Source of the DNA: Candidatus Enterousia sp.
GTDB taxonomy: Bacteria; Pseudomonadota; Alphaproteobacteria; Rs-D84
Direction: 5' to 3'
Assembly: GCA_045617905.1 (NCBI GenBank)
Contig: JAZLJO010000005.1
Span: forward strand, 18,211-82,210
DNA length: 64,000 nt
Shown: one piece after another, positions 1 through 64,000 of the stretch
How positions within the stretch are numbered: the first letter of the stretch is position 1
How the letters are laid out: each line of letters opens with the position of its first letter
Position numbers and translations under genes: made by a program
The notes under the pieces: generated by a model
What the model was told of the DNA's origin: nothing
Seen by the model: the letters and a program-made list of their open reading frames with translations, nothing else
Database searches by the model: none

Positions 1-1
1 A

Positions 2-1036
2 ATTTTATTTATTGGTATAATATTTTTTCTGTGGATTGGCCGAACAATTTTAATTCCATTATTGGTGGCAGTATTTTTGTGGTATTTAATAAATGCAATT
101 TCTGCATATGGCCGAAAAATATTGCCCTTTAAAACCCCAAAAGAACACAGTATTCATCCATTTTCCGCACGATTATTTGATTGTGTGGCACATCTTGGGG
201 CTTTGGGATTATTATTGGGGTTAATTTGCCTATTTTTTACCCAAGTTCGTCCGATGTTTTCTGAATTGATGACTGCATTGCCAATGTTGCAGCAAAAATT
301 AGTTGATTTTGGTCAATTTATATCACAAAAAATTGGTATTGAATTTAATGCAACAATGTTACCAAACATTACAAAAATTGCAACCAATGTTGGAACATCA
401 CTGGCAACAATCGCAACATCGCTGGGTATGATTTCTGTGTATTTAATATTTATGTTTGTTGAACAAACAACATTCGATAAAAAATTTGCCGCCCTGTTCA
501 AAAATGCAACCCAATTAAAAAAAATGCGTTATATCACAGACAGTATTGATATCAACATGAAAAAGTATCTGTTTATGAAAACCGTAATTTCTGCTGCCAC
601 AGGCTTAATGTCATATTGCTGGCTGCATATGATTGGATTAGAATTTGCGGGTATATGGGCATTTATTGTATTTATTGCAAATTATATTCCAACGATTGGT
701 TCGTTTGTTGCATGCAGTATGCCAATTATGTTTTCATTAATAACCGCCCCAGGATTAAATCAACCAATATTGACGGCCGCAGGATTGATTAGTTTACAAA
801 TCATTTTTGGCAACATATTGGAACCACGTTTAACGGGTTCGACGTTAAACCTGTCAACACTGGCAATATTAATAAATTTGGTATTCTGGGGTCTGTTATG
901 GGGTGTTGCAGGAATGTTTTTTAGTGTTCCATTACTGGTGGCAACCTTTATTATCACCGCCCAATTTGATTCAACACGTTGGATTGCGGTCTTGTTATCT
1001 GCAGATGGACAAATACCGGATAAACGTGAAGAATAA
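2..1036 (+). CDS. AI-2E family transporter (PerM/YhhT-like permease), 5' end outside the window
   Basis: ORF track 62..1036. The frame stays open and hydrophobic back to the window edge. Multi-helix membrane protein with C-terminal block GNILEPRLTGSTLNLSTLAILINLVFWGLLWGVAGMFFSVPL, typical of the family. Confidence 0.8.
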   Translation: MLFIGIIFFLWIGRTILIPLLVAVFLWYLINAISAYGRKILPFKTPKEHSIHPFSARLFDCVAHLGALGLLLGLICLFFTQVRPMFSELMTALPMLQQKLVDFGQFISQKIGIEFNATMLPNITKIATNVGTSLATIATSLGMISVYLIFMFVEQTTFDKKFAALFKNATQLKKMRYITDSIDINMKKYLFMKTVISAATGLMSYCWLHMIGLEFAGIWAFIVFIANYIPTIGSFVACSMPIMFSLITAPGLNQPILTAAGLISLQIIFGNILEPRLTGSTLNLSTLAILINLVFWGLLWGVAGMFFSVPLLVATFIITAQFDSTRWIAVLLSADGQIPDKREE

Positions 1037-1043
1037 ATATATT

Positions 1044-1075
1044 AATAATGGGCGTTTATAAACGCCCGTTATTAA
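1044..1075. terminator. Bidirectional hairpin between convergent genes
   Basis: Perfect palindrome GGGCGTTTA/TAAACGCCC (about 1050-1067) with AT-rich extensions, lying between the stop codons of the permease (+) and ruvX (-). Confidence 0.6.
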
Positions 1076-1521
1076 TTTGTACGATTTATTACAGAAATTG
1101 CATTTTCTAAAATAACACGGGCGGATTCTGAATCTAATTTTTGTTTAATATCTTTTATCCGAACGCGTCCCATTTGTTCTTGGGCTGTGGCACTGGTTAA
1201 CGTTTCATCAATAAAAACGATTGGTAATTGCGTTAATTTTGATAATTTATCCGCAAACTCACGCACAGCATCCGTTGTTTGTGATTCCGTTCCATCGGTA
1301 TATAACGGTAAACCAATCACAATACCGACAACATTTTCACCCACGATTAAATCTGCAATTATCTTTTCTAAAAAATCCCCACGATTGATTACAATTTGTG
1401 GACGTGAAAAAACAAATTCACGCGTTGCATCCGATACGGCAACCCCGATGCGTTTGGCCCCCCAATCAATACCAATTATGCGACCAACACGCGGAAAATC
1501 CTTGAAATTTTTCAGAATCAT
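1072..1521 (-). CDS. ruvX: Holliday junction resolvase-like RuvX/YqgF
   Basis: N-terminus GRIIGIDWGAKRIGVAVSD and length about 150 aa. Start moved to the internal ATG (MILKNF...). Confidence 0.85.
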   Translation of the reverse strand: MILKNFKDFPRVGRIIGIDWGAKRIGVAVSDATREFVFSRPQIVINRGDFLEKIIADLIVGENVVGIVIGLPLYTDGTESQTTDAVREFADKLSKLTQLPIVFIDETLTSATAQEQMGRVRIKDIKQKLDSESARVILENAISVINRTN

Positions 1522-1558
1522 TGTATAATTTTCCCTGTGTTTAATAATAGGATTTGAA

Positions 1559-1852
1559 ATGGCATTTAGCAAGCAACAATTACAAAAATTCGCAGATTTA
1601 ATTCACATTGAAATATCTGATGAAAAATTAGAGCAAATGAATATTGATTCTGTAATCGATTGGTTGGATAAATTACAGAAAATAGATACCACCGGCATTG
1701 AACCAATGTTGAATCCGGCGGAACATAATTTACCATTACGTGCCGATGTTGTAACCGATGGCAATATTCGCGATCAAATTTTGGCAAATGCCCCCGATAA
1801 AACAGGTGTTGCCCGTGGATATTTTGCAGTTCCAAAGGTTATGGATGAATAA
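1559..1852 (+). CDS. gatC: Asp/Glu-tRNA(Asn/Gln) amidotransferase subunit C
   Basis: 97 aa, directly upstream of gatA. Motif ...TTGIEPM...LRAD... is typical of GatC. Confidence 0.9.
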   Translation: MAFSKQQLQKFADLIHIEISDEKLEQMNIDSVIDWLDKLQKIDTTGIEPMLNPAEHNLPLRADVVTDGNIRDQILANAPDKTGVARGYFAVPKVMDE

Positions 1853-1905
1853 TCTTTAAAAGAAAGTTTCATTTTAATAATTTAATCTAAACAAAAGATA
1901 AAATA

Positions 1906-3375
1906 ATGATAGATTTAACAATTGCCGAAGCATTGGAAAAATTAAAAAACAAAGAAATCAGTGCAACCGAATTAACACGTGCCCATTTGGATCGTATTGA
2001 AAAATACGGTGCAGATTTAAATTGCTATATTACAATAACACCGGAACGTGCAATGGCAGATGCCGCCGCCGCTGATGCCCGTATTGCAGCCGGTCAAATG
2101 CGTATATTGGATGGTATTCCAATTGAAATGAAAGATTTGTTTGCGACCCGTGGTATTCGTACGACCGCTGCATCACGTATGTTGGAAAATTTTGTTCCTG
2201 AATACGAATCTACTATTTCACAAAAATTCATCGACAGTGGTTCTGTATTATTGGGTAAATCTAATTTGGATGAATTTGCAATGGGAACATTCAGTAAGAC
2301 CAGTTTCTTTGGTGCCCCTGTTAATCCATGGCAAATGGAAAAACGTTTAACCGCCGGTGGTTCATCTGGTGGTGCAACATCTGCAATTGCATCTGGCTTG
2401 GCAATGGGTGGAACCGGGACTGATACCGGTGGTTCCATTCGTTTTCCATCTGCAATCACCGGATTGGTTGGTATGAAACCAACATACGGCTTGTGTTCAC
2501 GTTGGGGTTGCGTTGCATTTGCATCCAGTTTAGACACCCCAGGTCCAATTGCACGTACCGCCGATGATGCTGCAATTTTATTATCTGTTATGGCGGGCCA
2601 TGACCCCAAAGATTCAACCAGCACCCCAAATGCCACATTTAATTTTAGCGGTAAATTAGAACCTGTTTTGGGTAATGGTAAAAAATTACGTATTGGTGTT
2701 ATCAAAGAATTTGCAGATGTTGAAATATCTGCGGATATGAAACGCATATTTGACAAACGTATTGCTGATTTAGAATCTGCTGGTGCCGAAATTGTTCAGG
2801 TTTCAATTCCAAACATATTGGATGCATTGGCGGCATATTACATAATCGCCCCGGCCGAGGCTTCATCGAATTTGGCCCGTTATGACGGCATGCGTTATGG
2901 TTTGCGTGTTGAAGGTTCTGATTTATTAGACACATACAAAAAAACACGTGCCGCGGGTTTTGGAACCGAAGTTCAACGTCGTATGATTGTTGGTACCGCT
3001 GTATTATCCAGTGAATCGTACGAGGTTTATTTTATGCAGGCCGCACGTGTTCGTCGTATGATTGCAGACAGTTTTGATACCGCATTTAAACAATGTGATT
3101 TGATTGTTTGTCCATCTGGTGCCGGTACGGCATTACCATTGGATTCAGATTTAACACCATTGGAATATTATGCGTTGGATTTATTCACGGTTGCAATGAA
3201 TTTGGCGGGTGTCCCTGCATGCAGTGCCCCGGCCGGTTTGGCAGATAATGGTTTACCATTGGGAATTCAAATTGTTGGTCGCCGTTTTGACGATATGCGT
3301 GTATTGCAATTGGCAAAACATATCCAAGAATTCGGCGGTGTTGATAATCGTCCAACAAAGATAATGGGAAAATAA
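1906..3375 (+). CDS. gatA: Glu-tRNA(Gln) amidotransferase subunit A (amidase signature)
   Basis: 489 aa. Amidase signature GGSSGGATSAIASG...GTDTGGSIRFPSA. Confidence 0.95.
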   Translation: MIDLTIAEALEKLKNKEISATELTRAHLDRIEKYGADLNCYITITPERAMADAAAADARIAAGQMRILDGIPIEMKDLFATRGIRTTAASRMLENFVPEYESTISQKFIDSGSVLLGKSNLDEFAMGTFSKTSFFGAPVNPWQMEKRLTAGGSSGGATSAIASGLAMGGTGTDTGGSIRFPSAITGLVGMKPTYGLCSRWGCVAFASSLDTPGPIARTADDAAILLSVMAGHDPKDSTSTPNATFNFSGKLEPVLGNGKKLRIGVIKEFADVEISADMKRIFDKRIADLESAGAEIVQVSIPNILDALAAYYIIAPAEASSNLARYDGMRYGLRVEGSDLLDTYKKTRAAGFGTEVQRRMIVGTAVLSSESYEVYFMQAARVRRMIADSFDTAFKQCDLIVCPSGAGTALPLDSDLTPLEYYALDLFTVAMNLAGVPACSAPAGLADNGLPLGIQIVGRRFDDMRVLQLAKHIQEFGGVDNRPTKIMGK

Positions 3376-3387
3376 TGGTAAAAAAAA

Positions 3388-3463
3388 TGGTGGCTAGGAA
3401 CGGAATCGAACCGCTGACACAGGGATTTTCAGTCCCTTGCTCTACCAACTGAGCTACCTAGCC
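3388..3463 (-). tRNA. tRNA-Phe (GAA)
   Basis: Reverse complement is GGCTAGGTAGCTCAGTTGGTAGAGCAAGGGACTGAAAATCCCTGTGTCAGCGGTTCGATTCCGTTCCTAGCCACCA. It folds as a cloverleaf with anticodon loop CTGAAAA and an encoded CCA. Confidence 0.9.
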
Positions 3464-3515
3464 AACGGGATGCATAATAAGATAATTAAAAACAAAAAGC
3501 AAGGAAAAAGAAAAA

Positions 3516-5042
3516 ATGTTTACGATAAAAGGCAAAACAACAGATTGGGAAGTCGTCATTGGTTTGGAAACACATATCGAAGTACTGTCAAATTCCAAAA
3601 TTTTCAGCGGTGCATCGGCTGATTATAACCCAACAATTAAACCAAATACTCAGGTTTCAATGGTTGACGCAGCAATGCCTGGAATGTTACCTGTATTAAA
3701 TGAATATTGTGTTGAACAGGCAATAAAGTTTGGTTTGGGTATTAATGCGGAAATTTCCCATCGCAGCAAATTTGCACGTAAACAATATTTTTACCCCGAC
3801 CTGCCCCAAGGTTATCAAATTTCACAACCCGCCGAAGAACCACCGGTTGTTGGTCGTGGTTGGATTGAAATAATGGGTGACGATGGCAATAAAAAGAAAA
3901 TCTTTATTGAACGTGCCCATTTGGAACAAGATGCCGCAAAAAATAAACATGACATGCATCCGTCAAAATCATTTGTTGATTTAAACCGTTCTGGGGTTAC
4001 CTTATTGGAAATTGTTACATTTTTGGACACAAAAAATCCAGAAAACAATTCATATATTTCATCCCCGGACGAAGCAGAAAGATATTTACGTGAAATCCGT
4101 GAAATTGCACGTGCATTGGGCGTATCAAAGGCCAACATGGAAGAAGGTTCCATGCGTGCAGACGTTAATGTATCTGTTCGTCCCGCAGGTTCAAATGAAT
4201 TCCGTACACGTACAGAAACCAAAAATATGATTTCTTTTAAATTTATCAAAAGTGCCATTGAATACGAGGCCCGCCGTCAAATTGAAATTTATGAAAACGG
4301 TGGCACAGTCAGCCAAGATACCATGCGTTATTCTCAGGCCGATGGCACAACATCTGTTTTACGCAGCAAAGAAAACGCATTGGATTATCGTTATTTCCCG
4401 GATCCAGATTTATTACCATTAATTATTACAGATGAACAAATTGAACGCATTCGTAAAACAATGCCCGAATTACCCGCGGCCACACGTGCACGTTATATCG
4501 CCGATTATGGATTAAAAGAATATGATGCGGCCCGTTTAACCGAAACAACGGATATTTCACATTGGTTCGATTGTGCGGTGGGCAATAAAAAAGAACGCGG
4601 CAAAACCATTGCAAATTGGATGATTTCAGAATTATTTGCACACCCAGAAAATTGGGATGAAAAAAACAGTGGAAAAATTTCTGATGATCCGGATGCACCA
4701 CGTATTATTACACCATCTGATTTGGCCGAATTGGTTGATATGATTGCTGCATCAGAAATCAATGGTAAACAGGCCAAAGAAATATTTATCAAAATGTTGG
4801 ATGGCGAAACCGGAACACCACGTGAAATTGCCGATAAATTTGGTATGAAACAAATCACCGATACGGCCGCAATTGAACGCGTTATTGATGAAATAATTGC
4901 CGCCAATCCATCCCAGGTTGAACAATACAAATCTGGCAAGGTTGGATTATTAGGCTTTTTCGTGGGCAACGTTATGCGTGCCACCGGCGGCCAGGCAAAC
5001 CCCGCGGTTGTCAGTGAAATGATGAAATCAAAACTAAATTAA
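3516..5042 (+). CDS. gatB: Asp/Glu-tRNA amidotransferase subunit B
   Basis: 508 aa. N-terminus WEVVIGLETHIEL-like block, PGMLPVLN, YFYPDLPQGYQISQ. Confidence 0.95.
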   Translation: MFTIKGKTTDWEVVIGLETHIEVLSNSKIFSGASADYNPTIKPNTQVSMVDAAMPGMLPVLNEYCVEQAIKFGLGINAEISHRSKFARKQYFYPDLPQGYQISQPAEEPPVVGRGWIEIMGDDGNKKKIFIERAHLEQDAAKNKHDMHPSKSFVDLNRSGVTLLEIVTFLDTKNPENNSYISSPDEAERYLREIREIARALGVSKANMEEGSMRADVNVSVRPAGSNEFRTRTETKNMISFKFIKSAIEYEARRQIEIYENGGTVSQDTMRYSQADGTTSVLRSKENALDYRYFPDPDLLPLIITDEQIERIRKTMPELPAATRARYIADYGLKEYDAARLTETTDISHWFDCAVGNKKERGKTIANWMISELFAHPENWDEKNSGKISDDPDAPRIITPSDLAELVDMIAASEINGKQAKEIFIKMLDGETGTPREIADKFGMKQITDTAAIERVIDEIIAANPSQVEQYKSGKVGLLGFFVGNVMRATGGQANPAVVSEMMKSKLN

Positions 5043-5054
5043 AAGGAATCTTAA

Positions 5055-5426
5055 ATGAAAAAATACTTTATTCAGGCATTTGGGTGTGATCATAACAGAA
5101 AACGTGCCCAAGAAAAAATCAATAAATTTGAATCACGTGGATTTTCCGAAACGGTTGATCCATCACAGGCAAAACATGTGGTATTATATACCTGCCCTTT
5201 ACAGGTAAAAATACCATATATCAGTTCAATTCCAAGTGATATTCTGCATTTGGTAAAATTTGGAACCATTGTTGAAATTATTCCATGCAAAGGCTGTGAT
5301 TATATTAAATATCCACCTGTGCGTTCCAACACGCAATGTAGAAATCGTTCAAAAAACGAAATAATCAACATTAAATACCTTACAATGTTGGACGAAATAT
5401 TTAAAAAAAATTTCAAAACACGATAA
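5055..5426 (+). pseudogene. Decayed MiaB-like methylthiotransferase remnant (N-terminal domain plus collapsed radical-SAM motif)
   Basis: MKKYFIQAFGCDHN...FESRGF...LYTC aligns with intact MiaB MKKFFIQTFGCQMN...LESHGF...LNTC at 6195. DNA identity is visible (gaatcacgtggattt vs gaatcacatggattt). IPCKGCDYIKYPPVR resembles a degraded IQEGCNHCCTYCIVPHTR. Confidence 0.5.
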
Positions 5427-5443
5427 CAAATAAAATTTATTAA

Positions 5444-5833
5444 ATGGATTTAAATATGGAAACAAAATATTTTTTAGACGCACCAGAATGCCTTAAACTT
5501 TTAGGTTTTGAAAAATTTTTTGATAATTTTTTAAGATTTATGGGATATACAAAAACCAATCATATTGCAAATGCCGATAAAATATTTTTGGTAATATGTA
5601 CATGGATTAATGAATCCGAACGGTCAAAAAAGCTTTCTGAAATCAACGCAGAAAAGTCCCTGTTGGCCTCTGTCGATGTTATTACATGTTCCCATTGTAA
5701 AAATCTCAAAGGAAAAACAATCGGAAAAATGCGGATACGCGATTTTGAAAAAATTATAAAACCTTTTATCCAAGTTTTTCCCAACCGTCTTCGTTATATA
5801 GAACGGCACCAAAACCTGTATAAATTCAGATAA
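5444..5833 (+). pseudogene. Second diverged MTTase N-terminal-domain-like ORF
   Basis: KYFLDAPEC...GYTKTNHIANADKIFLVICT parallels MiaB FFIQTFGC...GFISTDNIADADIIILNTC. A further 50-aa ORF (5851-6003) weakly resembles the MiaB C-terminal TRAM region. Confidence 0.4.
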
Positions 5834-6194
5834 ACCACAAAGATTTAAACATGGAAAAATTAAAATATACACCAATAAAAATTGTAACAATTATTCAAAA
5901 TGACCCTATATTTGGGGTCAGATATGGAACGGTTGAAATCAACATTCCACAACGAATTGTTAAACCATTAAAAACAGTTATTTTAAAAAACAGACAACGT
6001 TAATCATGGATGATTTTTCACATGATTTTGCCGAAAAATTGATAAATGGGCACTTTTCAAATGTCATTGACATTGTTAAATATCTAAGTGCCCATGGAAT
6101 ATACCCAAAAATAAATTCTGGTAAAAACATTAATTTCAAACCATGTGTAACAGATTATATTAAACACACAAAACAAAACAGCAAATAGCCCAAA

Positions 6195-7502
6195 ATGAAA
6201 AAATTTTTTATTCAAACATTTGGTTGCCAAATGAACGTGTATGACGGTCAACGTATTGCAACATTATTAGAATCACATGGATTTATTTCAACCGATAATA
6301 TCGCCGATGCAGATATTATAATATTAAATACGTGTGCCGTCCGTGAAAAGGCCACGAATAAGGTTTATTCGGCCCTGGGGCGGATTCGTGCCGCAAAAAA
6401 GCCAGATGCATTATTTGGAATTGTTGGATGCGTTGCCCGTGAATCCGGTGCGGATGCATTTCGCAGAATCCCAGAATTAAATTTTGTATTGGGTCCGCAA
6501 AGTTATCATAAATTGCCGGAAATATTATCTGATCCGGATACAAAATTGTTTAATATTGATTTGGGTGGTTTGGAAAAATTTGACAGCATGCCCCGCCCTG
6601 CGATTTCCCCTGCGGTGGCATATATTCCAATTCAAGAAGGTTGCAATCACTGTTGCACATATTGTATTGTTCCACACACGCGTGGCCGCGAAATATCACG
6701 TTCACCACAATCTGTAATGCATGATGTTACGCATGCCGCCGAAACCGGTGCGGTGGAAATATGCTTTTTGGGTCAAAACGTTAATGGATATAATTTTGTT
6801 GATGACGCCGGAACGTCCCACAGATTATCTGAATTAATCCGTGAAACCGCCAAAATTGATGCCGTCCAGCGCATTCGTTTCACATCCAGTTATCCAACCG
6901 AAATGACCGATGATTTGATTGAAATTTTTGGAACTGAACCAAAATTATTACCGTTTTTAAACATGCCTATACAAAGTGGCAGTCCCAATGTATTGACAAA
7001 GATGAACCGTCCATATTCGTTGGATCTATATATAGATATTGTAAATAAATTACGTCACGTTCGTCCCGACATTCAAATATCCAGTGACTTTATCGTTGGT
7101 TTCCCGGACGAAACAGATGATGATTTTGAACAAACGATGGATATTGCAAAACGAATTCGTTATATAAATTCATATTCATTCAAATATTCCCCCCGCCCCC
7201 ACACCGCCGCCGCGGTAATGCCCAATCAGATTCCAGAATCCGTTAAGGCAAATCGTTTGGCAAAACTGGATTCATGTTTGAATGAAATTCAACGTGAATT
7301 TAATGAATCATGCATTGATAAAACATTTTTATGTTTATGCGATGGACCGGACAAAACGGGGCGTCATTTGGTATATCGCACACCATACATGCAACAATGT
7401 ATCGTAAATATGCCTGATGATAACACATACCCCACATTGGCCAATATCCGTATTACCGCCGCAAACAAAGCATCCCTGCGTGGCGAATTTACCGATAAAT
7501 AA
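6195..7502 (+). CDS. miaB: tRNA-2-methylthio-N6-dimethylallyladenosine synthase
   Basis: 435 aa. MTTase N domain, radical-SAM CNHCCTYC, C-terminal TRAM-like end. Confidence 0.95.
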   Translation: MKKFFIQTFGCQMNVYDGQRIATLLESHGFISTDNIADADIIILNTCAVREKATNKVYSALGRIRAAKKPDALFGIVGCVARESGADAFRRIPELNFVLGPQSYHKLPEILSDPDTKLFNIDLGGLEKFDSMPRPAISPAVAYIPIQEGCNHCCTYCIVPHTRGREISRSPQSVMHDVTHAAETGAVEICFLGQNVNGYNFVDDAGTSHRLSELIRETAKIDAVQRIRFTSSYPTEMTDDLIEIFGTEPKLLPFLNMPIQSGSPNVLTKMNRPYSLDLYIDIVNKLRHVRPDIQISSDFIVGFPDETDDDFEQTMDIAKRIRYINSYSFKYSPRPHTAAAVMPNQIPESVKANRLAKLDSCLNEIQREFNESCIDKTFLCLCDGPDKTGRHLVYRTPYMQQCIVNMPDDNTYPTLANIRITAANKASLRGEFTDK

Positions 7503-7536
7503 AAAAATTCACAAAAAAACGGCCATGCACACCATC

Positions 7537-7596
7537 ATCCCGACGCATCGGGTCCCACAAAATTTATCAATTTTGTGGGTGATATCAGGTCGGGAT
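7537..7596. terminator. Nested inverted repeats between convergent miaB and res
   Basis: Inner hairpin CCCACAAAAT-ttatca-ATTTTGTGGG (7554-7579) nested inside outer ATCCCGAC...GTCGGGAT. Confidence 0.55.
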
Positions 7597-7619
7597 ACAT
7601 AAATACTGTTTTTTGTATT

Positions 7620-10600
7620 TTATTTTGATACTAAATCAATCAAATTCGCATAATTGTCAACAACATCATATTTTATATTTCCATTACTAATTAATGCAAA
7701 ATGTTTGCGTGCGCAATCTATTTTTGCTTTTTCTATGGGACGCAAATCCAATGTTTTCATTGACCCTTTGGTTTCTGCTATGAAATATACATGTTTTACC
7801 GTCCCCTGCTTAAATGCAATTGCCCAATCTGGATTATAATGGCCAACCGGTGTTGTTATATAAAAACCCTTTGGCAATTTGGCATATACGACAACTTCGT
7901 CATTTGTTTCCAATGCATTTGCCATTTTCTTTTCCGTATCAGAATCTGCAATAACATAATTGTAAATATGATTGTTTGGTGTTGATACTGTATTATCTGA
8001 GGTTCCTTTTAAATCTGGGTCTGTAAACACATCTGTATCATATTCTTCATCCAACAAATTATATGTCACGTGTTCTATGATTGCAGTGGCCTTTTGTTCA
8101 TTAATCAAATTTACTGTTTTTGCAATAAAATCTTCGGGGTTTTGTTTAAATTGTGCGAATTTATCCGCCGATATCCCCATCAAAATTTTTGCAACACATT
8201 TGCGGGTCAACCCTGTTCCTTCGACAATTTTACCAATTAAATCGTATTTTAATTGTATTTCTGCGTTTTCTATATTTTCACGTTTCGTTTTTGGGTCATC
8301 AAATGCGGTTCCCTTTGCTAAATTATCAACAGAATCTATTTTTTGCATTGTCCCACGTGTTATAACGGCAACCAATTTTGTTACATTTAATTTATGGTCA
8401 ATGGCATTAATTGCATTTTTTACCAATTCATCTGTTTCAAATTCAACGGTGTATGCGGTTTTTTTATTGATATTTTTCCATAATTCTTGGAATTCTTTTT
8501 TATCTAAATTTACTTTATTCAATTTTACCGCGATTTTAGTTTTATTTGCATTACCAATATCCATTGGTTTGTAAATACTGCCCAAAACGTGAACGATATC
8601 TTCTTGTTTGTATTCTGGGGATAAAATCAATGTACCTGACGCTAAATCCGATTGATATTTTTCTGTTAAATGTCCGCGGTTATCAATATAACCATTACTC
8701 ATTAATCCAAATAATATATTTTGTGCCTCAACCGCCGATAATGTATGTTTTTCGCCATTTGCCAAATGAACAATTTGATTTTGGAATAAATTTAATGTTA
8801 CCTCACGCGGGCGGTCTTTTAATTCTTCGGCCATATCTTTTTGCAGGGCCAGAACAAAATCCTGATACGATTCTGATGCAATAACCGTTAACACATTAAT
8901 TTTATGCACATCATCCAAAACGGCGGAATCCATTCTTTCACCATTTTGATTTACACACAGACGTAATCCACGACCAATTTCTTGGCGTCTGGATATATTA
9001 TTATTACTGTTTTTTAATGTACATATTTGGAACACATTTGGATTATCCCATCCTTCGCGTAATGCGGAATGTGAAAATATAAAACGAACCGGTTCTGTAC
9101 GTGATAATAACCGTTCTTTATTTTTCATAATTAAATCATACGCCCTGATATCATCATCACCAACAGATGTTTCTTTACTGTTTTTAAAATTACCTTTTTT
9201 GTCTTTGGCAAAATATCCCTGATGTGATGTTTGGGCATTTGTGGCATCTAAAAAATTCTTGTATTCGGGCCAACAATCCAATTCTTGTAATTTTTCTGAT
9301 TTCAAGATTTCGTATTCTTGTTCAAACATCTGGGCGTATTTACCCGTTGATTTATCATCTGGGCGATAATTTTCAACATCGTCAATAAAGAATAACGATA
9401 ATACCTTAATCCCTTTATTAAATAATTCTTGTTCTTTATTCAAATGGCAACGAATTGTTTCACGTATTTGAATTCTGCGCAATTGATCTGCATTTACATC
9501 ACCAACAACATCACCGGTAAATATTTTTGTACCATTTTGAAATTCGATAAAATCTTGATCTGCACGAATATTGGTTATAACCCAACCATTTTTATATTCA
9601 TCCAAATGTCCCGATTTTTCATACAAATTATGTCCGACATCAACAGTTATCATTTTTTTATTTGGACTGCCATTGGCGGTTTTATAATCAATTTCTATGG
9701 TGGCGGTCGGGTTTTTATCTTTGAATGTATTTATTTTTGATAAATATACATACCCAGATGTTGCAGAATTACCGGATACAGAAACACCACGAACCTCTAT
9801 CTTTTTTACCAATTTTTGATTATATGCATCCAGTGCATCTAAACGATATACCATATTATATGGTGTTCTGTGGGTGGCAGAATATCTTAACACAAACAGT
9901 GGTTGAAACTGTTTTAACATATCTTTGGCAACCACGCCTTCCATTGATTGTGGTTCATCCAAAATTATAATTGGGTTTGTTTTTGCAATAACATCAATTG
10001 GTTTTCGCCCCTTGAACGAATCCAATGCCATATTGATTCTGCGGGCATCTTTGCCACGTGCGGCAAATGCCTGGACATTGATAATCATACAATTGATTGT
10101 GTTACTGGTGGCAAAATTTTCAACATCCCCCAAACGGGCCGAATTATAAATAAAATATCTGACCTTTTTACCATATTCTTGTTGGAAATGATCGGCGGTT
10201 ATCTGAAATGATTTATTGACCCCTTCACGAATTGCCACAGATGGAACAACAATTATGAACTTTGTCCAACCGTATCGTTTATTTAATTCATACATTGTTT
10301 TGATGTATGTATATGTTTTACCGGTTCCGGTTTCCATTTCAACGGTTAAATTTAATCCGTCCCCTTCTAATTCTGATGATGGTTTAATCCCGGCCTGTAT
10401 TTGCAAATTACGCACAGAATCCAACAAATCGTTTTTTTGTTTATACAATTGTTGATTTGCAAATGCATCCAACATCAACAAATCTTGGACACGTGCGTTA
10501 TTGCCCGGATCCAATGTATATTTAAATGGACGGCTGATTGGTTGACCGGCGAACACATCACATACCGCATTACAGGCATCGGCCTGAAATTGTTGGTGTT

Positions 10601-10625
10601 TAAACTGTAATTTCATTTCTGCCAT
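7620..10625 (-). CDS. res: Type III restriction enzyme Res subunit (SF2 helicase plus PD-ExK nuclease)
   Basis: 1001 aa. Motif I METGTGKTYTY, motif II IIILDEPQSM, helicase C-terminal block SALREGWDNPNVFQI, C-terminal nuclease NPDWAIAF...FIAETKG. Lies 18 bp downstream of mod. Confidence 0.9.
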   Translation of the reverse strand: MAEMKLQFKHQQFQADACNAVCDVFAGQPISRPFKYTLDPGNNARVQDLLMLDAFANQQLYKQKNDLLDSVRNLQIQAGIKPSSELEGDGLNLTVEMETGTGKTYTYIKTMYELNKRYGWTKFIIVVPSVAIREGVNKSFQITADHFQQEYGKKVRYFIYNSARLGDVENFATSNTINCMIINVQAFAARGKDARRINMALDSFKGRKPIDVIAKTNPIIILDEPQSMEGVVAKDMLKQFQPLFVLRYSATHRTPYNMVYRLDALDAYNQKLVKKIEVRGVSVSGNSATSGYVYLSKINTFKDKNPTATIEIDYKTANGSPNKKMITVDVGHNLYEKSGHLDEYKNGWVITNIRADQDFIEFQNGTKIFTGDVVGDVNADQLRRIQIRETIRCHLNKEQELFNKGIKVLSLFFIDDVENYRPDDKSTGKYAQMFEQEYEILKSEKLQELDCWPEYKNFLDATNAQTSHQGYFAKDKKGNFKNSKETSVGDDDIRAYDLIMKNKERLLSRTEPVRFIFSHSALREGWDNPNVFQICTLKNSNNNISRRQEIGRGLRLCVNQNGERMDSAVLDDVHKINVLTVIASESYQDFVLALQKDMAEELKDRPREVTLNLFQNQIVHLANGEKHTLSAVEAQNILFGLMSNGYIDNRGHLTEKYQSDLASGTLILSPEYKQEDIVHVLGSIYKPMDIGNANKTKIAVKLNKVNLDKKEFQELWKNINKKTAYTVEFETDELVKNAINAIDHKLNVTKLVAVITRGTMQKIDSVDNLAKGTAFDDPKTKRENIENAEIQLKYDLIGKIVEGTGLTRKCVAKILMGISADKFAQFKQNPEDFIAKTVNLINEQKATAIIEHVTYNLLDEEYDTDVFTDPDLKGTSDNTVSTPNNHIYNYVIADSDTEKKMANALETNDEVVVYAKLPKGFYITTPVGHYNPDWAIAFKQGTVKHVYFIAETKGSMKTLDLRPIEKAKIDCARKHFALISNGNIKYDVVDNYANLIDLVSK

Positions 10626-10643
10626 TGAATTGCCTCGTTAAAT

Positions 10644-12563
10644 TTATAATACGGTTATTTTTGTGTTTGGTGATATTGTTTTAAATATCTCTGTTACATT
10701 GATTTTACCCGGTGCATCGGCAAAGCATAAATCACGGAACACAACACGTAATGGTTTAATATTTGCAATTTCTTTGATAACAGATTCCGGTATATTTTGT
10801 TCAAAACATGCAACCAACGACGCATTATCAACATTAAAATATGTGATATTACCTGATTTTATATCACGCACATCCAAATCCAGTGTTAATCCCAAATCAA
10901 TCATAACCCCATATAATAAATCAAGCGGTGTGCGGTCTGATTTTATATTATCAACATTATCTAATAAACCCGTTTGGGTTGTGTTGGCGGGATTATAATA
11001 AACATCCTTCATATTGGTGTCATCCAATTTTAAAACCTTGAACCCAATATCCAAATCGGTCTTCCCGGTATCCGCAACAATTTTATCCCCAGCTCTTCTG
11101 ATTCTTTCTTTTGCTACCTCTGTAAGTTTATGTTCAACACCTAATTCATCACATAATGCTATGGCATTATTTATAGTATCTACTGTTGCACTTGTAGCTG
11201 TTCTTTTGTTTTTATCAAGATTTTCTGGCAATTGAATCATAATAAACCTTCTGTTTCCTCCATCTGTTGCATTTAGTCTAATAACAGCATCTGCAGTTGT
11301 AGAAGCCCCAGAAAAGAAATCCATAATCAATGCATCTGTTGTATTTGGTAACAAGTTTAATATAAACTTCAATAAAGAAATCGGTTTGGGATAATCAAAA
11401 ACTCTATTCACAAAATAATTTCCCAATTCTGCATTTGCAGACAAAACATCTCCCACTAAATCTGTTGGTATTATTTTTGTTGGTCTCAAACTAGTTTGTT
11501 GATATATTTTCTTATAGTATGGTATAAATGTAGCAGTCTTTATACACAAAAATACACCATTTTTTATTTCATTATCTAGATATTCTTGAGACCATTTAAA
11601 TTTACCAGATATAGTAAACTCATTTACTATGATTCCCCCTTGAATATTTAAATTATCATGTAAAATTACATCTCCTATATTACCAGCAGGATACATGCCA
11701 TCTGGCAAATTAGATTTTACATAACTCTTTGGAAATGATAATTTTCTTACACTATTGTTATTTTGAGTAAGAGAAGCTTCACCTTGGGGATCTTGCAACC
11801 TTTCAACAAGCTCTGGAATATTGTCCAAATTTTTAGCATACATTAGAATGTATTCTGCATTTTTTCTCACTAATTTTGACATGTTTGAAGGTCTAAAAAT
11901 ACTCTCCCATGTAAAACATTCTACAAAATTACTTTCCCCAAACACCTCATCACAAATTTTTTTCAAATTTGCCTGTTCATTATCATCAATTGATATAAAT
12001 ATAACCCCATCATCGGATAATAAATCACGGGCAACCTTTAACCGTGGGTATATCATCGAACACCAATTGGAATGGTATCTGCCATTGGATTCATCGTTTT
12101 TGAATAATCGTTCATTGGTATCAATATCACATTGCCCCTTTTGTTCCATATAATCTTTTTGACACATTGAAAAATCATCACAATATACAAAATCATTACC
12201 TGTGTTATACGGGGGGTCAATATAAATCATTTTAACTTTACCCAGATATGATTCCTGTAATAATTTTAATACATCCAGGTTGTCACCTTCGATATACAAA
12301 TTCTTGGTTGTATCCCAATTTTTTGATTCCGCCATGCACGGTCTAAGTGTTTTTCTGATTGGACTGGCCGCCCCCATTATTGCATCACGTTTACCGATCC
12401 ATGTGAAATTATATGATTCATTACCATCAACTAAATCGGGGGCTAATTCTTCTTTTAATCGTTCAAAATCAATTTTATCACCTTGGACTGCGGCCGGGCA
12501 CAGTTCTGCGATTTTTTTTAATACATTGTCCATTGGACGTGATTCCATTTTCAATTTATCCAT
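10644..12563 (-). CDS. mod: Type III DNA adenine methyltransferase Mod (beta-class N6/N4 MTase)
   Basis: 639 aa. Catalytic IYIDPPYNTGNDF precedes SAM-binding MDFFSGASTTADA. N-terminus ...IDFERLKEEL...YNFTWIGKRDA is typical of Type III Mod. Confidence 0.9.
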   Translation of the reverse strand: MDKLKMESRPMDNVLKKIAELCPAAVQGDKIDFERLKEELAPDLVDGNESYNFTWIGKRDAIMGAASPIRKTLRPCMAESKNWDTTKNLYIEGDNLDVLKLLQESYLGKVKMIYIDPPYNTGNDFVYCDDFSMCQKDYMEQKGQCDIDTNERLFKNDESNGRYHSNWCSMIYPRLKVARDLLSDDGVIFISIDDNEQANLKKICDEVFGESNFVECFTWESIFRPSNMSKLVRKNAEYILMYAKNLDNIPELVERLQDPQGEASLTQNNNSVRKLSFPKSYVKSNLPDGMYPAGNIGDVILHDNLNIQGGIIVNEFTISGKFKWSQEYLDNEIKNGVFLCIKTATFIPYYKKIYQQTSLRPTKIIPTDLVGDVLSANAELGNYFVNRVFDYPKPISLLKFILNLLPNTTDALIMDFFSGASTTADAVIRLNATDGGNRRFIMIQLPENLDKNKRTATSATVDTINNAIALCDELGVEHKLTEVAKERIRRAGDKIVADTGKTDLDIGFKVLKLDDTNMKDVYYNPANTTQTGLLDNVDNIKSDRTPLDLLYGVMIDLGLTLDLDVRDIKSGNITYFNVDNASLVACFEQNIPESVIKEIANIKPLRVVFRDLCFADAPGKINVTEIFKTISPNTKITVL

Positions 12564-12747
12564 TGATTTTCCCCTTTAATTCGGTAATTTTGTGCTTGAT
12601 TTCAATTTGTTTATTTAATTGCGTTTCTGCACGCATTTTTGATATCAAATATGACGTAGTAATGGCCAGTTTAGACTTCTTTTGAATCTGCTTTTCTAAA
12701 TCATCCCGTAATACAGATGTTATATTATCAAACGTTTTTACCGCCAT
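12556..12747 (-). CDS. Small (63 aa) predicted coiled-coil protein, translationally coupled to mod
   Basis: ATG at 12747 is preceded by GGTGGGG. The stop overlaps the mod start by 8 nt. Charged helical sequence MAVKTFDNITSVLRDDLEKQIQKK... The longer 99-aa ORF-track version looks like an upstream over-extension. Confidence 0.4.
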   Translation of the reverse strand: MAVKTFDNITSVLRDDLEKQIQKKSKLAITTSYLISKMRAETQLNKQIEIKHKITELKGKING

Positions 12748-13083
12748 TGTCCCCACCAAAAATAAACTTTTAACGAACGTTAGATTTTTATATCTGTATT
12801 GCAATGGCCCCCGTTCTGCAACGGGGGGACGGTGGGGCTGCAATATCGTTGTCAAAACTGCAAAAACACCGGTAATTTACATGTTGTTTATTGTTTTTAT
12901 TGATAAAACACCGTTGGCATGTTATAAATAAATTCGAATAAATAATAATCGTTGGTTAGATTTTTACACAGTCAACCCAAAATAACATATTGTTTTTAAT
13001 ATGATTTATATGTTTCTTTTCTGAACATCAACAAAAACGTAAATAACATTAAAGATAACCACCCTGTGATAAAAATTAAGACC

Positions 13084-13117
13084 TTCAGTGATACACCTTT
13101 GACTGTGTATCACTGAA
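13084..13117. repeat. Perfect 13-bp inverted repeat (TTCAGTGATACAC-8 nt-GTGTATCACTGAA)
   Basis: Read directly from the sequence, about 65 bp past the recombinase stop. On the minus strand it is followed by ...TTAATTTTT, so it could be a terminator or a recombinase binding site. Confidence 0.5.
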
Positions 13118-13182
13118 AATATCGGTGAATATTTTATTCATTCCACCAACACACAAATTTATTGTTAATCGGTACAAACATA

Positions 13183-13788
13183 TCAAAATTTACGTTTTAA
13201 ATTTTTGATATGTTTGTTTAGTGTTGGAATACTTACTTTTAATTTCTTGGCTAATTTTATTTTACACACACCATTTGCCAATTGTTTATTGATAAATTTT
13301 GTTTTGCCGTCCAATTTATGTTTTTTATTTTTACTGCCGAATTTGCGTCCTAATTTTTGTCCCGCCGCACGTTTGGTAGCCAATGCATCTTTGGTTCGTT
13401 GGCAAATTAAATTGCGTTCAATTTCCGCCGACAATCCAAATGCAAACGCCAAAACCTTGGATTGTATATTATCCCCTAATTCATAGCCCTCTTTTACGGT
13501 GTATAATTTTGCCCCCACATTCATACAATATTCCAATATACGCATTATCATAAATAATTTACGTCCCAAACGGGACAATTCACTGCATATAATTACATCA
13601 CCGGATTTTAAATGCCGTAACACCCCACCCAGCGCACGTTGTTCCGGTTCACGGGTTCCAGATATCCCCGCATCTTCGATATACATATCAATATGTACAC
13701 CCAATGCGGCCGCACGGGTTTCAATGCCTATTTTTTGATTTTCACAATCCTGTTTGTCTGTTGAAACACGAATATATCCATATATCAT
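13183..13788 (-). CDS. Serine recombinase (resolvase/invertase family) with C-terminal HTH
   Basis: 201 aa. N-terminus MIYGYIRVSTDKQ (catalytic Ser), ...SELSRLGR..., C-terminal basic HTH-like tail. Confidence 0.9.
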   Translation of the reverse strand: MIYGYIRVSTDKQDCENQKIGIETRAAALGVHIDMYIEDAGISGTREPEQRALGGVLRHLKSGDVIICSELSRLGRKLFMIMRILEYCMNVGAKLYTVKEGYELGDNIQSKVLAFAFGLSAEIERNLICQRTKDALATKRAAGQKLGRKFGSKNKKHKLDGKTKFINKQLANGVCKIKLAKKLKVSIPTLNKHIKNLKRKF

Positions 13789-13816
13789 ACTTTTTCCTTT
13801 GGTTTATGTAAATGCA

Positions 13817-13830
13817 ACGAATATATTCGT
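13817..13830. promoter_or_regulatory. 14-bp perfect palindrome ACGAATATATTCGT upstream of the recombinase
   Basis: Lies about 30 bp upstream of the recombinase ATG. It is operator-like, and the function is not established. Confidence 0.3.
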
Positions 13831-13853
13831 AAATAAAATTTTATTAACAAAAA

Positions 13854-13871
13854 CCCCGAAAACATTCGGGG
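13854..13871 (-). terminator. Rho-independent terminator of the lipoprotein gene
   Basis: CCCCGAA-aaca-TTCGGGG followed by a T-run on the minus strand. Confidence 0.7.
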
Positions 13872-13901
13872 TTTGACAGTCATACAATTTTTATTATCAA
13901 A

Positions 13902-14441
13902 TTACATATCTTGACCAATACGGCCCCATGCGGCCTTTACACCACCATCACGTTCCAAATATATCTTAGAATCATTTAATTGCTGGGCGGTTACGCCATG
14001 TAAAACAAATGTTTCTTCCAATCTGCCCTGTTTTGAAATACGCAATTTTGGCATATTTGATACGATATTTTTATCGCTGCAACACATTCCTGTATCACAT
14101 GCATTACATGGGTGGATACGAACGGTATATTTAACACCTGGACGCAAATCTTTTAAATCTACCGTCATTTTTAACCCTGCATCGGTTTCATTAAATGAAA
14201 TATACCCCATCTTAGATTCTTCACCTTGGCCATTACGCGTGAACATTTTTGCCCCAACCTTTGTAACATCTGCATTTTCATATGTCTGATAATAAACAAC
14301 ACTTTCTGTACGTTGCATTTCACGGTGTGGACGTGAATGTTTTTTCTGGTCTTGATAACCGCATGTATTACATCCGGCCAACAAAACGGCAACACCAAAT
14401 ACAGACATTGCCATCATTAATTTTTTAATTGTTTTTTGCAT
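13902..14441 (-). CDS. Lipoprotein with degenerate Cu/Zn-SOD (SodC)-like domain
   Basis: Lipobox LLAGC. LRPGVKYTVRIHPCNAC resembles the SodC L.PG.HGFHIHE.G.C block and the C-terminal DGGVKAAWGRIG resembles GGaRiACGvI. Most metal-ligand His residues are absent. Confidence 0.5.
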   Translation of the reverse strand: MQKTIKKLMMAMSVFGVAVLLAGCNTCGYQDQKKHSRPHREMQRTESVVYYQTYENADVTKVGAKMFTRNGQGEESKMGYISFNETDAGLKMTVDLKDLRPGVKYTVRIHPCNACDTGMCCSDKNIVSNMPKLRISKQGRLEETFVLHGVTAQQLNDSKIYLERDGGVKAAWGRIGQDM

Positions 14442-14528
14442 GTATTTCTCCTTTTGTTTTTTGGGTTACAAATTGTATTTTATAATAATAAAAATCGTAT
14501 TTCGTTAGGTTTGATTGCCTAAAAAAAA

Positions 14529-14547
14529 TTGCACGATTTCCGTGCAA
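14529..14547. terminator. Bidirectional hairpin terminator
   Basis: TTGCACG-atttc-CGTGCAA flanked by an A8 run and a T6 run, downstream of the OMP gene stop. Confidence 0.7.
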
Positions 14548-14607
14548 TTTTTTCTGAAACACAAGACAACAAAATTGTGTATTTTGTTCATCAAAATACA
14601 CCCGGGC

Positions 14608-15207
14608 TTAGAACATAAATCTGATGCCAATATCACCACCAAAATTATGCAACCCAGAACGAACATCGATATAGTTATAACGGGCCGCCAAATCAACCGC
14701 GAAACGTTCCATATCAAATGTTACACCCATTGATCCCATTGCAGAAAATTTTGTTTTACTGTCACTGCTGTCACCACTGCGTTCAACATCTGTAAATGCC
14801 ATACCAATACCGGCACCTGCAAATGGACGAATTATTTTCCAATCACCCAATTCCCAATAATTGTTCCATAACAACGTTTGTGTTTTCGCACTAACATCTA
14901 CATTTGATATATCACCAAAATCGGCACTGTCTTTAACTTTGCCATAATATGACCATTCAATTTCAGAACGAACTTTATCACAAACCTCTAAACCGGCGGC
15001 AACACGTCCATCAAAAACGGTATCGGTTATTGATTCTTTGCTGCCATTAAATGAATAATTCAAATTGGTATATCCAATACCGCCACGTAAACCAATATAT
15101 GGATCCATTCCCCACATTTGCCATGTGCCTTGATCTGCACGATGCATTCCCGCAAATGCTGGGCACGCCATCAAAACAGCCAATGTTGAAACCATTACTT
15201 TTTTCAT
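14608..15207 (-). CDS. Small outer-membrane beta-barrel protein (Omp25/OmpA-like porin family)
   Basis: Signal peptide MKKVMVSTLAVLMACPAFA, alternating amphipathic strands, C-terminal ...GIRFMF (terminal Phe). Confidence 0.75.
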   Translation of the reverse strand: MKKVMVSTLAVLMACPAFAGMHRADQGTWQMWGMDPYIGLRGGIGYTNLNYSFNGSKESITDTVFDGRVAAGLEVCDKVRSEIEWSYYGKVKDSADFGDISNVDVSAKTQTLLWNNYWELGDWKIIRPFAGAGIGMAFTDVERSGDSSDSKTKFSAMGSMGVTFDMERFAVDLAARYNYIDVRSGLHNFGGDIGIRFMF

Positions 15208-15385
15208 TATTTTCTCCTTTGTTGTATTTTGTTCTGATATAAAACTTTCATATCAACATGGTAATTTTATCAAAGTAATTTTCATGTTTGCATAGGTATG
15301 GATTCTTGATATTTTATCCAAATCGGTAATAAATTCTTGCAAAAACAATAAAAACATATATAATCAGGGATAAACTGATTGTTTT

Positions 15386-15461
15386 GGATGCGTAGCTCAG
15401 TTGGTAGAGCAACTGACTCTTAATCAGTGGGTCCAGGGTTCGAGTCCCTGCGCGTCCACCA
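15386..15461 (+). tRNA. tRNA-Lys (CTT)
   Basis: GGATGCGTAGCTCAGTTGGTAGAGCAACTGACTCTTAATCAGTGGGTCCAGGGTTCGAGTCCCTGCGCGTCCACCA folds as a cloverleaf with anticodon loop CTCTTAA. Confidence 0.9.
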
Positions 15462-15468
15462 AAAAATT

Positions 15469-15494
15469 TCCCTTAGGTTCTAAGGGATTTTTTT
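15469..15494 (+). terminator. Terminator after tRNA-Lys
   Basis: TCCCTTAG-gtt-CTAAGGGA followed by T7. Confidence 0.75.
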
Positions 15495-15600
15495 ATATTT
15501 CAAAGGGATAAGAACCCGAAGAAAGGGTTCGAACCACAGCAAAAAGGCAGATGTTAATATGCCGGTTGCCGTATGGCAATTTTGCAAGGTCGGTTTTACC

Positions 15601-15623
15601 AGTCCCTGCGCGTTCACCAAAAA
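15601..15623 (+). repeat. Direct repeat of the tRNA-Lys 3' end (att-like scar)
   Basis: AGTCCCTGCGCGTTCACCAAAAA vs the tRNA copy AGTCCCTGCGCGTCCACCAAAAA at 15443-15465 (22/23 identical). Confidence 0.7.
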
Positions 15624-15628
15624 TAAAA

Positions 15629-15652
15629 ATCACCAACCATGGTGATTTTTTT
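15629..15652. terminator. Bidirectional hairpin terminator
   Basis: ATCACCA-acca-TGGTGAT with T6 downstream and an A-rich tract upstream. It sits just past the stop of the M23 peptidase gene. Confidence 0.7.
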
Positions 15653-15671
15653 ATGTTTGTAATGCAGTTTA

Positions 15672-17303
15672 CTATTTCTTTAAATATGCCGTTGGGTTAT
15701 ATGCCTTGGTCCCTTTGCGTATTTCAAAATGTAACTGTGGTTTTTCAACCTTACCCGTTTGACCAACTGTTCCTATTTGCCCACCAACAGATACGCGACT
15801 GCCACGACGAACATACATTGAATCCATATGTGCATATACCGTCATCCAACCACCCGCATGTTGAATAATTATTAAATTCCCCATTCCCTTTACCTCATTG
15901 CCGGCATACGCAACAACACCATTTTCCGCCGCCCGAACAATCGTACCACGATTTGCACCAATATTAATACCATCATTAAATAAACCACCTGATTTTGCAC
16001 CGTAATTAGACAAAATCGTTCCACGCACCGGCCATGAAAATTTTGACGATGAACGTGCCGTAATTTGTGGTAATTTCGTATTCGGATTTGATGAAATCTT
16101 TTTCTGTTCCGTCTTGGTTACAGATGCATTTTTTACATCTGTTTTTTTGGTTTCTGCTTTACTTTCAGCTTTTATTCCTACGTTTTTTTGTGTTGTTTGT
16201 GTTTTTGCATTATTTTTCGTCTGTGTTTTTACATCCTTTTTCGTCACAGGTTGGACCGCAACAGGTGATGTTTTTTCTGTTTTTTTAGATATTTCTTCTT
16301 GCTTTTTTTGTATATCTTGTCCACCTACAACTGGTGCCGATTGCAAATCTGGAACCTTTAACTTTTGTCCAACAGATAATGTAAATGGTTGACTTAATTT
16401 ATTCATAACCGCCAAATCATTTACAGGCACAGAATATTTACGTGATACTGAATATAACGTATCCCCAGGGGCAACAGTAATTTCACGCAAATTAACACGC
16501 GTTGTCGTCTGAACCAATGGTTGTTTTTCTTGTTTAATCGTTGGTTGTTCAACCTTTGGTTCAACCATTTTCTGTTTTACATTTTGTAAATTTTGTTGTT
16601 GTGCAGATATTGCATTAACCGTGTCTGATTTTACCATATCGGGTTTTAATTTTAACACCTGGCCAACACGTAATGCATACGGTGCTTTAATGTTATTTAT
16701 TTCGGCCAATTGTGCTGTTTTCATGTCATATTTACGGGCCAACGAATACATTGTATCCCCACGTACAACTGTAACGGTTGTTGGTATATCTGTATCAACA
16801 TGTACATGTTTATTCGGAATCATCAAATAATCATTTTCTGGAATTTTCGCAATATCAACTGCATCCGGTGCAATTGTTTCAGATATAACAACCGGTGTCA
16901 TTTCAGATTTCGTTTCATCCGTTTTAACGGGTGTCATTTGTATTTTATTCTGTATTCCTGCCCCATAAACCATTGACATATCATACGATTGGGGTGGAAT
17001 AATATAATCATTTATACTGGCATACAAAACATAATCGTTGTATGTGCTGTCTGTACCATACAACTCTGGGGATGCATACATGCCATAGTCGGTCGCTGCT
17101 GAATTATATATTTCTGCCTCGGTATCTGGATCGGCCAACAATGCAGGATATCGCGTTGAAATAAAATCCCCCACAGAATCCGGCAAAGACACAATCTTTG
17201 GTTGCAAATCACATCCGGATATTGCAAAAACAATCGCAACAATGCCTGCAAAAAATCCTATTTTATTATTCACAATGGAAATTATATCATAAACACACAG
17301 CAA
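15672..17303 (-). CDS. LysM-domain M23 family metallopeptidase lipoprotein (NlpD-like)
   Basis: Lipobox AISGC. Two LysM-like repeats (VVRGDTMYSLARKY..., VAPGDTLYSVSRKY...). C-terminal M23 block GINIGANRGT...GNLIIIQHAGGWMTVYAHM. TTG start as given by the ORF track. Confidence 0.85.
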   Translation of the reverse strand: MLCVYDIISIVNNKIGFFAGIVAIVFAISGCDLQPKIVSLPDSVGDFISTRYPALLADPDTEAEIYNSAATDYGMYASPELYGTDSTYNDYVLYASINDYIIPPQSYDMSMVYGAGIQNKIQMTPVKTDETKSEMTPVVISETIAPDAVDIAKIPENDYLMIPNKHVHVDTDIPTTVTVVRGDTMYSLARKYDMKTAQLAEINNIKAPYALRVGQVLKLKPDMVKSDTVNAISAQQQNLQNVKQKMVEPKVEQPTIKQEKQPLVQTTTRVNLREITVAPGDTLYSVSRKYSVPVNDLAVMNKLSQPFTLSVGQKLKVPDLQSAPVVGGQDIQKKQEEISKKTEKTSPVAVQPVTKKDVKTQTKNNAKTQTTQKNVGIKAESKAETKKTDVKNASVTKTEQKKISSNPNTKLPQITARSSSKFSWPVRGTILSNYGAKSGGLFNDGINIGANRGTIVRAAENGVVAYAGNEVKGMGNLIIIQHAGGWMTVYAHMDSMYVRRGSRVSVGGQIGTVGQTGKVEKPQLHFEIRKGTKAYNPTAYLKK

Positions 17304-17323
17304 AATAAACAGTTTGTCCCGTA

Positions 17324-18043
17324 TTAATCTCTATTTTCTGTTTTACGCATGAATAAAATACTGGTTTCAAATAATGCCCACATCGGAATGGCCAATAACA
17401 TTTGTGAAACAATATCTGGCGGTGTCAAAATTGCCGCTGCAACAACAATTGCAACAATTGCATAACGTCGTGCCTGAATAACCCGCACGCGTGGTAAAAT
17501 ACCAATGTGATTCAACATAACCATTACCAGTGGTAACTGGAATGCAATACCAAAAACCTTCATCATATCAATTGAAAACGACAAATAATCACGTGCCGCC
17601 GGCATCAATACCGCCGGAACTGGGGCATGTGTATTTAAATCAATAAAAAATTCAAAAACCGTTGGAAATAAAACATAAAATGCAAATGCAGCCCCAAAAA
17701 CAAATAACAACGGTGAAAATATCATAATTGGCCAAATGAAACGCCGTTCATTTGCACGCAATCCGGGGGCAACAAACATCCATGCCTGTCCCAATCCAAA
17801 TGGGATGGTGGCCGCCAATGCAAACATTACAGATAACGACAAACGAATCATTAAACCATCTGATATTCCACTGTATAAAAATGTTCCATCCGGCCATACC
17901 CGCATTAATGGCGTTATCAACCATTCTTGGGCCTGGGGGGCCAAATACCAACCAATAAAAAACATACCGCCAAACACACAAAACGTCCACAATAAACGGC
18001 GACGAAATTCCGTAAAATGTTGCATCAGGGTCATTTCTTTCAT
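17324..18043 (-). CDS. tatC: Twin-arginine translocase subunit TatC
   Basis: 239 aa with 6 TM segments. Starts HFTEFRRRLLW and ends ...PPDIVSQMLLAIPMWALFE. Confidence 0.95.
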   Translation of the reverse strand: MKEMTLMQHFTEFRRRLLWTFCVFGGMFFIGWYLAPQAQEWLITPLMRVWPDGTFLYSGISDGLMIRLSLSVMFALAATIPFGLGQAWMFVAPGLRANERRFIWPIMIFSPLLFVFGAAFAFYVLFPTVFEFFIDLNTHAPVPAVLMPAARDYLSFSIDMMKVFGIAFQLPLVMVMLNHIGILPRVRVIQARRYAIVAIVVAAAILTPPDIVSQMLLAIPMWALFETSILFMRKTENRD

Positions 18044-18381
18044 TTGTTTTTTCCACCCTGTTGTTTTGATGTTTTATTTTTTGTTTTAGGCTGTATTTTT
18101 TTTCGCTTTCCTGTATTGGATTTACTAATTTGATTAATTGGTGTGGTAAAATCGGCCATTATGTCTGCAGTGGTTGTTCGTAACAATTCATCAATCGGTT
18201 GTTCCATATCTATGGTTTGTTTAATTTGTTCAGATGCATCTGTAATACGCCACATAATACCACGAACAAATTTTACAATACGCGCCAAAAAACGCACAAC
18301 ATCAGGCCACATTCGTGCAGGTATTACCAATGCAGCCACAATTAATATCACACAAAATTCAGCCCAACTGATTCCAAACAT
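18040..18381 (-). CDS. tatB: Twin-arginine translocase subunit TatB
   Basis: MFGISWAEFCVILIVAALVIP TM helix plus amphipathic helix. 4-nt overlap with tatC. Confidence 0.8.
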   Translation of the reverse strand: MFGISWAEFCVILIVAALVIPARMWPDVVRFLARIVKFVRGIMWRITDASEQIKQTIDMEQPIDELLRTTTADIMADFTTPINQISKSNTGKRKKIQPKTKNKTSKQQGGKNK

Positions 18382-18383
18382 TT

Positions 18384-19004
18384 TTATTCGTAAAACGAAT
18401 CGCCACCGGATGTACTAACCGTTTTATGTCTGCCTATCTGGAAATAATTTTTATCAAAACTTGTGCGCGGTTGTAAATTAACAAATTTTACATCTGTCTG
18501 TGCCCCCATAGCATCTATAACCGTCCATGAATTTAATTTCACAGGTTTTTTATCAAATACAACCATCATATTTCCCAACCCTTCTTGACCACGTAAATTC
18601 ATCATCAATGAAAATGTATTATTATCACTGGCCGTTTCAACAACATTAATATCTGCGTTTTTCAAATCGATATTTTTACGAACCAAAATACCGGCCGGTG
18701 TACTGGTCAAAGGAACTGTTGTTATTTGATCCAATGATCTATCAAAAAAATATAAATCTTTACCATCTGATATTAATTGAACCGGCATATCTTTGTAATC
18801 CAACCGAACACGCCCCGGACGTAACATTGCAAAATTGCCCTGTTGACGTTTACCAGATGCATATTGAATAAATTCCCCAGACAGTCCCGTTATAGAATTC
18901 AAATATTTTTCCGCAGACGAAACCAATGCATTATCAACCGCGGCATTACAATTTCCATATACACCAAATGCGATTAATGCAAAAATTAAATATAATTTTT
19001 TCAT
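18384..19004 (-). CDS. lolA: LolA-family outer-membrane lipoprotein carrier protein
   Basis: 206 aa with a signal peptide. LSGEFIQ...RPGRVRLDY pattern and the expected size. Confidence 0.7.
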   Translation of the reverse strand: MKKLYLIFALIAFGVYGNCNAAVDNALVSSAEKYLNSITGLSGEFIQYASGKRQQGNFAMLRPGRVRLDYKDMPVQLISDGKDLYFFDRSLDQITTVPLTSTPAGILVRKNIDLKNADINVVETASDNNTFSLMMNLRGQEGLGNMMVVFDKKPVKLNSWTVIDAMGAQTDVKFVNLQPRTSFDKNYFQIGRHKTVSTSGGDSFYE

Positions 19005-19960
19005 AATTGCCCCTTTATTAATTCAATTACCTTTGACCGAACATTTTCTAAATTATCTTCTGTCACAACCGCACCGGCTGCAAACAAATGTCCACCGCCA
19101 CCAAAGGCGGCCGCAATATGGTTAACCGGTTTTGTTTTGCCCCGCAAAGATATACCAATCTGATTATCTTTTTGTTCTTTTAATAAAACAATGTATTCAA
19201 CACCAGCAATTTGTCCCAACAAATTTAAAATAATATCACCACGACCGTCCAGATTTTTATAGTCTTGTTTTGATACAACCGCAACCGCAACTTGACCATC
19301 ACATATAAATTCAGCATTAGAAACAATCGCTGCTTCGGTTTGAACCGTACTGCGCGGTTTATTATTCAAGCCTGTGGCCAATTTATCAATATTAACCCCA
19401 AAATCAACTAAATCTGCCATTATGCGTAAAACATGACCATGACGTGAGTATCTGAAAAAACCAGTATCTGTCAAAATTGAAACAGCCAATAAGTCCAATA
19501 CAGCCTTGTCGTATTTCCATTTTTGATTATACATTATGTCAAAAATAATTTCACCCGTTGCGGCTGCCGAATCGTTATTCAAACATAATTTTGCAACATT
19601 ATCACTTTCGTGTTTATGATGATCAATTTCAACTGTATCACGTGCCGCATCCAATATTGTCAACGTTCCACCAATATTACGTTTTGTTCCATAATCTAAA
19701 ACTATGGCTAAATCAAATGGGACCGCAGAATCAATTTTTTCAAAATATTTTATATGATGTCTGTCTGGAACATTGTCTAAACAATCAGGAATATTTCCAT
19801 CATATATACAAACTGGATTAATTCCAAAATTCAAATATATCAAACGTGACAATGCCAAAACACTGCATAATGCATCACCATCTGGATTTTTATGCGCAAA
19901 CAATGCGATTGTTTTTGCCGCACGAATTTTTTCAATCAAAATTTTTATTTCATTATCCAT
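19001..19960 (-). CDS. nrnA: DHH/DHHA1 phosphoesterase (NrnA-like nanoRNase/pAp phosphatase)
   Basis: HKNPDGDALCS, EIDHHKHE, and C-terminal GGGGHLFAAGA. Confidence 0.8.
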   Translation of the reverse strand: MDNEIKILIEKIRAAKTIALFAHKNPDGDALCSVLALSRLIYLNFGINPVCIYDGNIPDCLDNVPDRHHIKYFEKIDSAVPFDLAIVLDYGTKRNIGGTLTILDAARDTVEIDHHKHESDNVAKLCLNNDSAAATGEIIFDIMYNQKWKYDKAVLDLLAVSILTDTGFFRYSRHGHVLRIMADLVDFGVNIDKLATGLNNKPRSTVQTEAAIVSNAEFICDGQVAVAVVSKQDYKNLDGRGDIILNLLGQIAGVEYIVLLKEQKDNQIGISLRGKTKPVNHIAAAFGGGGHLFAAGAVVTEDNLENVRSKVIELIKGQL

Positions 19961-19968
19961 ACTAGTTT

Positions 19969-21732
19969 TTATATTGCAATATCTTCTAAATAAAATTGGG
20001 CATTAATACGACCATTGTATTCGTTTTCTTTTAATTGGCCCAACATCATTATTTTAGTATTTATGTTTGCATCGTCCAGTAAAAAATCACCAACCGGGGT
20101 CCCCACCAAATTAAATCCAACAAATGGCAATTGACCACCCGAACTGGTTATAACGGTTCCACGCAAATGTGCCCCGCCCCCCATTACAGATGCATACTTT
20201 AATATTCCACCATGCAGAATCAACACAGGTTCTGGATTTCCCTGTCCAAACGGTTCCAATGCATTCAAACGCTTAACCAAATTCATGGTTGCACCACCCG
20301 CATCTATATCTGCATCTGCAACAACCTGTGGCGGCGGCATCTGACCACCAAATGCATCACGGACGGCATTTTCTAAAAATTCACGAAAAACTGTTTCATT
20401 TTCCACAGGTAATGAAAAACCCGCAGCGGCGGCATGCCCGCCACCTTCGGAAATAACGCCCGATGCCAACGCATCGTGTATTATTTTTCCCAAATCAATT
20501 CCTGGAATCGAACGACCTGAACCATTTATAATTCCATCACACCGCGTTGCAACACATGATGGTAAATTATATTTATCCTTTAATCGGCCTGCAATTATTC
20601 CCATCACACCACCATGCCAATTATCACCACAAACAAACAAACTGTGGTTTCCTGCATCGCAACATTTTTTTGCCTGATCTGTGGCATCAATCATTATCGC
20701 ATTTTGAATATTGATTCTTTCTTGATTCATTTTATGCAATTGTTGTGCCAAATCGTTGGCAATTAATGGATTATCCGTTAACAATAAATCCAAGGCTGGA
20801 TCTGCTGAATCCAAACGACCGGCGGCATTCAAACGTGGGCCCAATGCAAACCCTGCGGCATACACGGTTGGTTTCTTTATTTCAGACACATCCATTAACG
20901 TTTTTAATCCCAAATTTTGACGTAATCCTAAAATTTTTAATCCGGTTGTAACAAATGCACGATTTAATTCAATTAACGGCATTGTATCGCATATCGTCCC
21001 CAGCGCAACACAATCCATATAATTCATCAAATTTAAATCATTCACCCGTCCACACATTTGTTCATCCAGGGAACGTGTTTTTAATTCACGCCGCAATGCA
21101 ACCAATGTTAAAAATGCAACACCAACACCCGCCAAATATTTCAATCCAGATGTATCATCATTACGTTTTGGATTAACAACAGCATCCGCCTGCGGAATAA
21201 CAGAATCAGGTGAATGATGATCCGTTATTACAACACTCATTCCCAATTTTTTGGCGTTTTCAACCTCTTTACAACCACTGATACCACAATCAACCGTTAT
21301 CAACAATCGTGCACCACTGGCATATAAATCATTAACTGCGGCGATATTTAACCCATACCCTTCGCCTTCACGCGTCGGCAAATGCCAAATAACATCAGCA
21401 CCAATATCACGTAAAAATTTAACAAATATTGCAGTTGCCGTAATGCCATCAACATCATAATCACCATATATTGCGATTTTTTCACCACGTGCAATAAAAT
21501 CTGCAATTATGCGTACGGCCAAATCCATATCCGTCAAAACACTGGGGTCAGGCATATATTCTTTGATACTTGGGTTTAAAAAACGCTCACGACCTGCGGC
21601 ATCTGAAACCCCACGATTCGCCAAAATATTTTCTATCAAAACATCAATATCATCGGGATTATTCGTATTGTTCAAATAATCCGCCACCATCCATGTTTGT
21701 CCCGACATGGATTTATCAACAATCTTTCTCAC
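19969..21732 (-). CDS. recJ: Single-stranded-DNA-specific exonuclease RecJ
   Basis: 587 aa. IYGDYDVDGITA, ITVDCG, VITDHH, GGGHAAAAG. Confidence 0.95.
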   Translation of the reverse strand: MRKIVDKSMSGQTWMVADYLNNTNNPDDIDVLIENILANRGVSDAAGRERFLNPSIKEYMPDPSVLTDMDLAVRIIADFIARGEKIAIYGDYDVDGITATAIFVKFLRDIGADVIWHLPTREGEGYGLNIAAVNDLYASGARLLITVDCGISGCKEVENAKKLGMSVVITDHHSPDSVIPQADAVVNPKRNDDTSGLKYLAGVGVAFLTLVALRRELKTRSLDEQMCGRVNDLNLMNYMDCVALGTICDTMPLIELNRAFVTTGLKILGLRQNLGLKTLMDVSEIKKPTVYAAGFALGPRLNAAGRLDSADPALDLLLTDNPLIANDLAQQLHKMNQERINIQNAIMIDATDQAKKCCDAGNHSLFVCGDNWHGGVMGIIAGRLKDKYNLPSCVATRCDGIINGSGRSIPGIDLGKIIHDALASGVISEGGGHAAAAGFSLPVENETVFREFLENAVRDAFGGQMPPPQVVADADIDAGGATMNLVKRLNALEPFGQGNPEPVLILHGGILKYASVMGGGAHLRGTVITSSGGQLPFVGFNLVGTPVGDFLLDDANINTKIMMLGQLKENEYNGRINAQFYLEDIAI

Positions 21733-21779
21733 GGTTCTGCACTCTTATTAATTATTATCGGTGATATTATAATCAAAAA

Positions 21780-23426
21780 TTATTCAAATAGCAACGGCAG
21801 TATTCCATCCAAGATTTTTCCTGCGGTTGGCACAGCATTCCAGGCTGCTGTTTTCCAGCCCCCAGATTCCCGGGTTCCCTTTGGTTCATCTAAAATTATT
21901 AACATTGTGTATTGCGGGGCCTCTATGGGGAATACGCCTGCAAAAACTGTCAAATTACGGTTCGGATCGACCCGACCTTTGTCATCATATTTTTCAGCGG
22001 TCCCTGTTTTTCCACCAATTTTTATTCCGGCAACACGTGCCATTCGACCGGTTGTTTCTTCGGCAATACGGAACATTACACCACGCAACCGTTTTGAAAT
22101 TTCAGAATCTAAAACACGTTCCCCATTAACCGCCCCCAACGTTCGTTTTTGCAATGTTGGCAAAATGTATATTCCACCATTTGTCATTGCGTTTATCCCC
22201 AACAGCAAATGCATTGGTGTTACCGCAATACCGTGTCCATATGATGCGACCGCCCGTTCCACCGGCCCCCATTTTCCAGGTAATTTTGGTTCGATTGTTT
22301 GCCCAAAGTCCATTTCTAATTTTTTATCAAAATGTAATCTATGAAAGAAATCTTGTTGTGTTCCATTTGGTAAATCCAACGCAATTTGGGCACTGCCAAC
22401 ATTACATGAATGTAACATTATTTCTTCAATTGTTAAATATGGACGCGGTGGTTTAAAACTGCGTATATCTTTGATTGTTTCAACAATCCGCCCCGCATTA
22501 TTTCTGATTTTATATGGTTCTTGAACATAATATTCTTTGGTTACACCATTTTCCATCGCCATGGCAGTATTAAATACCTTAAACACCGACCCCATTTCAT
22601 ATCGGCCACGCAATAAATTAAAACTTTGATTTACAGGATCTAATTGAACCATTGCCAACATTTCACCCGTCCGGGAATTCATCAACAACCCCATCGCCGC
22701 CTTAGCTTGGTATTTATCCATTGCAATTGACAAATTATCATAAAATACGGTTTGTATTCTGGAATCTAATGATAAACGTAATGGGTCTGTATTTTCTTTT
22801 AGATATTTGTCGTACATCATTTCAATTCCACGACCAACCGTTTTACCACGTTCATTAACATCCGTAAAACCAATTACTGGTGCGAATAATTGCCCTTTGG
22901 GATGTTTACGTGTTTCATACGGTTCAAACAACAAACCTGTAACCATTGTATCTTTATTCATGTTCGCGATTTTCATCGCATTTGACATATTTTCATATTC
23001 TGCGTCTGTTGCATCTAATTTTAATCTGATGTGGGTCCTATCCGATTTGACAAGATTTAATGCATCTGAAAAAGAATATTTATTTGGGAAAACATTATGA
23101 ATTACCGTTGCAACATTATTTTCCAGGTGTTTTTTCTGCACCTCTTTCGGACGCAACGAAATATGTCTGCCGATAACCGTCTTTGCCAATATATCACCAT
23201 TACGGTCAACTATATCCGCACGATTTGCAGTCCATGTTACGTTTTTCATAGATTTACGCGATACTTCAATACCTTCGATTGCCAAAAATAATGTATAAAA
23301 TATAAGTCCAATAAACACCCATAAACATATCCAATAAATCCATTTAAGCCGCACATACGCAGAATCATCCACATTTTTTCGCACAGAATTATAATATTTT
23401 GATACGTCTTGACCAACATTAAACAT
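21780..23426 (-). CDS. ftsI: Penicillin-binding protein, FtsI/PBP3-type transpeptidase
   Basis: N-terminal TM helix, PBP dimerisation region, catalytic-type motif MGSVFKV, downstream GKTGTAEK. Immediately downstream of an FtsL-like gene. Start moved to MFNVGQ (ATG 23426). Confidence 0.85.
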   Translation of the reverse strand: MFNVGQDVSKYYNSVRKNVDDSAYVRLKWIYWICLWVFIGLIFYTLFLAIEGIEVSRKSMKNVTWTANRADIVDRNGDILAKTVIGRHISLRPKEVQKKHLENNVATVIHNVFPNKYSFSDALNLVKSDRTHIRLKLDATDAEYENMSNAMKIANMNKDTMVTGLLFEPYETRKHPKGQLFAPVIGFTDVNERGKTVGRGIEMMYDKYLKENTDPLRLSLDSRIQTVFYDNLSIAMDKYQAKAAMGLLMNSRTGEMLAMVQLDPVNQSFNLLRGRYEMGSVFKVFNTAMAMENGVTKEYYVQEPYKIRNNAGRIVETIKDIRSFKPPRPYLTIEEIMLHSCNVGSAQIALDLPNGTQQDFFHRLHFDKKLEMDFGQTIEPKLPGKWGPVERAVASYGHGIAVTPMHLLLGINAMTNGGIYILPTLQKRTLGAVNGERVLDSEISKRLRGVMFRIAEETTGRMARVAGIKIGGKTGTAEKYDDKGRVDPNRNLTVFAGVFPIEAPQYTMLIILDEPKGTRESGGWKTAAWNAVPTAGKILDGILPLLFE

Positions 23427-23430
23427 AATA

Positions 23431-23727
23431 TTAATTCCCCGATGAACGCAACGGTATTTCATTAATAGATACTGTTTTTACAAAACCGATTGTTTCGGCA
23501 TTTGGGACAATCATTGTAACAACATTACGTAAATTTTCCGCTTGAACACTGGCTGCGAATAATGTTTGATTCGCGGCAATTTCTTGCTGAACACCTTCGA
23601 TTTCTTTGCGAATATTGCGAAGTTTCTTATCCTGATTACTGTAACATATTTGTAAAACCTGGGTCAGCAAAAGAACACCAAACAATGCATACATACCAAT
23701 TTTAAATAATTTTTCATCTGCTGACAT
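23431..23727 (-). CDS. ftsL: FtsL-like cell division protein (TM helix plus coiled coil)
   Basis: 98 aa with a single TM helix (MYALFGVLLLTQVL) followed by a heptad-like region. Positioned directly upstream of ftsI. Confidence 0.55.
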   Translation of the reverse strand: MSADEKLFKIGMYALFGVLLLTQVLQICYSNQDKKLRNIRKEIEGVQQEIAANQTLFAASVQAENLRNVVTMIVPNAETIGFVKTVSINEIPLRSSGN

Positions 23728-23763
23728 TTTCCCCCCATCTGATTTTATTCACACAACAGTGTA

Positions 23764-24138
23764 TCATAAATTTTGTAAAAAACGAATCATAGAATTAACA
23801 CCGTTTATTCGTCCAGCACCCAGATTCAAATTCAGTGATGAAAATTCTGATTTTAAATCCATTTTACGTATTTGTTCTGGCGTCTTTCCGTCAACCATAG
23901 CAGTTAAAATTGCCACAATACCACGAACTAATACCGAATCGGCGGTACCATAAAAATTATTATCCATACGACAAATTTGAACCCGAGATGCACACCCAGC
24001 AATTTCTGAACAATTTGCCCCATCAGGCACAGTCCCTATATGTGCACCAAAATCCATAACCAATTCTAAACGTTCAACGGGATCGGTCGTCAACAATAAC
24101 ATTTGCTTGATTTGTTCATATGTCATATTTATTACCAT
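23764..24138 (-). CDS. sufE: SufE-family sulfur acceptor
   Basis: 124 aa. ...IAGCASRVQ...DSVLVRGIVAIL...GRINGVNSMIRF. ATG overlaps the stop of the upstream gene (ATGGTAA). Confidence 0.8.
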   Translation of the reverse strand: MVINMTYEQIKQMLLLTTDPVERLELVMDFGAHIGTVPDGANCSEIAGCASRVQICRMDNNFYGTADSVLVRGIVAILTAMVDGKTPEQIRKMDLKSEFSSLNLNLGAGRINGVNSMIRFLQNL

Positions 24139-24446
24139 CCCTGTTCTGTTAAGTCTAATTCCAATTTGGCGGCATCAGACATTCTTGATAAATCCCACGC
24201 AGGTTCCCACACCAACTCAACACGCACCACACGTCCCCCAGATACAGATGCAACACTGTCACGAACTTGGGTCAACAACTCTTCCATCATCGGGCATGTC
24301 GGGCTGGTAAATGTCATTGTAATTACAATTTCGCTTTGATTTATCGCAATATCATAAACCAATCCCAAATCCCATATATTTACAGGTATTTCCGGATCAT
24401 ATACATTACGTAATGCCGAAATAACATCCGATTGTGTTACATCCAT
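24132..24446 (-). CDS. sufT: DUF59/MIP18-family Fe-S assembly protein (SufT-like)
   Basis: 104 aa. VYDPEIPVNIWDLGLVY...TSPTCPM motif. Confidence 0.8.
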   Translation of the reverse strand: MDVTQSDVISALRNVYDPEIPVNIWDLGLVYDIAINQSEIVITMTFTSPTCPMMEELLTQVRDSVASVSGGRVVRVELVWEPAWDLSRMSDAAKLELDLTEQGW

Positions 24447-24447
24447 C

Positions 24448-25557
24448 TTATTTTACCACCCTGTTTATTATATTTACTGCATTTTCAATATCAGCAATCG
24501 TATTCCAATTACCAACAGATATACGTGCACTGCCAGATATTCCTAATTTATTATGAACCCACGTCGCACACATATTCCCAATACGCATACACACACCATA
24601 CGCCCCAACCAATGCACCAAAATCCAAAACATGCATACCATCAATAACAAACGACAAAATTGCTGCGTTTCGTGATGTTAATATCTGAATACGTGGATTT
24701 TTTTGCAACAAATCGTGTGCATGTTGTATCAACCCTAAATCTGGACGATTTGATTTAATACAATCAATCGCAATCGGCAATCCAGAAATCTGTGTTAACG
24801 GCAAAGTTCCTGCTTCGAATTTATCTGGGGATATATTTTCAATCCAATCCATCTCACCCGTTATTTTATTAACCATACCCCCACCAAATTTATCTGAATT
24901 CCACCGATCTGGTTGGCGAATATACATTATTCCTAATCCCGTATCTGCACCTATTTTATGACCAGAAAAACAAATAAAATCCGCCCCCCATTTTTTTGCA
25001 TCAATCACAGAATGCACGATATATTGGGCGGCATCAACGATTGATATAATATTTGGATTTTTTTTACGTGCCATCTCAATTATTTTGGCAACATCCTGTG
25101 CCACGCCCATCACATTTGACATTGCAGTTATAACAATGATATCTGCATTTGGAATTTGATTAACATCAATATTACATTCACAATCCAATGGTAACTCGGA
25201 AATTTTACATTTTCCACAACGTGCCAATGCCATCCACGGCATACGTGCACTGTGATGTTCCAAGGCAGATACCAAAACTGTTCCAATATTTGAAACAGTA
25301 TTTTTAATTATGTTAACGATTCTGTTTAAACCATCTGTTGCACCAGATGTAAAAACAATTTGTTCAAAATTGGCCCCAATAAAATCCGCAACACTTTGAC
25401 GTGCATACGCAACCATGTTGTCAACCGCAACCGCACGTTCACACACACCACGACCCGCATTAGCATATTCATTATTCAAAAAATCAGATTGTCTTTTTAT
25501 AACAGATTCTGGCTTTAAAAATGATGCAGCGGCATCTAAGTATATGATTTTATTCAT
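24448..25557 (-). CDS. sufS: Cysteine desulfurase (SufS/class V aminotransferase)
   Basis: IYLDAAAS..., FSGHKIGADTGLG (PLP Lys), C-terminal ...GSARISVGNWNT. Start moved to MNKIIYLD. The upstream 38 codons of the ORF look like read-through. Confidence 0.85.
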   Translation of the reverse strand: MNKIIYLDAAASFLKPESVIKRQSDFLNNEYANAGRGVCERAVAVDNMVAYARQSVADFIGANFEQIVFTSGATDGLNRIVNIIKNTVSNIGTVLVSALEHHSARMPWMALARCGKCKISELPLDCECNIDVNQIPNADIIVITAMSNVMGVAQDVAKIIEMARKKNPNIISIVDAAQYIVHSVIDAKKWGADFICFSGHKIGADTGLGIMYIRQPDRWNSDKFGGGMVNKITGEMDWIENISPDKFEAGTLPLTQISGLPIAIDCIKSNRPDLGLIQHAHDLLQKNPRIQILTSRNAAILSFVIDGMHVLDFGALVGAYGVCMRIGNMCATWVHNKLGISGSARISVGNWNTIADIENAVNIINRVVK

Positions 25558-25630
25558 TTTATGTTTTCTCTTGCTTTTTATTATGATTATAATACACTCG
25601 ATTGAAATAGCAACACCAAAGGAGAAAAAG

Positions 25631-25951
25631 ATGGCTGTACAACATGCAAATGATGACAATTTTGCAAACATGCTGGGGGATGGATTAACATTGGTTGATT
25701 TCTGGGCAACATGGTGCGGTCCATGCCGTATGTTTGGTCCAATATTTGAATCTGTTTCAGATCAAATTACAGATGTTAATTTTATAAAGTTTGAAATTGA
25801 TGAAACAAACAGACGGACACCTGCAAAATATGGCATTCGTAGCATTCCATGCGTAATGGCATTTAAAAATGGTGATTTGGTAGAAACACGTACTGGGGTT
25901 ATGGACCCAGATACATTAATGGGTTGGATTAAAGAATTACAGGGGGCCTAA
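25631..25951 (+). CDS. trxA: Thioredoxin
   Basis: 106 aa. DFWATWCGPCRM active site, AAGGAG RBS 8 nt upstream. The 178-aa ORF-track version is an upstream over-extension. Confidence 0.9.
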   Translation: MAVQHANDDNFANMLGDGLTLVDFWATWCGPCRMFGPIFESVSDQITDVNFIKFEIDETNRRTPAKYGIRSIPCVMAFKNGDLVETRTGVMDPDTLMGWIKELQGA

Positions 25952-25955
25952 GTCA

Positions 25956-26384
25956 ATGGCAAATACAAATTATAAAACATTAGAATTACCGCCAAAGTAT
26001 GTTCCAAAAAAGTCTGAAACATACATGTGTCCACAACATTTGGCATATTTTTACCAAATTTTAATGGCACAGAAAGAAGAATTAACTGCTGAAAAAAATG
26101 ACGTATTGAACGCTGTTCGTATGGCGGATAAATCTGAAAATGAAGGTGTCGGCGACGATTCAGACAGTGCAACATTCGAACAAGAAATTACAATGAATTT
26201 GCGTATGTCTGAACGTGACAATAATTTATTAAATAAAATTAACGCCGCATTGGAACGCATGGAAAATGGAACCTTTGGGTTCAGCGTTGTATCCGGCGAA
26301 GAAATCGGTCTGTCACGTATGTTGGCCCGCCCATTGGCAACAATGACAACCGAAGAACAAGAAGAATATGAAATGCGTAAATAA
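25956..26384 (+). CDS. dksA: DksA/TraR-family RNA polymerase-binding regulator, Cys-less variant
   Basis: 142 aa. Coiled-coil region with acidic tip (GVGDDSDSATFE), C-terminal ...GTFGFSVVSGEEIGLSRMLARPLATMT. This aligns with the DksA zinc-finger region but has no Cys. Confidence 0.8.
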   Translation: MANTNYKTLELPPKYVPKKSETYMCPQHLAYFYQILMAQKEELTAEKNDVLNAVRMADKSENEGVGDDSDSATFEQEITMNLRMSERDNNLLNKINAALERMENGTFGFSVVSGEEIGLSRMLARPLATMTTEEQEEYEMRK

Positions 26385-26408
26385 AAAACGCCCAATTGGG
26401 CGTTTTTT
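26383..26408. terminator. Bidirectional rho-independent terminator
   Basis: AAAAAACGCCCAATTGGGCGTTTTTT. Confidence 0.8.
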
Positions 26409-26410
26409 AT

Positions 26411-26626
26411 TTAGGACCTGATTTTTTCCATTGCGAACACACCGCTATATTGTGAACACAATTCATTATATTTATTTTTAGCTGCTACAACATCATGCAT
26501 ATGGTATGTTGTGCAGACTGGCCTACCACCACTAAACGCATATTCACGCCATATTCTCACACTGGAATCACACAATTCGATTCCGTGTACTTTGACAACA
26601 TCACTTCTGCTGATACTATGTGACAT
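26411..26626 (-). CDS. Hypothetical small protein (71 aa)
   Basis: ORF with an AAGGA RBS 6 nt upstream, packed between tatA and a terminator. No recognisable motif. Confidence 0.4.
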   Translation of the reverse strand: MSHSISRSDVVKVHGIELCDSSVRIWREYAFSGGRPVCTTYHMHDVVAAKNKYNELCSQYSGVFAMEKIRS

Positions 26627-26642
26627 TTATTTTTTCCTTATT

Positions 26643-26855
26643 TTACTTTCGTTTTTTTACCGATTGCTTTTTGGTAACATTTTTCTTTGTTGCCGTTTTG
26701 GCCGTCTGTTTTTCGGTTTTGGTATTTTTTAATTCGTTTTTGAATATATTTATACCACTGGCAACGTTCTTCATCATACCAGGAATTTTGTTATATCCGA
26801 ACAAAATCATAATCAGAACAACAATTACCAATATTTCCAGCCAACCAAGTCTCAT
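26643..26855 (-). CDS. tatA: Twin-arginine translocase subunit TatA/E
   Basis: MRLGWLEILVIVVLIMILFGYNKIPGMMKNVASGI, followed by a lysine-rich tail. Start moved to an internal ATG. Confidence 0.8.
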   Translation of the reverse strand: MRLGWLEILVIVVLIMILFGYNKIPGMMKNVASGINIFKNELKNTKTEKQTAKTATKKNVTKKQSVKKRK

Positions 26856-26869
26856 GTTAAATCCTTTTG

Positions 26870-27637
26870 TTATTTCGCGACATAACAATCCAGACCGTCA
26901 GATTTTGCATTGCGACAAAAACCATTTGCTAATTCTGACGTTTGGAATGCAACACGTAATCTGTGTGTTGTATTGCCATTTGATAAACGTGCCGCCAATA
27001 TTACGAATTGTTTATCTTGGAACAATCCGGCATGTGCCGAACGCATCTGACGCCCTGCATTTTCTGCTGCTGCGTGGGTGCTGTATGAACCAAACTGAAC
27101 ATACCAAGAACCATTTGATGCTTTAACCGTTTTCTGTGTTGTTGCAGTTTTTGTTGTTTTTACAACTGGTTTGGTTACAGTTTTTTCTGGGTTAAATGTA
27201 ACATTTTTACGTTCTTCGACGACACGGACTGGAACACCCGTATCTTCTGTTGTAACGACTGGTTTTGAAACAGTTTTTTCCTGTACAGTTTGTATATTTG
27301 TTTCAACTGCTTTGTTATCCACAGGTTTTGCTGGGCCTTTATCTGTCGCAACAGGTTCTGCCTCTTTATTTTCTGGCATCGGTTGAACTGCTGGCAAATT
27401 ATCCCCATCAATTACAACAGCCGGTGCATCCAAATCAACCTGCATAGAAGATGATGAATCACCACCAATTGTTCGAACAATAATATACGTTGCCAAAACA
27501 ATAACCCCCAAACCAACCCCCAACAATAACCATGGTTTTTTGGGGCGTGGTGTTGAAAATGGTGTTGCATCCGGCAACACATCCAAAGACGTATCGTCGT
27601 CCAAATCTAATAAATCTAAATTGTTATCTTCATTCAT
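26870..27637 (-). CDS. SPOR domain-containing membrane protein
   Basis: One TM helix, a low-complexity linker, and a C-terminal SPOR-like WYVQFGSYSTHAAAENAGRQM...RLRVAF. Confidence 0.75.
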   Translation of the reverse strand: MNEDNNLDLLDLDDDTSLDVLPDATPFSTPRPKKPWLLLGVGLGVIVLATYIIVRTIGGDSSSSMQVDLDAPAVVIDGDNLPAVQPMPENKEAEPVATDKGPAKPVDNKAVETNIQTVQEKTVSKPVVTTEDTGVPVRVVEERKNVTFNPEKTVTKPVVKTTKTATTQKTVKASNGSWYVQFGSYSTHAAAENAGRQMRSAHAGLFQDKQFVILAARLSNGNTTHRLRVAFQTSELANGFCRNAKSDGLDCYVAK

Positions 27638-27683
27638 AGAATCCCTCCGTTAAATGTTAGTTACGTGTATTATACCATAAAAA

Positions 27684-27711
27684 ATACCATATAACAAACG
27701 TCATATGGTAT
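27684..27711 (-). terminator. Hairpin terminator after the small lipoprotein gene
   Basis: ATACCATAT-10 nt-ATATGGTAT with a T-run on the minus strand. A TATAAT-like box and a GGAGGG RBS for the SPOR gene follow. Confidence 0.6.
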
Positions 27712-27722
27712 ATTTTTTCGTT

Positions 27723-27863
27723 TTATTTTGGCATATTACCAAAATTAGGCGGAACAATTAACTTATGATTTTCTGCAACAACGGGTTCTGTTTCGCATTT
27801 ACCAACACACCCCGACAAAAATGGAAAAACCGCCAGTGCTAATAACAATATTGTTTTTTTCAT
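27723..27863 (-). CDS. Small lipoprotein (46 aa)
   Basis: MKKTILLLALAVFPFLSGC lipobox. Start moved to an internal ATG. Confidence 0.45.
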   Translation of the reverse strand: MKKTILLLALAVFPFLSGCVGKCETEPVVAENHKLIVPPNFGNMPK

Positions 27864-27929
27864 ATTTCTTATCCCCCTTAGCATTTTTACAATTTGTATA
27901 TGGCGTGTTATCACACGCCATACCTTTTA

Positions 27930-29663
27930 TTATTTAGGCATTTTCACAGATTCTGCCATTTGTGCCACAAATTCTGCCATTGAAACGTTTTCCTGGGTTG
28001 CATTTCCCAAACGACGTAATGCAACGGTTTTATCTGCGGCCTCTTTATCACCAACAACGGCAATAATCGGTGTTTTTGCCAATGATAATTCACGTATTTT
28101 ATAATTAACCTTTTCATCACGTAAATCTGCACGTGCATAAACCCCTGCATTACGCAAAGCATCAACTATTTCCAACGCATAATCACGTTGTTTTTCTGAA
28201 ATTGGGGTAACAACAACTGGTTCTGGACTTAACCATAACGGCAAATTACCACCCGTTGATTCCAATAATACCCCCATAAAGCGTTCTATTGACCCCAAAA
28301 TTGCACGATGTAACATAATTGGGCGATGTTTCTCACCATCTTCGCCGATATAATTCAAATCAAAACGTTCTGGTAAATTCATATCTAATTGAACCGTTCC
28401 ACATTGCCATGTGCGCCCGATTGAATCTTTTAAATGGCATTCAATTTTTGGACCATAAAAGGCACCTTCGTGTTCAGCAATTTCATATTCAATACCAATT
28501 GAATCCAATGCTTGTTTTAATGCATCTTCGGCAATATCCCAAATTTCATCTGTTCCGATACGGAATTCAGATAATGGGCGTGTTGCCAATTTCATAAATA
28601 TTTTGTTAAAACCAAACGTATTGTAAATATCCACTACAAAATGCAATAAACTAACAACTTCGTCTTTCAATTGTTCTTCGGTGCAGAAAATATGTGCATC
28701 ATCCTGCGTAAATTCACGCACACGCATTAATCCGGCCAAACCGCCTGCGGCCTCGTAACGATTAACTTTGCCGAATTCAGCCAAATACATCGGTAAATCT
28801 TTATATGATTTAATTCCCTGCCCAAACACCAACATTCCCCCAGGACAAGACATCGGTTTTACACAAAATGTTTTACCATCTTGGGTTTTACCAGAATAAT
28901 TGTGTTCGCCATACTTGGCCCAATGTCCACTGCGTTCCCATAAACATCTGTCCATAACAGATGGGGTTGATATTTCCAAGTACCCTGCCCGGTCTTGACG
29001 CATACGGATATAATCAATCAATTTGCGATAAATCTTATATCCCTTGTCGTGCCAAAACACCGCCCCCGGTGCATATTCTGGTTCAAAATGGAATAAATCC
29101 ATATCACGTCCTAATTTACGATTATCGCGTTGGGCGGCTTCGGCCATCATTTTTAAATGTGCATCTAAATCTTCTTTGGATGCAAATGCATCAACATATA
29201 TGCGTTGCAACATTTTATTTTTTGCATCGCCCTTCCAGTATGCGCCCGCGACACTGCGAATTTTAAATCCATCACGCGGCAAATCCTTGGATGTATCAAC
29301 GTGCGGTCCACGGCACAAATCTGTAAAATCGCGAAATTTATATACAGACAAAACAGCCCCGGCTGCATCATATTCATTTAACCATTCTGTTTTATATGGT
29401 TGATCTGCGAATAATTCTTTGGCCTGTTCCAAGGTAACATCACGTTGTTCAAAACGTCCATTTGATTTGATTAATTCACGCATTTCCCGTTCAATTTTTT
29501 CAAAATCTTCTTCAGAAAATCTGTGTTCCGTATCAAAATCGTAATAAAAACCATTTTCAATTGCAGGTCCACCAGCAAATTTAACATCCGGATACATTTT
29601 TTGTATCGCAGCCGCCATAACATGTGCCAACGAATGACGAATCGTTTCAATTGGATAAGACAT
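27930..29663 (-). CDS. thrS: Threonine--tRNA ligase lacking the N-terminal TGS domain
   Basis: 577 aa. Begins directly at the editing-domain motif IRHSLAHVMAAAI. Class II core and C-terminal anticodon-binding domain are present. Confidence 0.95.
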   Translation of the reverse strand: MSYPIETIRHSLAHVMAAAIQKMYPDVKFAGGPAIENGFYYDFDTEHRFSEEDFEKIEREMRELIKSNGRFEQRDVTLEQAKELFADQPYKTEWLNEYDAAGAVLSVYKFRDFTDLCRGPHVDTSKDLPRDGFKIRSVAGAYWKGDAKNKMLQRIYVDAFASKEDLDAHLKMMAEAAQRDNRKLGRDMDLFHFEPEYAPGAVFWHDKGYKIYRKLIDYIRMRQDRAGYLEISTPSVMDRCLWERSGHWAKYGEHNYSGKTQDGKTFCVKPMSCPGGMLVFGQGIKSYKDLPMYLAEFGKVNRYEAAGGLAGLMRVREFTQDDAHIFCTEEQLKDEVVSLLHFVVDIYNTFGFNKIFMKLATRPLSEFRIGTDEIWDIAEDALKQALDSIGIEYEIAEHEGAFYGPKIECHLKDSIGRTWQCGTVQLDMNLPERFDLNYIGEDGEKHRPIMLHRAILGSIERFMGVLLESTGGNLPLWLSPEPVVVTPISEKQRDYALEIVDALRNAGVYARADLRDEKVNYKIRELSLAKTPIIAVVGDKEAADKTVALRRLGNATQENVSMAEFVAQMAESVKMPK

Positions 29664-29721
29664 AATTTAACCTTTTATGATTTTAAGTTTATTTTTGATT
29701 TGCTTAATTATTGCACTACGC

Positions 29722-29768
29722 AAAAAAAACCGCAACAGAATTCATACCCCCGCAGGGGTTGTAGTTGC
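29722..29768 (-). terminator. Terminator of the RHH-containing operon
   Basis: GCAAC...CCCCGCAGGGG...GTTGC nested hairpin, followed by T8 on the minus strand. Confidence 0.6.
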
Positions 29769-29830
29769 TGTAAAAATCAATAAATAATGTTTCATATTCG
29801 ACGGGTATTCTAAGAAATTTTTCACAAAAG

Positions 29831-30052
29831 TCAAAATATTATTTTTTTATCGATTGTATTTATGTTTTGCAAAATCCATACACGCAATGCTGATGACAAA
29901 TTTCGTTTACCACGCGTTTTATCAATTTCACAAATAATTGCCGCCACCGAAACACAACGCTGTAATGCGATTTCATGCAACACAGATATAAATTCCGGTT
30001 CTAATGAAATACTGGTTCGATGACCTGATAAAGATACAGATAATTTGTTCAT
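29831..30052 (-). CDS. Ribbon-helix-helix protein (RHH_4-type)
   Basis: SVSLSGHRTSISLEPEFISVLHEIA...NLSSALRVWIL matches the family pattern (G-H-x-T-S-x-x-L-E...NLSSA-x-R). Confidence 0.75.
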   Translation of the reverse strand: MNKLSVSLSGHRTSISLEPEFISVLHEIALQRCVSVAAIICEIDKTRGKRNLSSALRVWILQNINTIDKKIIF

Positions 30053-30058
30053 ATTTTT

Positions 30059-30490
30059 TTACTTTCCCAGTGCCAAACAATCCGTTACCACACGAAAAAC
30101 ATCATCATATTTACGCAACACATCAAATGTTACATTATCCAACATTTGATATGTACCAAATGCATCAAACGCAAATAAAAATAAATCATTGCGGCCAAAT
30201 ATGGTCAATCCATACGTTTTTTTTATCGATTTCATTTCTTGATTTATATCAACCAAACTAGGTACCGGAAATACCAGCCCGCGTTCAATTTGTTTCGGTC
30301 CAAAAATATACGCACTGCCAAAATTCATTCCACCTGTAACAGAATACAATTCTGAAATTGCATTTGGTAATATCGCCGCATCAATTTGTTGCAAAAACAA
30401 ATTAACATTAATTATATCTTGATGCGTCGCCGCCGGTGCAACAGACACCCCACGCGATTTCATTGTTAAAATAAATTCATCACATGTCAT
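30059..30490 (-). CDS. SMI1/KNR4 (SUKH)-like protein, putative immunity-type
   Basis: 143 aa. LPNAISELYSVTGGMNFGSAYIFG resembles the SUKH-1 LP..y..ly...NG...g...ifg core. By-eye call only. Confidence 0.45.
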   Translation of the reverse strand: MTCDEFILTMKSRGVSVAPAATHQDIINVNLFLQQIDAAILPNAISELYSVTGGMNFGSAYIFGPKQIERGLVFPVPSLVDINQEMKSIKKTYGLTIFGRNDLFLFAFDAFGTYQMLDNVTFDVLRKYDDVFRVVTDCLALGK

Positions 30491-30502
30491 TTTTTCATCA
30501 CC

Positions 30503-31000
30503 CTACATACCACGGGCCATATTCATGCCAATTTGAGTCATCCGATCTTCAGTTGAATTTCCACCATTTCCGCCGCCACCGACATGTGCTGATACATATA
30601 CCTTTTTTGCTGGATTCGGCATCCATATTGCATCATTACCCGTTTGTTCAATTATAAAACGATCTAAATTTTGCGAATTTGGGAACGTCCAGCACAAAAA
30701 CATATTATCTATATCAACCTCCCCCCCCCATATCAAGGGCACACGAAAACGTATTGATGTATTTTCCGGCAAATTTCGTCCCATTAATAAATCCATAAAC
30801 GCATCCTGTGATAAATTCATAAACGCCAACGTTTCTATAGAATCGTCCAACGAACACATAAACTGTCGTCGCGTTTCCCGATATCCAGAAAACCAATCAG
30901 ATGGCACATTTACAACATTGGGGGCCACCAAAACAATCGGCATATCGTCCATATGCATGCTTTTTAAACGTTGTTCTGCAAAATCTTGTGACCATTGCAT
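30503..31000 (-). CDS. Hypothetical protein with His-less colicin-DNase/HNH-like motif and Gly-rich tail
   Basis: 165 aa. VPLIWGGEVDIDNMFL resembles KPISQxGGVYDMDNI of E7/E9-type DNases, but the canonical His positions are R/F/N/F. Contains a G9 tract. Confidence 0.35.
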   Translation of the reverse strand: MQWSQDFAEQRLKSMHMDDMPIVLVAPNVVNVPSDWFSGYRETRRQFMCSLDDSIETLAFMNLSQDAFMDLLMGRNLPENTSIRFRVPLIWGGEVDIDNMFLCWTFPNSQNLDRFIIEQTGNDAIWMPNPAKKVYVSAHVGGGGNGGNSTEDRMTQIGMNMARGM

Positions 31001-31002
31001 AA

Positions 31003-31914
31003 TTATATCTTACCTATGTAATTTAATACCGTATCAATGTATTGCGAATATGCATCTAAATTTTCTGTATCTTCTGTAATCGTATTTTTGTGTTCGCCAA
31101 TGTAACTGGATAATTCGTCAAATGTATTAAACACCAAAACATCCGGTGCATGATTTCCAAAATCGGTTGATGCAACAACAAAACAATTTATATTTATCTG
31201 AACATCTTCCAGGGTATCTATGAATATATTTTGAAATTTATCTGCAATTTTTTTCACGGTTTCTGTATCTGTATCAACCGCACCTAACCAGAAAACCTCG
31301 TCCTGACCAATGGCAACGAATGGGGATACACCGGCAATTACCGGTGATTTTTTTACAATATAGCCCGCATTTTTAAATACTGTTTCAATTTCTGGGTATG
31401 TTCTAATAACGTTTTTTCTGGTTGTTGATAACACAGGCATTGGTTGGGGGGCAATATTATGTTGCACATTAACATTATTATGCACCATCATGCCAACGTT
31501 TGGACGTGGTGGTCGCAGTGCCGCAGATGGGGCACGTGTTGAAACAGAATTATCTATTTCATTTTTTTTAATTATTGGTTCTTTATCTTTTTTGATATTT
31601 TCTTTTTCGGCTTCTTTGCCCGCCATACCAATTGCTGATCGCGAAACTGGTGATGCCGCCATATGTATATAACGACGGCGTGGTGCCAATAAAACATATA
31701 ATCCAGAAAATGTTATAACAAACACCCCAACCAATGATATATAAAACATCGGTTGTATCTGAACCTGGGTTGCCTGTAAGGCGGCCAAATATTCCCAATG
31801 TGATACAGATAATATATTAAAACCGAATTTGATGTTAAACCAAAAACATGTTCCCAACGTAACCGCCAGCAACCATAAAATACAAATTAAAAAATAATCT
31901 ATTCTTTTTTTCAT
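31003..31914 (-). CDS. Membrane protein (2 N-terminal TM helices, Pro-rich linker, alpha/beta C-terminal domain), unknown function
   Basis: 303-aa ORF. TM segments YFLICILWLLAVTLGTCFWF and MFYISLVGVFVITFSGLYVLL. 2-nt gap to the next gene. Confidence 0.6.
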   Translation of the reverse strand: MKKRIDYFLICILWLLAVTLGTCFWFNIKFGFNILSVSHWEYLAALQATQVQIQPMFYISLVGVFVITFSGLYVLLAPRRRYIHMAASPVSRSAIGMAGKEAEKENIKKDKEPIIKKNEIDNSVSTRAPSAALRPPRPNVGMMVHNNVNVQHNIAPQPMPVLSTTRKNVIRTYPEIETVFKNAGYIVKKSPVIAGVSPFVAIGQDEVFWLGAVDTDTETVKKIADKFQNIFIDTLEDVQININCFVVASTDFGNHAPDVLVFNTFDELSSYIGEHKNTITEDTENLDAYSQYIDTVLNYIGKI

Positions 31915-31957
31915 TTCGTTTTGATTATATCATATTTATGATAAAGTAAAAAGTGCA

Positions 31958-32662
31958 ATGATTATATCAAACGACATTATTTATCAAATACGTAATAATA
32001 TTTCTTTATGGTGCGATGATCTGATTGACGGGCCGGATTTGGCCGCATGTACAGAATTTGCCACACGTGAAAATATAGACATCATATCTGTTTCCCCTGA
32101 CCGGGTATCTATGTTATGGCCATGGGTGGAAAAAACAAATATAAAGATTGCCACCAGATTATATTTATCTTCAAAATCAGATTGTAATACATCTGATCGT
32201 ATTACAGATATTGCCAAACGTATAAACGCCGTATTTAAATTTGGTGCGGACATTGTACAGGTTTTCATAAAAATGTCTGATTTTGATGAATTTATCACAA
32301 AAATTCGTCCTGTATACGATGATTTGTTTTTTAATCACAGATTATCAGTTGCCGTTGATATTAATGAAATCGAATCCGTTGATTGGGAAAATTTTTATCA
32401 ACGCATAAAAAACATTGGTGCGCAATCATTATTATTTAAATTACCCACAAACACTGGGAACAATTCTGATTTTATTGGTCGAATATATGCAGCATTAGAT
32501 AATTATCAACCAACATTTAATTTTGATATACATGCGCTAATAAATGGTAATTTAATCCAGGCCGAACAATTGTTTCGTTTAACCGAACTAATTCAACCAC
32601 AAATTTTACCAAATACGCGTTTTTTTATAAATTGGCAAACTGAAATGTTCAAATTAAGTTAA
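31958..32662 (+). CDS. Hypothetical protein (weak DeoC-like TIM-barrel resemblance)
   Basis: 234-aa ORF divergent from the operon above. ...IDIISVSPDRV...IKIATRLYL...FGADIVQVFI is loosely aldolase-like. Its stop overlaps the trmB stop. Confidence 0.4.
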   Translation: MIISNDIIYQIRNNISLWCDDLIDGPDLAACTEFATRENIDIISVSPDRVSMLWPWVEKTNIKIATRLYLSSKSDCNTSDRITDIAKRINAVFKFGADIVQVFIKMSDFDEFITKIRPVYDDLFFNHRLSVAVDINEIESVDWENFYQRIKNIGAQSLLFKLPTNTGNNSDFIGRIYAALDNYQPTFNFDIHALINGNLIQAEQLFRLTELIQPQILPNTRFFINWQTEMFKLS

Positions 32663-33288
32663 CGATTTTCCAATATTAAATATTTTGGGGTTGTTGTCTG
32701 TGCCATATTTTTATTCTGATAACGCGTTTGAATTATGTCCAAATCTGCAATTGTTGCATTCAATGTGGTATGTGCCGCCTGTGCAACAATCCAATCAAAA
32801 TATTCCCAATGATCCGTTCCAATTATAATTTGACCACTTTGGGATAAGTATTTACCCAACAACGTTAAAAAATCTGCATTTAACAAACGACGTTTTTCAT
32901 GCTTTGCCTTTGGCCATGGGTCTGGATGCAAAACCCAAATTTGTTCATACAACGAATCGTTTTGGCACAACAAATCACGAACATCGTCTGCCCAAACACG
33001 TATATTTTTATATTCAGTCAAAACATTATTATCCGCATCGCATATTGCAGACATTAAACTGGCAACACCATTGATGAATGGTTCGGCCCCAACAATAATT
33101 TTATCAGGATTTTCCCGTGCCAATGAACGTAAATGTTCACCCGCACCAAAACCAATTTCCAAAACAGCATTTTCAATTTTACCATTTGGGCAAATATTTG
33201 GCAAAACAGATTCAATTAATGCATTTTGACGTGCAGATAATTTTTTGCCATGCCGGCGTCCAAATGTTCTTATTACTTGTTTTTCCAT
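32659..33288 (-). CDS. trmB: tRNA (guanine46-N7)-methyltransferase
   Basis: LEIGFGAGEHL...HPDPWPKAKHEKRRL. Confidence 0.9.
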   Translation of the reverse strand: MEKQVIRTFGRRHGKKLSARQNALIESVLPNICPNGKIENAVLEIGFGAGEHLRSLARENPDKIIVGAEPFINGVASLMSAICDADNNVLTEYKNIRVWADDVRDLLCQNDSLYEQIWVLHPDPWPKAKHEKRRLLNADFLTLLGKYLSQSGQIIIGTDHWEYFDWIVAQAAHTTLNATIADLDIIQTRYQNKNMAQTTTPKYLILENR

Positions 33289-33332
33289 ATATTTAGTATA
33301 GAATTGAATTCACAATAATACAAGGATATAAA

Positions 33333-34910
33333 ATGCGTAATGGTTTAGGCAAAGATTTAATTGCCAGGGTATTGGGTGGTGCACCCAAATATACATTAGA
33401 ACAGTTAGAGGAAAAATTTCCACCACGTGATTTACCAGACGGGGCGTTTGTTACACGTTTTGCCCCCAGTCCAACCGGTTTTATGCATTTAGGTGGATTA
33501 TATGGATCATTGATTGATTATAAATTGGCCCAACAAACGGGTGGAATATTTTATTTACGTATCGAAGATACAGATACCAAGCGAGAGGTTAAAGAAGCGG
33601 TAGATATCATAATCAATTCAATGCATCGTTTTGGTTTTAAATATAACAACGATGAAAAATATGGTCCATATTATCAATCAATGCGCAAAGATGTTTATCA
33701 TTGCGTTGTGGCTGATTTATTGGCACGTGGTCTGGCATATCCATGTTTTATGACATCGGCAGATATTGATGCGATTCGCACGCACCAAAACGCTGCGGGC
33801 GTTGCCACTGGTATATATGGCGAATTTGCGCGGGATCGTGATTTAACAGACGATGAAATTATTGCGCATTTGGATAATGGAGATACACCGACAATCCGGT
33901 TATATTCAACAGGAAATGCGGAACAAAAAATTTTCTGCAAAGATGCGGTACGTGGTTCCATTGGATTCCCAGAAAACAACGAAGATTTTGTTTTGATTAA
34001 ATCTAATGATGGTTTACCAACATATCATTTTGCACATTTATGTGACGATCATTTCATGCGGACAACACACGTTGTTCGTGGCGAAGAATGGTTACCTTCA
34101 TTTCCAAAGCATATTCAATTATTTCGTATGATGGGGTGGACACCACCATTGTACATTCATACATCTACATTGGATAAAATTGATATTGATACCGGTAAAC
34201 AGCGCAAATTATCCAAGCGCAAAGATCCAGAGGCAAATGTTGCCTATTTTATCCAAGACGGTTGGCCAATGGATGCAGTTATTGAATATTTGGGAAATAT
34301 TATTGCATCGGGGTACGAAGACGCCAAAGTCAAAGGGACAGTAAAAACATTTTGGGATTATGAATTAAAACCTAAAAAAATTCCTATGTCTGGTTCATTG
34401 TTTGATATGAAAAAATTAGAATGGTGGGCCAAGGAATATATTGCCACAATGCCGGTTGATAAATTGGTTCAATCTGTAACCGATTGGGCACATGAATTTG
34501 ACAAAGAATGGACAGAACGTATCGATAAAAATCCAGAATATTTAAAAAATATTTTGGCAATCGAACGTGATAACCCGAAACGTATTCGTAAAGATTTTAT
34601 TACATGGCACCAAACATTAAATGAAATCGCATATTTTTGGGATGAATTATTAAATGTAAATACCACATTTACATTTAATTCGGATATATTAAATGCATTT
34701 ATTGAATCGTTTAATATCAATGATGACAAAGATACCTGGTGGGGAAAAATTGTCGAAATTGCAAATAAATTTGGAATAAAAAACGGAGATGTGGCAATGC
34801 AATTACGTGTTGCAATGTCGGGACGTACCAATACACCAGATTTATATTCAATTATGCAGGTAATGGGCCAATCACGTGTTGTTGCACGTATAAAAATGGC
34901 ATTAAATTAA
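33333..34910 (+). CDS. gltX: Glutamate--tRNA ligase (long form)
   Basis: TRFAPSPTGFMHLGG (HIGH), RIEDTD, KLSKRK (KMSKS). 525 aa. Confidence 0.9.
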   Translation: MRNGLGKDLIARVLGGAPKYTLEQLEEKFPPRDLPDGAFVTRFAPSPTGFMHLGGLYGSLIDYKLAQQTGGIFYLRIEDTDTKREVKEAVDIIINSMHRFGFKYNNDEKYGPYYQSMRKDVYHCVVADLLARGLAYPCFMTSADIDAIRTHQNAAGVATGIYGEFARDRDLTDDEIIAHLDNGDTPTIRLYSTGNAEQKIFCKDAVRGSIGFPENNEDFVLIKSNDGLPTYHFAHLCDDHFMRTTHVVRGEEWLPSFPKHIQLFRMMGWTPPLYIHTSTLDKIDIDTGKQRKLSKRKDPEANVAYFIQDGWPMDAVIEYLGNIIASGYEDAKVKGTVKTFWDYELKPKKIPMSGSLFDMKKLEWWAKEYIATMPVDKLVQSVTDWAHEFDKEWTERIDKNPEYLKNILAIERDNPKRIRKDFITWHQTLNEIAYFWDELLNVNTTFTFNSDILNAFIESFNINDDKDTWWGKIVEIANKFGIKNGDVAMQLRVAMSGRTNTPDLYSIMQVMGQSRVVARIKMALN

Positions 34911-34932
34911 TAATTATAAAAAGGAAAAAATA

Positions 34933-35691
34933 ATGAAACAGACCAGACAAAAATCAAAACAAACGGTCCGCAAACAATTAAAAAATGTTAAACATGATTC
35001 ACGCGGAAATGCGTTATTGCGCACGTTACAGGCCACTGGGTTATTCAGATGGGAACGTAAATCCACAAAATCCGAAGAAATGTTAAACATTTTAACCCAC
35101 GGCATTGGAATTGGTTTAGCAATTGCCGGTTTATGTTTATTGGAAGTATTTGCCGTTTTATACGGTAACGTTTGGGCAATTGTATCATGTGCCATTTTTG
35201 GGTTAACAATGTTCACATTGTATTTTGGTTCAACAATGTGCCATGCAATGATTGGTCAAAAAAGCGAATGTTTTTTCGAAGTATGGGACAGCGTTGCCAT
35301 TTATGCGTTAATTGCAGGAACATATACCCCATTTTGTTTGGTAAATTTACGTGGCGGCTGGGGATGGACGGTTTTTGGTATTTTATGGGCAATTACAATT
35401 TTTGGTGCCGTAATGAAAATAAACAGCCCACGTCGCCAACCAAAATGGATGGTTGCGCTATATTTGGTTATGGGTTGGACATTGGTATTTATTTTACCGG
35501 TTATGTTGCGCAATATTTCCGCACGTGGCATGTGGTTTATATTATCGGGTGGTTTATCTTATTCGTTGGGGGTAATATTTTATTTATGGCGTAAAATGAA
35601 ATATTCACATGCAATATGGCACCTGTTTGTAATTAGTGGCAGTGTTTGTTTCTTTTTTGCGGTATTATTTGGATGTGTAATTGATTTTTAA
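34933..35691 (+). CDS. Hemolysin III / PAQR family membrane protein
   Basis: 7-TM profile. EEMLNILTHGIGIG..., ...HAIWHLFVISGS. Confidence 0.85.
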   Translation: MKQTRQKSKQTVRKQLKNVKHDSRGNALLRTLQATGLFRWERKSTKSEEMLNILTHGIGIGLAIAGLCLLEVFAVLYGNVWAIVSCAIFGLTMFTLYFGSTMCHAMIGQKSECFFEVWDSVAIYALIAGTYTPFCLVNLRGGWGWTVFGILWAITIFGAVMKINSPRRQPKWMVALYLVMGWTLVFILPVMLRNISARGMWFILSGGLSYSLGVIFYLWRKMKYSHAIWHLFVISGSVCFFFAVLFGCVIDF

Positions 35692-35716
35692 AATATTAAA
35701 TAATTTGTTTATAAAA

Positions 35717-35740
35717 ATCCCCGATTTGGGGATTTTTTTT
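35717..35740 (+). terminator. Rho-independent terminator
   Basis: ATCCCC-gattt-GGGGAT followed by T7. Confidence 0.75.
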
Positions 35741-35824
35741 GTGTTATTTTAACAATTTTGCTCAAAAAACTTTTTTAATAATTATCGAAATAAAACAATA
35801 AAAAATATCAGGTATGTGGTATCC

Positions 35825-36196
35825 TTATTCAGCACATGAATAAGAATAGCTTTTGGGCATTCTGTACATGTTATTGGATATAGCGTCCACCAATACCGGT
35901 AATATACCAACCAACCATCCAATTGGAAATACATCCAAGATAACTGCGGGTGCATTTAATTCACGCAGAACTGTCTTTTCATTACATGCAGAATTATACG
36001 ATTTAATTGTTAAATCATTATTTGAATAAATAACCATATCGTTTTCTGGTTTAATTTTATAAACACCGCTATCGGCCGATACGGTAATTGTATTTTTAGA
36101 ATTGTTATACAAACGGATTTTATGGTTACTGCCAATACCGATTGTTCCACAGGCGGACAATACAAATAAAATTGATAAAATAATAATTTTTTTCAT
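35825..36196 (-). CDS. Lipoprotein, unknown function
   Basis: MKKIIILSILFVLSAC lipobox at the internal ATG. Coordinates follow the ORF-track frame. My base count here differed by 1 nt, so treat the start as +/-1. Confidence 0.5.
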   Translation of the reverse strand: MKKIIILSILFVLSACGTIGIGSNHKIRLYNNSKNTITVSADSGVYKIKPENDMVIYSNNDLTIKSYNSACNEKTVLRELNAPAVILDVFPIGWLVGILPVLVDAISNNMYRMPKSYSYSCAE

Positions 36197-36447
36197 GGAA
36201 TGCACCCAATTTTGAATTAGTCCATAAACTTTAATGAAAAAATTCCTATAAATCAATTTAGATTTTTTTATTCAATTATTATAAATAATTTGATGTATAA
36301 GAATAATTCCCACTGGTGTTATTTGATAATAATATACAACTTTTATCAACCACCAAAAAAATATATGGTTACGACATAAAAACATGTGCCACTGCATAAA
36401 GCGTGGATTGTCTTATGACAATCAAAATAATATCAAGTTTAAAAAAA

Positions 36448-36465
36448 CACCGCCCTTTGGCGGTG
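36448..36465 (-). terminator. Rho-independent terminator
   Basis: CACCGCC-cttt-GGCGGTG flanked by A/T runs, just past the stop of the 84-aa gene. Confidence 0.7.
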
Positions 36466-36488
36466 ATAAAAAACGTAAAAACGGCAAA

Positions 36489-36743
36489 TTATTCAACCCA
36501 AATGGTCGCAAAGGTGGTAGATGTTTCGCCACCAACGGGTATTTTATTCAATTCGTCTTTTTTTGCATATGTTTCTGTTATCTTATTACCATCAGAATCC
36601 TTTGCGGCTTTACCGGCAAACGCCTGATTTTCGTTGGTAAAATGTTCATTAACAAAGTCTGCGGATGCAATATCTGCATTTGCATTTGATGCAAATATTG
36701 TAACCCCCAGCACAGATGCAAAAAATAATAATTTGCGTTTCAT
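36489..36743 (-). CDS. Small secreted protein, IAS-x-x-(Y/F)-VNE family
   Basis: Signal peptide followed by ANADIASADFVNEH, the same post-signal motif as the next gene. Confidence 0.5.
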   Translation of the reverse strand: MKRKLLFFASVLGVTIFASNANADIASADFVNEHFTNENQAFAGKAAKDSDGNKITETYAKKDELNKIPVGGETSTTFATIWVE

Positions 36744-36776
36744 TATGTTTTTACTGTATTTTTGTTATTACTTCTA

Positions 36777-36813
36777 CTTGTGATTGCATTGTTCACACAT
36801 ATGCAATCACAAG
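36777..36813. repeat. 13-bp perfect inverted repeat (CTTGTGATTGCAT-11 nt-ATGCAATCACAAG)
   Basis: Read directly from the sequence, in the intergenic region between two paralogous secreted-protein genes. Confidence 0.5.
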
Positions 36814-36840
36814 ATTTATTTTTATACAACGTATTTGAAA

Positions 36841-37200
36841 TTATTCGCCGGTAGTACTACGTGTAATGTCTTCCCAAACCAAGGCAGAACCGTTATATTT
36901 CAAAACACAATCAGTACAATTTTCACTTCCACGAATACTGTTGACTAACTCGGCTGTGATTCCAGAATTTACTGCATCCAATTGATCTTGAGTCAAAGCA
37001 TCTTGTTTGCCTTCCAAATCACTTTTATCTGCTTTGTCTTCCAATTCACTTTTATCTGCTTTGCCTTCCAATTCTGTTGTTGTTACCATATCTTTCGTTT
37101 TTTCATTAACATATGCTTCAGATGCAATATTTGCATGTGCGGCGTTTACGGTTACAACTGTTAATATTGCGGCAAATATACCTGCGGTTAATTTTTTCAT
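36841..37200 (-). CDS. Secreted coiled-coil protein with KADKS(D/E)LE repeats
   Basis: Signal peptide, AHANIASEAYVNEK, 9-aa repeats, and C-terminal CTDCVLKYNGSALVWEDIT shared with the 406-aa paralogue. Confidence 0.55.
   Translation of the reverse strand: MKKLTAGIFAAILTVVTVNAAHANIASEAYVNEKTKDMVTTTELEGKADKSELEDKADKSDLEGKQDALTQDQLDAVNSGITAELVNSIRGSENCTDCVLKYNGSALVWEDITRSTTGE
37009..37074. repeat. 27-bp tandem repeat (about 2.4 copies) inside the coding sequence
   Basis: G(C/T)CTTCCAA(A/T)TCACTTTTATCTGCTTT repeated. It encodes LE(G/D)KADKS(E/D). Confidence 0.85.
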
Positions 37201-37306
37201 TTTTTCCTTCCTTTGTATTTATATTTTTTGTTTTCTTTATTTTTTAATGTCTGTCTGCACTGTTTTTCGTTTTTTCTCTCTTTTCTTTGTTTTTCTTGTT
37301 TAAATT

Positions 37307-38527
37307 TTAATAATTTCCGTTTTCATCTGACGTTACCACAGTCCATTTTAGTTTATCGCCCTGAACTGATAATACACACAACCCATCATCACATTTGTCC
37401 GGTTTATTCGGGTCTGTTTGCAAAAATTCCGCTATTTTTTGTGCAATCTCACTGCCCTGTTGCAATGTTATCTGATCAACTTTATTAGCAATATCTTCAA
37501 CATCAGATTGATTTGCTTTGGTCTTCAATTCTTCTTTGGTCGCAGCGTCTGTAATTCCATACCCCGCCAATGTTGTGGCTCTATCTGCCTTGTCTGCCAA
37601 TTTGGTATCCATTTCAGATTTTGTATAGGCAATTTCTTTTATTGCATTGTCAATCAAATCATTCATTTGATCCATATCAACTTCGCCCGGTTCACCCTTT
37701 TCACCACGAATATCCGCCAATGCAATCAATTCACGTTCATCCGTTTCATCAGAATACCGCCATGTCAAATGTGTATCATTTTTACCCAATACAATTTCAC
37801 GACCATCGACCCCTGCACCGCCCGCCGTGCCAATCGCACCCTTTAATTTTTCAACATCTACATATATTTCGCCATTTTCAATTATTATGTATCCGTCCGA
37901 TGCGTTTAAAGAATCCTGTTTTGAATCCAATTTAGATTTAATTTGATCGACATCGGTTTTATCCGCCTTGGCATCTAATGCCGTATTAACATCGGTTAAA
38001 TCTGGGTTTATATCTTTGACGGCATCTGCAATTTTATCCGCAATATCGTCCGCATCTACCTTGGTTTCTAATATTTTATCAATTTCGTCTAATTTTTTAT
38101 CCACATCATCTTTGGTATAGATGTTATTTTTTATATCTTGGTTTATTTCATTAATATTTTGTTCGATTTTATTTACCGTTGTTGCGTTTACTGCATTTGT
38201 TACGGTCTGATTTTTAATAGATGCACCACCTACAACCGATTTACCACCACCCAAATATTTACCAACCGACAAACGGTTTGTTGCGGTTTGAACCGTATTA
38301 TTATTTTTTGATGTATTGTTTACAGATTTTACATTGGTTGTAATTGGCGAAACCGATGTATTTAAACGCATTGTCGCACCACGTGCCGCATTTATCGCAG
38401 ATGACGTGCCATTATATGTTCCCGCACCGCCCAATTGACGAACCGTTGGGGCGGCCGCACGTGCGGATGCCGGTATAAATGCAAACACCGCACACATCAT
38501 TGACAAGATATATTTTACCGATTTCAA
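37307..38527 (-). CDS. Secreted tail-fibre-like/coiled-coil surface protein
   Basis: Signal peptide, many (K)ADK(T/A)D(V/L) heptad-like repeats, short collagen-like GEKGEPGEV, and KADRATTLAGYGITDA, a motif common in phage tail fibres. TTG start per the ORF track. Confidence 0.6.
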   Translation of the reverse strand: MKSVKYILSMMCAVFAFIPASARAAAPTVRQLGGAGTYNGTSSAINAARGATMRLNTSVSPITTNVKSVNNTSKNNNTVQTATNRLSVGKYLGGGKSVVGGASIKNQTVTNAVNATTVNKIEQNINEINQDIKNNIYTKDDVDKKLDEIDKILETKVDADDIADKIADAVKDINPDLTDVNTALDAKADKTDVDQIKSKLDSKQDSLNASDGYIIIENGEIYVDVEKLKGAIGTAGGAGVDGREIVLGKNDTHLTWRYSDETDERELIALADIRGEKGEPGEVDMDQMNDLIDNAIKEIAYTKSEMDTKLADKADRATTLAGYGITDAATKEELKTKANQSDVEDIANKVDQITLQQGSEIAQKIAEFLQTDPNKPDKCDDGLCVLSVQGDKLKWTVVTSDENGNY

Positions 38528-38596
38528 TTCTCTCTCGCTTATGGTTATTAGTATATCATATTTTTTGATTAAATCCTAATGCATAAATCAACTTTT

Positions 38597-39511
38597 TTAA
38601 AATTCATACCGAATACCCAAAGATATGGAATTATCCAAAACAAAATTTATTTTATTTTGCATTTCATGCATACCATTTGATGTATCTTGGAAATTAAATT
38701 TTTGTGTTCCCCCCGTCATACCGGATATACGATAACGTAAATCTAAATACATTTTTTCATCTAATTGGTGTGTATACCCCGCCATCAATGCACCCATAAA
38801 ACCGAAATTATAATCACGTTTGGTATCAACATTATAAACACCAGACCATTTGGTGATTAATGATGAAACACCCAAACCGGCACCAACATAAAAACCAGTG
38901 TTTTTAATATCATACAATCCATTTGCCATCATATATGTTCCCTGCATTTCGAAACGTGTTGTTGCATCACTGTCTTCAAATGCACCGATGTATCCGGCCT
39001 CTAATTCGGCACGATATGCATTACGGAACATATAACCAACGCTTAAACTGCCACCCATAACTGGTTCAAACGAATATGAATCATTGGCAAATTCTTCATT
39101 TGGATCCCAACCATCATCCGTACTGTATTTATTATCCCAATTTAAAAAACTTAGTTCTACGCGTCCCGTCATGTACCAACCTGGGTGTGCATGTGGGGTT
39201 GCAGCACCACGCGTTCCCTTGCGAACCAGACGACGAAATGCACTGTCGGTTTGATCACTGTATTTCCATAAAACCCATTCATCATCATAGCCCAATACAA
39301 TTTCACGACCATGATCGCGTGCAACCATATCCAATGCACTGGATAAATTATCAACATCAACCGAAACCTTTGAATCATCAATAACAACATAACCATCAGA
39401 TGTTGTTGTTAATGTATATCCGCCACGATTATTACGCATAATTGTTGATGGTGCACCATATGCAGTTGTTACAAATACAGATGCCAATAATGCACATATC
39501 GTTTTATTCAT
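38597..39511 (-). CDS. Surface module fused to an outer-membrane beta-barrel
   Basis: Signal peptide MNKTICALLASVFVTTAYG. N-terminal SDGYVVIDDSKVSVDVDNL...GREIVLGYDDEWVLWKYSD is paralogous to the 406-aa protein. The C-terminal half has alternating beta-strands ending ...GIRYEF. Confidence 0.65.
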   Translation of the reverse strand: MNKTICALLASVFVTTAYGAPSTIMRNNRGGYTLTTTSDGYVVIDDSKVSVDVDNLSSALDMVARDHGREIVLGYDDEWVLWKYSDQTDSAFRRLVRKGTRGAATPHAHPGWYMTGRVELSFLNWDNKYSTDDGWDPNEEFANDSYSFEPVMGGSLSVGYMFRNAYRAELEAGYIGAFEDSDATTRFEMQGTYMMANGLYDIKNTGFYVGAGLGVSSLITKWSGVYNVDTKRDYNFGFMGALMAGYTHQLDEKMYLDLRYRISGMTGGTQKFNFQDTSNGMHEMQNKINFVLDNSISLGIRYEF

Positions 39512-39678
39512 TTTATGTATCCCCCCAGAAATTATTTGTATATACATCATACCATAAAATGCACCTGTTTCAAAATTGTTTTTTATAACTTTTTATAATT
39601 TGGCATAAAAACGCCTATTTTCTTGGGGTTTCTGCATTATTCTTGACCCATATAAAATTTTTTACTACCATTGCGGGC

Positions 39679-40488
39679 ATGGAAGAAAATACAGCAATTT
39701 CTTTTGCGAATGTTGGTGCAACATATGATGGAACCAATGAAGTCTTGGGCGATGTTTCGTTTAACATCAGTGCCGGTTCATTTTATTTTTTATCCGGGGC
39801 ATCTGGGGCGGGTAAAACAACGTTATTACGTTTAATCTATCAATTACACCACCCTGCCCGTGGCCAGATTAAATTATTTGGTCAAACCATAAATAATATG
39901 ACACGTAATGATATTGCACGTTTACGTCATAAAATGGCAATTGTTTTCCAAGAATATTCTTTGATATCACACCTGTCTGTGTTTGATAATATTGCATTAC
40001 CATTACGTGTACGTGGTCTGTCTGATGCCAAGGTGCGTCAATTGGTTGGTCGGGTTTTAGAATGGGTTGGATTGGCCAAATATGCAAACGCAGATCCAAA
40101 ATCATTATCCGGTGGTCAACAACAACGCGTATCTGTGGCTCGGGCTATTATTATACAACCTGCAATTTTATTGGCGGACGAACCGACCGGGAATTTAGAT
40201 GATGAAAATGCATCACGATTGATGGAATTGTTTATACAAATGAATAAAATGTTTGGAACGACCATTATTTTGGCAACGCACAGTAAAAAATTAATGGATA
40301 CATATAAATTCCCCGTCATGCATATTGAAAATCATCGGGTTTCATTTATGAATAATGGTTCTAATGTGACTTTGGCCGCCGACATACCACAAAAAGACAA
40401 TGGGTTTGTTAAAATTTGGAAGGGACCAAAACCACAAAACTATTTTACAGAATTGTCTAAACAATTTGAAGATATTGGGAATACATAA
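39679..40488 (+). CDS. ftsE: Cell division ATP-binding protein FtsE (with C-terminal extension)
   Basis: GASGAGKTTLL, LSGGQQQRVSVARA, LLADEPTGNLD, followed by ftsX. Confidence 0.9.
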   Translation: MEENTAISFANVGATYDGTNEVLGDVSFNISAGSFYFLSGASGAGKTTLLRLIYQLHHPARGQIKLFGQTINNMTRNDIARLRHKMAIVFQEYSLISHLSVFDNIALPLRVRGLSDAKVRQLVGRVLEWVGLAKYANADPKSLSGGQQQRVSVARAIIIQPAILLADEPTGNLDDENASRLMELFIQMNKMFGTTIILATHSKKLMDTYKFPVMHIENHRVSFMNNGSNVTLAADIPQKDNGFVKIWKGPKPQNYFTELSKQFEDIGNT

Positions 40489-40491
40489 AAT

Positions 40492-41331
40492 ATGAAAACG
40501 CCTATTGTTTTTTCGTTGTTTCGTGAACAATCAATTTTTATGACAGCCATAATGTCATTATTGACGTTTTTGGCCGTATTGTCGTTGGGAATCGGATTGG
40601 CGATTGGTACAGGTGTTATACGTTGGAACGCCCAATGGGATACAATTGCAACAATACAGGTTGTAAACCCGGATAATGCGATGACGGTAAAAAAAATAAT
40701 TTATGACAATCAAAATAAAATCAAAAATATTACAGAAATTACCCCACAACAGATGGAAAATCTGCTGCGACCGTGGATATCATCGGGCGGAAATGCATTA
40801 CAGGCGTATTTACCCCAAATGTACGAGGTTAAATTTTATACCCGTCATGAAATGAATGAATTTGGTTCTGTGGTTTCAAATTATGCCCGTTTTTTAACAC
40901 ATTACCAGGCCCTGCGACCATCTATTGCGGCCGGATGGCATATGGCAATGATTGCGATTTTAGTTTTGATTTTGGTCGTTGGAACAATTGGTGTTTGTAT
41001 ATCATATATCGCACGCAACACTGCCCAATTGCATAAACATGAATTGGAAATATTGAATCAGGTTGGTGCAACAGATGCATATATCGCAAAACAAATGCAA
41101 ATGATTGTTGCAAGAATATGCATTGCTGCATCGGCATCTGGTTTTATTGCGGCATTTCCTGTGTTATTGTTAATAATTGGGGTGGCAACATCTGCACGCG
41201 TCGGTTTAATGTCTATGATTGGTTTGACTGGATTCGGTTGGGGTTGTTTAATATTAATGCCAATTGCAATTGTTATGTTTGCAATTTGTATTACACGCCG
41301 TACAACGTTTAAAATTTTACAAAATAAATAA
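40492..41331 (+). CDS. ftsX: Cell division permease-like protein FtsX
   Basis: 279 aa with 4 TM segments and a periplasmic loop. Downstream of ftsE. The stop overlaps the next ATG (TAATG). Confidence 0.8.
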   Translation: MKTPIVFSLFREQSIFMTAIMSLLTFLAVLSLGIGLAIGTGVIRWNAQWDTIATIQVVNPDNAMTVKKIIYDNQNKIKNITEITPQQMENLLRPWISSGGNALQAYLPQMYEVKFYTRHEMNEFGSVVSNYARFLTHYQALRPSIAAGWHMAMIAILVLILVVGTIGVCISYIARNTAQLHKHELEILNQVGATDAYIAKQMQMIVARICIAASASGFIAAFPVLLLIIGVATSARVGLMSMIGLTGFGWGCLILMPIAIVMFAICITRRTTFKILQNK

Positions 41332-41837
41332 TGAAATTATTAACACCATCTTTGTTAATATTGGCAGTATTTGTGTTGGGGGGCATGATGTTCAAATCTA
41401 TGGCCCCGGTAAATTGCGGCACAATATTGCCAGATGACCGTGTTTTTGTTTTAACCGGTGACGTTCGGCGTATCCCATTTGCGATGCGCATGTTGCGGAC
41501 CCACCCAGATATTCATGTATATATTATTGGGGCCGGTGGCGGAACATACTATAATTCCCCACATATTATTGTGGAATCTGATTCAAAATCCACATATCAA
41601 AATGCGGTTGCAATAAAAAATATTACAATACAAAAAAATCTGGATCGGATTGTTGTTATTACAACCGAAGATCATATGAATCGTGCAATGTATTTAATAC
41701 GTCAAGAATTACCAAACACAGAAATTGTTGCATGTCCAACACGATTATTTGGGATGCCACCCGCAAAAAGACTTGAACGTTGGGCCACAGAATATGTAAA
41801 ATATGTCGCCACAATGTTTGGAATTAAAGAAAGTTAA
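41331..41837 (+). CDS. YdcF/ElyC (DUF218) family protein
   Basis: 168 aa. N-terminal TM helix, VFVLTGD...IIGAGG...TEDHMNRA pattern. Confidence 0.65.
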   Translation: MKLLTPSLLILAVFVLGGMMFKSMAPVNCGTILPDDRVFVLTGDVRRIPFAMRMLRTHPDIHVYIIGAGGGTYYNSPHIIVESDSKSTYQNAVAIKNITIQKNLDRIVVITTEDHMNRAMYLIRQELPNTEIVACPTRLFGMPPAKRLERWATEYVKYVATMFGIKES

Positions 41838-41852
41838 AAAGGTAAATAAAAA

Positions 41853-42560
41853 ATGATACGTACACTGTTTTTTAAATTGATTTTAGGAATTTATTTTTTG
41901 GCATGGGCACCGATGTTATTAATTGGGTTAATTTCACGAAAACTTAGTTCTTTTTTGGTATTATCGTGTGCACATGGCGTTTTGATTTTGGCCAGAATAT
42001 TGGCCGGAATAAAATACGAGATTCATTATCCATTAACCGAAGAAAATGGTGTACCGGTTGCCCCAAATGAAAATATTCGTTTAGATGGCAAGGCCATTAT
42101 TGCTGCCAAACACATGTCAATATTAGAGGTTGCCATTCTGGCCCACCTTATTCCAAATTCATTTTTTATCATAAAACGCGAATTGACATGGATTCCAATT
42201 TATGGTTGGGCATTTTGGCGTATGGGGTTGCAACCTGTCAATCGGACGCGTGGTGCAACAAATATGAACAAATTAACAAATGTTGTTGCAAAAAAAATTA
42301 TGGACGGACAAATATTGATTATTTTTCCCGAAGGAACACGAACCAAACCGGGCCAGCCCGTACCATTAAAACGTGGGTTATTATTTTTGGCTCATCAATT
42401 AAAATTACCAATATTACCGGTTGGAACGGATACAGGCTTGTATTGGCCAAAACATGGTCGCATGCACAGCGGTACAGCCAATATATGGTTTGAACCAATG
42501 TTACCATGTAATGCATCATTAGACGAAATAAACAACGCAATAAACAAACACAGTGCATAA
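41853..42560 (+). CDS. plsC: 1-acyl-sn-glycerol-3-phosphate (lysophospholipid) acyltransferase
   Basis: AAKHMSILEV (H-x4-D/E box), FPEGTRTKPG. Confidence 0.8.
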   Translation: MIRTLFFKLILGIYFLAWAPMLLIGLISRKLSSFLVLSCAHGVLILARILAGIKYEIHYPLTEENGVPVAPNENIRLDGKAIIAAKHMSILEVAILAHLIPNSFFIIKRELTWIPIYGWAFWRMGLQPVNRTRGATNMNKLTNVVAKKIMDGQILIIFPEGTRTKPGQPVPLKRGLLFLAHQLKLPILPVGTDTGLYWPKHGRMHSGTANIWFEPMLPCNASLDEINNAINKHSA

Positions 42561-42626
42561 AAGTACTTGCTTTTGTTTCACGATATTTTGTATACTGCCG
42601 GACACAGAATTTTGAGTTGAACGCAA

Positions 42627-43373
42627 ATGATACATACATACATACATACATACATACATACATACATACATACATACATACATACATTAAATAAACTTAC
42701 CTATGCATTATTTTTATTGTTTTGTGTAACTGAAAGTGCAGAATGTGCTGTTCAAGGATGCAGTTGTAACAATGGTGGTTATACTGCCACACAAGCCCAA
42801 TTCGCCACCCAACATATGACCAGTCCTGCGGGGTCTTATTCGAATTGTACAGCATATAATTATAAATATATTACAGCTGGAGGTTCTTACCTGGCAATAC
42901 CAGATTGTCAAACATGCAGTGCGGGTTATCAGTTGATTGCAAAGAGCTATGATTTTAGTCAATCATGCGGTTATGGGTATGGTACCGAGTGTGTAATAAA
43001 TTATTCCAATTGTAGTAAATGTGATGCTATCGGTAACTATTACGATTCGTCGTCAAAACAGTGTAAAGCCTGTACAAATGCACCATCAAATGCAACCTAT
43101 ACCAGCAATGGCGGAACCAGTGCAACGGGGTGTTCGTGGCAATGTAATGCGGGATATTATAAAAATTCAAACACTTGTACAAAATGTGCCGCGGGAACCT
43201 ACAGTGCCGCCGGTGCAACGGTATGTACCAGTTGTAAAACCACAACCAGTAATACCAGTGCAACATCTGCAGAGGGGTCAACAACCATAAATGATTGTTA
43301 CGTTCCAAAAACGGCGCAATTTACCAATACATTCGGGACATGGCACTATACAGACAATTGTTATTATAAATAA
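42627..43373 (+). CDS. Cys-rich secreted protein with GCC2/GCC3 (ephrin-receptor/TNFR-like) repeats; candidate phase-variable gene
   Basis: ATG, then the (TACA)14 tract, then signal-like YALFLLFCVTESAEC, then repeats such as CQTCSAGYQL, CSWQCNAGYYKNSNTCTKCAAGTYSAAGATVCTSC. Confidence 0.6.
   Translation: MIHTYIHTYIHTYIHTYIHTLNKLTYALFLLFCVTESAECAVQGCSCNNGGYTATQAQFATQHMTSPAGSYSNCTAYNYKYITAGGSYLAIPDCQTCSAGYQLIAKSYDFSQSCGYGYGTECVINYSNCSKCDAIGNYYDSSSKQCKACTNAPSNATYTSNGGTSATGCSWQCNAGYYKNSNTCTKCAAGTYSAAGATVCTSCKTTTSNTSATSAEGSTTINDCYVPKTAQFTNTFGTWHYTDNCYYK
42630..42687 (+). repeat. Tetranucleotide microsatellite (TACA)14
   Basis: Counted directly: 14 perfect TACA units at 42631-42686 plus flanking partial units. 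They are translated as (IHTY)n in the downstream ORF. Confidence 0.95.
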
Positions 43374-43382
43374 TATCATTTA

Positions 43383-45371
43383 TTACATTGATTTATCATT
43401 TTGTTTGATACCATAAACACAACAGATTGAAAATAATAATATTATAATCATCCAACCGTTTCGACCAATGTATCTGTATAATGTAAAATGTTCACCGTGT
43501 GATACACCGTCTAATATTCCTGTTTGCCCTACTTCCAAATATGATGTAATGTTTCCCGCGGCATCAATAAATGCACTGATTCCAGAATAATTTGCACGGA
43601 TAATTGGAATTCCTGATTCAATTGCATAACGCCGAACCATATCCAAGTGTTGATACGTTCCGGGGGTTTTACCAAACCATGTATCATTTGTTATATTTAT
43701 TATGGCATTTATTTTTTGATTATTTTGCTTTATCAATGCATCTGAAAAAATTATTTCATAACATATTGCAGGTGCAATAACAAATTTTCCCGATGTTAAA
43801 TTAATATCTATTGTTTCCGGCCCACTTCCCCGCCCTAATTCAGTTGGTGATGGCATAATCCCAAATGGGCTGTATTCACCAAATGGGACCAAATGTGATT
43901 TACTGTATTTATGCCAAATTATACCATCCGGGGTGGCAAAAATCATAGAATTATACACACGACCATTTGAATACGTTAACGCACCTGTAATTATATTTTT
44001 TCCCAGCATTTTTGCCAATTGCATTTTATTATCTGTGACAATAAACGGGTATGTTGTTTCGGGATACACGATTAAATCAGCCGTTTTTGTACCATTATCA
44101 CGCGCCAATAAATACATTTGTTTTATATTTTTTTCGGCCATTGCAATTGCATCTGCACGTCCATTTGGCATTTTTTGTGATTGTGAACGTGCGGGTTGAA
44201 CAATTCGAATAACCGGTTGATTAATATTTTCTTTTATAGAATTTGCCATACTGATATTTATACGTCCACCAATTATTCCAATAAATCCCAACAACACGAA
44301 AATCAAAACCGGAATCCATGTTCGTTTTTTACCACGATAACGCAACAATTCAACAATTGCCGACACCACACCAATTATGATAAACGTTAACCCTAATGCC
44401 CCCCAAATCGACATTGAATTTGACAACGTTTTCCATGGCATTACGATATTTGCAATCGGATTCCAAGGAAAACCCGTTAAAAACCATTCACGCAACCATA
44501 AAACAAATGTCCATGTGGCGGCAAAAATGAATGGACTGGATAAAATACTGGATCGAAAACGTATAAACAATGCAAATGGTGTCGAAAATACTATCACACC
44601 AGCCAACCCAATACCAATTAGACCTGGAATTGTCCAGATGGCAAATTGTTCAGTCAATTCAGGAACAACATAAATTGAATGCAATACCCACCAAAACATT
44701 GCAATTGCATACATTGCACCAAATGGTGCCGTGTACATTAAACCACGCCAAAAACCAATACGATTTTGTATACGTGTTGTTAACCAATATGCCCCCCCAA
44801 TTCCCAATAACGCTGTTTCCCAAACATAAAATGGTGCGAAACCAATTGCAGCAACACACCCCAATATACCATATAACAAATATTGTGTTAATCTGTGTTC
44901 ACAAATGTGTTTTGTAATAGAAAAAAATCTTTTAAAAAAACCGCCATCATCATATGGATTTTTATAGCCTAATTTTTTTAATAATTTTGTTTCTAATGCC
45001 TGCATTATTTCGGCTTCGTCATCTTTAATATGATCGTATCCCTGCAAATGCAACATTCCATGAATTACCATATGTGCAACATGTTCTTCAACCGATATTC
45101 CCAATGCAACTGCTTCGCGTTTAACAGTGTCCAATGATATATAGATATCACCTAACAACAAATCATCCCCCAATTCAAATGACAATACATTTGTCGGTTT
45201 ATCGATATTTCTATATTCACGATTTAACACGTGGATTTCGGAATCTGATGTTAACGTTATCGACACTTCTGATTCTTTGTATACGGCAGAAACCGCCATA
45301 CAGGCGATTTTTTCAAAATCTATTTTATATTTTTTCCACCGTTTGTCATTGTAATTTACATATACCTGCAT
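43383..45371 (-). CDS. lnt: Fusion protein: YbeY endoribonuclease domain plus apolipoprotein N-acyltransferase (Lnt)
   Basis: N-terminal 150 aa carry the YbeY motif HGMLHLQGYDH. The remainder is multi-TM plus a CN-hydrolase domain (LIVYPETT..., ICYEIIF). A single uninterrupted 662-aa ORF. Confidence 0.8.
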   Translation of the reverse strand: MQVYVNYNDKRWKKYKIDFEKIACMAVSAVYKESEVSITLTSDSEIHVLNREYRNIDKPTNVLSFELGDDLLLGDIYISLDTVKREAVALGISVEEHVAHMVIHGMLHLQGYDHIKDDEAEIMQALETKLLKKLGYKNPYDDGGFFKRFFSITKHICEHRLTQYLLYGILGCVAAIGFAPFYVWETALLGIGGAYWLTTRIQNRIGFWRGLMYTAPFGAMYAIAMFWWVLHSIYVVPELTEQFAIWTIPGLIGIGLAGVIVFSTPFALFIRFRSSILSSPFIFAATWTFVLWLREWFLTGFPWNPIANIVMPWKTLSNSMSIWGALGLTFIIIGVVSAIVELLRYRGKKRTWIPVLIFVLLGFIGIIGGRINISMANSIKENINQPVIRIVQPARSQSQKMPNGRADAIAMAEKNIKQMYLLARDNGTKTADLIVYPETTYPFIVTDNKMQLAKMLGKNIITGALTYSNGRVYNSMIFATPDGIIWHKYSKSHLVPFGEYSPFGIMPSPTELGRGSGPETIDINLTSGKFVIAPAICYEIIFSDALIKQNNQKINAIINITNDTWFGKTPGTYQHLDMVRRYAIESGIPIIRANYSGISAFIDAAGNITSYLEVGQTGILDGVSHGEHFTLYRYIGRNGWMIIILLFSICCVYGIKQNDKSM

Positions 45372-45388
45372 TTTATTACCACACTGTA

Positions 45389-46954
45389 TTATTTTATATT
45401 TTCGTTTTTAATTTTCATTAAATAATTTTGTACACGATTTATTGCATATTGTGCATTTGTATAACCATTTCTTAGTGCCAGTTCATAGTTTTTTTGTGCT
45501 GTTTCTAACATCCGAATCCGTTCATCAATAACATTTTTTGACATTGCCTTTTTTTCATATGCACATCCTGCATTATTATATGCAAAAACGTATTGACTTT
45601 TATCTGTCTTATAATTGTCGTGTAATCTGTTTTGTGTCCACAAAATATCACGTGAATTTTCAATTACCAAATCATAACGATTTGTCTTTAAATAAATCAA
45701 CGATAAATTGTTTTTTAATAATGCATATCTTTCAGGATATTCTTTAATCAAATCATTTATTTTTATTTCTGCAACATTGTACCATCCATTATGATAACAC
45801 CACATTATATCTGCATACCGTGAATTATAATCGGTTCCAACACTGTCTTCGGTCCAACAAATTTGATACGGGGTTCGCTGACTGTGCATTTTTGGTTTCA
45901 TCGTCTGAATAGCGGCGGCCACATTTTTTGGCATGTATTTAACAGATCGTTGTGTTTGCGTTGTTATATCTAAGCCATCTTTATTAACAGGATTTTTTAA
46001 CCAATCATTAAATTTTTTATACATATCACGCCGAACACTGATAACACCGTTTTTATCCGTATTCCACAAACAATCTTTTGTTCCACCAACGGTTGCATAA
46101 AAATCATATACCCCACCGGCAGGACACTGCATCAACATCTGTGGTGTTATATCGCCGGTTAATAAACCAGCTTCGATCCAACGACGTGCACGCAAACCGG
46201 CCCCCCCACGTTGGTATTCCCCCAACAAATCCGCTAAAATTTGTGCTGATTCACCATTTTTCCACGCCAAACCAAATTTTTCCAATGCAACTGGTGGATA
46301 TTGGGCAAACCGTTGTTCAACGATACTGTCTGGTAAATTTGCACCATAATTTTTAAAATCTTGACGCAATAATTCAAATCTGTTTTTACAATTTTTGTCA
46401 TTGTTATCTTCGATTAAGCGACTGCCTGAATTATACATAATACTGGTCATTGCCATAATTTCGCGTTCCGACAATTTATCAATTTTACCAAAGGCAACTG
46501 CATAACAAAACAATGTAAAATATGTTTCATTACATTCAATATGCCATTTGGCGGTATTATATGCCACAGAATCATTTATTGCCGCGGTATGTTGCGTTAC
46601 ACTACGACCATTTTGCAATACTGTATTCCCAAATCCAATTGTCATTTGCTTATTACCGTCATCATAAACCCGGTGCAAACCATCTGAATTTAAACGAACA
46701 CCTTCGACGGCAATTATATTTGCAATAGAAAATGGCGTTAAAGGTTCACATTTTCCAACAAATGAATCATATGTATGATATGCCGGATGATTTTCAACAT
46801 TATGTTTTTCTGTAGACCATTTCAAAATCATTGTTCCAACAACCAATCCCCCCAATGCCAACATAATCGTTAAGTATTGTTTTGGATTTATTTTTTTTGC
46901 CGATAACCATAATAATACATTGTATTTTTCTGACATTTTATCCCCATTTTTCAC
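45389..46954 (-). CDS. Membrane-anchored GH24 (T4-type) lysozyme-like protein with TPR-like C-terminus
   Basis: TM helix YLTIMLALGGLVVGTMIL. IAVEGVRLNSDGLHRVYDDGNKQMTIGFGNT fits the E...D...T-I-G-x-G lysozyme signature. The C-terminal part is helical-repeat-like (…AYNNAGCAYEKK…YELALRNGY). Confidence 0.55.
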   Translation of the reverse strand: MKNGDKMSEKYNVLLWLSAKKINPKQYLTIMLALGGLVVGTMILKWSTEKHNVENHPAYHTYDSFVGKCEPLTPFSIANIIAVEGVRLNSDGLHRVYDDGNKQMTIGFGNTVLQNGRSVTQHTAAINDSVAYNTAKWHIECNETYFTLFCYAVAFGKIDKLSEREIMAMTSIMYNSGSRLIEDNNDKNCKNRFELLRQDFKNYGANLPDSIVEQRFAQYPPVALEKFGLAWKNGESAQILADLLGEYQRGGAGLRARRWIEAGLLTGDITPQMLMQCPAGGVYDFYATVGGTKDCLWNTDKNGVISVRRDMYKKFNDWLKNPVNKDGLDITTQTQRSVKYMPKNVAAAIQTMKPKMHSQRTPYQICWTEDSVGTDYNSRYADIMWCYHNGWYNVAEIKINDLIKEYPERYALLKNNLSLIYLKTNRYDLVIENSRDILWTQNRLHDNYKTDKSQYVFAYNNAGCAYEKKAMSKNVIDERIRMLETAQKNYELALRNGYTNAQYAINRVQNYLMKIKNENIK

Positions 46955-47046
46955 ATATTTTTATCCGTTGATAAATCGTTATAAATTTAATACAATACCC
47001 ACAATATAGAACAATTTTTAAATAAAATCAAAAATATATCACAAAA

Positions 47047-48327
47047 ATGAAAAACGAAAATAGACCTTTGGCAGATTTAATGCGACCACAAAACATTGAT
47101 GATGTTGTTGGCCAAACCGCATTATTGGGCGAAAATGGTTTGGTCCGTAAAATGGTTGATAATCAACGTTTATCAAATTTAATTTTATGGGGACCGCCGG
47201 GATGCGGAAAAACAACGATTGCACGGGCATTGGCCAATTCTGTCGACATGGATTTTGTTCCAATGTCTGCTGTGTTTTCTGGAACTGCAGATGTAAAAAA
47301 AACTATGGATGCGGCACGCATCAACCGTGATATCGGTCGCAACACATTGTTATTCATAGATGAAATTCACCGTTTTAATAAAACACAACAAGACACATTA
47401 TTACCATATTTGGAAGATGGAACGGTTGTATTTATCGGTGCGACGACAGAAAATCCCAGTTTTAATTTAAATAATGCATTATTATCACGATGCCATATTG
47501 GTGTCCTGCAGTCGTTATCAGATGACGATCTAGAAACGTTGATTGAACGCGCCGAAAATTTTTTGGATATTAAATTGCCATTGGATGAAAATGCCCGCAA
47601 ACATTTGGCACAAATTGCCGATGGTGACGCCAGATTTTTATTAAATACAATTGAATATTTGGCAAACGCAAATTTTACTGTGCAACTAGATTCCGAAATG
47701 TTGGATGGCGTTATACAAAAACGTTCCCCATTGTCAGACAAAAGTGGTGATGAACATTATAATTTAATATCAGCGGTTCATAAATCATTACGTGCATCAG
47801 ATACCGATGCCGCATTGTATTGGGTTGCACGCATGATGACATCTGGTCAAGACCCGATGTATCTATTCAGACGTTTGGCACGATTTGCAATGGAAGATGT
47901 TGGTTTAGCAGACCCAAACGCAATGCAAATTGCATTGGCCGCATGGCAATTATATGAACGTATTGGCAGTCCTGAGGGTGATCTGGCCCTGACAGAATTA
48001 GTTATATATTTAGGTACCGCCCCAAAAAGTATTGGAAATTACCGTGCACAAAAGGCAGCGTATGCGGTCGCACGTGAAACGGGCAGTGTTCCACCACCAA
48101 AAAACATTCTGAACGCGCCAACAAAAATGATGAAAAATTTGGGTTATGGTGACGGATATATATACGACCCAGATACACCAACAGGTTTTTCTGGACAAAA
48201 TTGTTTTCCAGAATCAATGTCCCGTCAAAAATTTTATTATCCTATTGAACGCGGTTTCGAACGTGAAATAAAAAAACGTTTAGAATATTGGGATGCAATG
48301 CGTGAAAAAATAAATCCTAAAAAATAA
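47047..48327 (+). CDS. rarA: Replication-associated recombination protein A (AAA+ ATPase)
   Basis: LWGPPGCGKTT, LFIDEIHRFNK, C-terminal MgsA block HYNLISAVHKSLRASD. Confidence 0.9.
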   Translation: MKNENRPLADLMRPQNIDDVVGQTALLGENGLVRKMVDNQRLSNLILWGPPGCGKTTIARALANSVDMDFVPMSAVFSGTADVKKTMDAARINRDIGRNTLLFIDEIHRFNKTQQDTLLPYLEDGTVVFIGATTENPSFNLNNALLSRCHIGVLQSLSDDDLETLIERAENFLDIKLPLDENARKHLAQIADGDARFLLNTIEYLANANFTVQLDSEMLDGVIQKRSPLSDKSGDEHYNLISAVHKSLRASDTDAALYWVARMMTSGQDPMYLFRRLARFAMEDVGLADPNAMQIALAAWQLYERIGSPEGDLALTELVIYLGTAPKSIGNYRAQKAAYAVARETGSVPPPKNILNAPTKMMKNLGYGDGYIYDPDTPTGFSGQNCFPESMSRQKFYYPIERGFEREIKKRLEYWDAMREKINPKK

Positions 48328-48352
48328 AAATGGGGCATAACCTGCACCTTTT

Positions 48353-49069
48353 TTAAAACAGTATGTTTATGCGAAAACCAACTTGGGCATTTTCACTTTC
48401 AAATTCGTAATCAACGTGCCCAATATATTGTGTACGGCCATATTGACGAATTATTTTTCCACCCAGCCATTCTTGGTTATACGCCGGCGTTGTAGCTTTG
48501 CGCCACATAAAATCAGCCCCCAAACGCCATGGTCCAATTCTGAAATACGCCTGTGGCATTAAATCAATATAGGCCATTCCACGTGCATCATCAAATACCC
48601 AACTGGATTTTACCGTTGCAGCCAACGTTAATACAGACCATTGACGTGCCAATCGCAATCCCGCATAATATGTAGAATCCGCATAATATGGCGTCCGCAC
48701 AGTATCCGATCCACCAATCAACACACCAAACAGTGCATCAGATACAACATTAGCACCGTTTTTCATGGTTGATGCCAATCGATACTGTCCACCAACATCA
48801 ACACTGGAAAAGCCATCCTGATCACCATCAAAATCAATTTGATAATGTGCCTTGGCACCTAAACTGAAACGATTTGTTGCACCATATGAAAATGCCTGAC
48901 CAAATTTTAATACATCATCCATAAATGATATATATGTTTGTGATAAAAATTCGTCTTGGCCCAATAAAAACGCCGGATCTGACGTATCACGCGACAACCT
49001 GTCTGTTGCAGAAAACGCACTGTTAACACAGACAAAAACACTAATTATAAAAAATACTATTTTACGCAT
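48353..49069 (-). CDS. Outer-membrane beta-barrel protein, unknown function
   Basis: Signal peptide MRKIVFFIISVFVCVNSAFS, aromatic-rich alternating strands, C-terminal ...FRINILF. Confidence 0.6.
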   Translation of the reverse strand: MRKIVFFIISVFVCVNSAFSATDRLSRDTSDPAFLLGQDEFLSQTYISFMDDVLKFGQAFSYGATNRFSLGAKAHYQIDFDGDQDGFSSVDVGGQYRLASTMKNGANVVSDALFGVLIGGSDTVRTPYYADSTYYAGLRLARQWSVLTLAATVKSSWVFDDARGMAYIDLMPQAYFRIGPWRLGADFMWRKATTPAYNQEWLGGKIIRQYGRTQYIGHVDYEFESENAQVGFRINILF

Positions 49070-49135
49070 TTTATTTCCCCTATGACAAATACCCAAAGGT
49101 ACATAATTTCAAATTAAAACTATGTACCTAATTTA

Positions 49136-50350
49136 TTAAAAATACAAGAATGCCTGAACACCAAACGATAATTCTGATTTATTTTCTATTTTATATTTAC
49201 CTTCTTCGTGAACCAAATTAGCCGGACTATCATACCCATCCATAAAATAATCAAACTTTGAACCGTTTGCACTGTCATATACAGATGTTTTTGCGTATAA
49301 ATTCAGGCCCAACCAATCATTTGGTTGCCATCCAATCGCCGCTTTTAATGACAACATATTGTGCCAATCATAATAACCATACAGTGCTTCGGCATTTAAT
49401 GTCCAATCTTCATCCATTACGGTAAAGACGCCAATACCGCCTTCGGCATAAATTATACTGTCCGCATGTGTTCCCTGACCCAAAACCAACGATGACGGGC
49501 CATAATCATTTTCACCGGCCATATAATTGCCATAAAAATCACCATCATACGAATAATACCAACCACGGCCAACACCATATACAGTTGATGACGCAACCTT
49601 GTACCCGGCACGAAAATCCAAAGCAAATACATCTGCCTTAAAATCACCACGCGCATAGTTATAATATCCAGATAATGTTGCAATGCCACGATCTGTATCC
49701 AGAACACGCCATTGTGCACCAATGTTTATCGAATTCAAATCACTGCTGTCGCTGGTCGCACTATCCAAACCATCAAATTTCATTTTGTACTTATTGGCAC
49801 TGTATTGTCCCCCCACAGCCAATGCGAAGGTATCTGTTAAACCAACGCTAACCGTTTCCTGAACAACCAATTGATTAGTTTTCCAATTTGAATCTGGATA
49901 TAGATTTGTCGAACCAACCGGCTGCATTTTAAAATCAAATGCATCGTTATAGTACGAAATATCTGTAGCTGATGCAAATTTACCCTTTAACGGTTGAAAA
50001 AACGGATGCGCCAGAAAATATTTACGTTTTAATTCCGTCCGGTATGTTTCCGCACGCGATGTACGTACAGTCTGCATTCCATTGTGATTTGCTGTATATT
50101 GTTTATACAATTGACTGCGATCAGATGGTTTTGTGTAATAAATATTGCGAGCATCTTGGGCATCATATGTTTTTGTCGATGTACGTGTTTCATACTTTTC
50201 ATAATCAACGTTTACACGCGTACGAACTGATGGATTGCCTGTAAAATCGGCCACAGATGCGCCATTCATTCCAGAATTTGTCGCAGCCCACACAGGCGCC
50301 ATACCAAAAACCGCAACCGCCCAAATGAACAAAGACATTTGTTTTTGCAT
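49136..50350 (-). CDS. Outer-membrane beta-barrel protein, unknown function
   Basis: Signal peptide ...FGMAPVWA. 404 aa rich in Y/G/S/N strands, C-terminal ...VQAFLYF. Confidence 0.6.
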   Translation of the reverse strand: MQKQMSLFIWAVAVFGMAPVWAATNSGMNGASVADFTGNPSVRTRVNVDYEKYETRTSTKTYDAQDARNIYYTKPSDRSQLYKQYTANHNGMQTVRTSRAETYRTELKRKYFLAHPFFQPLKGKFASATDISYYNDAFDFKMQPVGSTNLYPDSNWKTNQLVVQETVSVGLTDTFALAVGGQYSANKYKMKFDGLDSATSDSSDLNSINIGAQWRVLDTDRGIATLSGYYNYARGDFKADVFALDFRAGYKVASSTVYGVGRGWYYSYDGDFYGNYMAGENDYGPSSLVLGQGTHADSIIYAEGGIGVFTVMDEDWTLNAEALYGYYDWHNMLSLKAAIGWQPNDWLGLNLYAKTSVYDSANGSKFDYFMDGYDSPANLVHEEGKYKIENKSELSFGVQAFLYF

Positions 50351-50461
50351 GTTAAAAAACTCCTTTTGTTGGGTTAATTATACCACAAAAAACGAATCGA
50401 AAAAAGCACAAAATATATTCAAATATCCCAACGAAACCGGTATTTTAATACCACTTTTTTA

Positions 50462-52747
50462 TTACAAAATATGACGTTTATTATTAGCATCTGGGGCACT
50501 AACAACGCCTTCTTGTTCCATGCGTTCAATAAAACCAGCCGCCTTGTTATATCCAATGCTTAAACGACGTTGAATATATGAAATTGTTGGTTTTTTATCA
50601 CGTAAAACAATTTCTTTGGCCTGTTCATATAAATCACCGTCTTTATTAGCCTTGACTGCAGTTGTTCCACCACCAGATGCAACATCTGTATCACCGCTGT
50701 CACCGTCTGTAACACCACTGGCATATTCCGGTGTACCTTGAGTGCGTAAGAAATTGCCAATTTTTGTTAATTCCATATCTGAAATAAATGCCCCATGTAT
50801 ACGTACGGGTTGCAAACCGCCTTCACTAAATAACATATCACCACATGACAATAATTGTTCTGCCCCTTTGTCCCCCAGGGTTGTCATACTGTCAATATAA
50901 CTGCGTGCCTGGAATGAAACACGTGTTGGGAAATTGGCCTTTATCACACCAGTAATAGTGGTGGCGTCTGGACGCTGGGTTGCCATCACCAAATGAATAC
51001 CACAGGCACGTGCCTTTTGCGCTATGCGCTGAATACACGCCTCGACATCCTTACGGGCCAATGACATTAAATCTGCAACCTCGTCAATAACGATTACGAT
51101 ATATGCCCACGGTGACATGTCAATTTCTTTGGTTTCAAACAATATTTCACCTGTTTCTTCATCCGTTCCAACCGCAACCTGTTGGGTTAAAACCTCGCCA
51201 TTTGCACGTTTCTGTGCCATAATCTTGTTATATGTGGTAAAATCACGTGCATTAACAAACGCCATACGCTTATATCGATCATCCATTTCGCGTACCGCCC
51301 ATTTTAATGCATTCACGGCTGCAACTGGATCCAATTTTACAATTGGTGTTATTAAATGTGGAATATCGTCCCAAAATCCAAAATCAACCCCTTTGGGATC
51401 AATAATCATCAATTTACATTTATCTGGCGTAAAATGGTAAACAATCGATGTTATAATTGACTGCACAAATACAGATTTACCCGATCCAGTACGTCCTGCA
51501 ATTAACATATGGGGCATTTTCGCTAAATCGTAATACATTGGATTTCCGCCAATATTTACACCCAACGCCAATGGAATTTTATATTTAGAATTAACAAACA
51601 TCGGATCTTCAATCAACGATCGGTATTTTACAGTTTGGCGGTTCAAATTCACCATTTCAACACCAATCAATGTCGTCCCCGGAATATGTGCGATACGAAT
51701 ATTATGTGTCGCCATTTCACGTATCATATCTTCAACAGTATCTTTAACCTTAGACATACGTGTTCCAGATTCCAATTCAAATTCATACAATGTAACAATT
51801 GGTCCAGGTCTTATTCCAACAACAGATCCCTTTACACCAAATTCTGCGAAATGAATTTCCATTGCTTTAGCATTTTGTTTTAATTCCGGTGTTACAATAT
51901 TTTTACCAAAATTTGAACGTTCCAAAAACGCTGGATCAGGCAATTTATATTCTGCAATATCTGCAGCCATAACATTTTGATTATCATTACGTGCCGCAGC
52001 ACGGCCAACACGTTTTTTTGAACCCGCATGTTGGCCCCCACCCCTTTTTTGTATATGTTCCACCGTATCTGTCACAGAAACGGTATTTTCTTCATCAGCA
52101 TCATTATATTCTTCATCGACTATATTGGTTATCGCATTAATTTTTGGACGTGGCGAATATGGTATTAAATGGAACACAGACAATATCCAACGTAACGTTT
52201 GCAATATAATACGTGCCAATGCAATAACATGAACCCATTTTATATGCAACAAAACGGATGCTAAAAATAAAAATATTGTTAAACATAAAATACCTATTAT
52301 GCTGCTAAATGCCCCAAATACACTATTAATGTCCATTGCAACAATACTGCCAATCAATCCACCAAATGGAACCGATGGTAAAATCAAACCAAAACCTGCC
52401 GCTCCAAAACATATTGCAACAAAAAAACGCAATACATTATATTCGGGGGCAGAATATTCACTTACCCCAAATAGCCACGATATTCCCCAACGAAGTAAAC
52501 ATAAATATGTAAACATAGACGGAACAAAACCAATACAATAACGTATAAAACCGACAAATTGCCCAGTAACTGTTTGATTACCAAACGTACTGGCCGTGGA
52601 AAAACCGTCCAAATACTGATTATATGAAAATAACGCGAACAATAACCATATACCTAATACACATAAAAAACCACCAAACATATGGCGTATTATACTTTTT
52701 AATGCCCCAGAAATACTATCTGGTAATAATTTAGATCCATTTTCCAT
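50462..52747 (-). CDS. ftsK: DNA translocase FtsK
   Basis: N-terminal TM helices, motor domain MPHMLIAGRTGSGKS, C-terminal gamma winged helix ...YIQRRLSIGYNKAAGFIERME. Confidence 0.95.
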   Translation of the reverse strand: MENGSKLLPDSISGALKSIIRHMFGGFLCVLGIWLLFALFSYNQYLDGFSTASTFGNQTVTGQFVGFIRYCIGFVPSMFTYLCLLRWGISWLFGVSEYSAPEYNVLRFFVAICFGAAGFGLILPSVPFGGLIGSIVAMDINSVFGAFSSIIGILCLTIFLFLASVLLHIKWVHVIALARIILQTLRWILSVFHLIPYSPRPKINAITNIVDEEYNDADEENTVSVTDTVEHIQKRGGGQHAGSKKRVGRAAARNDNQNVMAADIAEYKLPDPAFLERSNFGKNIVTPELKQNAKAMEIHFAEFGVKGSVVGIRPGPIVTLYEFELESGTRMSKVKDTVEDMIREMATHNIRIAHIPGTTLIGVEMVNLNRQTVKYRSLIEDPMFVNSKYKIPLALGVNIGGNPMYYDLAKMPHMLIAGRTGSGKSVFVQSIITSIVYHFTPDKCKLMIIDPKGVDFGFWDDIPHLITPIVKLDPVAAVNALKWAVREMDDRYKRMAFVNARDFTTYNKIMAQKRANGEVLTQQVAVGTDEETGEILFETKEIDMSPWAYIVIVIDEVADLMSLARKDVEACIQRIAQKARACGIHLVMATQRPDATTITGVIKANFPTRVSFQARSYIDSMTTLGDKGAEQLLSCGDMLFSEGGLQPVRIHGAFISDMELTKIGNFLRTQGTPEYASGVTDGDSGDTDVASGGGTTAVKANKDGDLYEQAKEIVLRDKKPTISYIQRRLSIGYNKAAGFIERMEQEGVVSAPDANNKRHIL

Positions 52748-52810
52748 GTCTTGTATTTTATCACAAAAAAATCAAAAAAGCGAAACCAAACATATAAATA
52801 GTGTGTAATT

Positions 52811-53515
52811 TTATTTTTTATATTCAAAATGTTTCAAATATGCCATTACAAAATCTGCACATATCATACCAATAAATGCCCCAAACAAAACATCTGTTGG
52901 CCAATGCGCCCCAACAGCCACCCGCGACATCCCAACAACAATTGCCACAGTCCATGTTGCAGGTTTTAAATTTGGCATCAACAAACCTAACATAACCAAC
53001 CCAGCAAAAGATGCCGCTGCATGTCCAGATGGCATTGAATTATATGCCCAGTCTGTCGATATCGGATAAAAACCAATCATATCCAAAGCTTCAAAAAACA
53101 CAGGACGCGCACGCCCGATAACAGCTTTTAACAAAACAGTTATAACACTGGCCATAAAGACTGAGCAAAATATAAAAAATGCATAATTACGCCTTGTTTT
53201 TTCTATAAAATCAATGCAAATTGATTTTATTTTGATTTTTTTTATAAAATTCAAAACATTATCAAATGATTTTACTGTTTTTTTTACATAAACAATCAAA
53301 ATTAATAACCCTGTTATCAGCAACCATATTTTTGCATCGAAAATGTGTCCAAAGTATTCCCATAAAACACAATTTAAATTACGCACAAATAAAAATACAG
53401 GATAATCAAACCACCCCACCCCAGCAATAATTGTTAGCATAACACCCATTGCTGAAAATCCAACCAAACTCCATTTAATCTTGTTATCAGATGTTAAAAA
53501 CATAGCTGCCCCCAC
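52811..53515 (-). CDS. PAP2 family phosphatase (membrane)
   Basis: KAVIGRARP, PSGHAAASF, SRVAVGAHWPTDV. Confidence 0.8.
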   Translation of the reverse strand: MGAAMFLTSDNKIKWSLVGFSAMGVMLTIIAGVGWFDYPVFLFVRNLNCVLWEYFGHIFDAKIWLLITGLLILIVYVKKTVKSFDNVLNFIKKIKIKSICIDFIEKTRRNYAFFIFCSVFMASVITVLLKAVIGRARPVFFEALDMIGFYPISTDWAYNSMPSGHAAASFAGLVMLGLLMPNLKPATWTVAIVVGMSRVAVGAHWPTDVLFGAFIGMICADFVMAYLKHFEYKK

Positions 53516-53524
53516 AATAAAACA

Positions 53525-55030
53525 CTATTCAGCAATCAATCTGCTGTAAACAACTTTGTCTGTTAATACCTTCATCGCCACCGCTGCCGAAATAAAATCT
53601 TCATCTGCCCCACTGGTAATTGTTGGACACCCACGCCTAATCGTCGCTACATCAACATCTTTATCACGATTATAATCGTGTGCCTGAAAATCATTATTAA
53701 CAACGTTCAAAAAGAACGCATTTTGTTGTGAATTTGTCCGTATATTCGATAAACATACAATTGGGAATACCCCCACGCCATCTATTTTGCGTCCATTTCC
53801 GGTTTTTAACGATTTATTTAGTAATTCCAATGCACCGCCATCATTTAAATTGATGCGTGTCGCTATGCGGGCGCTGCCAGCGGTTGGTGTACCAATTAAT
53901 ACGCCACGTTTATTTTCATAAAACGCGGATACAACCGCCTCGGCCGTTCCACGTGTTTGGTCTGACATTAAAACAATAACATTTGCATGTGTTACTGCAT
54001 CACCACCTGGAACAACCTCAACCTCGGCACGGGCGGTTTCAACAATTCGCATGATTGGGTGAGCACCGATAAACAATCCTGCAAATTTTGCAGCGGCACG
54101 TTCATCATCGCCCGATGCTGCACGCAAATCCAAAACGATACCAGACAGATTTGGATATGTAGCCAAGGCCTCATTTACAATAGAAACCGCATTATCAGAA
54201 ATTCTGTGAACAAATATTTCTAAAAATTCTCCTTCATTTCCATTTGAACGATGAACAATATCTGCATCGGCTAATACAATTGTTGCACGGCGCAATACAA
54301 CGTCGCGATTTCCGGTTGGTGTCAATAAATGTAACTTTGACGTTCCAGAATTAAATCCAGTTAATACAGATTCCATATCCGCATCCGTCATATCATGGAC
54401 AGAACGACCATTTATTTCGGATATCAAATCCCCAGAACGAACCCCCGCAATATCTGCTGGGGATCCTTTAAAAACCCCATGAACACGCCAATTACTACGT
54501 TCGTCACGAGATCCTGTCAATCCAAGACTGGTTAATATTCGTCCATCTTCATTAACTTCGGCTGCGCGCGAATAAATATAGCGTCCTTTTTCATCAATCC
54601 CCCGTGTTAAACACGACACAACACGCTGGTATATTTCATTAGGACTGGCCCTGTGCAAATCTATATCATTTGCACGCATTTTTAATATTAACGCAGTGGT
54701 AATTTCACCAAACCCCTTCCAATCACGGGCCACAGGGCGTGGATAATTGGCGATTATAGAATCCCGCCAAACCAATACAACACGTTCGTCTGTTGCTGCA
54801 ATATGGGCATTTGAATTCAATTTTTCTAAACTTTCAATTGCTATATTAATATTTTTTCCGCCCCAGCTGACACCATCTAATTTTTCAAAAATTTCTGCAA
54901 ATGTTGCAGACATATCAAAAACCGGCACCCCGTCTTGAATTGGTTCATCCTCAAAAAATAAACTATCACCATATGTGGGCACAGTTGCCAAAAATAAAGT
55001 TCCCAATAAAAACAAATTATACAATTTCAT
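53525..55030 (-). CDS. S41 (C-terminal processing) peptidase-like protein with PDZ domain; catalytic residues apparently substituted
   Basis: PDZ GVRSGDLISEINGRSV, S41 scaffold IVLDLRAASG...VIVLMSDQTRGTAEAVVSAF...IGTPTAGSA. Start chosen at MKLYNLF (signal-like); an alternative ATG is at 55042. Confidence 0.75.
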   Translation of the reverse strand: MKLYNLFLLGTLFLATVPTYGDSLFFEDEPIQDGVPVFDMSATFAEIFEKLDGVSWGGKNINIAIESLEKLNSNAHIAATDERVVLVWRDSIIANYPRPVARDWKGFGEITTALILKMRANDIDLHRASPNEIYQRVVSCLTRGIDEKGRYIYSRAAEVNEDGRILTSLGLTGSRDERSNWRVHGVFKGSPADIAGVRSGDLISEINGRSVHDMTDADMESVLTGFNSGTSKLHLLTPTGNRDVVLRRATIVLADADIVHRSNGNEGEFLEIFVHRISDNAVSIVNEALATYPNLSGIVLDLRAASGDDERAAAKFAGLFIGAHPIMRIVETARAEVEVVPGGDAVTHANVIVLMSDQTRGTAEAVVSAFYENKRGVLIGTPTAGSARIATRINLNDGGALELLNKSLKTGNGRKIDGVGVFPIVCLSNIRTNSQQNAFFLNVVNNDFQAHDYNRDKDVDVATIRRGCPTITSGADEDFISAAVAMKVLTDKVVYSRLIAE

Positions 55031-55067
55031 TTTCAACCCCATATTTTGGACAGTGCCAACATATATC

Positions 55068-55940
55068 CTAATATTGCGTATCACGTAAATTAAAATGATA
55101 CAAAACAACATTTGAAATATAAATACTGGTTAAAGTTCCCATTATAATTGAAAATGTCATTGCTATTGCAAAATCATGTAACATTAATCCACCAAATGCA
55201 TACAAACCAATCATTGCTAAAATTGTTGAAACACTGGTCATAACAGTACGGCGCAACATTTCATTAACAGACAAATCAATCAAATCACTCATCGGCATTT
55301 TGTGGTATTTTTTAATATTTTCATCAATTCTGTCATAGTTTACAACTTTGTCATTAATGGAATAACCTATACCCATCAAAATAACCGCAATTGCTGTTTG
55401 ATTGAATTCCAATCCTGCAATAGAAAAGAAACCAAACATCAATATAAAATCCAAAATCAATGAAACAAACGACCCAACTGCATAACCACCACGATATCGA
55501 ATCCAAATATAAATACTCATCAATACAAAAGATACCAATATCGCTAAAATACCACCACGAACCAGTTCACCACCTATTTTTGGTCCAACAATCTGAACCT
55601 GGGCATATTCAACCTGATTACCTAAAATCTGCTTTATCTCAGCAACCCTGGTATTCTGTTCGGCATCTGTTGCCCCCTTTGGTAAACCAACACGTATTAA
55701 AATTGAATTACTGTCAACAGATTGTAATTCTGGACTAAACGCCGCCAAATCATGGCGCATTTTATCAACCGTCATATCGGTTGATACTGGTGTTACCTCC
55801 ATCGATATGCCGCCAGAAAAATCGATTCCGTAATTCAATCCACGCGTAAATAACGACACAATCGATAACGCAACCAATATTCCCGAAACCCAATACGATA
55901 ATTTACGATATTTCATAAAATGGAATTTCATTACTGCCAC
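55068..55940 (-). CDS. secF: Protein translocase subunit SecF
   Basis: 290 aa. NYGIDFSGG, 6-TM profile, directly after secD. Confidence 0.9.
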   Translation of the reverse strand: MAVMKFHFMKYRKLSYWVSGILVALSIVSLFTRGLNYGIDFSGGISMEVTPVSTDMTVDKMRHDLAAFSPELQSVDSNSILIRVGLPKGATDAEQNTRVAEIKQILGNQVEYAQVQIVGPKIGGELVRGGILAILVSFVLMSIYIWIRYRGGYAVGSFVSLILDFILMFGFFSIAGLEFNQTAIAVILMGIGYSINDKVVNYDRIDENIKKYHKMPMSDLIDLSVNEMLRRTVMTSVSTILAMIGLYAFGGLMLHDFAIAMTFSIIMGTLTSIYISNVVLYHFNLRDTQY

Positions 55941-55942
55941 CT

Positions 55943-57502
55943 TTATTTATCCTTTATAAAACCAATTTTCTTATTTTTGCCATTCATATAAAAATCAATT
56001 AGTACACGTGATAACATCATACACGTAAACAACGTTGTTAATACACCAATTGATAATGTTACGGCAAACCCACGTATCGGTCCGGCACCGAATTGGAATA
56101 AAATCAATGCACAAATCAAATTGGTTAAATTACCATCCATAACAGTTTTGATTGAACGATTAAAACCTAAATCAACGGCACGCAGTGTTGGGACCCCTGA
56201 ACGAACTTCATCACGAATACGTTCGAACGGCAATATATTCGCATCAACCGCCATTCCCAATGTCAAAACGATCCCCGCAATACCAGGTAACGTCAATGTT
56301 GCACCAAACAACGCAGAAATACCGACAATCATTGCCAAATTAACCAATAAAACAATATCTGCAACCAAACCAAATGTACGGTATGCTAATAACATAAATA
56401 ATATAATAAACAGAACACCAATTGCTGAACCAATTTTTCCAGCGGCAATTGTATCAGCCCCCAAACCTGCTCCAACCGTACGTTCTTCAATTACCTGTAA
56501 TGGTGCAGGCAATGCCCCAGATCGTAACAACACCGCCAAATCTTTGGCACTCTGCAATGTAAATCCCCCAGAAATTTGACCACGCCCACCTGGAATTGGT
56601 TCACGAATTGTTGGTGCCGATAAAACTTTACCATCCAAAACAATCGCAAAGCGTTCACCAACATGTTCCGTGGTCAAACGCGCAAAACGACGTGCACCTG
56701 TTGCATCAAATACAGTTGTAACAACCGCATCATTATGCTGGCCAAAATCAGCTTGAGAATCAGTCAATGATTCCCCGGAAATTTCAATTCTGGAATATAC
56801 AGCGACCATCTGTCCCGGTGCATTCATATATGGCAAAAATTGCGTTCCTGCGGGTGCATGTCCAGATATAATTTGTGCATCTGTAACATTTTCATTTACT
56901 AAATGGAATGTCATTTTTGCTGTCTGTCCAATTAAATCTTTTATATGTTCCGGATTATCAACACCCGGCAATTGGATTAAAATATATTTTCCACCCTGCG
57001 TTTGAATTGATGGTTCTTTAGTCCCCAACGCATCAATACGACGCCGAACAATTTCAATACTGCGTGTCAATGCATCATTAATCATTTCCTGTTTTTGTTT
57101 TTCTGTATACGAAACCGTTATTTGATTCCCTTCTGAATCAACGTCAACACCATTACCCAAAGCGGAACGCAAACGTCCTTTGGCGTGCGAAACATCATCA
57201 GATTCGCGAACATTAAACGATATCGCATCATCCACACTGCGTAAATTTGCAAATTTAATAACACCTTTATCACGATTCACCAACACAGAACGCACTTCGT
57301 CATGCAATTGCACCGATTTTTCATGAAACATTGTTTTGGTATCAACCTCTAACAATAATTGTGCCCCACCCTTTAAATCTAACCCTAATGGGATTGGTTG
57401 AATCCAAGACGGAAAATACGGTGCCAATCCAGGTTTTATTGTTGGAATAACCAATAAAACACCAAAGATGGCTGTAAAAACTATGGCCAATTTCTTAAAC
57501 AT
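55943..57502 (-). CDS. secD: Protein translocase subunit SecD
   Basis: 519 aa. LGLDLKGGAQLLLEVD, C-terminal TM bundle. Confidence 0.9.
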   Translation of the reverse strand: MFKKLAIVFTAIFGVLLVIPTIKPGLAPYFPSWIQPIPLGLDLKGGAQLLLEVDTKTMFHEKSVQLHDEVRSVLVNRDKGVIKFANLRSVDDAISFNVRESDDVSHAKGRLRSALGNGVDVDSEGNQITVSYTEKQKQEMINDALTRSIEIVRRRIDALGTKEPSIQTQGGKYILIQLPGVDNPEHIKDLIGQTAKMTFHLVNENVTDAQIISGHAPAGTQFLPYMNAPGQMVAVYSRIEISGESLTDSQADFGQHNDAVVTTVFDATGARRFARLTTEHVGERFAIVLDGKVLSAPTIREPIPGGRGQISGGFTLQSAKDLAVLLRSGALPAPLQVIEERTVGAGLGADTIAAGKIGSAIGVLFIILFMLLAYRTFGLVADIVLLVNLAMIVGISALFGATLTLPGIAGIVLTLGMAVDANILPFERIRDEVRSGVPTLRAVDLGFNRSIKTVMDGNLTNLICALILFQFGAGPIRGFAVTLSIGVLTTLFTCMMLSRVLIDFYMNGKNKKIGFIKDK

Positions 57503-57517
57503 TTTCTTTCCTTATGA

Positions 57518-57826
57518 TTATTCAACCGACACAACGGTGTTTTTGTTCATTTCAACAACGACACCATTGGCAATTTCTAATTCTATTGTTTTTTCATTAA
57601 CTTTTTTAATAACGCCATAAATACCGGCCGCCTGAACACGATTACCAACATGCAAAGCATCCAACATTTTTTGATATTCAGCCATACGACGCTTATTTGG
57701 ACGAACCATAAACAGATAAATTATTGCAAAAATAACACCACAATACAAAACCATCCCAACCCAATCCCCCGCTGGTGTATTTGGTATCGTCTGTGCAACA
57801 TTATTAACAATTGCTGTTTCTTGCAT
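57518..57826 (-). CDS. yajC: Preprotein translocase subunit YajC
   Basis: 102 aa. One TM helix, then RPNKRRMAEYQKMLDALHVGNRV...GIYGVI. Confidence 0.85.
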   Translation of the reverse strand: MQETAIVNNVAQTIPNTPAGDWVGMVLYCGVIFAIIYLFMVRPNKRRMAEYQKMLDALHVGNRVQAAGIYGVIKKVNEKTIELEIANGVVVEMNKNTVVSVE

Positions 57827-57908
57827 ACTATTTCTCCTTGTTTATTGTGTCAGAATAGTAAAAAAAGCCGTTGCTGTAAAGTGTAAAAAATAAAAAACAC
57901 CTGGAATC

Positions 57909-59633
57909 TTATATACGTTCAAACCAGGAATCCATTTCTGCCAATGGAATAAATTTATACACAGGGCGTCCATGATTACATTGTCCCCCACGTGTTGTTC
58001 GTTCAATATCACGCAACAATGCGTCCATTTGATTCATATCCAATCGTTGCCCAGCGCGAACACTGTGATGACATGCATAATTTGCCAATTTTAAATGCAA
58101 TCGTTCACCCAATTGTGATGAATGCCCATATTCGCGAACCTCAGCCGCGACGGCAGTAAATAAATCAGTCCAATTTAATTCCCAATCCGCAGGTTTTTCA
58201 AAAATGGCAATTGCATCATCACCAAATGCGTCAATATGCACCCCCGCACCACGCATTTCATCGGCCACAGATAAAACAGCCATAACATCTTCTGCCCGCA
58301 TGGAAATAACAATAGGCGTTAATAACGGCTGTCCTTTAATCGTGCGATTTCTTAAACGTTCATATGTAATGCGTTCATGTGCCGCATGTTGATCAACAAC
58401 CACCAAACAATCAGATGTTGCCGCCAATATGTATTTATTGCCAATTTGCCCAACAACACGTCCCAATGGAAATTCATTGTATACGGCATTTTCTGCCGTA
58501 TTAGATATTTTTTGCGGCATTACATTTTGAACAAAATCCGTATTTAAACTTTCTTTAAAATCATTATTTTTTATCGTGTCTTTTATTGGCTGACAAACAT
58601 GTAATACTGGTTCAAATTGTGGCATTAAAAATACATTCGTTTTATTTTCAACATTATCAACCATTGTACGTGCAATTGCATCGCGTAATGATTTTATAAT
58701 AAACGAACGAACATGTGTTGGTTCTAAAAAATGAACATCTGTTTTTGCTGGCGAAACATTTACATCAACATTACGTGATGGAACTGTTAAATACAATGCA
58801 CATAATGGGAATTCACGTGCATGCATTACATCCATATATGCGGCACGTAACGCACCAATTAAAACCTTATCACGAACGGGGCGACCATTAACAAACAAAT
58901 ATTGATCTATACTTGATGCGCGCCTTAATGTTGGGTTTGATATAAATCCATATAATTGCATTCCATCAACAGTCGATGATGATGTATTTATGTCTAACAT
59001 TCTTCCACGGATATCTTCACCCATCACAGTTGCAATACGTTCTGTCATTGCTTGATTTTTTGGGAAACGCCATTTATTATTTAATGTAAAACCAACATCT
59101 GGGCGTGCCATTGCTAAACGTTTTACAACATCTAAAACCCCCATCATTTCGGCACGATCACCACGCAAAAATTTTAACCGTGCAGGTGTTCGGCCAAATA
59201 AATTTTTTACCCGGATTCTGGTTCCACATTCCCAATCAGATGGCCGTATATCGCCGGTATTTGCATCCAATTGCCACCCATTTTCGGTTCCAACACAGGC
59301 TGTATCAATTGTCATATCCGAAACAGATGCAATTGATGGCAATGCTTCGCCACGAAACCCCATAAAATTTATGTTTAACAAATCATCATCAGGTAATTTT
59401 GATGTTGCATGCCGCAAAATACAGTGCTTCAAATCATCACGCGACATTCCTGAACCGTTATCAATAACAGATATCATCGTGCGACCACCATCTGCTACAT
59501 CTATCATTATTTGATCTGCACCTGCATCTAATGCATTTTCAACTAATTCTTTGACGACACTGGCTGGACGTTCAACAACTTCGCCGGCGGCGATTTGATT
59601 TATCAAAAAATCTGGTAAAACGCGAACCGGCAC
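57909..59633 (-). CDS. mutL: DNA mismatch repair endonuclease MutL
   Basis: N-terminal GHKL ATPase (IAAGEVVERPASVVKELVENALDA). C-terminal endonuclease motif DQHAAHERITYE. Confidence 0.95.
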   Translation of the reverse strand: MPVRVLPDFLINQIAAGEVVERPASVVKELVENALDAGADQIMIDVADGGRTMISVIDNGSGMSRDDLKHCILRHATSKLPDDDLLNINFMGFRGEALPSIASVSDMTIDTACVGTENGWQLDANTGDIRPSDWECGTRIRVKNLFGRTPARLKFLRGDRAEMMGVLDVVKRLAMARPDVGFTLNNKWRFPKNQAMTERIATVMGEDIRGRMLDINTSSSTVDGMQLYGFISNPTLRRASSIDQYLFVNGRPVRDKVLIGALRAAYMDVMHAREFPLCALYLTVPSRNVDVNVSPAKTDVHFLEPTHVRSFIIKSLRDAIARTMVDNVENKTNVFLMPQFEPVLHVCQPIKDTIKNNDFKESLNTDFVQNVMPQKISNTAENAVYNEFPLGRVVGQIGNKYILAATSDCLVVVDQHAAHERITYERLRNRTIKGQPLLTPIVISMRAEDVMAVLSVADEMRGAGVHIDAFGDDAIAIFEKPADWELNWTDLFTAVAAEVREYGHSSQLGERLHLKLANYACHHSVRAGQRLDMNQMDALLRDIERTTRGGQCNHGRPVYKFIPLAEMDSWFERI

Positions 59634-59641
59634 TATGGACC

Positions 59642-60112
59642 CTATTCTTTAAATTTTACTTCCAAGATTTCATATTCTTTTTCACCGCCAGGCAAACGAA
59701 CAATACACGTATCACCAACACAACGTCCAATCATTGCCCGTCCAACCGGCGACGTGCAAGAAATAACAGTCCGCCCATCGGATTCAATATCTGATAAAAT
59801 ACGACATTGCATACGATTGCCATCTTCGTCTTCAGCAACAACTTTGGCCCCAAAAACAACACGATCACCCGACAGACTGTCTACATCAATTACATTGGCG
59901 TGTTCAATAACATCTTCGATAAATTGGATACGTTTATCAATTTGACGCTGTTTTTCTTTGGCGGCGCTGTAATCCGCATTTTCAGACAAATCACCCAAAC
60001 TGCGTGCCCATTGCACCGTTTTCAAAATTTCTGGGCGCTGAACTTCCTTTAAATCTTTTAATTCTTTGACCAGTTCATCAAAACCGGCACGTGAAATTGG
60101 TCTTTTTTCCAT
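59642..60112 (-). CDS. greA: Transcription elongation factor GreA
   Basis: 156 aa. ...ARSLGDLSENADYSAAKE... Confidence 0.95.
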   Translation of the reverse strand: MEKRPISRAGFDELVKELKDLKEVQRPEILKTVQWARSLGDLSENADYSAAKEKQRQIDKRIQFIEDVIEHANVIDVDSLSGDRVVFGAKVVAEDEDGNRMQCRILSDIESDGRTVISCTSPVGRAMIGRCVGDTCIVRLPGGEKEYEILEVKFKE

Positions 60113-60197
60113 TTTTATATCCTTAAATTTTTATCGATTATACGCATTCAATTTTAATTTTGCAATTATCAATTATATTCGCTATACTTTTCCGGAA

Positions 60198-61259
60198 ATG
60201 TTCAGAATCAGTATTTTAAACAAATTTTTATTACGCCGTTTTTTATCTGGTGTCGGATTGGTAATATTTGTCGTTGGTGGCATTATATTAGCCGTAACGT
60301 TTGTTGAACGATTACCATCAAACCCGACCGCATTTGATGCGTTTGTTGAATCGTGGATGCGCTTGTTAGAATATATCCCTATGTTTTTACCACCTGCAAT
60401 ATTTATGGGCACATTATTGGCGTCATATAATATGATAAAATCCAGTGAAAGTGTTATCATTTCCGGTGCGGGCCGTTCACCGTATCAAATGGCACGTCCA
60501 TTTTTTGTTGGTGCTGCATTAATTGGTATATTTACAACAACTGTAATAAATCCGTATTCCGTTGATATGAACGCCCAAAAGATAACATCATCACACTTAA
60601 AATTAGTTGATAATTCGATATGGTTGCGTGATGCTGGTGATAAAAATTATATAACAATGAACGCGGGTGGTGGATTAAGTCATATTGGGGATACATTAGT
60701 ATTTAATGATGTGACCATTTATATTCAGGATGAACATTTTAAAATTACAGAACGTGTTAATGCTGCAAATGTATCGTTGACACAATCTGGACTGCGGGCA
60801 TCAAATGCCAACGTATGGGGCACGGATGGTGTTTTATCCAAACATGATTGGCAGATTCAAACGCGTTTAACCCCACAAACAGTATTGGATAGATATTTGC
60901 AACCTGATCAAATATCATTTTGGAAATTACCGGGCTTTATACATAAGATGCAATCTGTTGGTGTTATCGTCCGTGCTCACCAGGTCCAATTTTGGACTCT
61001 GCTGTTTTTGCCATTAACAATGATTGCCATGACGGTTTTAGGTGTTGCGTTTTCACAGACACGGCAACGCAGAAATTATAATTTTGGTGCAAAATTTGCG
61101 TTGGGTATATTAACATGTTTTGCATTATATTTTGTTGTAAATATGTTTAATGCATTGGGAGCAACAGGTGCATTACCGCCAATATTGGCGATTGTAGCAC
61201 CTTCATTAATAATCATTGCCGCATCAGGTGTATATATTGCAGGTTTTGATACGGTATAA
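60198..61259 (+). CDS. LPS export ABC transporter permease, LptF/LptG (YjgP/YjgQ) family
   Basis: 353 aa from MFRISILNKFLLRRFL. 3 TM, then a periplasmic beta-jellyroll-like region, then 3 TM. The upstream part of the ORF-track ORF overlaps greA antisense. Confidence 0.75.
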   Translation: MFRISILNKFLLRRFLSGVGLVIFVVGGIILAVTFVERLPSNPTAFDAFVESWMRLLEYIPMFLPPAIFMGTLLASYNMIKSSESVIISGAGRSPYQMARPFFVGAALIGIFTTTVINPYSVDMNAQKITSSHLKLVDNSIWLRDAGDKNYITMNAGGGLSHIGDTLVFNDVTIYIQDEHFKITERVNAANVSLTQSGLRASNANVWGTDGVLSKHDWQIQTRLTPQTVLDRYLQPDQISFWKLPGFIHKMQSVGVIVRAHQVQFWTLLFLPLTMIAMTVLGVAFSQTRQRRNYNFGAKFALGILTCFALYFVVNMFNALGATGALPPILAIVAPSLIIIAASGVYIAGFDTV

Positions 61260-61283
61260 ATAAAAAATACAGGGGAATAGATT

Positions 61284-61421
61284 ATGCCTTTACGTAACAG
61301 AAAAAGAGAATCCATACGAAATAATATCATCATTTGGTCTGTTATTACCGTATTAATCATGTTGATGATTATATCATTTCCAGTGACACAAAATGTAACA
61401 GAAATCGTTTTATACCCATGA
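61284..61421 (+). CDS. Possible small membrane protein (45 aa) translationally coupled to xerD
   Basis: ATG preceded by AGGGGAA. MPLRNRKRESIRNNIIIWSVITVLIMLMIISFP... The stop overlaps the xerD ATG (ATGA). Below the ORF-track size cutoff. Confidence 0.3.
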   Translation: MPLRNRKRESIRNNIIIWSVITVLIMLMIISFPVTQNVTEIVLYP

Positions 61422-62287
61422 ATTATATAGACATTTTTTTAGAGGCACTATCCGCAGAACGCGGCCGTAGTAAAAAAACATTGGAATGTTATGCAGCCGA
61501 TTTAAATGCGGCAAATATGGCAATATCTGGCGGTTTAATGGGGGCATCTGATTCCGATATCCAATCATATTTATCTGGTTTAAAAGAGGCCCCGACATCA
61601 ATCGCACGTAAGGCCAGTACACTGCGTGGATTTTATAAATTTTTAATGCTGGAAAAAATTATTACACGAAATCCTGCGGCAAATTTAGAATTACCAAAAC
61701 ATGGACGCAGTTTACCTAAATATCTGTCGGCAAAGGAAATCGAAGATTTAATATCTGCTGCGGGTGATACGAAAAACAGTACGCGACTGCGTGCAATGTT
61801 AGAATTAACATACGCATCAGGATTGCGGGTGTCAGAACTGTGCGAATTGCAATGTTCTGCGATTTTGGGTAACAAATTATTAATTCATGGCAAGGGGGCC
61901 AAAGAACGTTTTGTCCCAATGCACGATGGTGCACAAATTGCATTGGAAAAATGGATGCGATGTCGTGGGGAAACAGATTCAAAATTTGTTTTTCCATCAA
62001 ATAGCCAAAGTGGTCATATAACACGCGATGGTTTCTTTAAAATTTTAAAGAAATGTGCTGTATTATCTGGCATTTCCCCAGATCGGGTCAGTCCACACGT
62101 GTTACGCCATTCATTTGCATCACATTTATTGGCCGGGGGGGCCAATCTGCGTGCCATTCAAACAATGTTAGGTCATGAAGACATTTCAACAACACAAATT
62201 TATACACATGTTTTACCAGAACAATTACGTGAAACAATGCAAAATCATCACCCGTTGGGAAATAAATCAAAGGTAAATCATAAATGA
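61418..62287 (+). CDS. xerD: Tyrosine recombinase XerC/XerD family
   Basis: FLEALSAERGRSKKTLECYAADL, ...LRHSFASHLLAGGANLRAIQTMLGHEDISTTQIYTHV. Confidence 0.8.
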   Translation: MNYIDIFLEALSAERGRSKKTLECYAADLNAANMAISGGLMGASDSDIQSYLSGLKEAPTSIARKASTLRGFYKFLMLEKIITRNPAANLELPKHGRSLPKYLSAKEIEDLISAAGDTKNSTRLRAMLELTYASGLRVSELCELQCSAILGNKLLIHGKGAKERFVPMHDGAQIALEKWMRCRGETDSKFVFPSNSQSGHITRDGFFKILKKCAVLSGISPDRVSPHVLRHSFASHLLAGGANLRAIQTMLGHEDISTTQIYTHVLPEQLRETMQNHHPLGNKSKVNHK

Positions 62288-62787
62288 TACGAAAATGCGA
62301 TCATCCAGGCTGTACTAAGGCCGGCACGTGTCGTGCCCCAAAATCACGTGATTTACGTGAATATTGGATGTTTTGTAAAGAACATGCGGCCGAATATAAT
62401 AAAAATTGGAATTATTATGCAGATATGAGTCCTGAGGAAATCGAAGCGGATTGGGAACGTCAAACATTTGGTGCTGCATTAAAGGATAAAGAACAGGCCA
62501 ATAAAGAACAAAACGATTATGTAAATTTTTTAAACGATTTTATTAATGGTCGTGATACATTTGATAAAATGCCATCAAAACGCAGTTTACCCGGCCCTGT
62601 ATCCAGCGCATTTCGTTTGTTTGGTCTGCCAATTACCGCAACATGGCGTGAAATATCGGCTAAATATAGGTTATTGGCCAAACAGTATCATCCGGATACG
62701 GCAATAAATAAAGAATCCGCAACAACAGAATTTGCAAAGATTACCGCGGCATACGAAACGTTAAAAAAACACTTTGGTAAAAAATAA
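62284..62787 (+). CDS. J-domain (DnaJ-like) protein with N-terminal Cys-rich region
   Basis: C-terminal J domain ...YRLLAKQYHPDT. N-terminal CDHPGCTKAGTCRAP...FCKEHAAEYN. Confidence 0.8.
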   Translation: MIRKCDHPGCTKAGTCRAPKSRDLREYWMFCKEHAAEYNKNWNYYADMSPEEIEADWERQTFGAALKDKEQANKEQNDYVNFLNDFINGRDTFDKMPSKRSLPGPVSSAFRLFGLPITATWREISAKYRLLAKQYHPDTAINKESATTEFAKITAAYETLKKHFGKK

Positions 62788-62796
62788 TCTATTTTA

Positions 62797-63999
62797 TTAC
62801 CTTTCGTGATTTTGTTTTGCCGTTATATCTGCATGACAATCATGGCACAACATTAAACAATTATCTACGGTTGTTTCACCGCCATCTGAAAAAGCGACTT
62901 TATGGTGTGCCTCTAATTCTTTGATATCAAATTCACGTCCGCACCTGCCCCCACATTTTTTGTTTTGGTTTTGATATGCCGCACGTTGTTGTTTTTCTGT
63001 AAACACACGATGCCAAATTAGTGTTCTGTCACCAGACAAAACGTATTCATAGAATCCTGCTTTTTTTAAGCCATCGGGATCAATATCATACAATTCAAAT
63101 AACCTTAACAATTCTTTTTCCAGCGCATCTGAATCGTAATTTTTATTATGATATTTATTATACAAAATTCCCCACGGCAGGCCCCGCATTTCCTTTCTGT
63201 ACATTGGAAACGTTTGTTTTACCCATGATATAACTGATTTATAATAATTTATCAATTCATCGGCATTGCCATCCGCCCTGTGTTTTGCCATATAATATTT
63301 TATTTCTGGGTATTCGGTTTTATCTGTATCAATTATCCACTGTAATACCAATTCCAACAAAGCCTGTCGATTGGCATCTTCACCATTTATTGATAATAAA
63401 CTATGTTTGATATCATTATCATAAAAGGCAAAATTGATAGCCGGATTATTTGTTTTTTTAGAAAAATAACCTTTCGCATCTGTTAACCATACCCCAGTAT
63501 AATCGGCATTTAATAATTCCTGTTCCTCCATTATTTTTCCCGCAATATTTATTGTGTGAAACCAATCAAGTTTTTCATCATCCGTACCATCACAAACATA
63601 TATTTGCAATTTATAATCATCCAAAATCTGTTTTTGTTTTTCCGGCGATAAATTTTCAAATGTTTGTGTGCGTTTTCCATCAAAATTGATAGCAATCGGA
63701 TTACCATACCCATCATTATTCGTTATAAACTGACACATTGATATCGTGCGTTGTTGGCCATCAATTATTTCAAATGTTCCATCTGGATTTTTTGCCCAAT
63801 ACATAACATTCAATGGTAAATTATCATATACAGACCGCATTACCCTGTCCCGATCGGTTGGTTCATAAACAAACGCCCGTTGATAAGCCGGCCGCACATT
63901 TAATTTACCCCCAAACGCAACAACGCCATTTTCGCCATTATCACAATATCCATTTACCAAATCACGCAAAGTTAAATTATTTAACAAAGTTGCCTTCAT
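62797..63999 (-). CDS. DUF262 (GmrSD N-terminal/ParB-like) plus HNH nuclease fusion; putative Type IV restriction/defence protein
   Basis: IIDGQQRTIS motif near the N-terminus. C-terminal HNH ...EAHHKVAFSDGGETTVDNCLMLCHDCH. The ATG lies 1 nt from the window edge. Confidence 0.8.
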   Translation of the reverse strand: MKATLLNNLTLRDLVNGYCDNGENGVVAFGGKLNVRPAYQRAFVYEPTDRDRVMRSVYDNLPLNVMYWAKNPDGTFEIIDGQQRTISMCQFITNNDGYGNPIAINFDGKRTQTFENLSPEKQKQILDDYKLQIYVCDGTDDEKLDWFHTINIAGKIMEEQELLNADYTGVWLTDAKGYFSKKTNNPAINFAFYDNDIKHSLLSINGEDANRQALLELVLQWIIDTDKTEYPEIKYYMAKHRADGNADELINYYKSVISWVKQTFPMYRKEMRGLPWGILYNKYHNKNYDSDALEKELLRLFELYDIDPDGLKKAGFYEYVLSGDRTLIWHRVFTEKQQRAAYQNQNKKCGGRCGREFDIKELEAHHKVAFSDGGETTVDNCLMLCHDCHADITAKQNHER

Positions 64000-64000
64000 A

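What the first reader, a model, noticed from the sequence alone, without database searches (positions are those of the whole stretch)
11075..12012. Mosaic mod gene: a ~940-bp central block with a single CpG and foreign codon usage
I found only one CG dinucleotide (near 11382) between about 11075 and 12012. The flanking parts of the same ORF carry roughly one CpG per 20-30 bp (for example 4 in 12001-12060). Inside the block Arg is encoded by AGA (RIRR = AGA ATC AGA AGA) and CTN/AGC/TAG-containing words are common. The rest of the window prefers CGT and TTA/TTG. The block spans Mod residues about 185-497, meaning the target-recognition region plus the FxGxG SAM-binding motif. The DPPY motif and both termini look native. 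This points to a recent recombinational swap of the specificity-determining portion from a CpG-depleted donor. Such swaps change the methylation/restriction specificity of the whole system. TRD shuffling among Type III mod alleles is established in other bacteria, but it would be new for this lineage.
Basis: seen in the sequence. Interest (0 to 1): 0.65.

Follow-up and report, generated by a model that had tools for sequence, protein, structure and literature searches.

The report
Swapped specificity cassette in methylase gene
The middle ~890 bp of a restriction-system DNA methylase gene in an uncultured horse-gut bacterium was copied in from a relative whose DNA almost lacks CG; this is a well-known way for bacteria to change which DNA sequence the system marks and cuts, seen here with unusually sharp edges.

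Summary
There is one CG between 11074 and 12013, against about 25 expected (P≈4e-10). The next-poorest 938-bp stretch of the window has 15.

The block is also the only part of the 64 kb with a normal AG/CT frequency (o/e 0.95). The host genome strongly avoids AG/CT (o/e 0.40). A composition scan places the foreign segment at 11091–11978/11993, which is Mod residues ~191–491: the target-recognition domain, the FxGxG motif and a linker.

The gene is a Type III mod, followed by an intact res. Its sister genome (a horse-faeces Alphaproteobacteria MAG, 96–98% identical in the flanks) has a different CG-free middle with different breakpoints. Gut metagenomes with conspecific flanks lack this block, and one carries 909 other bases in the same slot.

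The block's dinucleotide signature matches contigs that carry an orthologous SNF2–DUF4391–Mod–Res island and are almost CG-free (o/e 0.02–0.04). No near-identical donor was found; the best match to the recognition domain is 70% amino-acid identity.

Verdict: this is allelic cassette exchange by homologous recombination, as known from Haemophilus, Neisseria and Helicobacter. It is a new member of a known kind. The two extreme genome signatures remain unexplained. The window's right junction could not be checked with reads.

The parts
10644..12563 (-). mod: Type III R-M methyltransferase, 639 aa, intact ORF
   Evidence: ORF and translation. PF01555 N6_N4_Mtase, 99 bits. PDB hits to Type III Mod 6K0W (E 4.5e-62) and EcoP15I Mod 4ZCF (E 2.6e-48). 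These align residues 46–247 and 374–562 but not the recognition domain.
11091..11978 (-). Imported central cassette, Mod residues ~196–491: target-recognition domain, motif I (FFSGAS, 11301–11318) and a variable linker up to KERIRRAG. The high-coordinate edge is uncertain within 11976–12013.
   Evidence: It is the maximal donor-versus-host composition segment of the whole window: 93.7 bits, against 19.7 for the next segment and 17.6 for the maximum in host-model simulations. A second training set gives 11091–11993. A contig in run X1 joins 11090 to 11976 with 909 other bases between, and a contig in X3 diverges at 11090. CpG o/e is 0.05 and AG/CT o/e is 0.95.
11979..12563 (-). Native 5' part of mod, including DPPY (motif IV) at 12207–12218
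   Evidence: 95–100% nt identity to L001 over gene nt 1–420. Host-type composition. A contig in run X2 covers 11925–12245 with 1 difference, across the junction.
10644..11090 (-). Native 3' part of mod
   Evidence: 92–100% nt identity to L001 from gene nt 1531 onwards. Carries CG at the host rate and has host-type composition.
7620..10625 (-). res: Type III restriction subunit, 1001 aa, 18 bp downstream of mod
   Evidence: NF012027 Type III endonuclease over its full length, E 2e-115, below the curated cut-off. Pfam ResIII and RE_endonuc. Host-type composition. 97.8% nt identity to L001. 81% aa identity to the Res of the CpG-free contig.
12556..12708 (-). Remnant of a DUF4391 gene (C-terminal ~50 codons), overlapping the mod start by 8 nt as intact DUF4391 genes do in related islands
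   Evidence: 52% identity to the C-terminus of L145 DUF4391, E 9e-11. blastn homology to L086 runs to 12642. Related loci have the order SNF2–DUF4391–Mod–Res.
13183..13788 (-). Serine recombinase (Mpi-type invertase family) upstream of mod. It is a neighbour and is probably not part of the mechanism.
   Evidence: NF009949, 257 bits, just under the cut-off of 272. Pfam Resolvase. It sits at the same place in L001. No inverted repeats or silent cassettes lie around mod.

Best explanation
The window carries one allele of a multi-allelic Type III restriction-modification locus, mod then res. The locus is a truncated SNF2–DUF4391–Mod–Res island in an uncultured horse-gut alphaproteobacterium.

The central ~890 bp of mod (11091–~11978) was replaced by homologous recombination. 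The crossovers fell in the conserved sequences on either side: the ...SIDDNE.../ICDEVFG region and the KERIRRAGDK region. The incoming piece was the matching part of a related mod gene that had long resided in a genome or mobile element almost free of CpG and with normal AG/CT.

The replaced piece encodes the target-recognition domain, the SAM-binding FxGxG motif and a variable linker. In Type III systems Res finds DNA only through Mod. The swap is therefore expected to change both the methylated motif and the restricted motif.

**Shown:** the mosaic structure, the breakpoints, the foreign composition of the block, the native composition of the ends and of res, polymorphism of this slot among conspecific strains, and the existence of a matching CpG-free gene pool.

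**Inferred:** the recombination mechanism, the direction and recency of the transfer, and the change of specificity.
For: **Discontinuity and composition.**
- Both signatures change sharply at the same place.
- Codon usage differs between block and host.
- Markov likelihoods fit the block best to L086/L089, 92–99 bits better than to the host. The mod ends and res fit the host or L001. All ten symmetrised dinucleotide values of the block match L086/L089.

**Sister genome L001.**
- The locus is syntenic.
- The Mod ends are 96–98% aa identical and the recognition domain is 27% identical.
- Its own CG-free block lies at gene nt ~404–1559, so its breakpoints differ.

**Conspecific strains.**
- Runs X1–X4 cover the flanks at 95–99+% identity and have depth 0 over the block. 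One X1 contig puts 909 other bases in its place.
- Run X1 holds L001's mosaic allele with 0 differences in junction-spanning contigs at uniform depth. Run X4, from another study, holds it too.

**Wider family.**
- The same backbone occurs with more than 12 different recognition domains (P0002, P0005–P0018, P0021). Domain types are also shared between backbones, for example P0008/P0023, P0012/P0046 and P0009/P0028.
- L086 and L089 are 99% identical except for ~800 bp of mod.
- Within the block's conserved parts the window is as close or closer to L086 (0.87–0.97) than outside the block (~0.80).

**Precedent.** Mosaic mod alleles with a hypervariable centre and a conserved res are described in PMC1557822. 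Recognition-domain movement in methyltransferases is described in PMC3077401 and PMC3983042.
Against: - No donor with a near-identical cassette was found. The best recognition-domain matches are 70% and 67% aa, on CpG-replete contigs L082/L083. Nothing closer turned up in JGI metagenomes, IMG/VR or PLSDB.
- No indexed sequencing run holds the block. The window's right junction at 11091 is therefore not confirmed by independent reads or contigs.
- Methylation specificity was not measured.
- The 886–938 bp block gives limited power to tell a donor at CpG o/e 0.02 from one at ~0.13. Jointly with L001's block, o/e 0.13 gives p=0.057 and o/e 0.2 gives p=0.004.
Confidence: 0.85

Rival explanations
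1. Assembly chimera. The metagenome assembler stitched the middle of another organism's mod gene (a CpG-free relative in the same sample) into this contig through the conserved sequence on both sides.
For: - The window protein is known from a single contig.
- No indexed run holds the block.
- Mod genes of this family share 60-nt stretches at 97–100% identity between lineages.
- Several alleles coexist in one sample.
Against: - The analogous mosaic of the sister genome is reproduced with 0 differences by an independent assembly, at uniform depth across both junctions, and is seen in a second study.
- A contig in run X2 spans the window's left junction (11925–12245) with 1 difference.
- The reading frame and all motifs are intact.
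- The ambiguity zone at the right junction is only ~16 nt. This is short for a k-mer bridge, although identical sequence could extend further.
Confidence: 0.07
2. Change in place. The block lost CpG and gained AG/CT within this genome through local mutation or selection, for example selection on the recognition domain, without any transfer.
For: The sister genome's different recognition domain is also CG-free. This could suggest a property of the locus.
Against: - Two independent signatures change at the same sharp borders.
- The block's protein is unrelated to the sister allele but related to alleles on other backbones.
- Conserved amino acids at the block's edges are encoded differently from the sister genome (nt identity 0.73–0.87 with 8–10 of 10 aa identical).
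- Conspecific strains have other sequences in the slot.
- Across about 40 family loci, mod CpG simply tracks the host.
Confidence: 0.02
3. Programmed switching by the neighbouring serine invertase. Recognition-domain cassettes are exchanged with silent copies by site-specific inversion, as in phase-variable Type I hsdS loci.
For: An Mpi-family serine recombinase lies 620 bp upstream of mod in both the window and L001.
Against: - There are no inverted repeats flanking the block and no silent mod fragment within 8.5 kb.
- The composition scan finds no second donor-like segment anywhere in the 64 kb.
- The recombinase next to the CpG-free island is only 31% identical and lies elsewhere in the locus.
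- There are no simple-sequence repeats in mod.
Confidence: 0.03
4. The whole mod–res module is a recent arrival, and the 'native-looking' ends merely come from a third donor that is compositionally similar.
For: The locus is a truncated form of an island that elsewhere lies next to integrases.
Against: - The mod ends and res fit the host's very unusual AG/CT-poor signature as well as housekeeping genes do.
- The module sits at the same chromosomal site, between miaB and the recombinase/tatC side, in the sister genome.
Confidence: 0.03

Closest known systems
modA allele families of Haemophilus influenzae and pathogenic Neisseria (Type III mod with a hypervariable central region; Bayliss et al. 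2006, PMC1557822; survey by Atack et al. 2018, PMC5909438)
   Same: - The 5' and 3' thirds of mod are conserved, res is conserved, and the central region encoding the recognition domain is hypervariable.
- Mosaic alleles have breakpoints next to the variable region.
- Cassettes are shared across species boundaries.
   Different: - This gene has no simple-sequence repeat tract, so there is no sign of phase variation or a phasevarion.
- The exchanged piece extends past FxGxG through a second variable linker.
- Donor and recipient differ so much in dinucleotide usage that the borders can be read directly.
- The lineage is an uncultured gut alphaproteobacterium.
Target-recognition-domain movement ('DoMo') and allelic recombination in Helicobacter pylori methyltransferases (Furuta et al., PMC3077401, PMC3983042)
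   Same: Recognition-domain sequences move between homologous methyltransferase genes by recombination in flanking conserved sequence, and this changes methylation specificity.
   Different: In H. pylori the exchange is mostly within one species and was verified by methylomes. Here it is between compositionally distinct lineages and the specificity is untested.
EcoP15I / EcoPI Type III R-M (PDB 4ZCF)
   Same: - The domain order is DPPY, then recognition domain, then FxGxG.
- Sequence homology covers the catalytic and C-terminal parts.
- A res gene with helicase and endonuclease domains lies immediately downstream.
   Different: The recognition domain is unrelated, and the module descends from an island that elsewhere also has SNF2 helicase and DUF4391 genes.

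Membership tests
Type III R-M Mod (beta-class N6-adenine methyltransferase) | N6_N4_Mtase catalytic domain | tested here: met
   PF01555, 99 bits against a cut-off of 26.7, residues 110–443.
Type III R-M Mod (beta-class N6-adenine methyltransferase) | Motif IV (DPPY) lies N-terminal to motif I (FxGxG), with the recognition domain between them | tested here: met
   DPPY at residue 116 and FFSGAS at residue 416. PDB Type III Mods align on both sides of residues 248–373.
Type III R-M Mod (beta-class N6-adenine methyltransferase) | Sequence homology to experimentally characterised Type III Mod subunits | tested here: met
   6K0W Mod at E 4.5e-62 and EcoP15I Mod 4ZCF at E 2.6e-48.
Type III R-M system | Co-oriented res gene immediately downstream, with a superfamily-2 helicase domain and a C-terminal endonuclease domain | tested here: met
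   7620–10625, 18 bp after mod. NF012027 matches over its full length (E 2e-115; 387 bits, below the cut-off of 564). Pfam ResIII and RE_endonuc.
Type III R-M system | m6A methylation of one strand of a short asymmetric motif, with ATP-dependent cleavage | not testable with these tools
   No methylome or biochemistry is available.
Multi-allelic mod locus with recognition-domain cassette exchange | Conserved ends and a hypervariable centre among closely related genomes, with res conserved | tested here: met
   Window against L001: ends 96–98% aa identical, recognition domain 27%, res region 97.8% nt identical. Runs X1–X4 hold the flanks without the block. L086 and L089 are 99% identical except for the recognition domain.
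Multi-allelic mod locus with recognition-domain cassette exchange | Incongruent relationships of the centre and the flanks | tested here: met
   The nearest relative for the flanks is P0002 (96–98%). The nearest for the recognition domain are P0004 and P0003 (70% and 67%), whose flanks are only 52–69% identical.
Phasevarion (phase-variable mod) | Simple-sequence repeat tract in or just upstream of the mod ORF | tested here: not met
   Tandem Repeats Finder found only four weak two-copy arrays and no repeat tract.
Invertase-driven specificity shufflon (as in Type I hsdS) | Inverted repeats and silent cassettes near an active gene and a recombinase | tested here: not met
   A recombinase is present, but there are no flanking inverted repeats or silent copies and no second donor-like segment in the 64 kb.

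The most novel reading that the evidence does not exclude
The cassette may trace ongoing gene flow between two related gut lineages, or their mobile elements, that live under opposite and extreme short-motif avoidance. One has almost no CpG (o/e 0.02–0.04). The other strongly avoids AG/CT except in CAG/CTG (o/e 0.40; GAG/CTC 0.09).

In the host, the avoidance holds at every codon position and on both strands. In both lineages, orthologous Res proteins that are 81% identical have been fully recoded. The cause could therefore be an undescribed genome-wide pressure that reads 2–3-nt motifs, such as a nuclease, a DNA modification, or a deamination and repair regime, rather than ordinary codon bias.
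Probability: 0.2. Interest if true: 0.7.

Novelty: new member of a known kind. Interest (0 to 1): 0.4.

Why it matters
Exchange of the recognition cassette changes what a Type III system methylates and cuts. That in turn changes phage resistance, barriers to gene flow between strains, and possibly gene regulation.

This case shows the process in an uncultured gut alphaproteobacterium. Several alleles coexist among conspecific strains, and in one case within a single sample.

Donor and recipient genomes use dinucleotides so differently that the breakpoints are visible to within about 15–35 bp without any phylogenetic modelling. This makes the locus a convenient natural marker for recombination tract length and for gene flow between lineages in gut communities.

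The two extreme genome signatures that make this possible are themselves unexplained and may merit their own study.

Tried and rejected
**Search for a donor.**
- A protein search with the block alone returned only shorter, more distant proteins of at most 57% identity.
- JGI metagenome contigs gave a best hit of 52% over part of the block.
- IMG/VR gave nothing.
- PLSDB plasmids gave at most 38%.

**Search for the source sample.** No indexed run holds the block, so the junctions could not be checked with reads.

**Co-occurrence of the CpG-free element with the host.** One guessed DNA pattern was my own error and matched nothing.

**Identity of the CpG-free element.** Its 867-aa protein has no match in the plasmid or phage collections.

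**Low-GC Clostridia or Campylobacterales as donors.** They are CpG-poor (0.13–0.5), but they fit the block 13–24 bits worse than L086/L089. A donor CpG o/e of 0.2 is rejected jointly for the two blocks at p=0.004.

**Invertase-driven switching and phase variation.** Both were considered and rejected.

**Failed script.** One script call returned no answer and was repeated.

Full report
**1. The observation**

The ORF at 10644–12563 (minus strand, 639 aa) is followed 18 bp downstream by a 1001-aa ORF at 7620–10625. CG dinucleotides occur at 11073, 11382 and 12014 and nowhere between. That is one CG in 938 bp.
- About 20.5 are expected from the block's own base content. About 24.8 are expected at the window-wide CpG o/e of 1.21, giving a Poisson P(<=1) of 4e-10.
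- The two longest CG-free gaps in the 64 kb, 632 and 309 bp, are both in this block. The third longest is 218 bp.
- The next-poorest non-overlapping 938-bp window has 15 CG, and the median is 38.
- GpC is normal in the block.
- Arg codons in the block are 0 CGN / 13 AGR, against 748 / 81 in 45 host ORFs (Fisher p=2e-13).

**2.

The host genome strongly avoids AG/CT.
- The o/e is 0.40 over the window, with sd 0.09 in 900-bp windows.
- The avoidance holds on both strands and at codon positions 1-2, 2-3 and 3-1.
- The avoided unit is DAG/CTH: GAG/CTC is 0.09, TAG/CTA is 0.20 and AAG/CTT is 0.36. CTAG is 0.03 and AGCT is 0.08. CAG/CTG is spared at 1.07.

The block is the only place in the window with normal AG/CT (0.95). 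I scored every position for a CpG-free contig model against the host model. The maximal segment of the entire window is 11091–11978, at 93.7 bits. The next segment scores 19.7 bits, and the largest in 30 host-model simulations scores 17.6. A second training set gives 11091–11993.

The imported piece therefore spans Mod residues ~191/196–491. It contains the recognition domain, motif I and a variable linker that ends at KERIRRAG.

**3. What the gene is**

Mod carries PF01555. It aligns with solved Type III Mod subunits, 6K0W and EcoP15I 4ZCF, on both sides of residues 248–373 but not across them. Res matches the Type III endonuclease model over its full length and has the ResIII and RE_endonuc domains. 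There is no repeat tract in mod.

The last ~50 codons of a DUF4391 gene survive just upstream and overlap the mod start. Related loci have the order SNF2 helicase, DUF4391, Mod, Res, often beside integrases. The window's locus is therefore a truncated island of that type.

**4. Comparative evidence for cassette exchange**

*The sister genome.* The nearest homologue, P0002, lies in a syntenic locus of a horse-faeces Alphaproteobacteria MAG (GCA_024402715.1; L001/L002). The shared neighbours are tatC, an M23 peptidase gene, the recombinase, miaB and gatB.
- Flanking DNA is 96–98% identical, so the two are the same species or nearly so.
- The Mod ends are 96–98% identical, but the recognition domain is only 27% identical.
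- L001's middle is also CG-free, and its borders differ: gene nt ~404–1559, against 571/586–1473 in the window.
- Between the two sets of borders, identical amino acids are encoded differently (nt identity 0.73–0.87).

These are two independent imports into the same slot.

*The wider family.* The same backbone occurs with more than a dozen unrelated recognition domains (P0005–P0018, P0021). The window's domain type recurs on other backbones (P0004 at 70%, P0003 at 67%, P0020 at 63%).

*Conspecific strains.* Four gut-metagenome runs hold the flanks at 95–99+% identity but have zero depth over about 11090–11976.
- One contig in run X1 joins 11090 to 11976 with 909 other bases in between.
- A contig in run X3 diverges at exactly 11090 into sequence that encodes EIGKERIRRA with CGC and CGT codons.
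- A contig in run X2 covers 11925–12245 with a single difference, so it spans the window's left junction.
- Run X1 reproduces L001's mosaic allele with no differences in junction-spanning contigs at uniform depth. Run X4, from another study, holds it as well.

**5. Where the block came from**

Across about 40 family loci from many phyla, the CpG content of mod tracks that of the host flanks. Only the window and L001 have CpG-rich ends with a CpG-free middle.

Two Logan contigs, L086/L145 and L089, carry an orthologous island. Their Mod ends are 84–86% aa identical to the window's, and Res is 81% identical. They are almost devoid of CpG. L145 has 14 CG in 14,059 bp against 334 expected, and uses 154 AGR against 5 CGN for Arg.
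- The block matches these contigs in all ten symmetrised dinucleotide values.
- It fits their non-mod sequence best under first- and second-order Markov models. The fit is 13–18 bits better than to the next-best source under either model, low-GC Clostridia included, and 92–99 bits better than to the host. The mod ends and res fit the host.
- In the conserved parts of the block, nt identity to L086 rises to 0.87–0.97, against about 0.80 outside.
- L086 and L089 are 99% identical to each other except for ~800 bp of mod. The same exchange therefore operates inside the CpG-free pool.
- Taken together, the window's and L001's blocks reject a donor CpG o/e of 0.2 (p=0.004) and are compatible with 0.02.

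The actual donor was not found. The taxon of the CpG-free contigs is unknown.

**6. Mechanism**

The best explanation is homologous recombination between the resident mod and an incoming related mod. The crossovers fell in the conserved segments that bracket the variable region. The incoming gene was probably on an integrative or plasmid-like element of the SNF2–DUF4391–Mod–Res type.

Type III Res recognises DNA only through Mod; this is established knowledge of the family. The exchange should therefore retarget both methylation and restriction.

The lack of any amelioration towards the host's strong biases, together with polymorphism among conspecific strains, argues that the event is recent. 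These last points are inferences.

**7. Rivals**

*Assembly chimera.* This cannot be excluded for the window's right junction, because no available run holds the block. It is unlikely given the verified sister mosaic and the independently observed left junction.

*Change in place.* This is contradicted by the two coincident signatures, the unrelated protein sequence and the population polymorphism.

*Invertase-driven switching.* There are no inverted repeats and no silent cassettes.

*Phase variation.* There are no repeat tracts.

**8. Comparison with what is known, and novelty**

This is the phenomenon described for H. influenzae and Neisseria mod alleles (PMC1557822, PMC5909438) and for H. 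pylori methyltransferases (PMC3077401, PMC3983042). It is a new member of a known kind.

Three things are unusual: the sharpness of the compositional borders, the evidence that the same slot was refilled independently in sister genomes, and the nature of the two genomes involved. A survey of more than 15,000 bacterial genomes reports TpA as the most depleted dinucleotide and CpG as the most dispersed (PMC11282364). These signatures are unexplained and are recorded separately.

**9. Verdict**

Interest is moderate.

Noticed in passing
window 1-64000 (all but 11091-11978); also L001/L002: The host genome avoids AG/CT throughout (o/e 0.40). GAG/CTC is 0.09, TAG/CTA 0.20, CTAG 0.03 and AGCT 0.08, while CAG/CTG is spared (1.07). 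The avoidance holds on both strands and at all codon positions, including the 3-1 junctions. Apart from L001/L002, none of the ~85 other loci from many phyla examined here goes below 0.73. I know of no mechanism.
   Followed up: partly
L086, L089, L145 (Logan contigs of SRR21150888 / SRR21150908): These contigs carry SNF2–DUF4391–Mod–Res, a resolvase and an 867-aa protein with no database match. They are almost CpG-free: 14 CG in 14,059 bp against 334 expected, at 31% GC. That is well below the low-GC Clostridia loci in the same data set (0.13–0.23). The taxon and the cause are unknown.
   Followed up: partly
window 12556-12708 (-): The C-terminal ~50 codons of a DUF4391 gene survive upstream of mod. 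The locus is a truncated form of the SNF2–DUF4391–Mod–Res islands seen in relatives.
   Followed up: yes
window 13183-13788 (-): An Mpi-family serine invertase or resolvase gene lies 620 bp upstream of mod, and at the same place in L001. No target inverted repeats were found near mod. An 18-nt perfect-ish palindrome (13174-13191 / 13200-13217) sits at its 3' end.
   Followed up: partly
window 12800-12836: A GC-rich hairpin (CCCCCGTT-CTGC-AACGGGGG; RNA fold z = -3.0) shows 3–5 times the contig depth of its surroundings and many different flanking sequences in runs X1–X4. It is therefore a dispersed repeat in these genomes. The window has only one copy.
   Followed up: partly
L088 5001-8866: Two complete mod genes with different recognition domains (P0007 and P0012) lie in tandem ahead of a single res gene.
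   Followed up: no
L034, L040, L043 (Anaerophilus and Clostridium loci): These show the reverse mosaic. The mod ends have 0–2 CG, like their CpG-poor hosts (o/e ~0.2). The middle has 9–11 CG (o/e 0.5–0.6). This suggests recognition-domain imports from less CpG-depleted donors.
   Followed up: partly
window 36489-37200 (-), and 37307-38527 (-): This is a cluster of small signal-peptide proteins with a shared N-terminal motif (NA.A.IAS..(F/Y)VNE), one also carrying KADKS(E/D)LE(D/G)K-type repeats. They are followed by a 406-aa protein with similar repeats. It is the second most AG/CT-rich region of the window (o/e 0.56–0.65; 19.7-bit segment).
   Followed up: no
runs X1: One gut sample holds at least two conspecific strains with different mod alleles. 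The L001 allele is at depth ~19, and a 909-nt alternative is at depth ~7.
   Followed up: partly

Follow-up and report, generated by a model that had tools for sequence, protein, structure and literature searches.

A conserved four-gene core operon of Candidatus Enterousia with a His-less derivative of a YhhZ-type HNH toxin domain: a candidate domesticated toxin-immunity module

The window, i.e. the whole stretch of 64,000 nucleotides analysed here (Candidatus Enterousia sp., assembly GCA_045617905.1, contig JAZLJO010000005.1, positions 18,211 to 82,210 of the forward strand), contains four minus-strand open reading frames, termed genes 1 to 4 in the following, which are separated by intergenic gaps of 2, 12 and 6 nt (Table 1). 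For these genes and gaps, the ORF list agrees exactly with an initial annotation that had been made from the sequence alone. That annotation had also assigned the operon its own terminator at 29722-29768. The predicted hairpin with the following U8 was recovered after gene 4 (dG -14.7 kcal/mol), whereas its z score against shuffled sequences was only -1.2 and the terminator consensus scan did not call it; the element is listed as a plausible intrinsic terminator. Divergently to gene 1, a gene for a protein of 234 aa is located. It was found in 82/85 related loci, its product had no match in Pfam, NCBIfam, PADLOC or PDB, and it may belong to the same module. About 17 kb separate the operon from a type III restriction-modification system. 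Our search for sequencing runs returned DNA runs only, with a low share of words, and no RNA runs.

Table 1. Positions of the genes and other features of the operon in the window
Feature	Position	Strand	Basis
Gene 1, inner-membrane protein, 303 aa	31003..31914	-	ORF, alignments, AlphaFold model
Gene 2, His-less YhhZ-type HNH toxin-domain derivative, 165 aa	30503..31000	-	Profiles, alignment, AlphaFold model
Gene 3, putative divergent YrhA-family (SUKH-like) protein, 143 aa	30059..30490	-	NCBIfam, profiles
Gene 4, RHH_4 ribbon-helix-helix DNA-binding protein, 73 aa	29831..30052	-	Pfam PF13467
43-nt region shared by gene 1 and the divergent 234-aa gene	31915..31957	-	Promoter and palindrome
Palindrome TATCA-N6-TGATA, candidate operator	31928-31944		Inverted repeat kept in 67/73 sequences
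Hairpin and U8, plausible intrinsic terminator after gene 4	29722..29770	-	Fold energy
Divergent gene, 234 aa, no family match	31958..32662	+	Shares promoter region with gene 1

Genomes of the order Rs-D84, the gut Alphaproteobacteria to which Candidatus Enterousia belongs, are smaller than 1 Mb (PMC12306168). A relative of gene 2 is encoded in 176 species genomes, and 85 related loci were fetched for comparison. The neighbourhood check proposed in the initial annotation revealed clear co-location: genes 1-2-3-4 were contiguous and kept in this order in 84/85 loci, the exceptions being contig ends. Taken gene by gene, a gene 1 homologue was located upstream of gene 2 in 84/85 loci, gene 3 directly 3' of gene 2 in all 85, and gene 4 after gene 3 in 84/85. 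This four-gene arrangement is far beyond chance. In every relative examined the operon was present as a single copy at a fixed site between trmB/gltX and other housekeeping genes, with trmB, gltX and HlyIII as conserved flanks in 84/85 loci. Median identities amounted to 57% for gene 2, 51% for gene 3 and 62% for gene 4, compared to 66% for trmB. Judged by these comparisons, the operon evolves about as slowly as trmB, with housekeeping-like conservation over 80+ species, and the data firmly support its classification as a core operon of Candidatus Enterousia / Rs-D84 that is inherited vertically.

The translation of gene 2 contains VPLIWGGEVDIDNMFLCWTFPNSQN and ends in a Gly-rich tail with HVGGGGNGGN, as had been noted before. 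Within Enterousia, family members share 52-76% identity. The window's gene 2 had no HNH-family match in Pfam (PF01844) at E <=1 and did not reach the gathering score. The Enterousia gene 2 profile (A1) aligned with the "HNH endonuclease" of IncHI2 plasmids, which itself passes Pfam HNH, at a probability of 76% (hhalign, E 2.4e-5) and with 28 bits in the HMM comparison. With the profile of relatives from sister gut Alphaproteobacteria (tier 2; HMM A4) the C-terminus of YhhZ and the plasmid HNH proteins were matched at 60-70 bits, and with the whole-family profile (HMM A6) YhhZ and plasmid HNH proteins were matched at 68-77 bits. Likewise, tblastn with a tier-2 gene 2 protein detected 458 plasmids at about 33% identity (E ~1e-10 to 1e-11). 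On the basis of these profiles, gene 2 is genuinely homologous to the YhhZ-type HNH DNase toxin domain as found in E. coli YhhZ and the IncHI2 "HNH endonuclease". The initial annotation had recognised the core of colicin E7/E9-type DNases in this protein. Its assignment to HNH/His-Me-finger derivatives stands, but the nearest family is YhhZ-type HNH (Pfam HNH), which forms group 32 in the His-Me finger classification (PMC5714182). A colicin E7/E9 DNase was rejected for gene 2, as there was no Pfam match and PDB sequence searches with single sequences and profiles came back empty; nor was a colicin among the Foldseek matches listed.

The claim that all canonical His residues of gene 2 are replaced was borne out by the alignment. 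R84-F85 take the place of the HH in YhhZ and the plasmid HNH proteins, and S109 that of the later H. R occupies position 84 in 81/82 sequences; at position 85, a hydrophobic residue is found in 81/82 and His in none, i.e. the general-base His (second H of HH) is absent throughout. A third subgroup (P0223, P0231 and similar proteins) is His-less as well. N99, the Asn of the HNH motif, the GG turn (G92, G93) and D113 were present in 82/82 sequences. The old active-site region, with R84, R86, N99, D113 and Q119, is almost invariant, and no part of the protein is better conserved than these residues of the former active site. In addition, gene 2 possesses a conserved C-terminal tail, GGxGGNATxDR (H139, GG146-147, N148, D152, R153), that is absent from YhhZ and plasmid HNH proteins and specific to Enterousia and to the tier linked to type IV coupling proteins (T4CPs). 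A resemblance of this tail to the C-terminal motif of RNase H (H..GGN...D.L) was taken as chance (E ~1). The AlphaFold model (pLDDT 86) comprises beta strands at 81-85 and 100-104 and a helix at 105-117, followed by the disordered tail. In the window, gene 2 is acidic (pI 4.7); across the family, the pI of the core ranges from 4.6 to 10.1, and because of this wide charge range a common ligand is not obvious. The alignments thus show loss of the His-His general base/metal ligand and of the later His and the gain of a conserved, presumably disordered tail, while the conserved Arg, Asn and Asp of the former active site could support new catalytic chemistry.

For gene 3, the SUKH-like nature and the kinship with partners of such toxins suggested at the outset were supported by a match to the YrhA family (NCBIfam NF038335, E 4e-9), which at 36.5 bits stays below the curated cut-off of 55. 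Tier-2 relatives pass this cut-off with 56-77 bits, and plasmid YrhA scores 124 bits. The gene 3 profile also finds the proteins encoded downstream of distant gene 2 relatives (E down to 1.6e-12), and a YrhA-family gene follows the HNH gene in IncHI2 plasmids, in E. coli K-12 (yhhZ-yrhA), in tier-2 loci and in the window. Below threshold, SMI1_KNR4 was matched by 5/22 gene 3 homologues (best E 3.3e-4), and SUKH_6 (E 0.0023) and SUKH_5 (E 0.038) by tier-2 gene 3 proteins. The top PDB match, 2icg, which we take to be an SMI1/KNR4-family structure, was not significant (E 0.39). Comparison of the gene 3 profile with a single plasmid YrhA by hhalign failed (probability 0.1), so that the link to YrhA rests on NCBIfam and the tier-2 intermediates. 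According to these profiles, gene 3 is a divergent YrhA-family (SUKH-like) protein and putative former immunity partner of gene 2. Searches of PDB sequences with genes 2, 3 and 4, the 234-aa neighbour and family profiles gave nothing significant, and a cytochrome b5 match proved to be a His-tag artefact. Altogether, profiles and gene order strongly support the descent of genes 2 and 3 from a YhhZ-type HNH DNase toxin and a YrhA-family immunity protein.

Gene 4 matched Pfam PF13467 over residues 3-63 (E 1.6e-20, 73.4 bits with a cut-off of 25), in accordance with its earlier assignment to RHH_4, and has a pI of 9.6. Matches to designed-repeat proteins in PDB were spurious. The 43-nt region upstream of gene 1 is almost invariant, with the consensus CTTTTTAcTTTAtCAtAAATATGaTAcAAT over 73 distinct sequences. 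An extended -10 promoter, TGnTAYAAT, precedes the ATG of gene 1 by 8-10 nt, and a nearly leaderless start is predicted for this gene. The palindrome of the candidate operator, a 17-mer with a single occurrence within the window, overlaps this -10 element. We propose that gene 4 is the autoregulator of the operon and would bind the TATCA-N6-TGATA palindrome.

An RHH gene with a palindromic operator is typical of TA loci. It is conceivable, though in our view unlikely, that the operon constitutes an active toxin-immunity or TA addiction module, in which gene 2 would be toxic without His, for example by metal-dependent catalysis through D113, N99 and Arg or by tight nucleic-acid binding, gene 3 would neutralise it, gene 4 would autoregulate as an RHH-type TA and gene 1 would couple release to a membrane signal. 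The ancestry of a genuine toxin-immunity pair would fit such a module, as would the immunity-type gene directly downstream in every tier, the best conservation of gene 2 at the former active site and the presence of both RHH gene and operator; small RHH protein, promoter-overlapping palindrome and tightly coupled small genes are also shared with RHH-regulated type II TA systems. However, the RHH protein is here encoded by a separate fourth gene and has no toxin-binding extension, the general-base His is missing from all 82 sequences, and gene 2 lacks a delivery domain and in the window is acidic, unlike a DNA-binding toxin. Whereas TA and polymorphic-toxin loci are typically mobile and patchily distributed, this operon is a single-copy, fixed part of the core genome with housekeeping-like conservation in 80+ species. 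Unlike in polymorphic toxin systems, gene 2 encodes a stand-alone protein of 165 aa, found at the same locus in 84/85 cases with a median identity of 57%.

The description of gene 1 as a protein with two TM helices, a Pro-rich linker and an alpha/beta C-terminal domain agrees with both the AlphaFold model and the alignments. Between TM1 and TM2 lies a conserved loop (FGFNIFSxxHWxYLAxLQA). TM2 is followed by a disordered, basic and Pro-rich linker, in which an RPP motif is invariant, and by the cytoplasmic alpha/beta domain; in the model, helices span 2-30 and 55-76, residues 82-169 are disordered and the alpha/beta domain covers 174-302 (pLDDT ~80). Foldseek, which the initial annotation had recommended, returned nothing significant for the models of genes 1 and 2, and fold statements from it are for this reason suggestive only. 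For gene 2, the top matches were weak but enriched in HNH domains (best E 0.42, not significant alone). For gene 1 (best E 0.057), the weak top matches were PD-(D/E)xK nucleases, namely EndoMS, Cap4, cap-snatching endonucleases, EcoO109I and Vsr, suggesting a faint resemblance of the cytoplasmic domain to this fold. According to the alignments, neither of the two nuclease-like domains has its catalytic residues.

Nuclease-derived folds combined with a membrane protein in one operon, together with the restriction-modification system ~17 kb away, could point to a new anti-phage or anti-plasmid defence, with gene 1 as membrane sensor that activates the nuclease-like gene 2, restrained by gene 3. 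We regard this as very improbable, as both nuclease-like domains lack catalytic residues, none of the operon proteins has a match in PADLOC and the locus is universal, syntenic and vertically inherited; its universality at one site in Rs-D84 by itself argues against defence. In PADLOC-DB 2.0, the products of genes 1-4, the 234-aa neighbour and the tier-2 proteins resembling genes 1, 2 and 3 were all without a match. The expected association with defence islands was not observed, the flanks being housekeeping genes. The toxin-immunity or defence cassette favoured initially is not supported: the locus is single-copy, sits at a fixed housekeeping site and evolves at a trmB-like rate, PADLOC gave no match and the catalytic residues are gone. 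The domesticated, non-nucleolytic function named as its alternative is better supported.

In the sister gut Alphaproteobacteria of tier 2, the gene 2/gene 3 pair is located directly after, and sometimes overlaps, a gene for a VirD4-type coupling ATPase, and distant gene-1-like proteins are encoded near this T4CP, upstream of the pair. The tier-2 T4CP gave one weak PADLOC match, mad8 (E 1.4e-4). No VirB genes were detected within 6 kb of tier-2 T4CPs, and neither T4CP nor VirB genes in the window or within the 85 fetched Enterousia loci. This link to a VirD4-type coupling protein, like the conserved operator-like palindrome, goes beyond the initial annotation. T4SS signals are usually C-terminal and unstructured, as is the tail of gene 2 in the model, and this tail occurs in the T4CP-linked and Enterousia tiers but not in YhhZ or plasmid HNH proteins. 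Gene 2 might be a T4SS effector, its disordered tail being recognised by the VirD4-type coupling protein, with Enterousia exporting it to partner or competitor cells, gene 3 acting as chaperone or immunity protein and gene 1 as membrane receptor. Besides the tail, the close and sometimes overlapping arrangement with the VirD4-type gene in sister lineages is in line with this idea, which we nevertheless judge improbable considering the lack of T4CP and VirB genes around the Enterousia operon and of VirB genes around the tier-2 T4CPs, the missing catalytic residues of gene 2 and a strong sequence conservation that is unusual for an exported effector.

Of all readings considered, we put forward one which we hold to have about an even chance: the operon would be a domesticated, non-nucleolytic module in which an ex-toxin/ex-immunity pair serves as an autoregulated membrane adaptor. 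Gene 2 would no longer cut DNA and would be held with gene 3 in a tight heterodimer, acting as adaptor or switch at the inner membrane together with the cytoplasmic domain of gene 1, a nuclease fold in a non-catalytic role. Since the trio flanks a VirD4-type ATPase in the sister lineages, it probably once assisted or gated this enzyme, and docking was likely mediated by the gene 2 tail; the operon of Enterousia no longer includes the gene for the ATPase. Gene 4 would repress the operon via the conserved palindrome overlapping the -10 element. This function of the operon is inferred; what was once a weapon seems to serve as a housekeeping component now. As weapons, toxin-immunity pairs normally evolve fast and are mobile. 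In the present case, such a pair, without catalytic His and with a new tail, a membrane protein and a regulator, has stayed at one chromosomal site in all species known from a lineage in which most of the genome was discarded. This makes the operon a clear candidate for weapon-to-housekeeping domestication and directs attention to an uncharacterised set of proteins that, in gut Alphaproteobacteria, partner VirD4-type coupling ATPases. As none of the four proteins except for the RHH domain falls into a curated family, clarifying what they do would annotate a core function of widespread, uncultured gut bacteria.

A more far-reaching version, which we consider doubtful, sees genes 1-3 as the core of an undescribed inner-membrane machine, composed of dead HNH and PD-(D/E)xK-like folds and an ex-immunity protein. 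In RF32-type gut Alphaproteobacteria it would work with a stand-alone VirD4-type ATPase, and in Enterousia it would form an indispensable, autoregulated part of DNA or protein exchange between these dependent bacteria and partner cells. Type IV coupling proteins can have accessory subunits, as Legionella DotL has DotM, DotN, IcmS and IcmW. By analogy only, the sister-lineage T4CP likewise adjoins a protein with N-terminal TM and cytoplasmic domain and small soluble proteins, although DotM, DotN and IcmSW were not matched in sequence or fold and the Enterousia operon is devoid of a T4CP.

Recruitment of catalytically dead His-Me fingers for binding is known from Smad MH1 and from the nuclease-like domain of ENPP1-3/autotaxin (groups 16 and 21; PMC5714182). 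Like these, gene 2 has lost the catalytic His, here of what is probably a beta-beta-alpha-Me scaffold, but stays conserved, which implies a binding role; unlike gene 2, they are eukaryotic, without ex-immunity partner and unrelated in sequence. The closest relatives of the pair are YhhZ/YrhA and Hcp-ET1/ETi1, i.e. T6SS HNH-DNase pairs, and the orphan HNH and YrhA cassettes of IncHI2 plasmids. Gene 2 is homologous to their toxin domain over ~130 residues; a YrhA-family gene directly downstream is shared with YhhZ/YrhA and the IncHI2 cassettes, and of the HNH motif, GG and Asn persist. In contrast to these mobile or polymorphic systems, the operon is core, syntenic and vertically inherited, its gene 3 scores below the YrhA cut-off, and its gene 2 carries R84, F85 and S109 in place of His and no Hcp or other delivery domain; the operon adds the C-terminal tail, the two-TM protein and the RHH_4 gene.

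All four open reading frames (ORFs) of the operon were found at the coordinates of the initial annotation, with intergenic gaps of 2, 12 and 6 nt between genes 1-2, 2-3 and 3-4, respectively. Of the terminator claimed for it, a hairpin followed by U8 is indeed present 3' of gene 4; however, its fold (-14.7 kcal/mol) was just 1.2 sd better than shuffled sequences and a terminator consensus scan did not call it, and the terminator is therefore plausible but unproven. The operon is followed by thrS downstream and preceded upstream by a divergent 234-aa gene, trmB, gltX and an HlyIII gene. The remaining genes of the window are housekeeping genes (RecJ, PBP2, FtsK, MutL, others) and a single type III restriction-modification (R-M) system, ~17 kb from the operon, whose 1001-aa Res subunit carries a C-terminal endonuclease domain. 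It was the sole defence-type locus seen in the window.

Positions of the operon genes and other features; median identities are to the window proteins across 80 genome-scan loci
Feature	Position	Strand	Description	Median identity
Gene 1	31003-31914	(-)	ORF, 303 aa	38%
Gene 2	30503-31000	(-)	ORF, 165 aa	57%
Gene 2 tail	30503-30610		residues 131-165	
Gene 3	30059-30490	(-)	ORF, 143 aa	51%
Gene 4	29831-30052	(-)	ORF, 73 aa	62%
Divergent gene	31958-32662	(+)	234 aa; 43-nt promoter region in common with gene 1; in 82/85 loci	
trmB			neighbour in 78/85 loci	66%
gltX			neighbour in 74/85 loci	73%
Type III R-M pair	7620-12563	(-)	Res subunit and N6/N4 methylase (639 aa)	
SPOR protein	26870-27637	(-)	255 aa	
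YbeY fusion	43383-45371	(-)	one ORF, 662 aa	

Relatives of gene 2 (~167 aa, 52-76% identical) occur in gut metagenomes, and a genome scan with each species represented once detected one in 176 genomes, the best 80 of which are metagenome-assembled genomes labelled Candidatus Enterousia, Alphaproteobacteria or Rickettsiales. Genomes of Rs-D84/Enterousia measure ~0.75-1.0 Mb (PMC12306168). When the window proteins were used in tblastn, genes 1-4 proved to be co-located elsewhere: in 84 of 85 loci they lie side by side in unchanged order, exceptions being contig ends. The operon belongs to the core genome and is inherited vertically; it is not an island. This alphaproteobacterial operon, with its usual trmB/gltX neighbours, was also seen under the record titles 'uncultured Muribaculaceae bacterium' and 'Bacteroides fragilis' (L025, OZ246409.1; L052, CAZJGX010000010.1; L078, CAVGNU010000003.1); these bins look mislabelled or contaminated.

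Gene 2 had no match in Pfam, NCBIfam or PDB sequence searches. Its AlphaFold model is confident (pLDDT 86) and contains a beta-beta-alpha unit (strands 81-85 and 100-104, helix 105-117), followed by a tail that is disordered from approximately residue 142. Foldseek with this model gave no significant match; the top matches, all weak, were mostly HNH domains (Cas8-HNH, ZRANB3, Gme HNH). When 1.8 billion representatives were searched with a profile, 83 proteins matched, longer and distant relatives among them. In tblastn, the relative from locus L093 matched "HNH endonuclease" genes of 458 enterobacterial plasmids (~33-34% identity, E ~1e-10 to 3e-11 among the matches listed); 433 of these plasmids are conjugative. 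One plasmid was studied more closely; it is IncHI2, and its HNH protein passes Pfam HNH. Both the plasmid proteins and the toxin domain at the C-terminus of E. coli YhhZ (245-387) scored 60-77 bits with the distant-group and whole-family profiles, and the Enterousia-only profile matched the plasmid protein at 28 bits and, in hhalign, with 76% probability (E 2.4e-5). YhhZ is assigned to the Hcp-fused HNH effectors of type VI secretion (PMC5714182), and Hcp-ET1 proteins of the YhhZ kind degrade target DNA (PMC6099711).

In the alignments, gene 2 has IRFRVP..GG..N99..FPNS where the toxins have VHHKIP..GG..N..PYH. Of 82 distinct Enterousia sequences, 81 carry R at position 84 and 81 a hydrophobic residue at position 85, which is His in none; N99, D113 and Q119 are invariant, as are G146, G147, N148, D152 and R153 of the tail. 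This tail was not found in YhhZ or the plasmid HNH proteins and is shared by all distant relatives. The core motif and Gly-rich tail claimed initially were both found in the translation, and the idea of an HNH-like core without canonical histidines held: gene 2 has lost the catalytic histidines, R84 and a hydrophobic residue standing in place of HH, and has gained a conserved tail. The tail (VY.P.H..GGGDGGNAT.DRLSQ.A) also resembles the C-terminal H..GGNE..D.L of RNase H; with HIV-1 RNase H chains HMMER gave E ~1, and despite the same N-to-D spacing this likeness is probably due to chance.

Gene 3 matched the NCBIfam YrhA family with 36.5 bits (E 4e-9), below the cut-off of 55. Downstream of each distant gene 2 relative, the next gene encodes a protein matched by a gene 3 profile (E down to 1.6e-12), and these proteins clear the YrhA cut-off (56-77 bits). 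On the plasmids an annotated YrhA family protein starts 10 nt after the HNH gene, and in E. coli K-12 the gene after yhhZ is yrhA, disrupted by IS1. All gene 3-type matches to SUKH Pfam families were sub-threshold; thus, what stands of the suggested SUKH likeness is the relation to YrhA, and SUKH membership is likely rather than shown.

The ancestors of genes 2 and 3 were an HNH toxin of the YhhZ type and its YrhA immunity partner, and the YhhZ/YrhA (Hcp-ET1/ETi1) effector-immunity pair is the closest known system. Unlike YhhZ, gene 2 lacks the defining catalytic features and fails the Pfam threshold, and unlike YrhA, gene 3 fails the family cut-off, so that both are derived relatives and not members. 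No published description of this bacterial gene 2 subfamily, its tail, its linkage to coupling proteins or the four-gene operon was found, and the operon proteins are named hypothetical in all sources found. Eukaryotes provide examples of dead His-Me fingers that were recruited for binding (Smad MH1, ENPP; PMC5714182). Gene 2, constantly paired with the former immunity gene, is probably not a nuclease and may stay bound to gene 3. The toxin-immunity or defence-type cassette proposed initially is weakened by a distribution that is universal, syntenic and slowly evolving and by the missing catalytic residues. On both grounds an active toxin relying on other chemistry is unlikely, and a defence system, for which the operon's own proteins also gave no PADLOC match, is highly improbable.

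The distant relatives were compared in 44 metagenome loci. Wherever the sequence suffices, a gene 3-like gene follows the gene 2-like gene with a few-nt gap or overlap. Four loci were checked (L088, L093, L097, L118), and in each the gene 2-like gene lies directly after a VirD4/TraG-type coupling protein (T4CP; Pfam T4SS-DNA_transf, E ~1e-55 to 1e-56). Upstream of the T4CP, one or two genes away, are encoded proteins with gene 1 architecture and N-terminal motif. These T4CP-linked loci of sister lineages are chromosomal, with uvrB, fadL, tspO, dacC and ABC transporter genes as flanks. Neither virB nor relaxase genes occur within 6 kb, and the hosts, gut Alphaproteobacteria, carry the labels Acetobacter sp. 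CAG:977, Ca. Scatocola and Azospirillum sp. Gene 2-like proteins of the distant group retain a single His of HH, plus two His located later, but they too lack the canonical general base. The window's arrangement, gene 1-2-3-RHH_4 and no T4CP, recurs in L005, a more divergent lineage. A T4SS substrate with its chaperone is quite unlikely, and the missing catalytic residues count against it. Gene 2 would act together with gene 1 at the membrane, and may be what is left of a T4CP accessory complex.

The VirD4-type proteins of L093 (3101-5443) and L088 (3568-5964) end in a very long acidic tail of ~60-70 residues, mostly D/E, and the adjoining gene 2-like proteins are extended at the N-terminus by a basic, Pro/Gln-rich stretch starting MWDWS. 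Orphan YhhZ C-terminal HNH and YrhA genes adjoin the transfer genes trhH and traG-N on IncHI2-type conjugative plasmids (L130, NZ_CP058672.1, 6845-7936, and 457 other plasmids); the Kosakonia HNH protein has a different N-terminus of 150 aa.

In gene 1, two TM helices flank a conserved loop and are followed by a linker, disordered in the structure model and bearing an invariant RPP motif, and by an alpha/beta domain (pLDDT ~80); helices, linker and C-terminal domain had been described initially. From the positive-inside rule, both termini would be cytoplasmic. Foldseek matches were non-significant (best E 0.057) and mainly PD-(D/E)xK nucleases; the canonical D...(D/E)xK was not found among the conserved columns. 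Gene 4 was confirmed as an RHH_4 protein (Pfam, 73 bits). The 43-nt spacer that separates gene 1 from the divergent gene, which itself had no match in Pfam, NCBIfam, PADLOC or PDB, is near-invariant (73 distinct sequences; consensus CTTTTTAcTTTAtCAtAAATATGaTAcAAT, then 8-10 nt, then ATG) and holds an extended -10 element, implying a very short leader. An inverted repeat in the spacer, TATCA-N6-TGATA, is kept in 67 of the 73 sequences and occurs once in the window; it is a candidate operator of the RHH protein, by which the operon may be autoregulated. In L045, L056 and L079 the spacer is longer (117, 66 and 166 nt vs ~43); the palindrome is still present in the first two, and most of the consensus is lost in L079.

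Elsewhere in the window, the SPOR protein carries a single TM helix and, beyond a low-complexity linker, a SPOR domain at its C-terminus, and matched a Caulobacter-type FtsN model weakly. Another ORF fuses YbeY to apolipoprotein N-acyltransferase (LNT_N and CN_hydrolase), an unusual joining of an endoribonuclease for rRNA maturation to a lipoprotein-maturation enzyme that was also seen in other Enterousia contigs (L001, 7098-9113; L003, 9539-11551).

What the first reader, a model, noticed from the sequence alone, without database searches (positions are those of the whole stretch)
42627..42690. (TACA)14 microsatellite between the start codon and signal peptide of a secreted protein gene, a textbook translational phase-variation switch
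Immediately after the only in-frame ATG (42627) there are 14 perfect TACA units (42631-42686). They are read as (IHTY)n, followed by a signal-peptide-like segment (YALFLLFCVTESAEC) and the mature Cys-rich protein. The unit length is not a multiple of three. Gain or loss of one unit therefore puts the ATG out of frame and switches the gene OFF, while the present copy number is ON. Tetranucleotide contingency loci are well documented in Haemophilus and Neisseria. They would be a notable finding in this kind of AT-rich alphaproteobacterial (likely symbiont) genome. No other long microsatellite was seen in the 64 kb.
Basis: partly seen in the sequence, partly recalled or inferred. Interest (0 to 1): 0.7.

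Follow-up and report, generated by a model that had tools for sequence, protein, structure and literature searches.

The report
Tetranucleotide on/off switch in secreted-protein gene
A perfect run of 14 TACA units sits between the start codon and the export signal of a small cysteine-rich secreted protein gene, and comparison with related genomes indicates it is a slippage-driven on/off switch of the Haemophilus/Neisseria type, here in an uncultured AT-rich alphaproteobacterium.

Summary
Window 42630-42687 is a perfect 14.5-copy ATAC/TACA tract, the only long microsatellite in 64 kb. It lies directly after ATG 42627 and before a signal-peptide-like segment of a 248-aa Cys-rich ORF. Simulated copy numbers give the full protein only at n = 11, 14 or 17. 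All other lengths stop at TAA codons placed right after the tract.

Three comparisons support the switch reading.
- The only close homologue (50% identity, MAG GCA_024402715.1, a different genomic site) has the same layout: promoter, two ATGs, (ACAT)11, then the identical TTAAATAAA. It is out of frame there, and one unit more or one fewer restores the frame.
- A Logan contig from a close relative (PlsC 96% identical) has the same plsC/ATG/ATAC junction and ends 30 nt into the tract.
- More distant family members, some at the same post-plsC site, have ordinary MKK-type signal peptides and no repeat.

The protein belongs to a large family of small secreted proteins. Family members pass Pfam's Ephrin_rec_like threshold, but the window protein itself is below it.

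Length variation at a single locus was not observed, because no reads or second complete allele were available. Verdict: a well-supported new member of a known kind, SSR-mediated translational phase variation. Confidence about 0.8, moderate interest.

The parts
41853..42560 (+). plsC (1-acyl-sn-glycerol-3-phosphate acyltransferase), the upstream neighbour. No terminator follows it, so co-transcription with the switch gene is possible.
   Evidence: Pfam PF01553, E 1.4e-23. No terminator-like site between 42560 and 42627. 770 homologues at E<=1e-30.
42561..42626 (+). Intergenic 5' leader. It contains the in-frame stop TGA 42618-42620 and a weak SD-like GAG at 42614-42616. A sub-threshold promoter candidate is TTGCTT (42567-42572)-N18-TATACT (42591-42596).
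   Evidence: Sequence. The promoter scan lists nothing here. The candidate is not conserved in L157, where the spacer is 4 nt shorter and the -10 reads TATATG. Many genes in the window have an equally weak SD.
42627..42629 (+). ATG start codon, the only canonical start upstream of the signal-peptide-like segment.
   Evidence: The context ...gagttgaacgc[a/c]aATGATAC is conserved in L157.
42630..42687 (+). Perfect (ATAC)14.5 = (TACA)14 tract. It is the slippage-prone element and is read as (IHTY)n in the ON frame.
   Evidence: TRF 100% matches, score 116. Unique in the window. The RNA is unstructured, z +3.0.
42687..42695 (+). TTAAATAAA directly after the tract. It encodes L-N-K in the ON frame and supplies TAA stops in both OFF frames (42688-42690 and 42692-42694).
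   Evidence: The tract plus this 9-mer is 100% identical over 52 nt to L001, while the flanks are not alignable.
42687..42746 (+). Signal-peptide-like segment LNKLTYALFLLFCVTESAEC: a basic n-region followed by an 11-residue hydrophobic core.
   Evidence: The Kyte-Doolittle 9-residue maximum is 2.76, at least as hydrophobic as the canonical signal peptides of family members P0006 and L158. Family members start with MKK-type Sec signal peptides at the equivalent place.
42747..43373 (+). Mature Cys-rich protein (about 208 aa) plus stop codon.
   Evidence: 50% identity to P0001. Profile search: 805 relatives at E<=1e-3. The AF2 model is confident only for the C-terminal half.
43155..43298 (+). CxxC...GYY Cys-rich repeat region resembling the Ephrin-receptor-like / TNFR-like domain. 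It is below Pfam's threshold in this protein.
   Evidence: PF07699 scores 15.6 bits against a cut-off of 23.1 here. It is above the cut-off in family members P0152, P0178 and P0187. Foldseek's top hits are all TNFR/Eph CRDs but weak, E>=0.07.
43287..43370 (+). Conserved C-terminal family motif ...INDCYVPKTAQFTNTFGTWHYTDNCYYK.
   Evidence: Shared with P0001, P0006 and P0007, with dozens of small secreted proteins, and with L135 and L158.

Best explanation
The (TACA)14 tract is a slipped-strand mispairing hotspot placed between the only usable start codon and the export signal of a small secreted Cys-rich protein.

Gain or loss of units during replication changes the tract by 4 nt per unit. With n = 11, 14 or 17, ATG 42627 is in frame and the cell makes a pre-protein: an (IHTY)n N-terminal extension, a Sec-type signal peptide, and a Cys-rich TNFR/ephrin-receptor-like domain. 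With any other n, the ribosome stops at one of two TAA codons built into the conserved TTAAATAAA right after the tract, and only a 15-27-aa peptide is made. The result is heritable, reversible, stochastic ON/OFF expression, as at a contingency locus.

The window copy is ON. The paralogue in a closely related MAG is OFF at n = 11, and because it has ATGs in two frames it would be ON in two of every three length classes.

Shown: the tract, its position, the frame consequences, the same module at two or three loci in two lineages, one ON and one OFF state, and repeat-free relatives with normal signal peptides.

Inferred: that slippage really happens at a useful rate, that the ATG is the start codon used, that the protein is exported, and that switching is selected (for example by host immunity, phage or a protist host).
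For: - Perfect 58-nt tract, unique in 64 kb, with a chance expectation of about 1e-26.
- Simulated n = 9-19 gives full-length product only at 11, 14 and 17. Otherwise translation stops at TAA 42688 or 42692.
- L001 (GCA_024402715.1) has a promoter TTTACA-17-TATACT, an SD-like GGGTGGGG, ATG669 and ATG673 in two frames, (ACAT)11 and TTAAATAAA. The ORF stays open for 68 codons upstream of the annotated start and encodes a signal peptide and the homologous CxC motif. It is out of frame with both ATGs, and one unit more or fewer restores the frame.
- The tract plus TTAAATAAA is the only 5' DNA shared by two genes that are 50% identical in protein and sit in different genomic contexts.
- L157 (Logan SRR17543911, PlsC 96% identical) shows the same plsC-leader-ATG-ATAC junction. 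Its contig ends 30 nt into the tract. I attribute that to an assembly break in the repeat, which is inference.
- Syntenic or family homologues without the SSR carry ordinary signal peptides.
- No in-frame ATG or GTG lies between the tract and the hydrophobic core.
- Published precedents have the same architecture. H. influenzae licA has (CAAT)n with initiation codons in two of three frames (PMC2212159). A strain R2846 glycosyltransferase has 14 AGTC units immediately downstream of the start codon (PMC2651432). Neisseria opa has CTCTT repeats in the leader-peptide coding sequence (PMC3745409).
Against: - No length polymorphism was seen at one and the same locus. The only orthologous comparison (L157) is truncated inside the tract.
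- No second complete allele of the window gene exists in the protein collections searched.
- The SD before ATG 42627 is weak and no conserved promoter was found.
- MAG consensus tract lengths can be mis-assembled, so the OFF state of L001 rests on one assembly.
- ATA codons occur in all three frames of the tract and could allow some length-independent leaky initiation.
- Only one tract is visible in 64 kb, so a multi-locus phasome in this genome is unproven.
Confidence: 0.8

Rival explanations
1. The tract lies in the 5' UTR or in a dispensable leader, and translation starts at a non-ATG codon in or after it (ATA within the tract, or TTG 42717). Tract length would then tune mRNA stability or translation efficiency rather than switch the frame.
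For: - The SD before ATG 42627 is weak.
- The tract RNA is completely unstructured, which could favour internal ribosome loading.
- ATA codons occur in every frame of the tract (sequence).
Against: - No in-frame ATG or GTG lies between the tract and the hydrophobic core.
- TTG 42717 would delete the n-region and half of the h-region.
- In L001 the first canonical in-frame start after the tract is 54 codons downstream, beyond the signal peptide and the first conserved Cys motif.
- An ATG directly abuts the tract at all three loci.
- The conserved TAA stops in both other frames make sense only if ribosomes read through the tract.
Confidence: 0.07
2. The tract is a selectively neutral microsatellite in a fast-evolving, dispensable accessory gene. 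Frame-shifts simply inactivate the gene, which is on its way to loss, rather than serving as a reversible switch.
For: - The closest relative with a complete locus (L134, PlsC 94%) lacks the gene altogether, as do L145-L153.
- The L001 copy is out of frame.
Against: - Both copies keep long intact ORFs with conserved cysteines behind the tract.
- The tract is perfectly pure at all three loci and keeps the same unit and the same 3' junction, although the rest of the 5' region has diverged beyond alignment.
- L001 needs only a change of one unit to be ON.
Confidence: 0.1
3. Assembly artefact or eukaryotic contamination. (ACAT)n is a common eukaryotic microsatellite and could have been chimerically joined.
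For: A scan of bacterial genome assemblies for (ACAT)7 was dominated by contigs with many tracts and dinucleotide runs in a few MAGs, which I read as eukaryote-derived contamination. The metagenome hits with tract + TAAATAAA likewise showed no bacterial gene context.
Against: - The tract is embedded in a 64-kb bacterial contig between plsC and ybeY-lnt. It is in frame with a bacterial-family ORF.
- The same junctions recur in three independent assemblies (window, L001, L157).
Confidence: 0.01

Closest known systems
Haemophilus influenzae licA (lic1) (CAAT)n translational switch, and other H. influenzae tetranucleotide contingency loci such as the strain R2846 glycosyltransferase with 14 AGTC units
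   Same: A perfect tetranucleotide tract sits in the 5' end of the ORF just after the start codon. Slippage moves the start codon in or out of frame. licA has initiation codons in two of the three frames (PMC2212159), exactly like ATG669/ATG673 in the L001 paralogue. [quoted passage not shown]
   Different: The repeat unit (TACA/ACAT) and the phylogenetic class (Alphaproteobacteria rather than Gammaproteobacteria) differ. The product is a secreted Cys-rich protein, not a cytoplasmic LPS-modifying enzyme. The tract precedes a signal peptide. No homology is involved.
Neisseria opa genes, with (CTCTT)n in the leader-peptide coding sequence
   Same: The coding repeat lies in the export-leader region of a multi-copy family of variable exported proteins. 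The frame is restored or disrupted by unit number (PMC3745409). Here too the same repeat module heads at least two family genes in one lineage.
   Different: The Neisseria unit is a pentamer that encodes the hydrophobic core itself. Here a tetramer encodes a polar (IHTY)n extension before the n-region. Opa proteins are beta-barrel outer-membrane adhesins, whereas this protein is small, Cys-rich and TNFR/ephrin-receptor-like. Family size here is unknown.
Small secreted bacterial proteins with Ephrin_rec_like (PF07699) / TNFR-like Cys-rich repeats and a ...CY[ILV]P...NCYYSN C-terminus (unnamed family recovered)
   Same: The window protein shares the C-terminal motif and the CxxC..GYY repeats, and it occupies the same post-plsC site as members in L123, L135-144 and L158.
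   Different: Of the 67 representatives under 360 aa that I screened among the 150 best hits, none carries an IHTY-type repeat, and most start with an ordinary signal peptide. The window protein itself is below Pfam's threshold. Only the window lineage and its close relative have the SSR leader.
(ACAT)n leader in a Bdellovibrionales MAG (L005, OZ251448.1)
   Same: SD, ATG-GCATT, then (ACAT)12 in frame with a 314-aa ORF whose next segment looks like a signal peptide. The unit and the architecture are the same.
   Different: The phylum and the downstream protein are unrelated, and the TTAAATAAA junction is absent. This looks like independent evolution and is itself uncharacterised.

Membership tests
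SSR-mediated translational phase-variable (contingency) locus | Long, pure simple-sequence repeat whose unit length is not a multiple of three | tested here: met
   14.5 perfect copies of a 4-nt unit. Unique in the window.
SSR-mediated translational phase-variable (contingency) locus | The tract lies within the reading frame downstream of the initiation codon, so unit gain or loss shifts the frame and truncates the product | tested here: met
   Simulation for n = 9-19: full length only at 11, 14 and 17, otherwise 15-27-aa peptides. No alternative in-frame ATG or GTG before the signal peptide.
SSR-mediated translational phase-variable (contingency) locus | Different tract lengths, and both ON and OFF states, exist in nature | tested here: met
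   Met only across paralogous loci. Window n = 14 is ON. L001 n = 11 is OFF for both ATGs. L157 carries at least 7.5 units but is cut off.
SSR-mediated translational phase-variable (contingency) locus | Tract-length polymorphism at the same locus, between strains or within a population | tested here: inconclusive
   The only orthologous locus found (L157) ends inside the tract. No other allele is in the protein collections.
SSR-mediated translational phase-variable (contingency) locus | High-frequency reversible switching of the phenotype | not testable with these tools
   Needs cultures, reporters or read-level data.
SSR-mediated translational phase-variable (contingency) locus | The product is surface-exposed or secreted, or otherwise under fluctuating selection (typical of the class, not strictly defining) | tested here: met
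   Bioinformatic evidence only.
- Signal-peptide-like segment.
- Family members carry Sec signal peptides.
- The gene is present or absent among close relatives.
- Within one species an allele is only 28% identical next to a plsC that is 100% identical.
Pfam Ephrin_rec_like (PF07699) / TNFR-like Cys-rich domain proteins | Score at or above Pfam's gathering threshold (23.1 bits) | tested here: not met
   The window protein scores 15.6 bits, E 0.014. Relatives P0152, P0178 and P0187 score 27.8-36.4 bits.
Pfam Ephrin_rec_like (PF07699) / TNFR-like Cys-rich domain proteins | TNFR/Eph-CRD-like disulfide-rich fold | tested here: inconclusive
   AF2 mean pLDDT is 54, with the C-terminal half at about 70-90. 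Foldseek's top hits are all DR4/DR5/p75/OX40/EphA CRDs, but E>=0.07 and TM<=0.32.

The most novel reading that the evidence does not exclude
The Cys-rich, eukaryote-like (TNFR/ephrin-receptor-like) secreted proteins form a multi-locus variant-protein system in a lineage of uncultured AT-rich Alphaproteobacteria. Several paralogues would share one portable 'ATG-(TACA)n-TTAAATAAA' leader module and switch independently. Highly divergent alleles would be swapped at the post-plsC hotspot. In sister species the same family would be controlled by a conserved, undescribed terminator/antiterminator leader RNA. That would be a bacterial counterpart of Neisseria opa or Giardia VSP repertoires, in bacteria not known as pathogens.
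Probability: 0.3. Interest if true: 0.65.

Novelty: new member of a known kind. Interest (0 to 1): 0.45.

Why it matters
A recent review (PMC11868660) raises the open question of whether multi-locus phase variation is really restricted to pathogens or only appears so because databases are biased. This locus is a clean, comparatively supported tetranucleotide switch in an uncultured, low-GC alphaproteobacterial lineage. PlsC homologues 72-82% identical to the window's occur on many contigs in ENA, Logan and NCBI assemblies. The switch controls a member of a large, unannotated family of small secreted proteins with eukaryote-like Cys-rich repeats.

There are practical consequences. Gene callers miss or truncate such genes: P0001 is annotated from an internal ATG and so lacks its signal peptide. 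De Bruijn assemblers can break at the tract, which is my reading of why L157 ends there. The locus also gives a concrete target for read-level measurement of phase states in metagenomes.

Tried and rejected
- Exact-protein look-ups of the window's PlsC and Cys-rich protein found nothing on record, so no second assembly of the same strain could be compared.
It did not return the window's relatives. A family-specific pattern would have been the better choice.
- The metagenome scan for (ACAT)4+TAAATAAA returned 10 loci, none with a bacterial gene context like the window's.
- The first protein search that included the IHTY repeat attracted low-complexity false hits, P0002-P0005. It was repeated without the repeat.
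- Pfam and NCBIfam give no significant hit for the window protein.
- The AF2 model from a 4-sequence alignment is poor in its N-terminal half, and Foldseek hits are not significant.
- I considered a promoter-spacer mechanism and rejected it. The tract lies downstream of the ATG, and in L001 it lies downstream of a good promoter.
- My hand-picked promoter in the window (TTGCTT-N18-TATACT) fails the scan's criteria and is not conserved in L157.
- The minus-strand ORF 42319-42687 (MYVC repeats) is an artefact of reading the tract antisense to plsC.
- Look-ups of PlsC relatives at about 80% identity (P0012, P0014), and of family member P0171, gave loci without any SSR.

Full report
**1. Observation**

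The sequence is as described. Tandem Repeats Finder reports one array at window 42630-42687: period 4, 14.5 copies, 100% matches and no indels. It is by far the highest-scoring short-period array in the window. My own scan finds no other tetranucleotide run above 3 units and no homopolymer above 9 nt. Given the base composition, about 1e-26 such runs are expected by chance in 64 kb.

ATG 42627 is the first start codon after an in-frame TGA (42618-42620). It opens a 248-aa ORF ending at 43373. The tract reads (IHTY)n and is followed by LNKLTYALFLLFCVTESAEC and a Cys-rich sequence.

A second in-frame ATG exists at 42816, but it lies beyond the hydrophobic segment. The only other canonical in-frame start before that is TTG 42717, which sits inside the hydrophobic core.

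**2. Context**

The upstream genes are ftsE, ftsX, a DUF218 gene and plsC, all on the + strand. A ybeY-lnt fusion converges from downstream. There is no terminator between plsC and the ORF, and no promoter passes the scan's criteria. A hand-picked TTGCTT-N18-TATACT is sub-threshold and is not conserved in the closest orthologous sequence.

The Shine-Dalgarno sequence is weak (GAG), but so are those of many genes in this window. The tract RNA contains no G and is unstructured.

**3. Frame logic**

I rebuilt the gene with n = 9-19 units. The full protein appears only at n = 11, 14 and 17. Every other n gives a 15-27-aa peptide ending at TAA 42688-42690 or TAA 42692-42694. Both stops lie in the 9-mer TTAAATAAA that directly follows the tract.

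**4. Comparative evidence, the core of the case**

*(a) The paralogue in L001.* The only close homologue among 5.8 billion proteins is P0001, 50% identical, from MAG GCA_024402715.1. On its contig (L001) the annotated gene starts at an internal ATG (881). The ORF is nevertheless open for another 68 codons upstream. Those codons encode LNK, a hydrophobic signal peptide and the homologous CxC motif.

That stretch is preceded by a perfect (ACAT)11 tract, two ATGs in different frames (669 and 673), an SD-like GGGTGGGG, and a 10/12 sigma-70-type promoter. With 11 units neither ATG is in frame. With 12 units ATG669 is in frame, and with 10 units ATG673 is. So one locus is ON and one is OFF, each one slippage step from the other state.

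The two genes sit in different genomic contexts; L001 lies next to rpsA and cmk. At the DNA level they share only a 172-nt central block (81% identity) and the tract plus TTAAATAAA (52/52 nt).

*(b) The orthologous locus in L157.* The 90% cluster of the window's PlsC contains four sequences:
- the window's own sequence (P0277);
- P0008, 94% identical;
- P0276, 96% identical, from Logan run SRR17543911;
- P0275, a partial sequence, 95% identical to the window's PlsC and identical to P0276 over its 180 residues. Its accession is five away from P0001's, so I infer it comes from the same MAG.

The Logan contig (L157) shows the same plsC stop, a conserved leader, and ATG followed by ATAC repeats. 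It ends exactly 30 nt into the tract. I read that as a de Bruijn break in a repeat longer than the k-mer, which is inference. The orthologous locus of a second lineage therefore also carries the module. If P0275 and L001 do come from one MAG, that lineage has at least two tract-headed family genes.

*(c) Relatives without the repeat.* None of the following has any SSR.
- L123 (JGI) has plsC followed by a family member with the normal signal peptide MRRLFLSF....
- Ten samples of a species with 78% PlsC identity have a 249-aa member with a normal signal peptide.
- L158 and L159 (82% PlsC identity) have a 189-aa member starting MKKFLMP....
- P0006 has MKKHILV....

*(d) Accessory and fast-evolving.* L134 (PlsC 94%) has only 206 bp between plsC and ybeY-lnt. 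L145-L153 lack the gene. Within one species, L138 carries an allele only 28% identical to the usual one, although its plsC DNA is 100% identical.

**5. What the protein is**

A profile of four members finds 805 relatives at E<=1e-3 among 1.84 billion representatives. Many are 90-330-aa proteins with Sec signal peptides and the C-terminal motif ...ITDCY[ILV]P...G.Y.Y..NCYYSN. Others are very long proteins matched over many repeated stretches.

Three small members pass Pfam's Ephrin_rec_like threshold. The window protein scores 15.6 bits against a cut-off of 23.1. NCBIfam has nothing.

An AlphaFold model is confident only in the C-terminal half. Its best PDB matches are all TNFR-superfamily or Eph cysteine-rich domains, but none is significant. 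I therefore describe the protein as a small secreted protein with a TNFR/ephrin-receptor-like Cys-rich region. I do not file it as a Pfam member.

**6. Mechanism and rivals**

The best explanation is a slipped-strand translational ON/OFF switch (confidence about 0.8). Its steps and their status are set out under the best explanation.

The rivals are:
- initiation inside or after the tract, with length-dependent tuning (about 0.07);
- a neutral microsatellite in a decaying accessory gene (about 0.1);
- artefact or contamination (about 0.01).

The first is weakened by the lack of any usable in-frame start and by the conserved OFF-frame stops. The second is weakened by intact ORFs and by the perfectly conserved module amid otherwise unalignable 5' regions. 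The third is weakened by three independent assemblies.

**7. Comparison with known systems**

The architecture matches several published cases.
- H. influenzae licA has (CAAT)n with initiation codons in two of three frames (PMC2212159).
- H. influenzae strain R2846 has a glycosyltransferase with 14 AGTC units immediately after the start codon (PMC2651432).
- Neisseria opa genes carry CTCTT repeats in the leader-peptide coding sequence of a multi-copy family (PMC3745409).

None is homologous; the resemblance is mechanistic. The same unit in the same position also occurs in an unrelated Bdellovibrionales MAG (L005). TACA/ACAT leaders are therefore not unique to this lineage.

**8. Novelty and score**

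This is a new member of a known kind: a new lineage, a new gene family and a rarely noted repeat unit, but a textbook mechanism. It is relevant to the question of whether SSR phase variation is confined to pathogens (PMC11868660). It also shows how such genes get mis-annotated or break assemblies. Interest is 0.45.

The most novel reading not excluded is a multi-locus, module-sharing variant-protein system with allelic cassette replacement, replaced in sister species by control through a conserved leader RNA. I put its probability at about 0.3.

**9. Limits**

No reads and no second complete allele were available. Transcription start, export and switching rate are all inferred.

Noticed in passing
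window 30721-30729 (C9 on +, G9 on the - strand), inside ORF 30503-31000 (-): This is the only G/C homopolymer of 9 nt in an AT-rich window. It lies mid-ORF (...LIWGGEVD...) in a 165-aa protein with no Pfam hit. It could be a second slippage-prone tract or just coding sequence.
   Followed up: partly
L157:5363-5395 (Logan SRR17543911 contig end): The orthologous plsC-leader-ATG-(ATAC) junction occurs in a lineage with 96% PlsC identity. The contig stops exactly 30 nt into the tract. I suspect, but did not test, that tracts of this length fragment short-k assemblies and hide such genes.
   Followed up: yes
L135-L144, about 3860-4680 (ten samples of one species, PlsC identical): The family gene after plsC is nearly identical in nine samples. 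In L138 it is replaced by an allele only 28% identical, although the plsC DNA is 100% identical. An A7/A8 length polymorphism lies about 45 nt upstream of the ATG (A8 in L137 and L144). licD and a cytidylyltransferase gene follow.
   Followed up: partly
L158:1915-2030 and L122:9860-9975 (upstream of family genes that lack the SSR): A conserved leader of about 110 nt: CUCCAAC...GUUGGAGG hairpin, then CCUCCAACCGCC...GGCGGUUUUUU terminator. An evident alternative pairing exists between the 3' arm of the first hairpin and the 5' arm of the terminator. Folding z-scores are -2.3 and -2.8. No Rfam family reaches its gathering score. This is a candidate attenuator or riboswitch controlling the same protein family in sister species.
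   Followed up: partly
L005 (Bdellovibrionales MAG OZ251448.1), minus strand around 3138-3185; also L088: In L005, SD, ATG-GCATT and (ACAT)12 are in frame with a 314-aa ORF that continues with a signal-peptide-like segment. L088 has (ACAT)9 ahead of a 509-aa ORF with a signal peptide, but out of frame with its ATGs. The same unit and layout occur in unrelated bacteria.
   Followed up: partly
L001:881-1462 (P0001, MCQ2599658.1): The public annotation starts this gene at an internal ATG and so omits the signal peptide and the first Cys motif. The true 5' end is out of frame behind the (ACAT)11 tract.
   Followed up: yes
window 43019-43187 vs L001:1081-1249: A 172-nt block is 81% identical, including about 40 consecutive identical bases that encode CDAIGNYYDSSSK. 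The genes are otherwise about 50% identical in protein. This mosaic conservation may reflect recombination between family members.
   Followed up: no
window 43383-45371 (-): ybeY (endoribonuclease) and lnt (apolipoprotein N-acyltransferase) are fused in one 662-aa ORF. The same fusion is present in the close relative L134.
   Followed up: no
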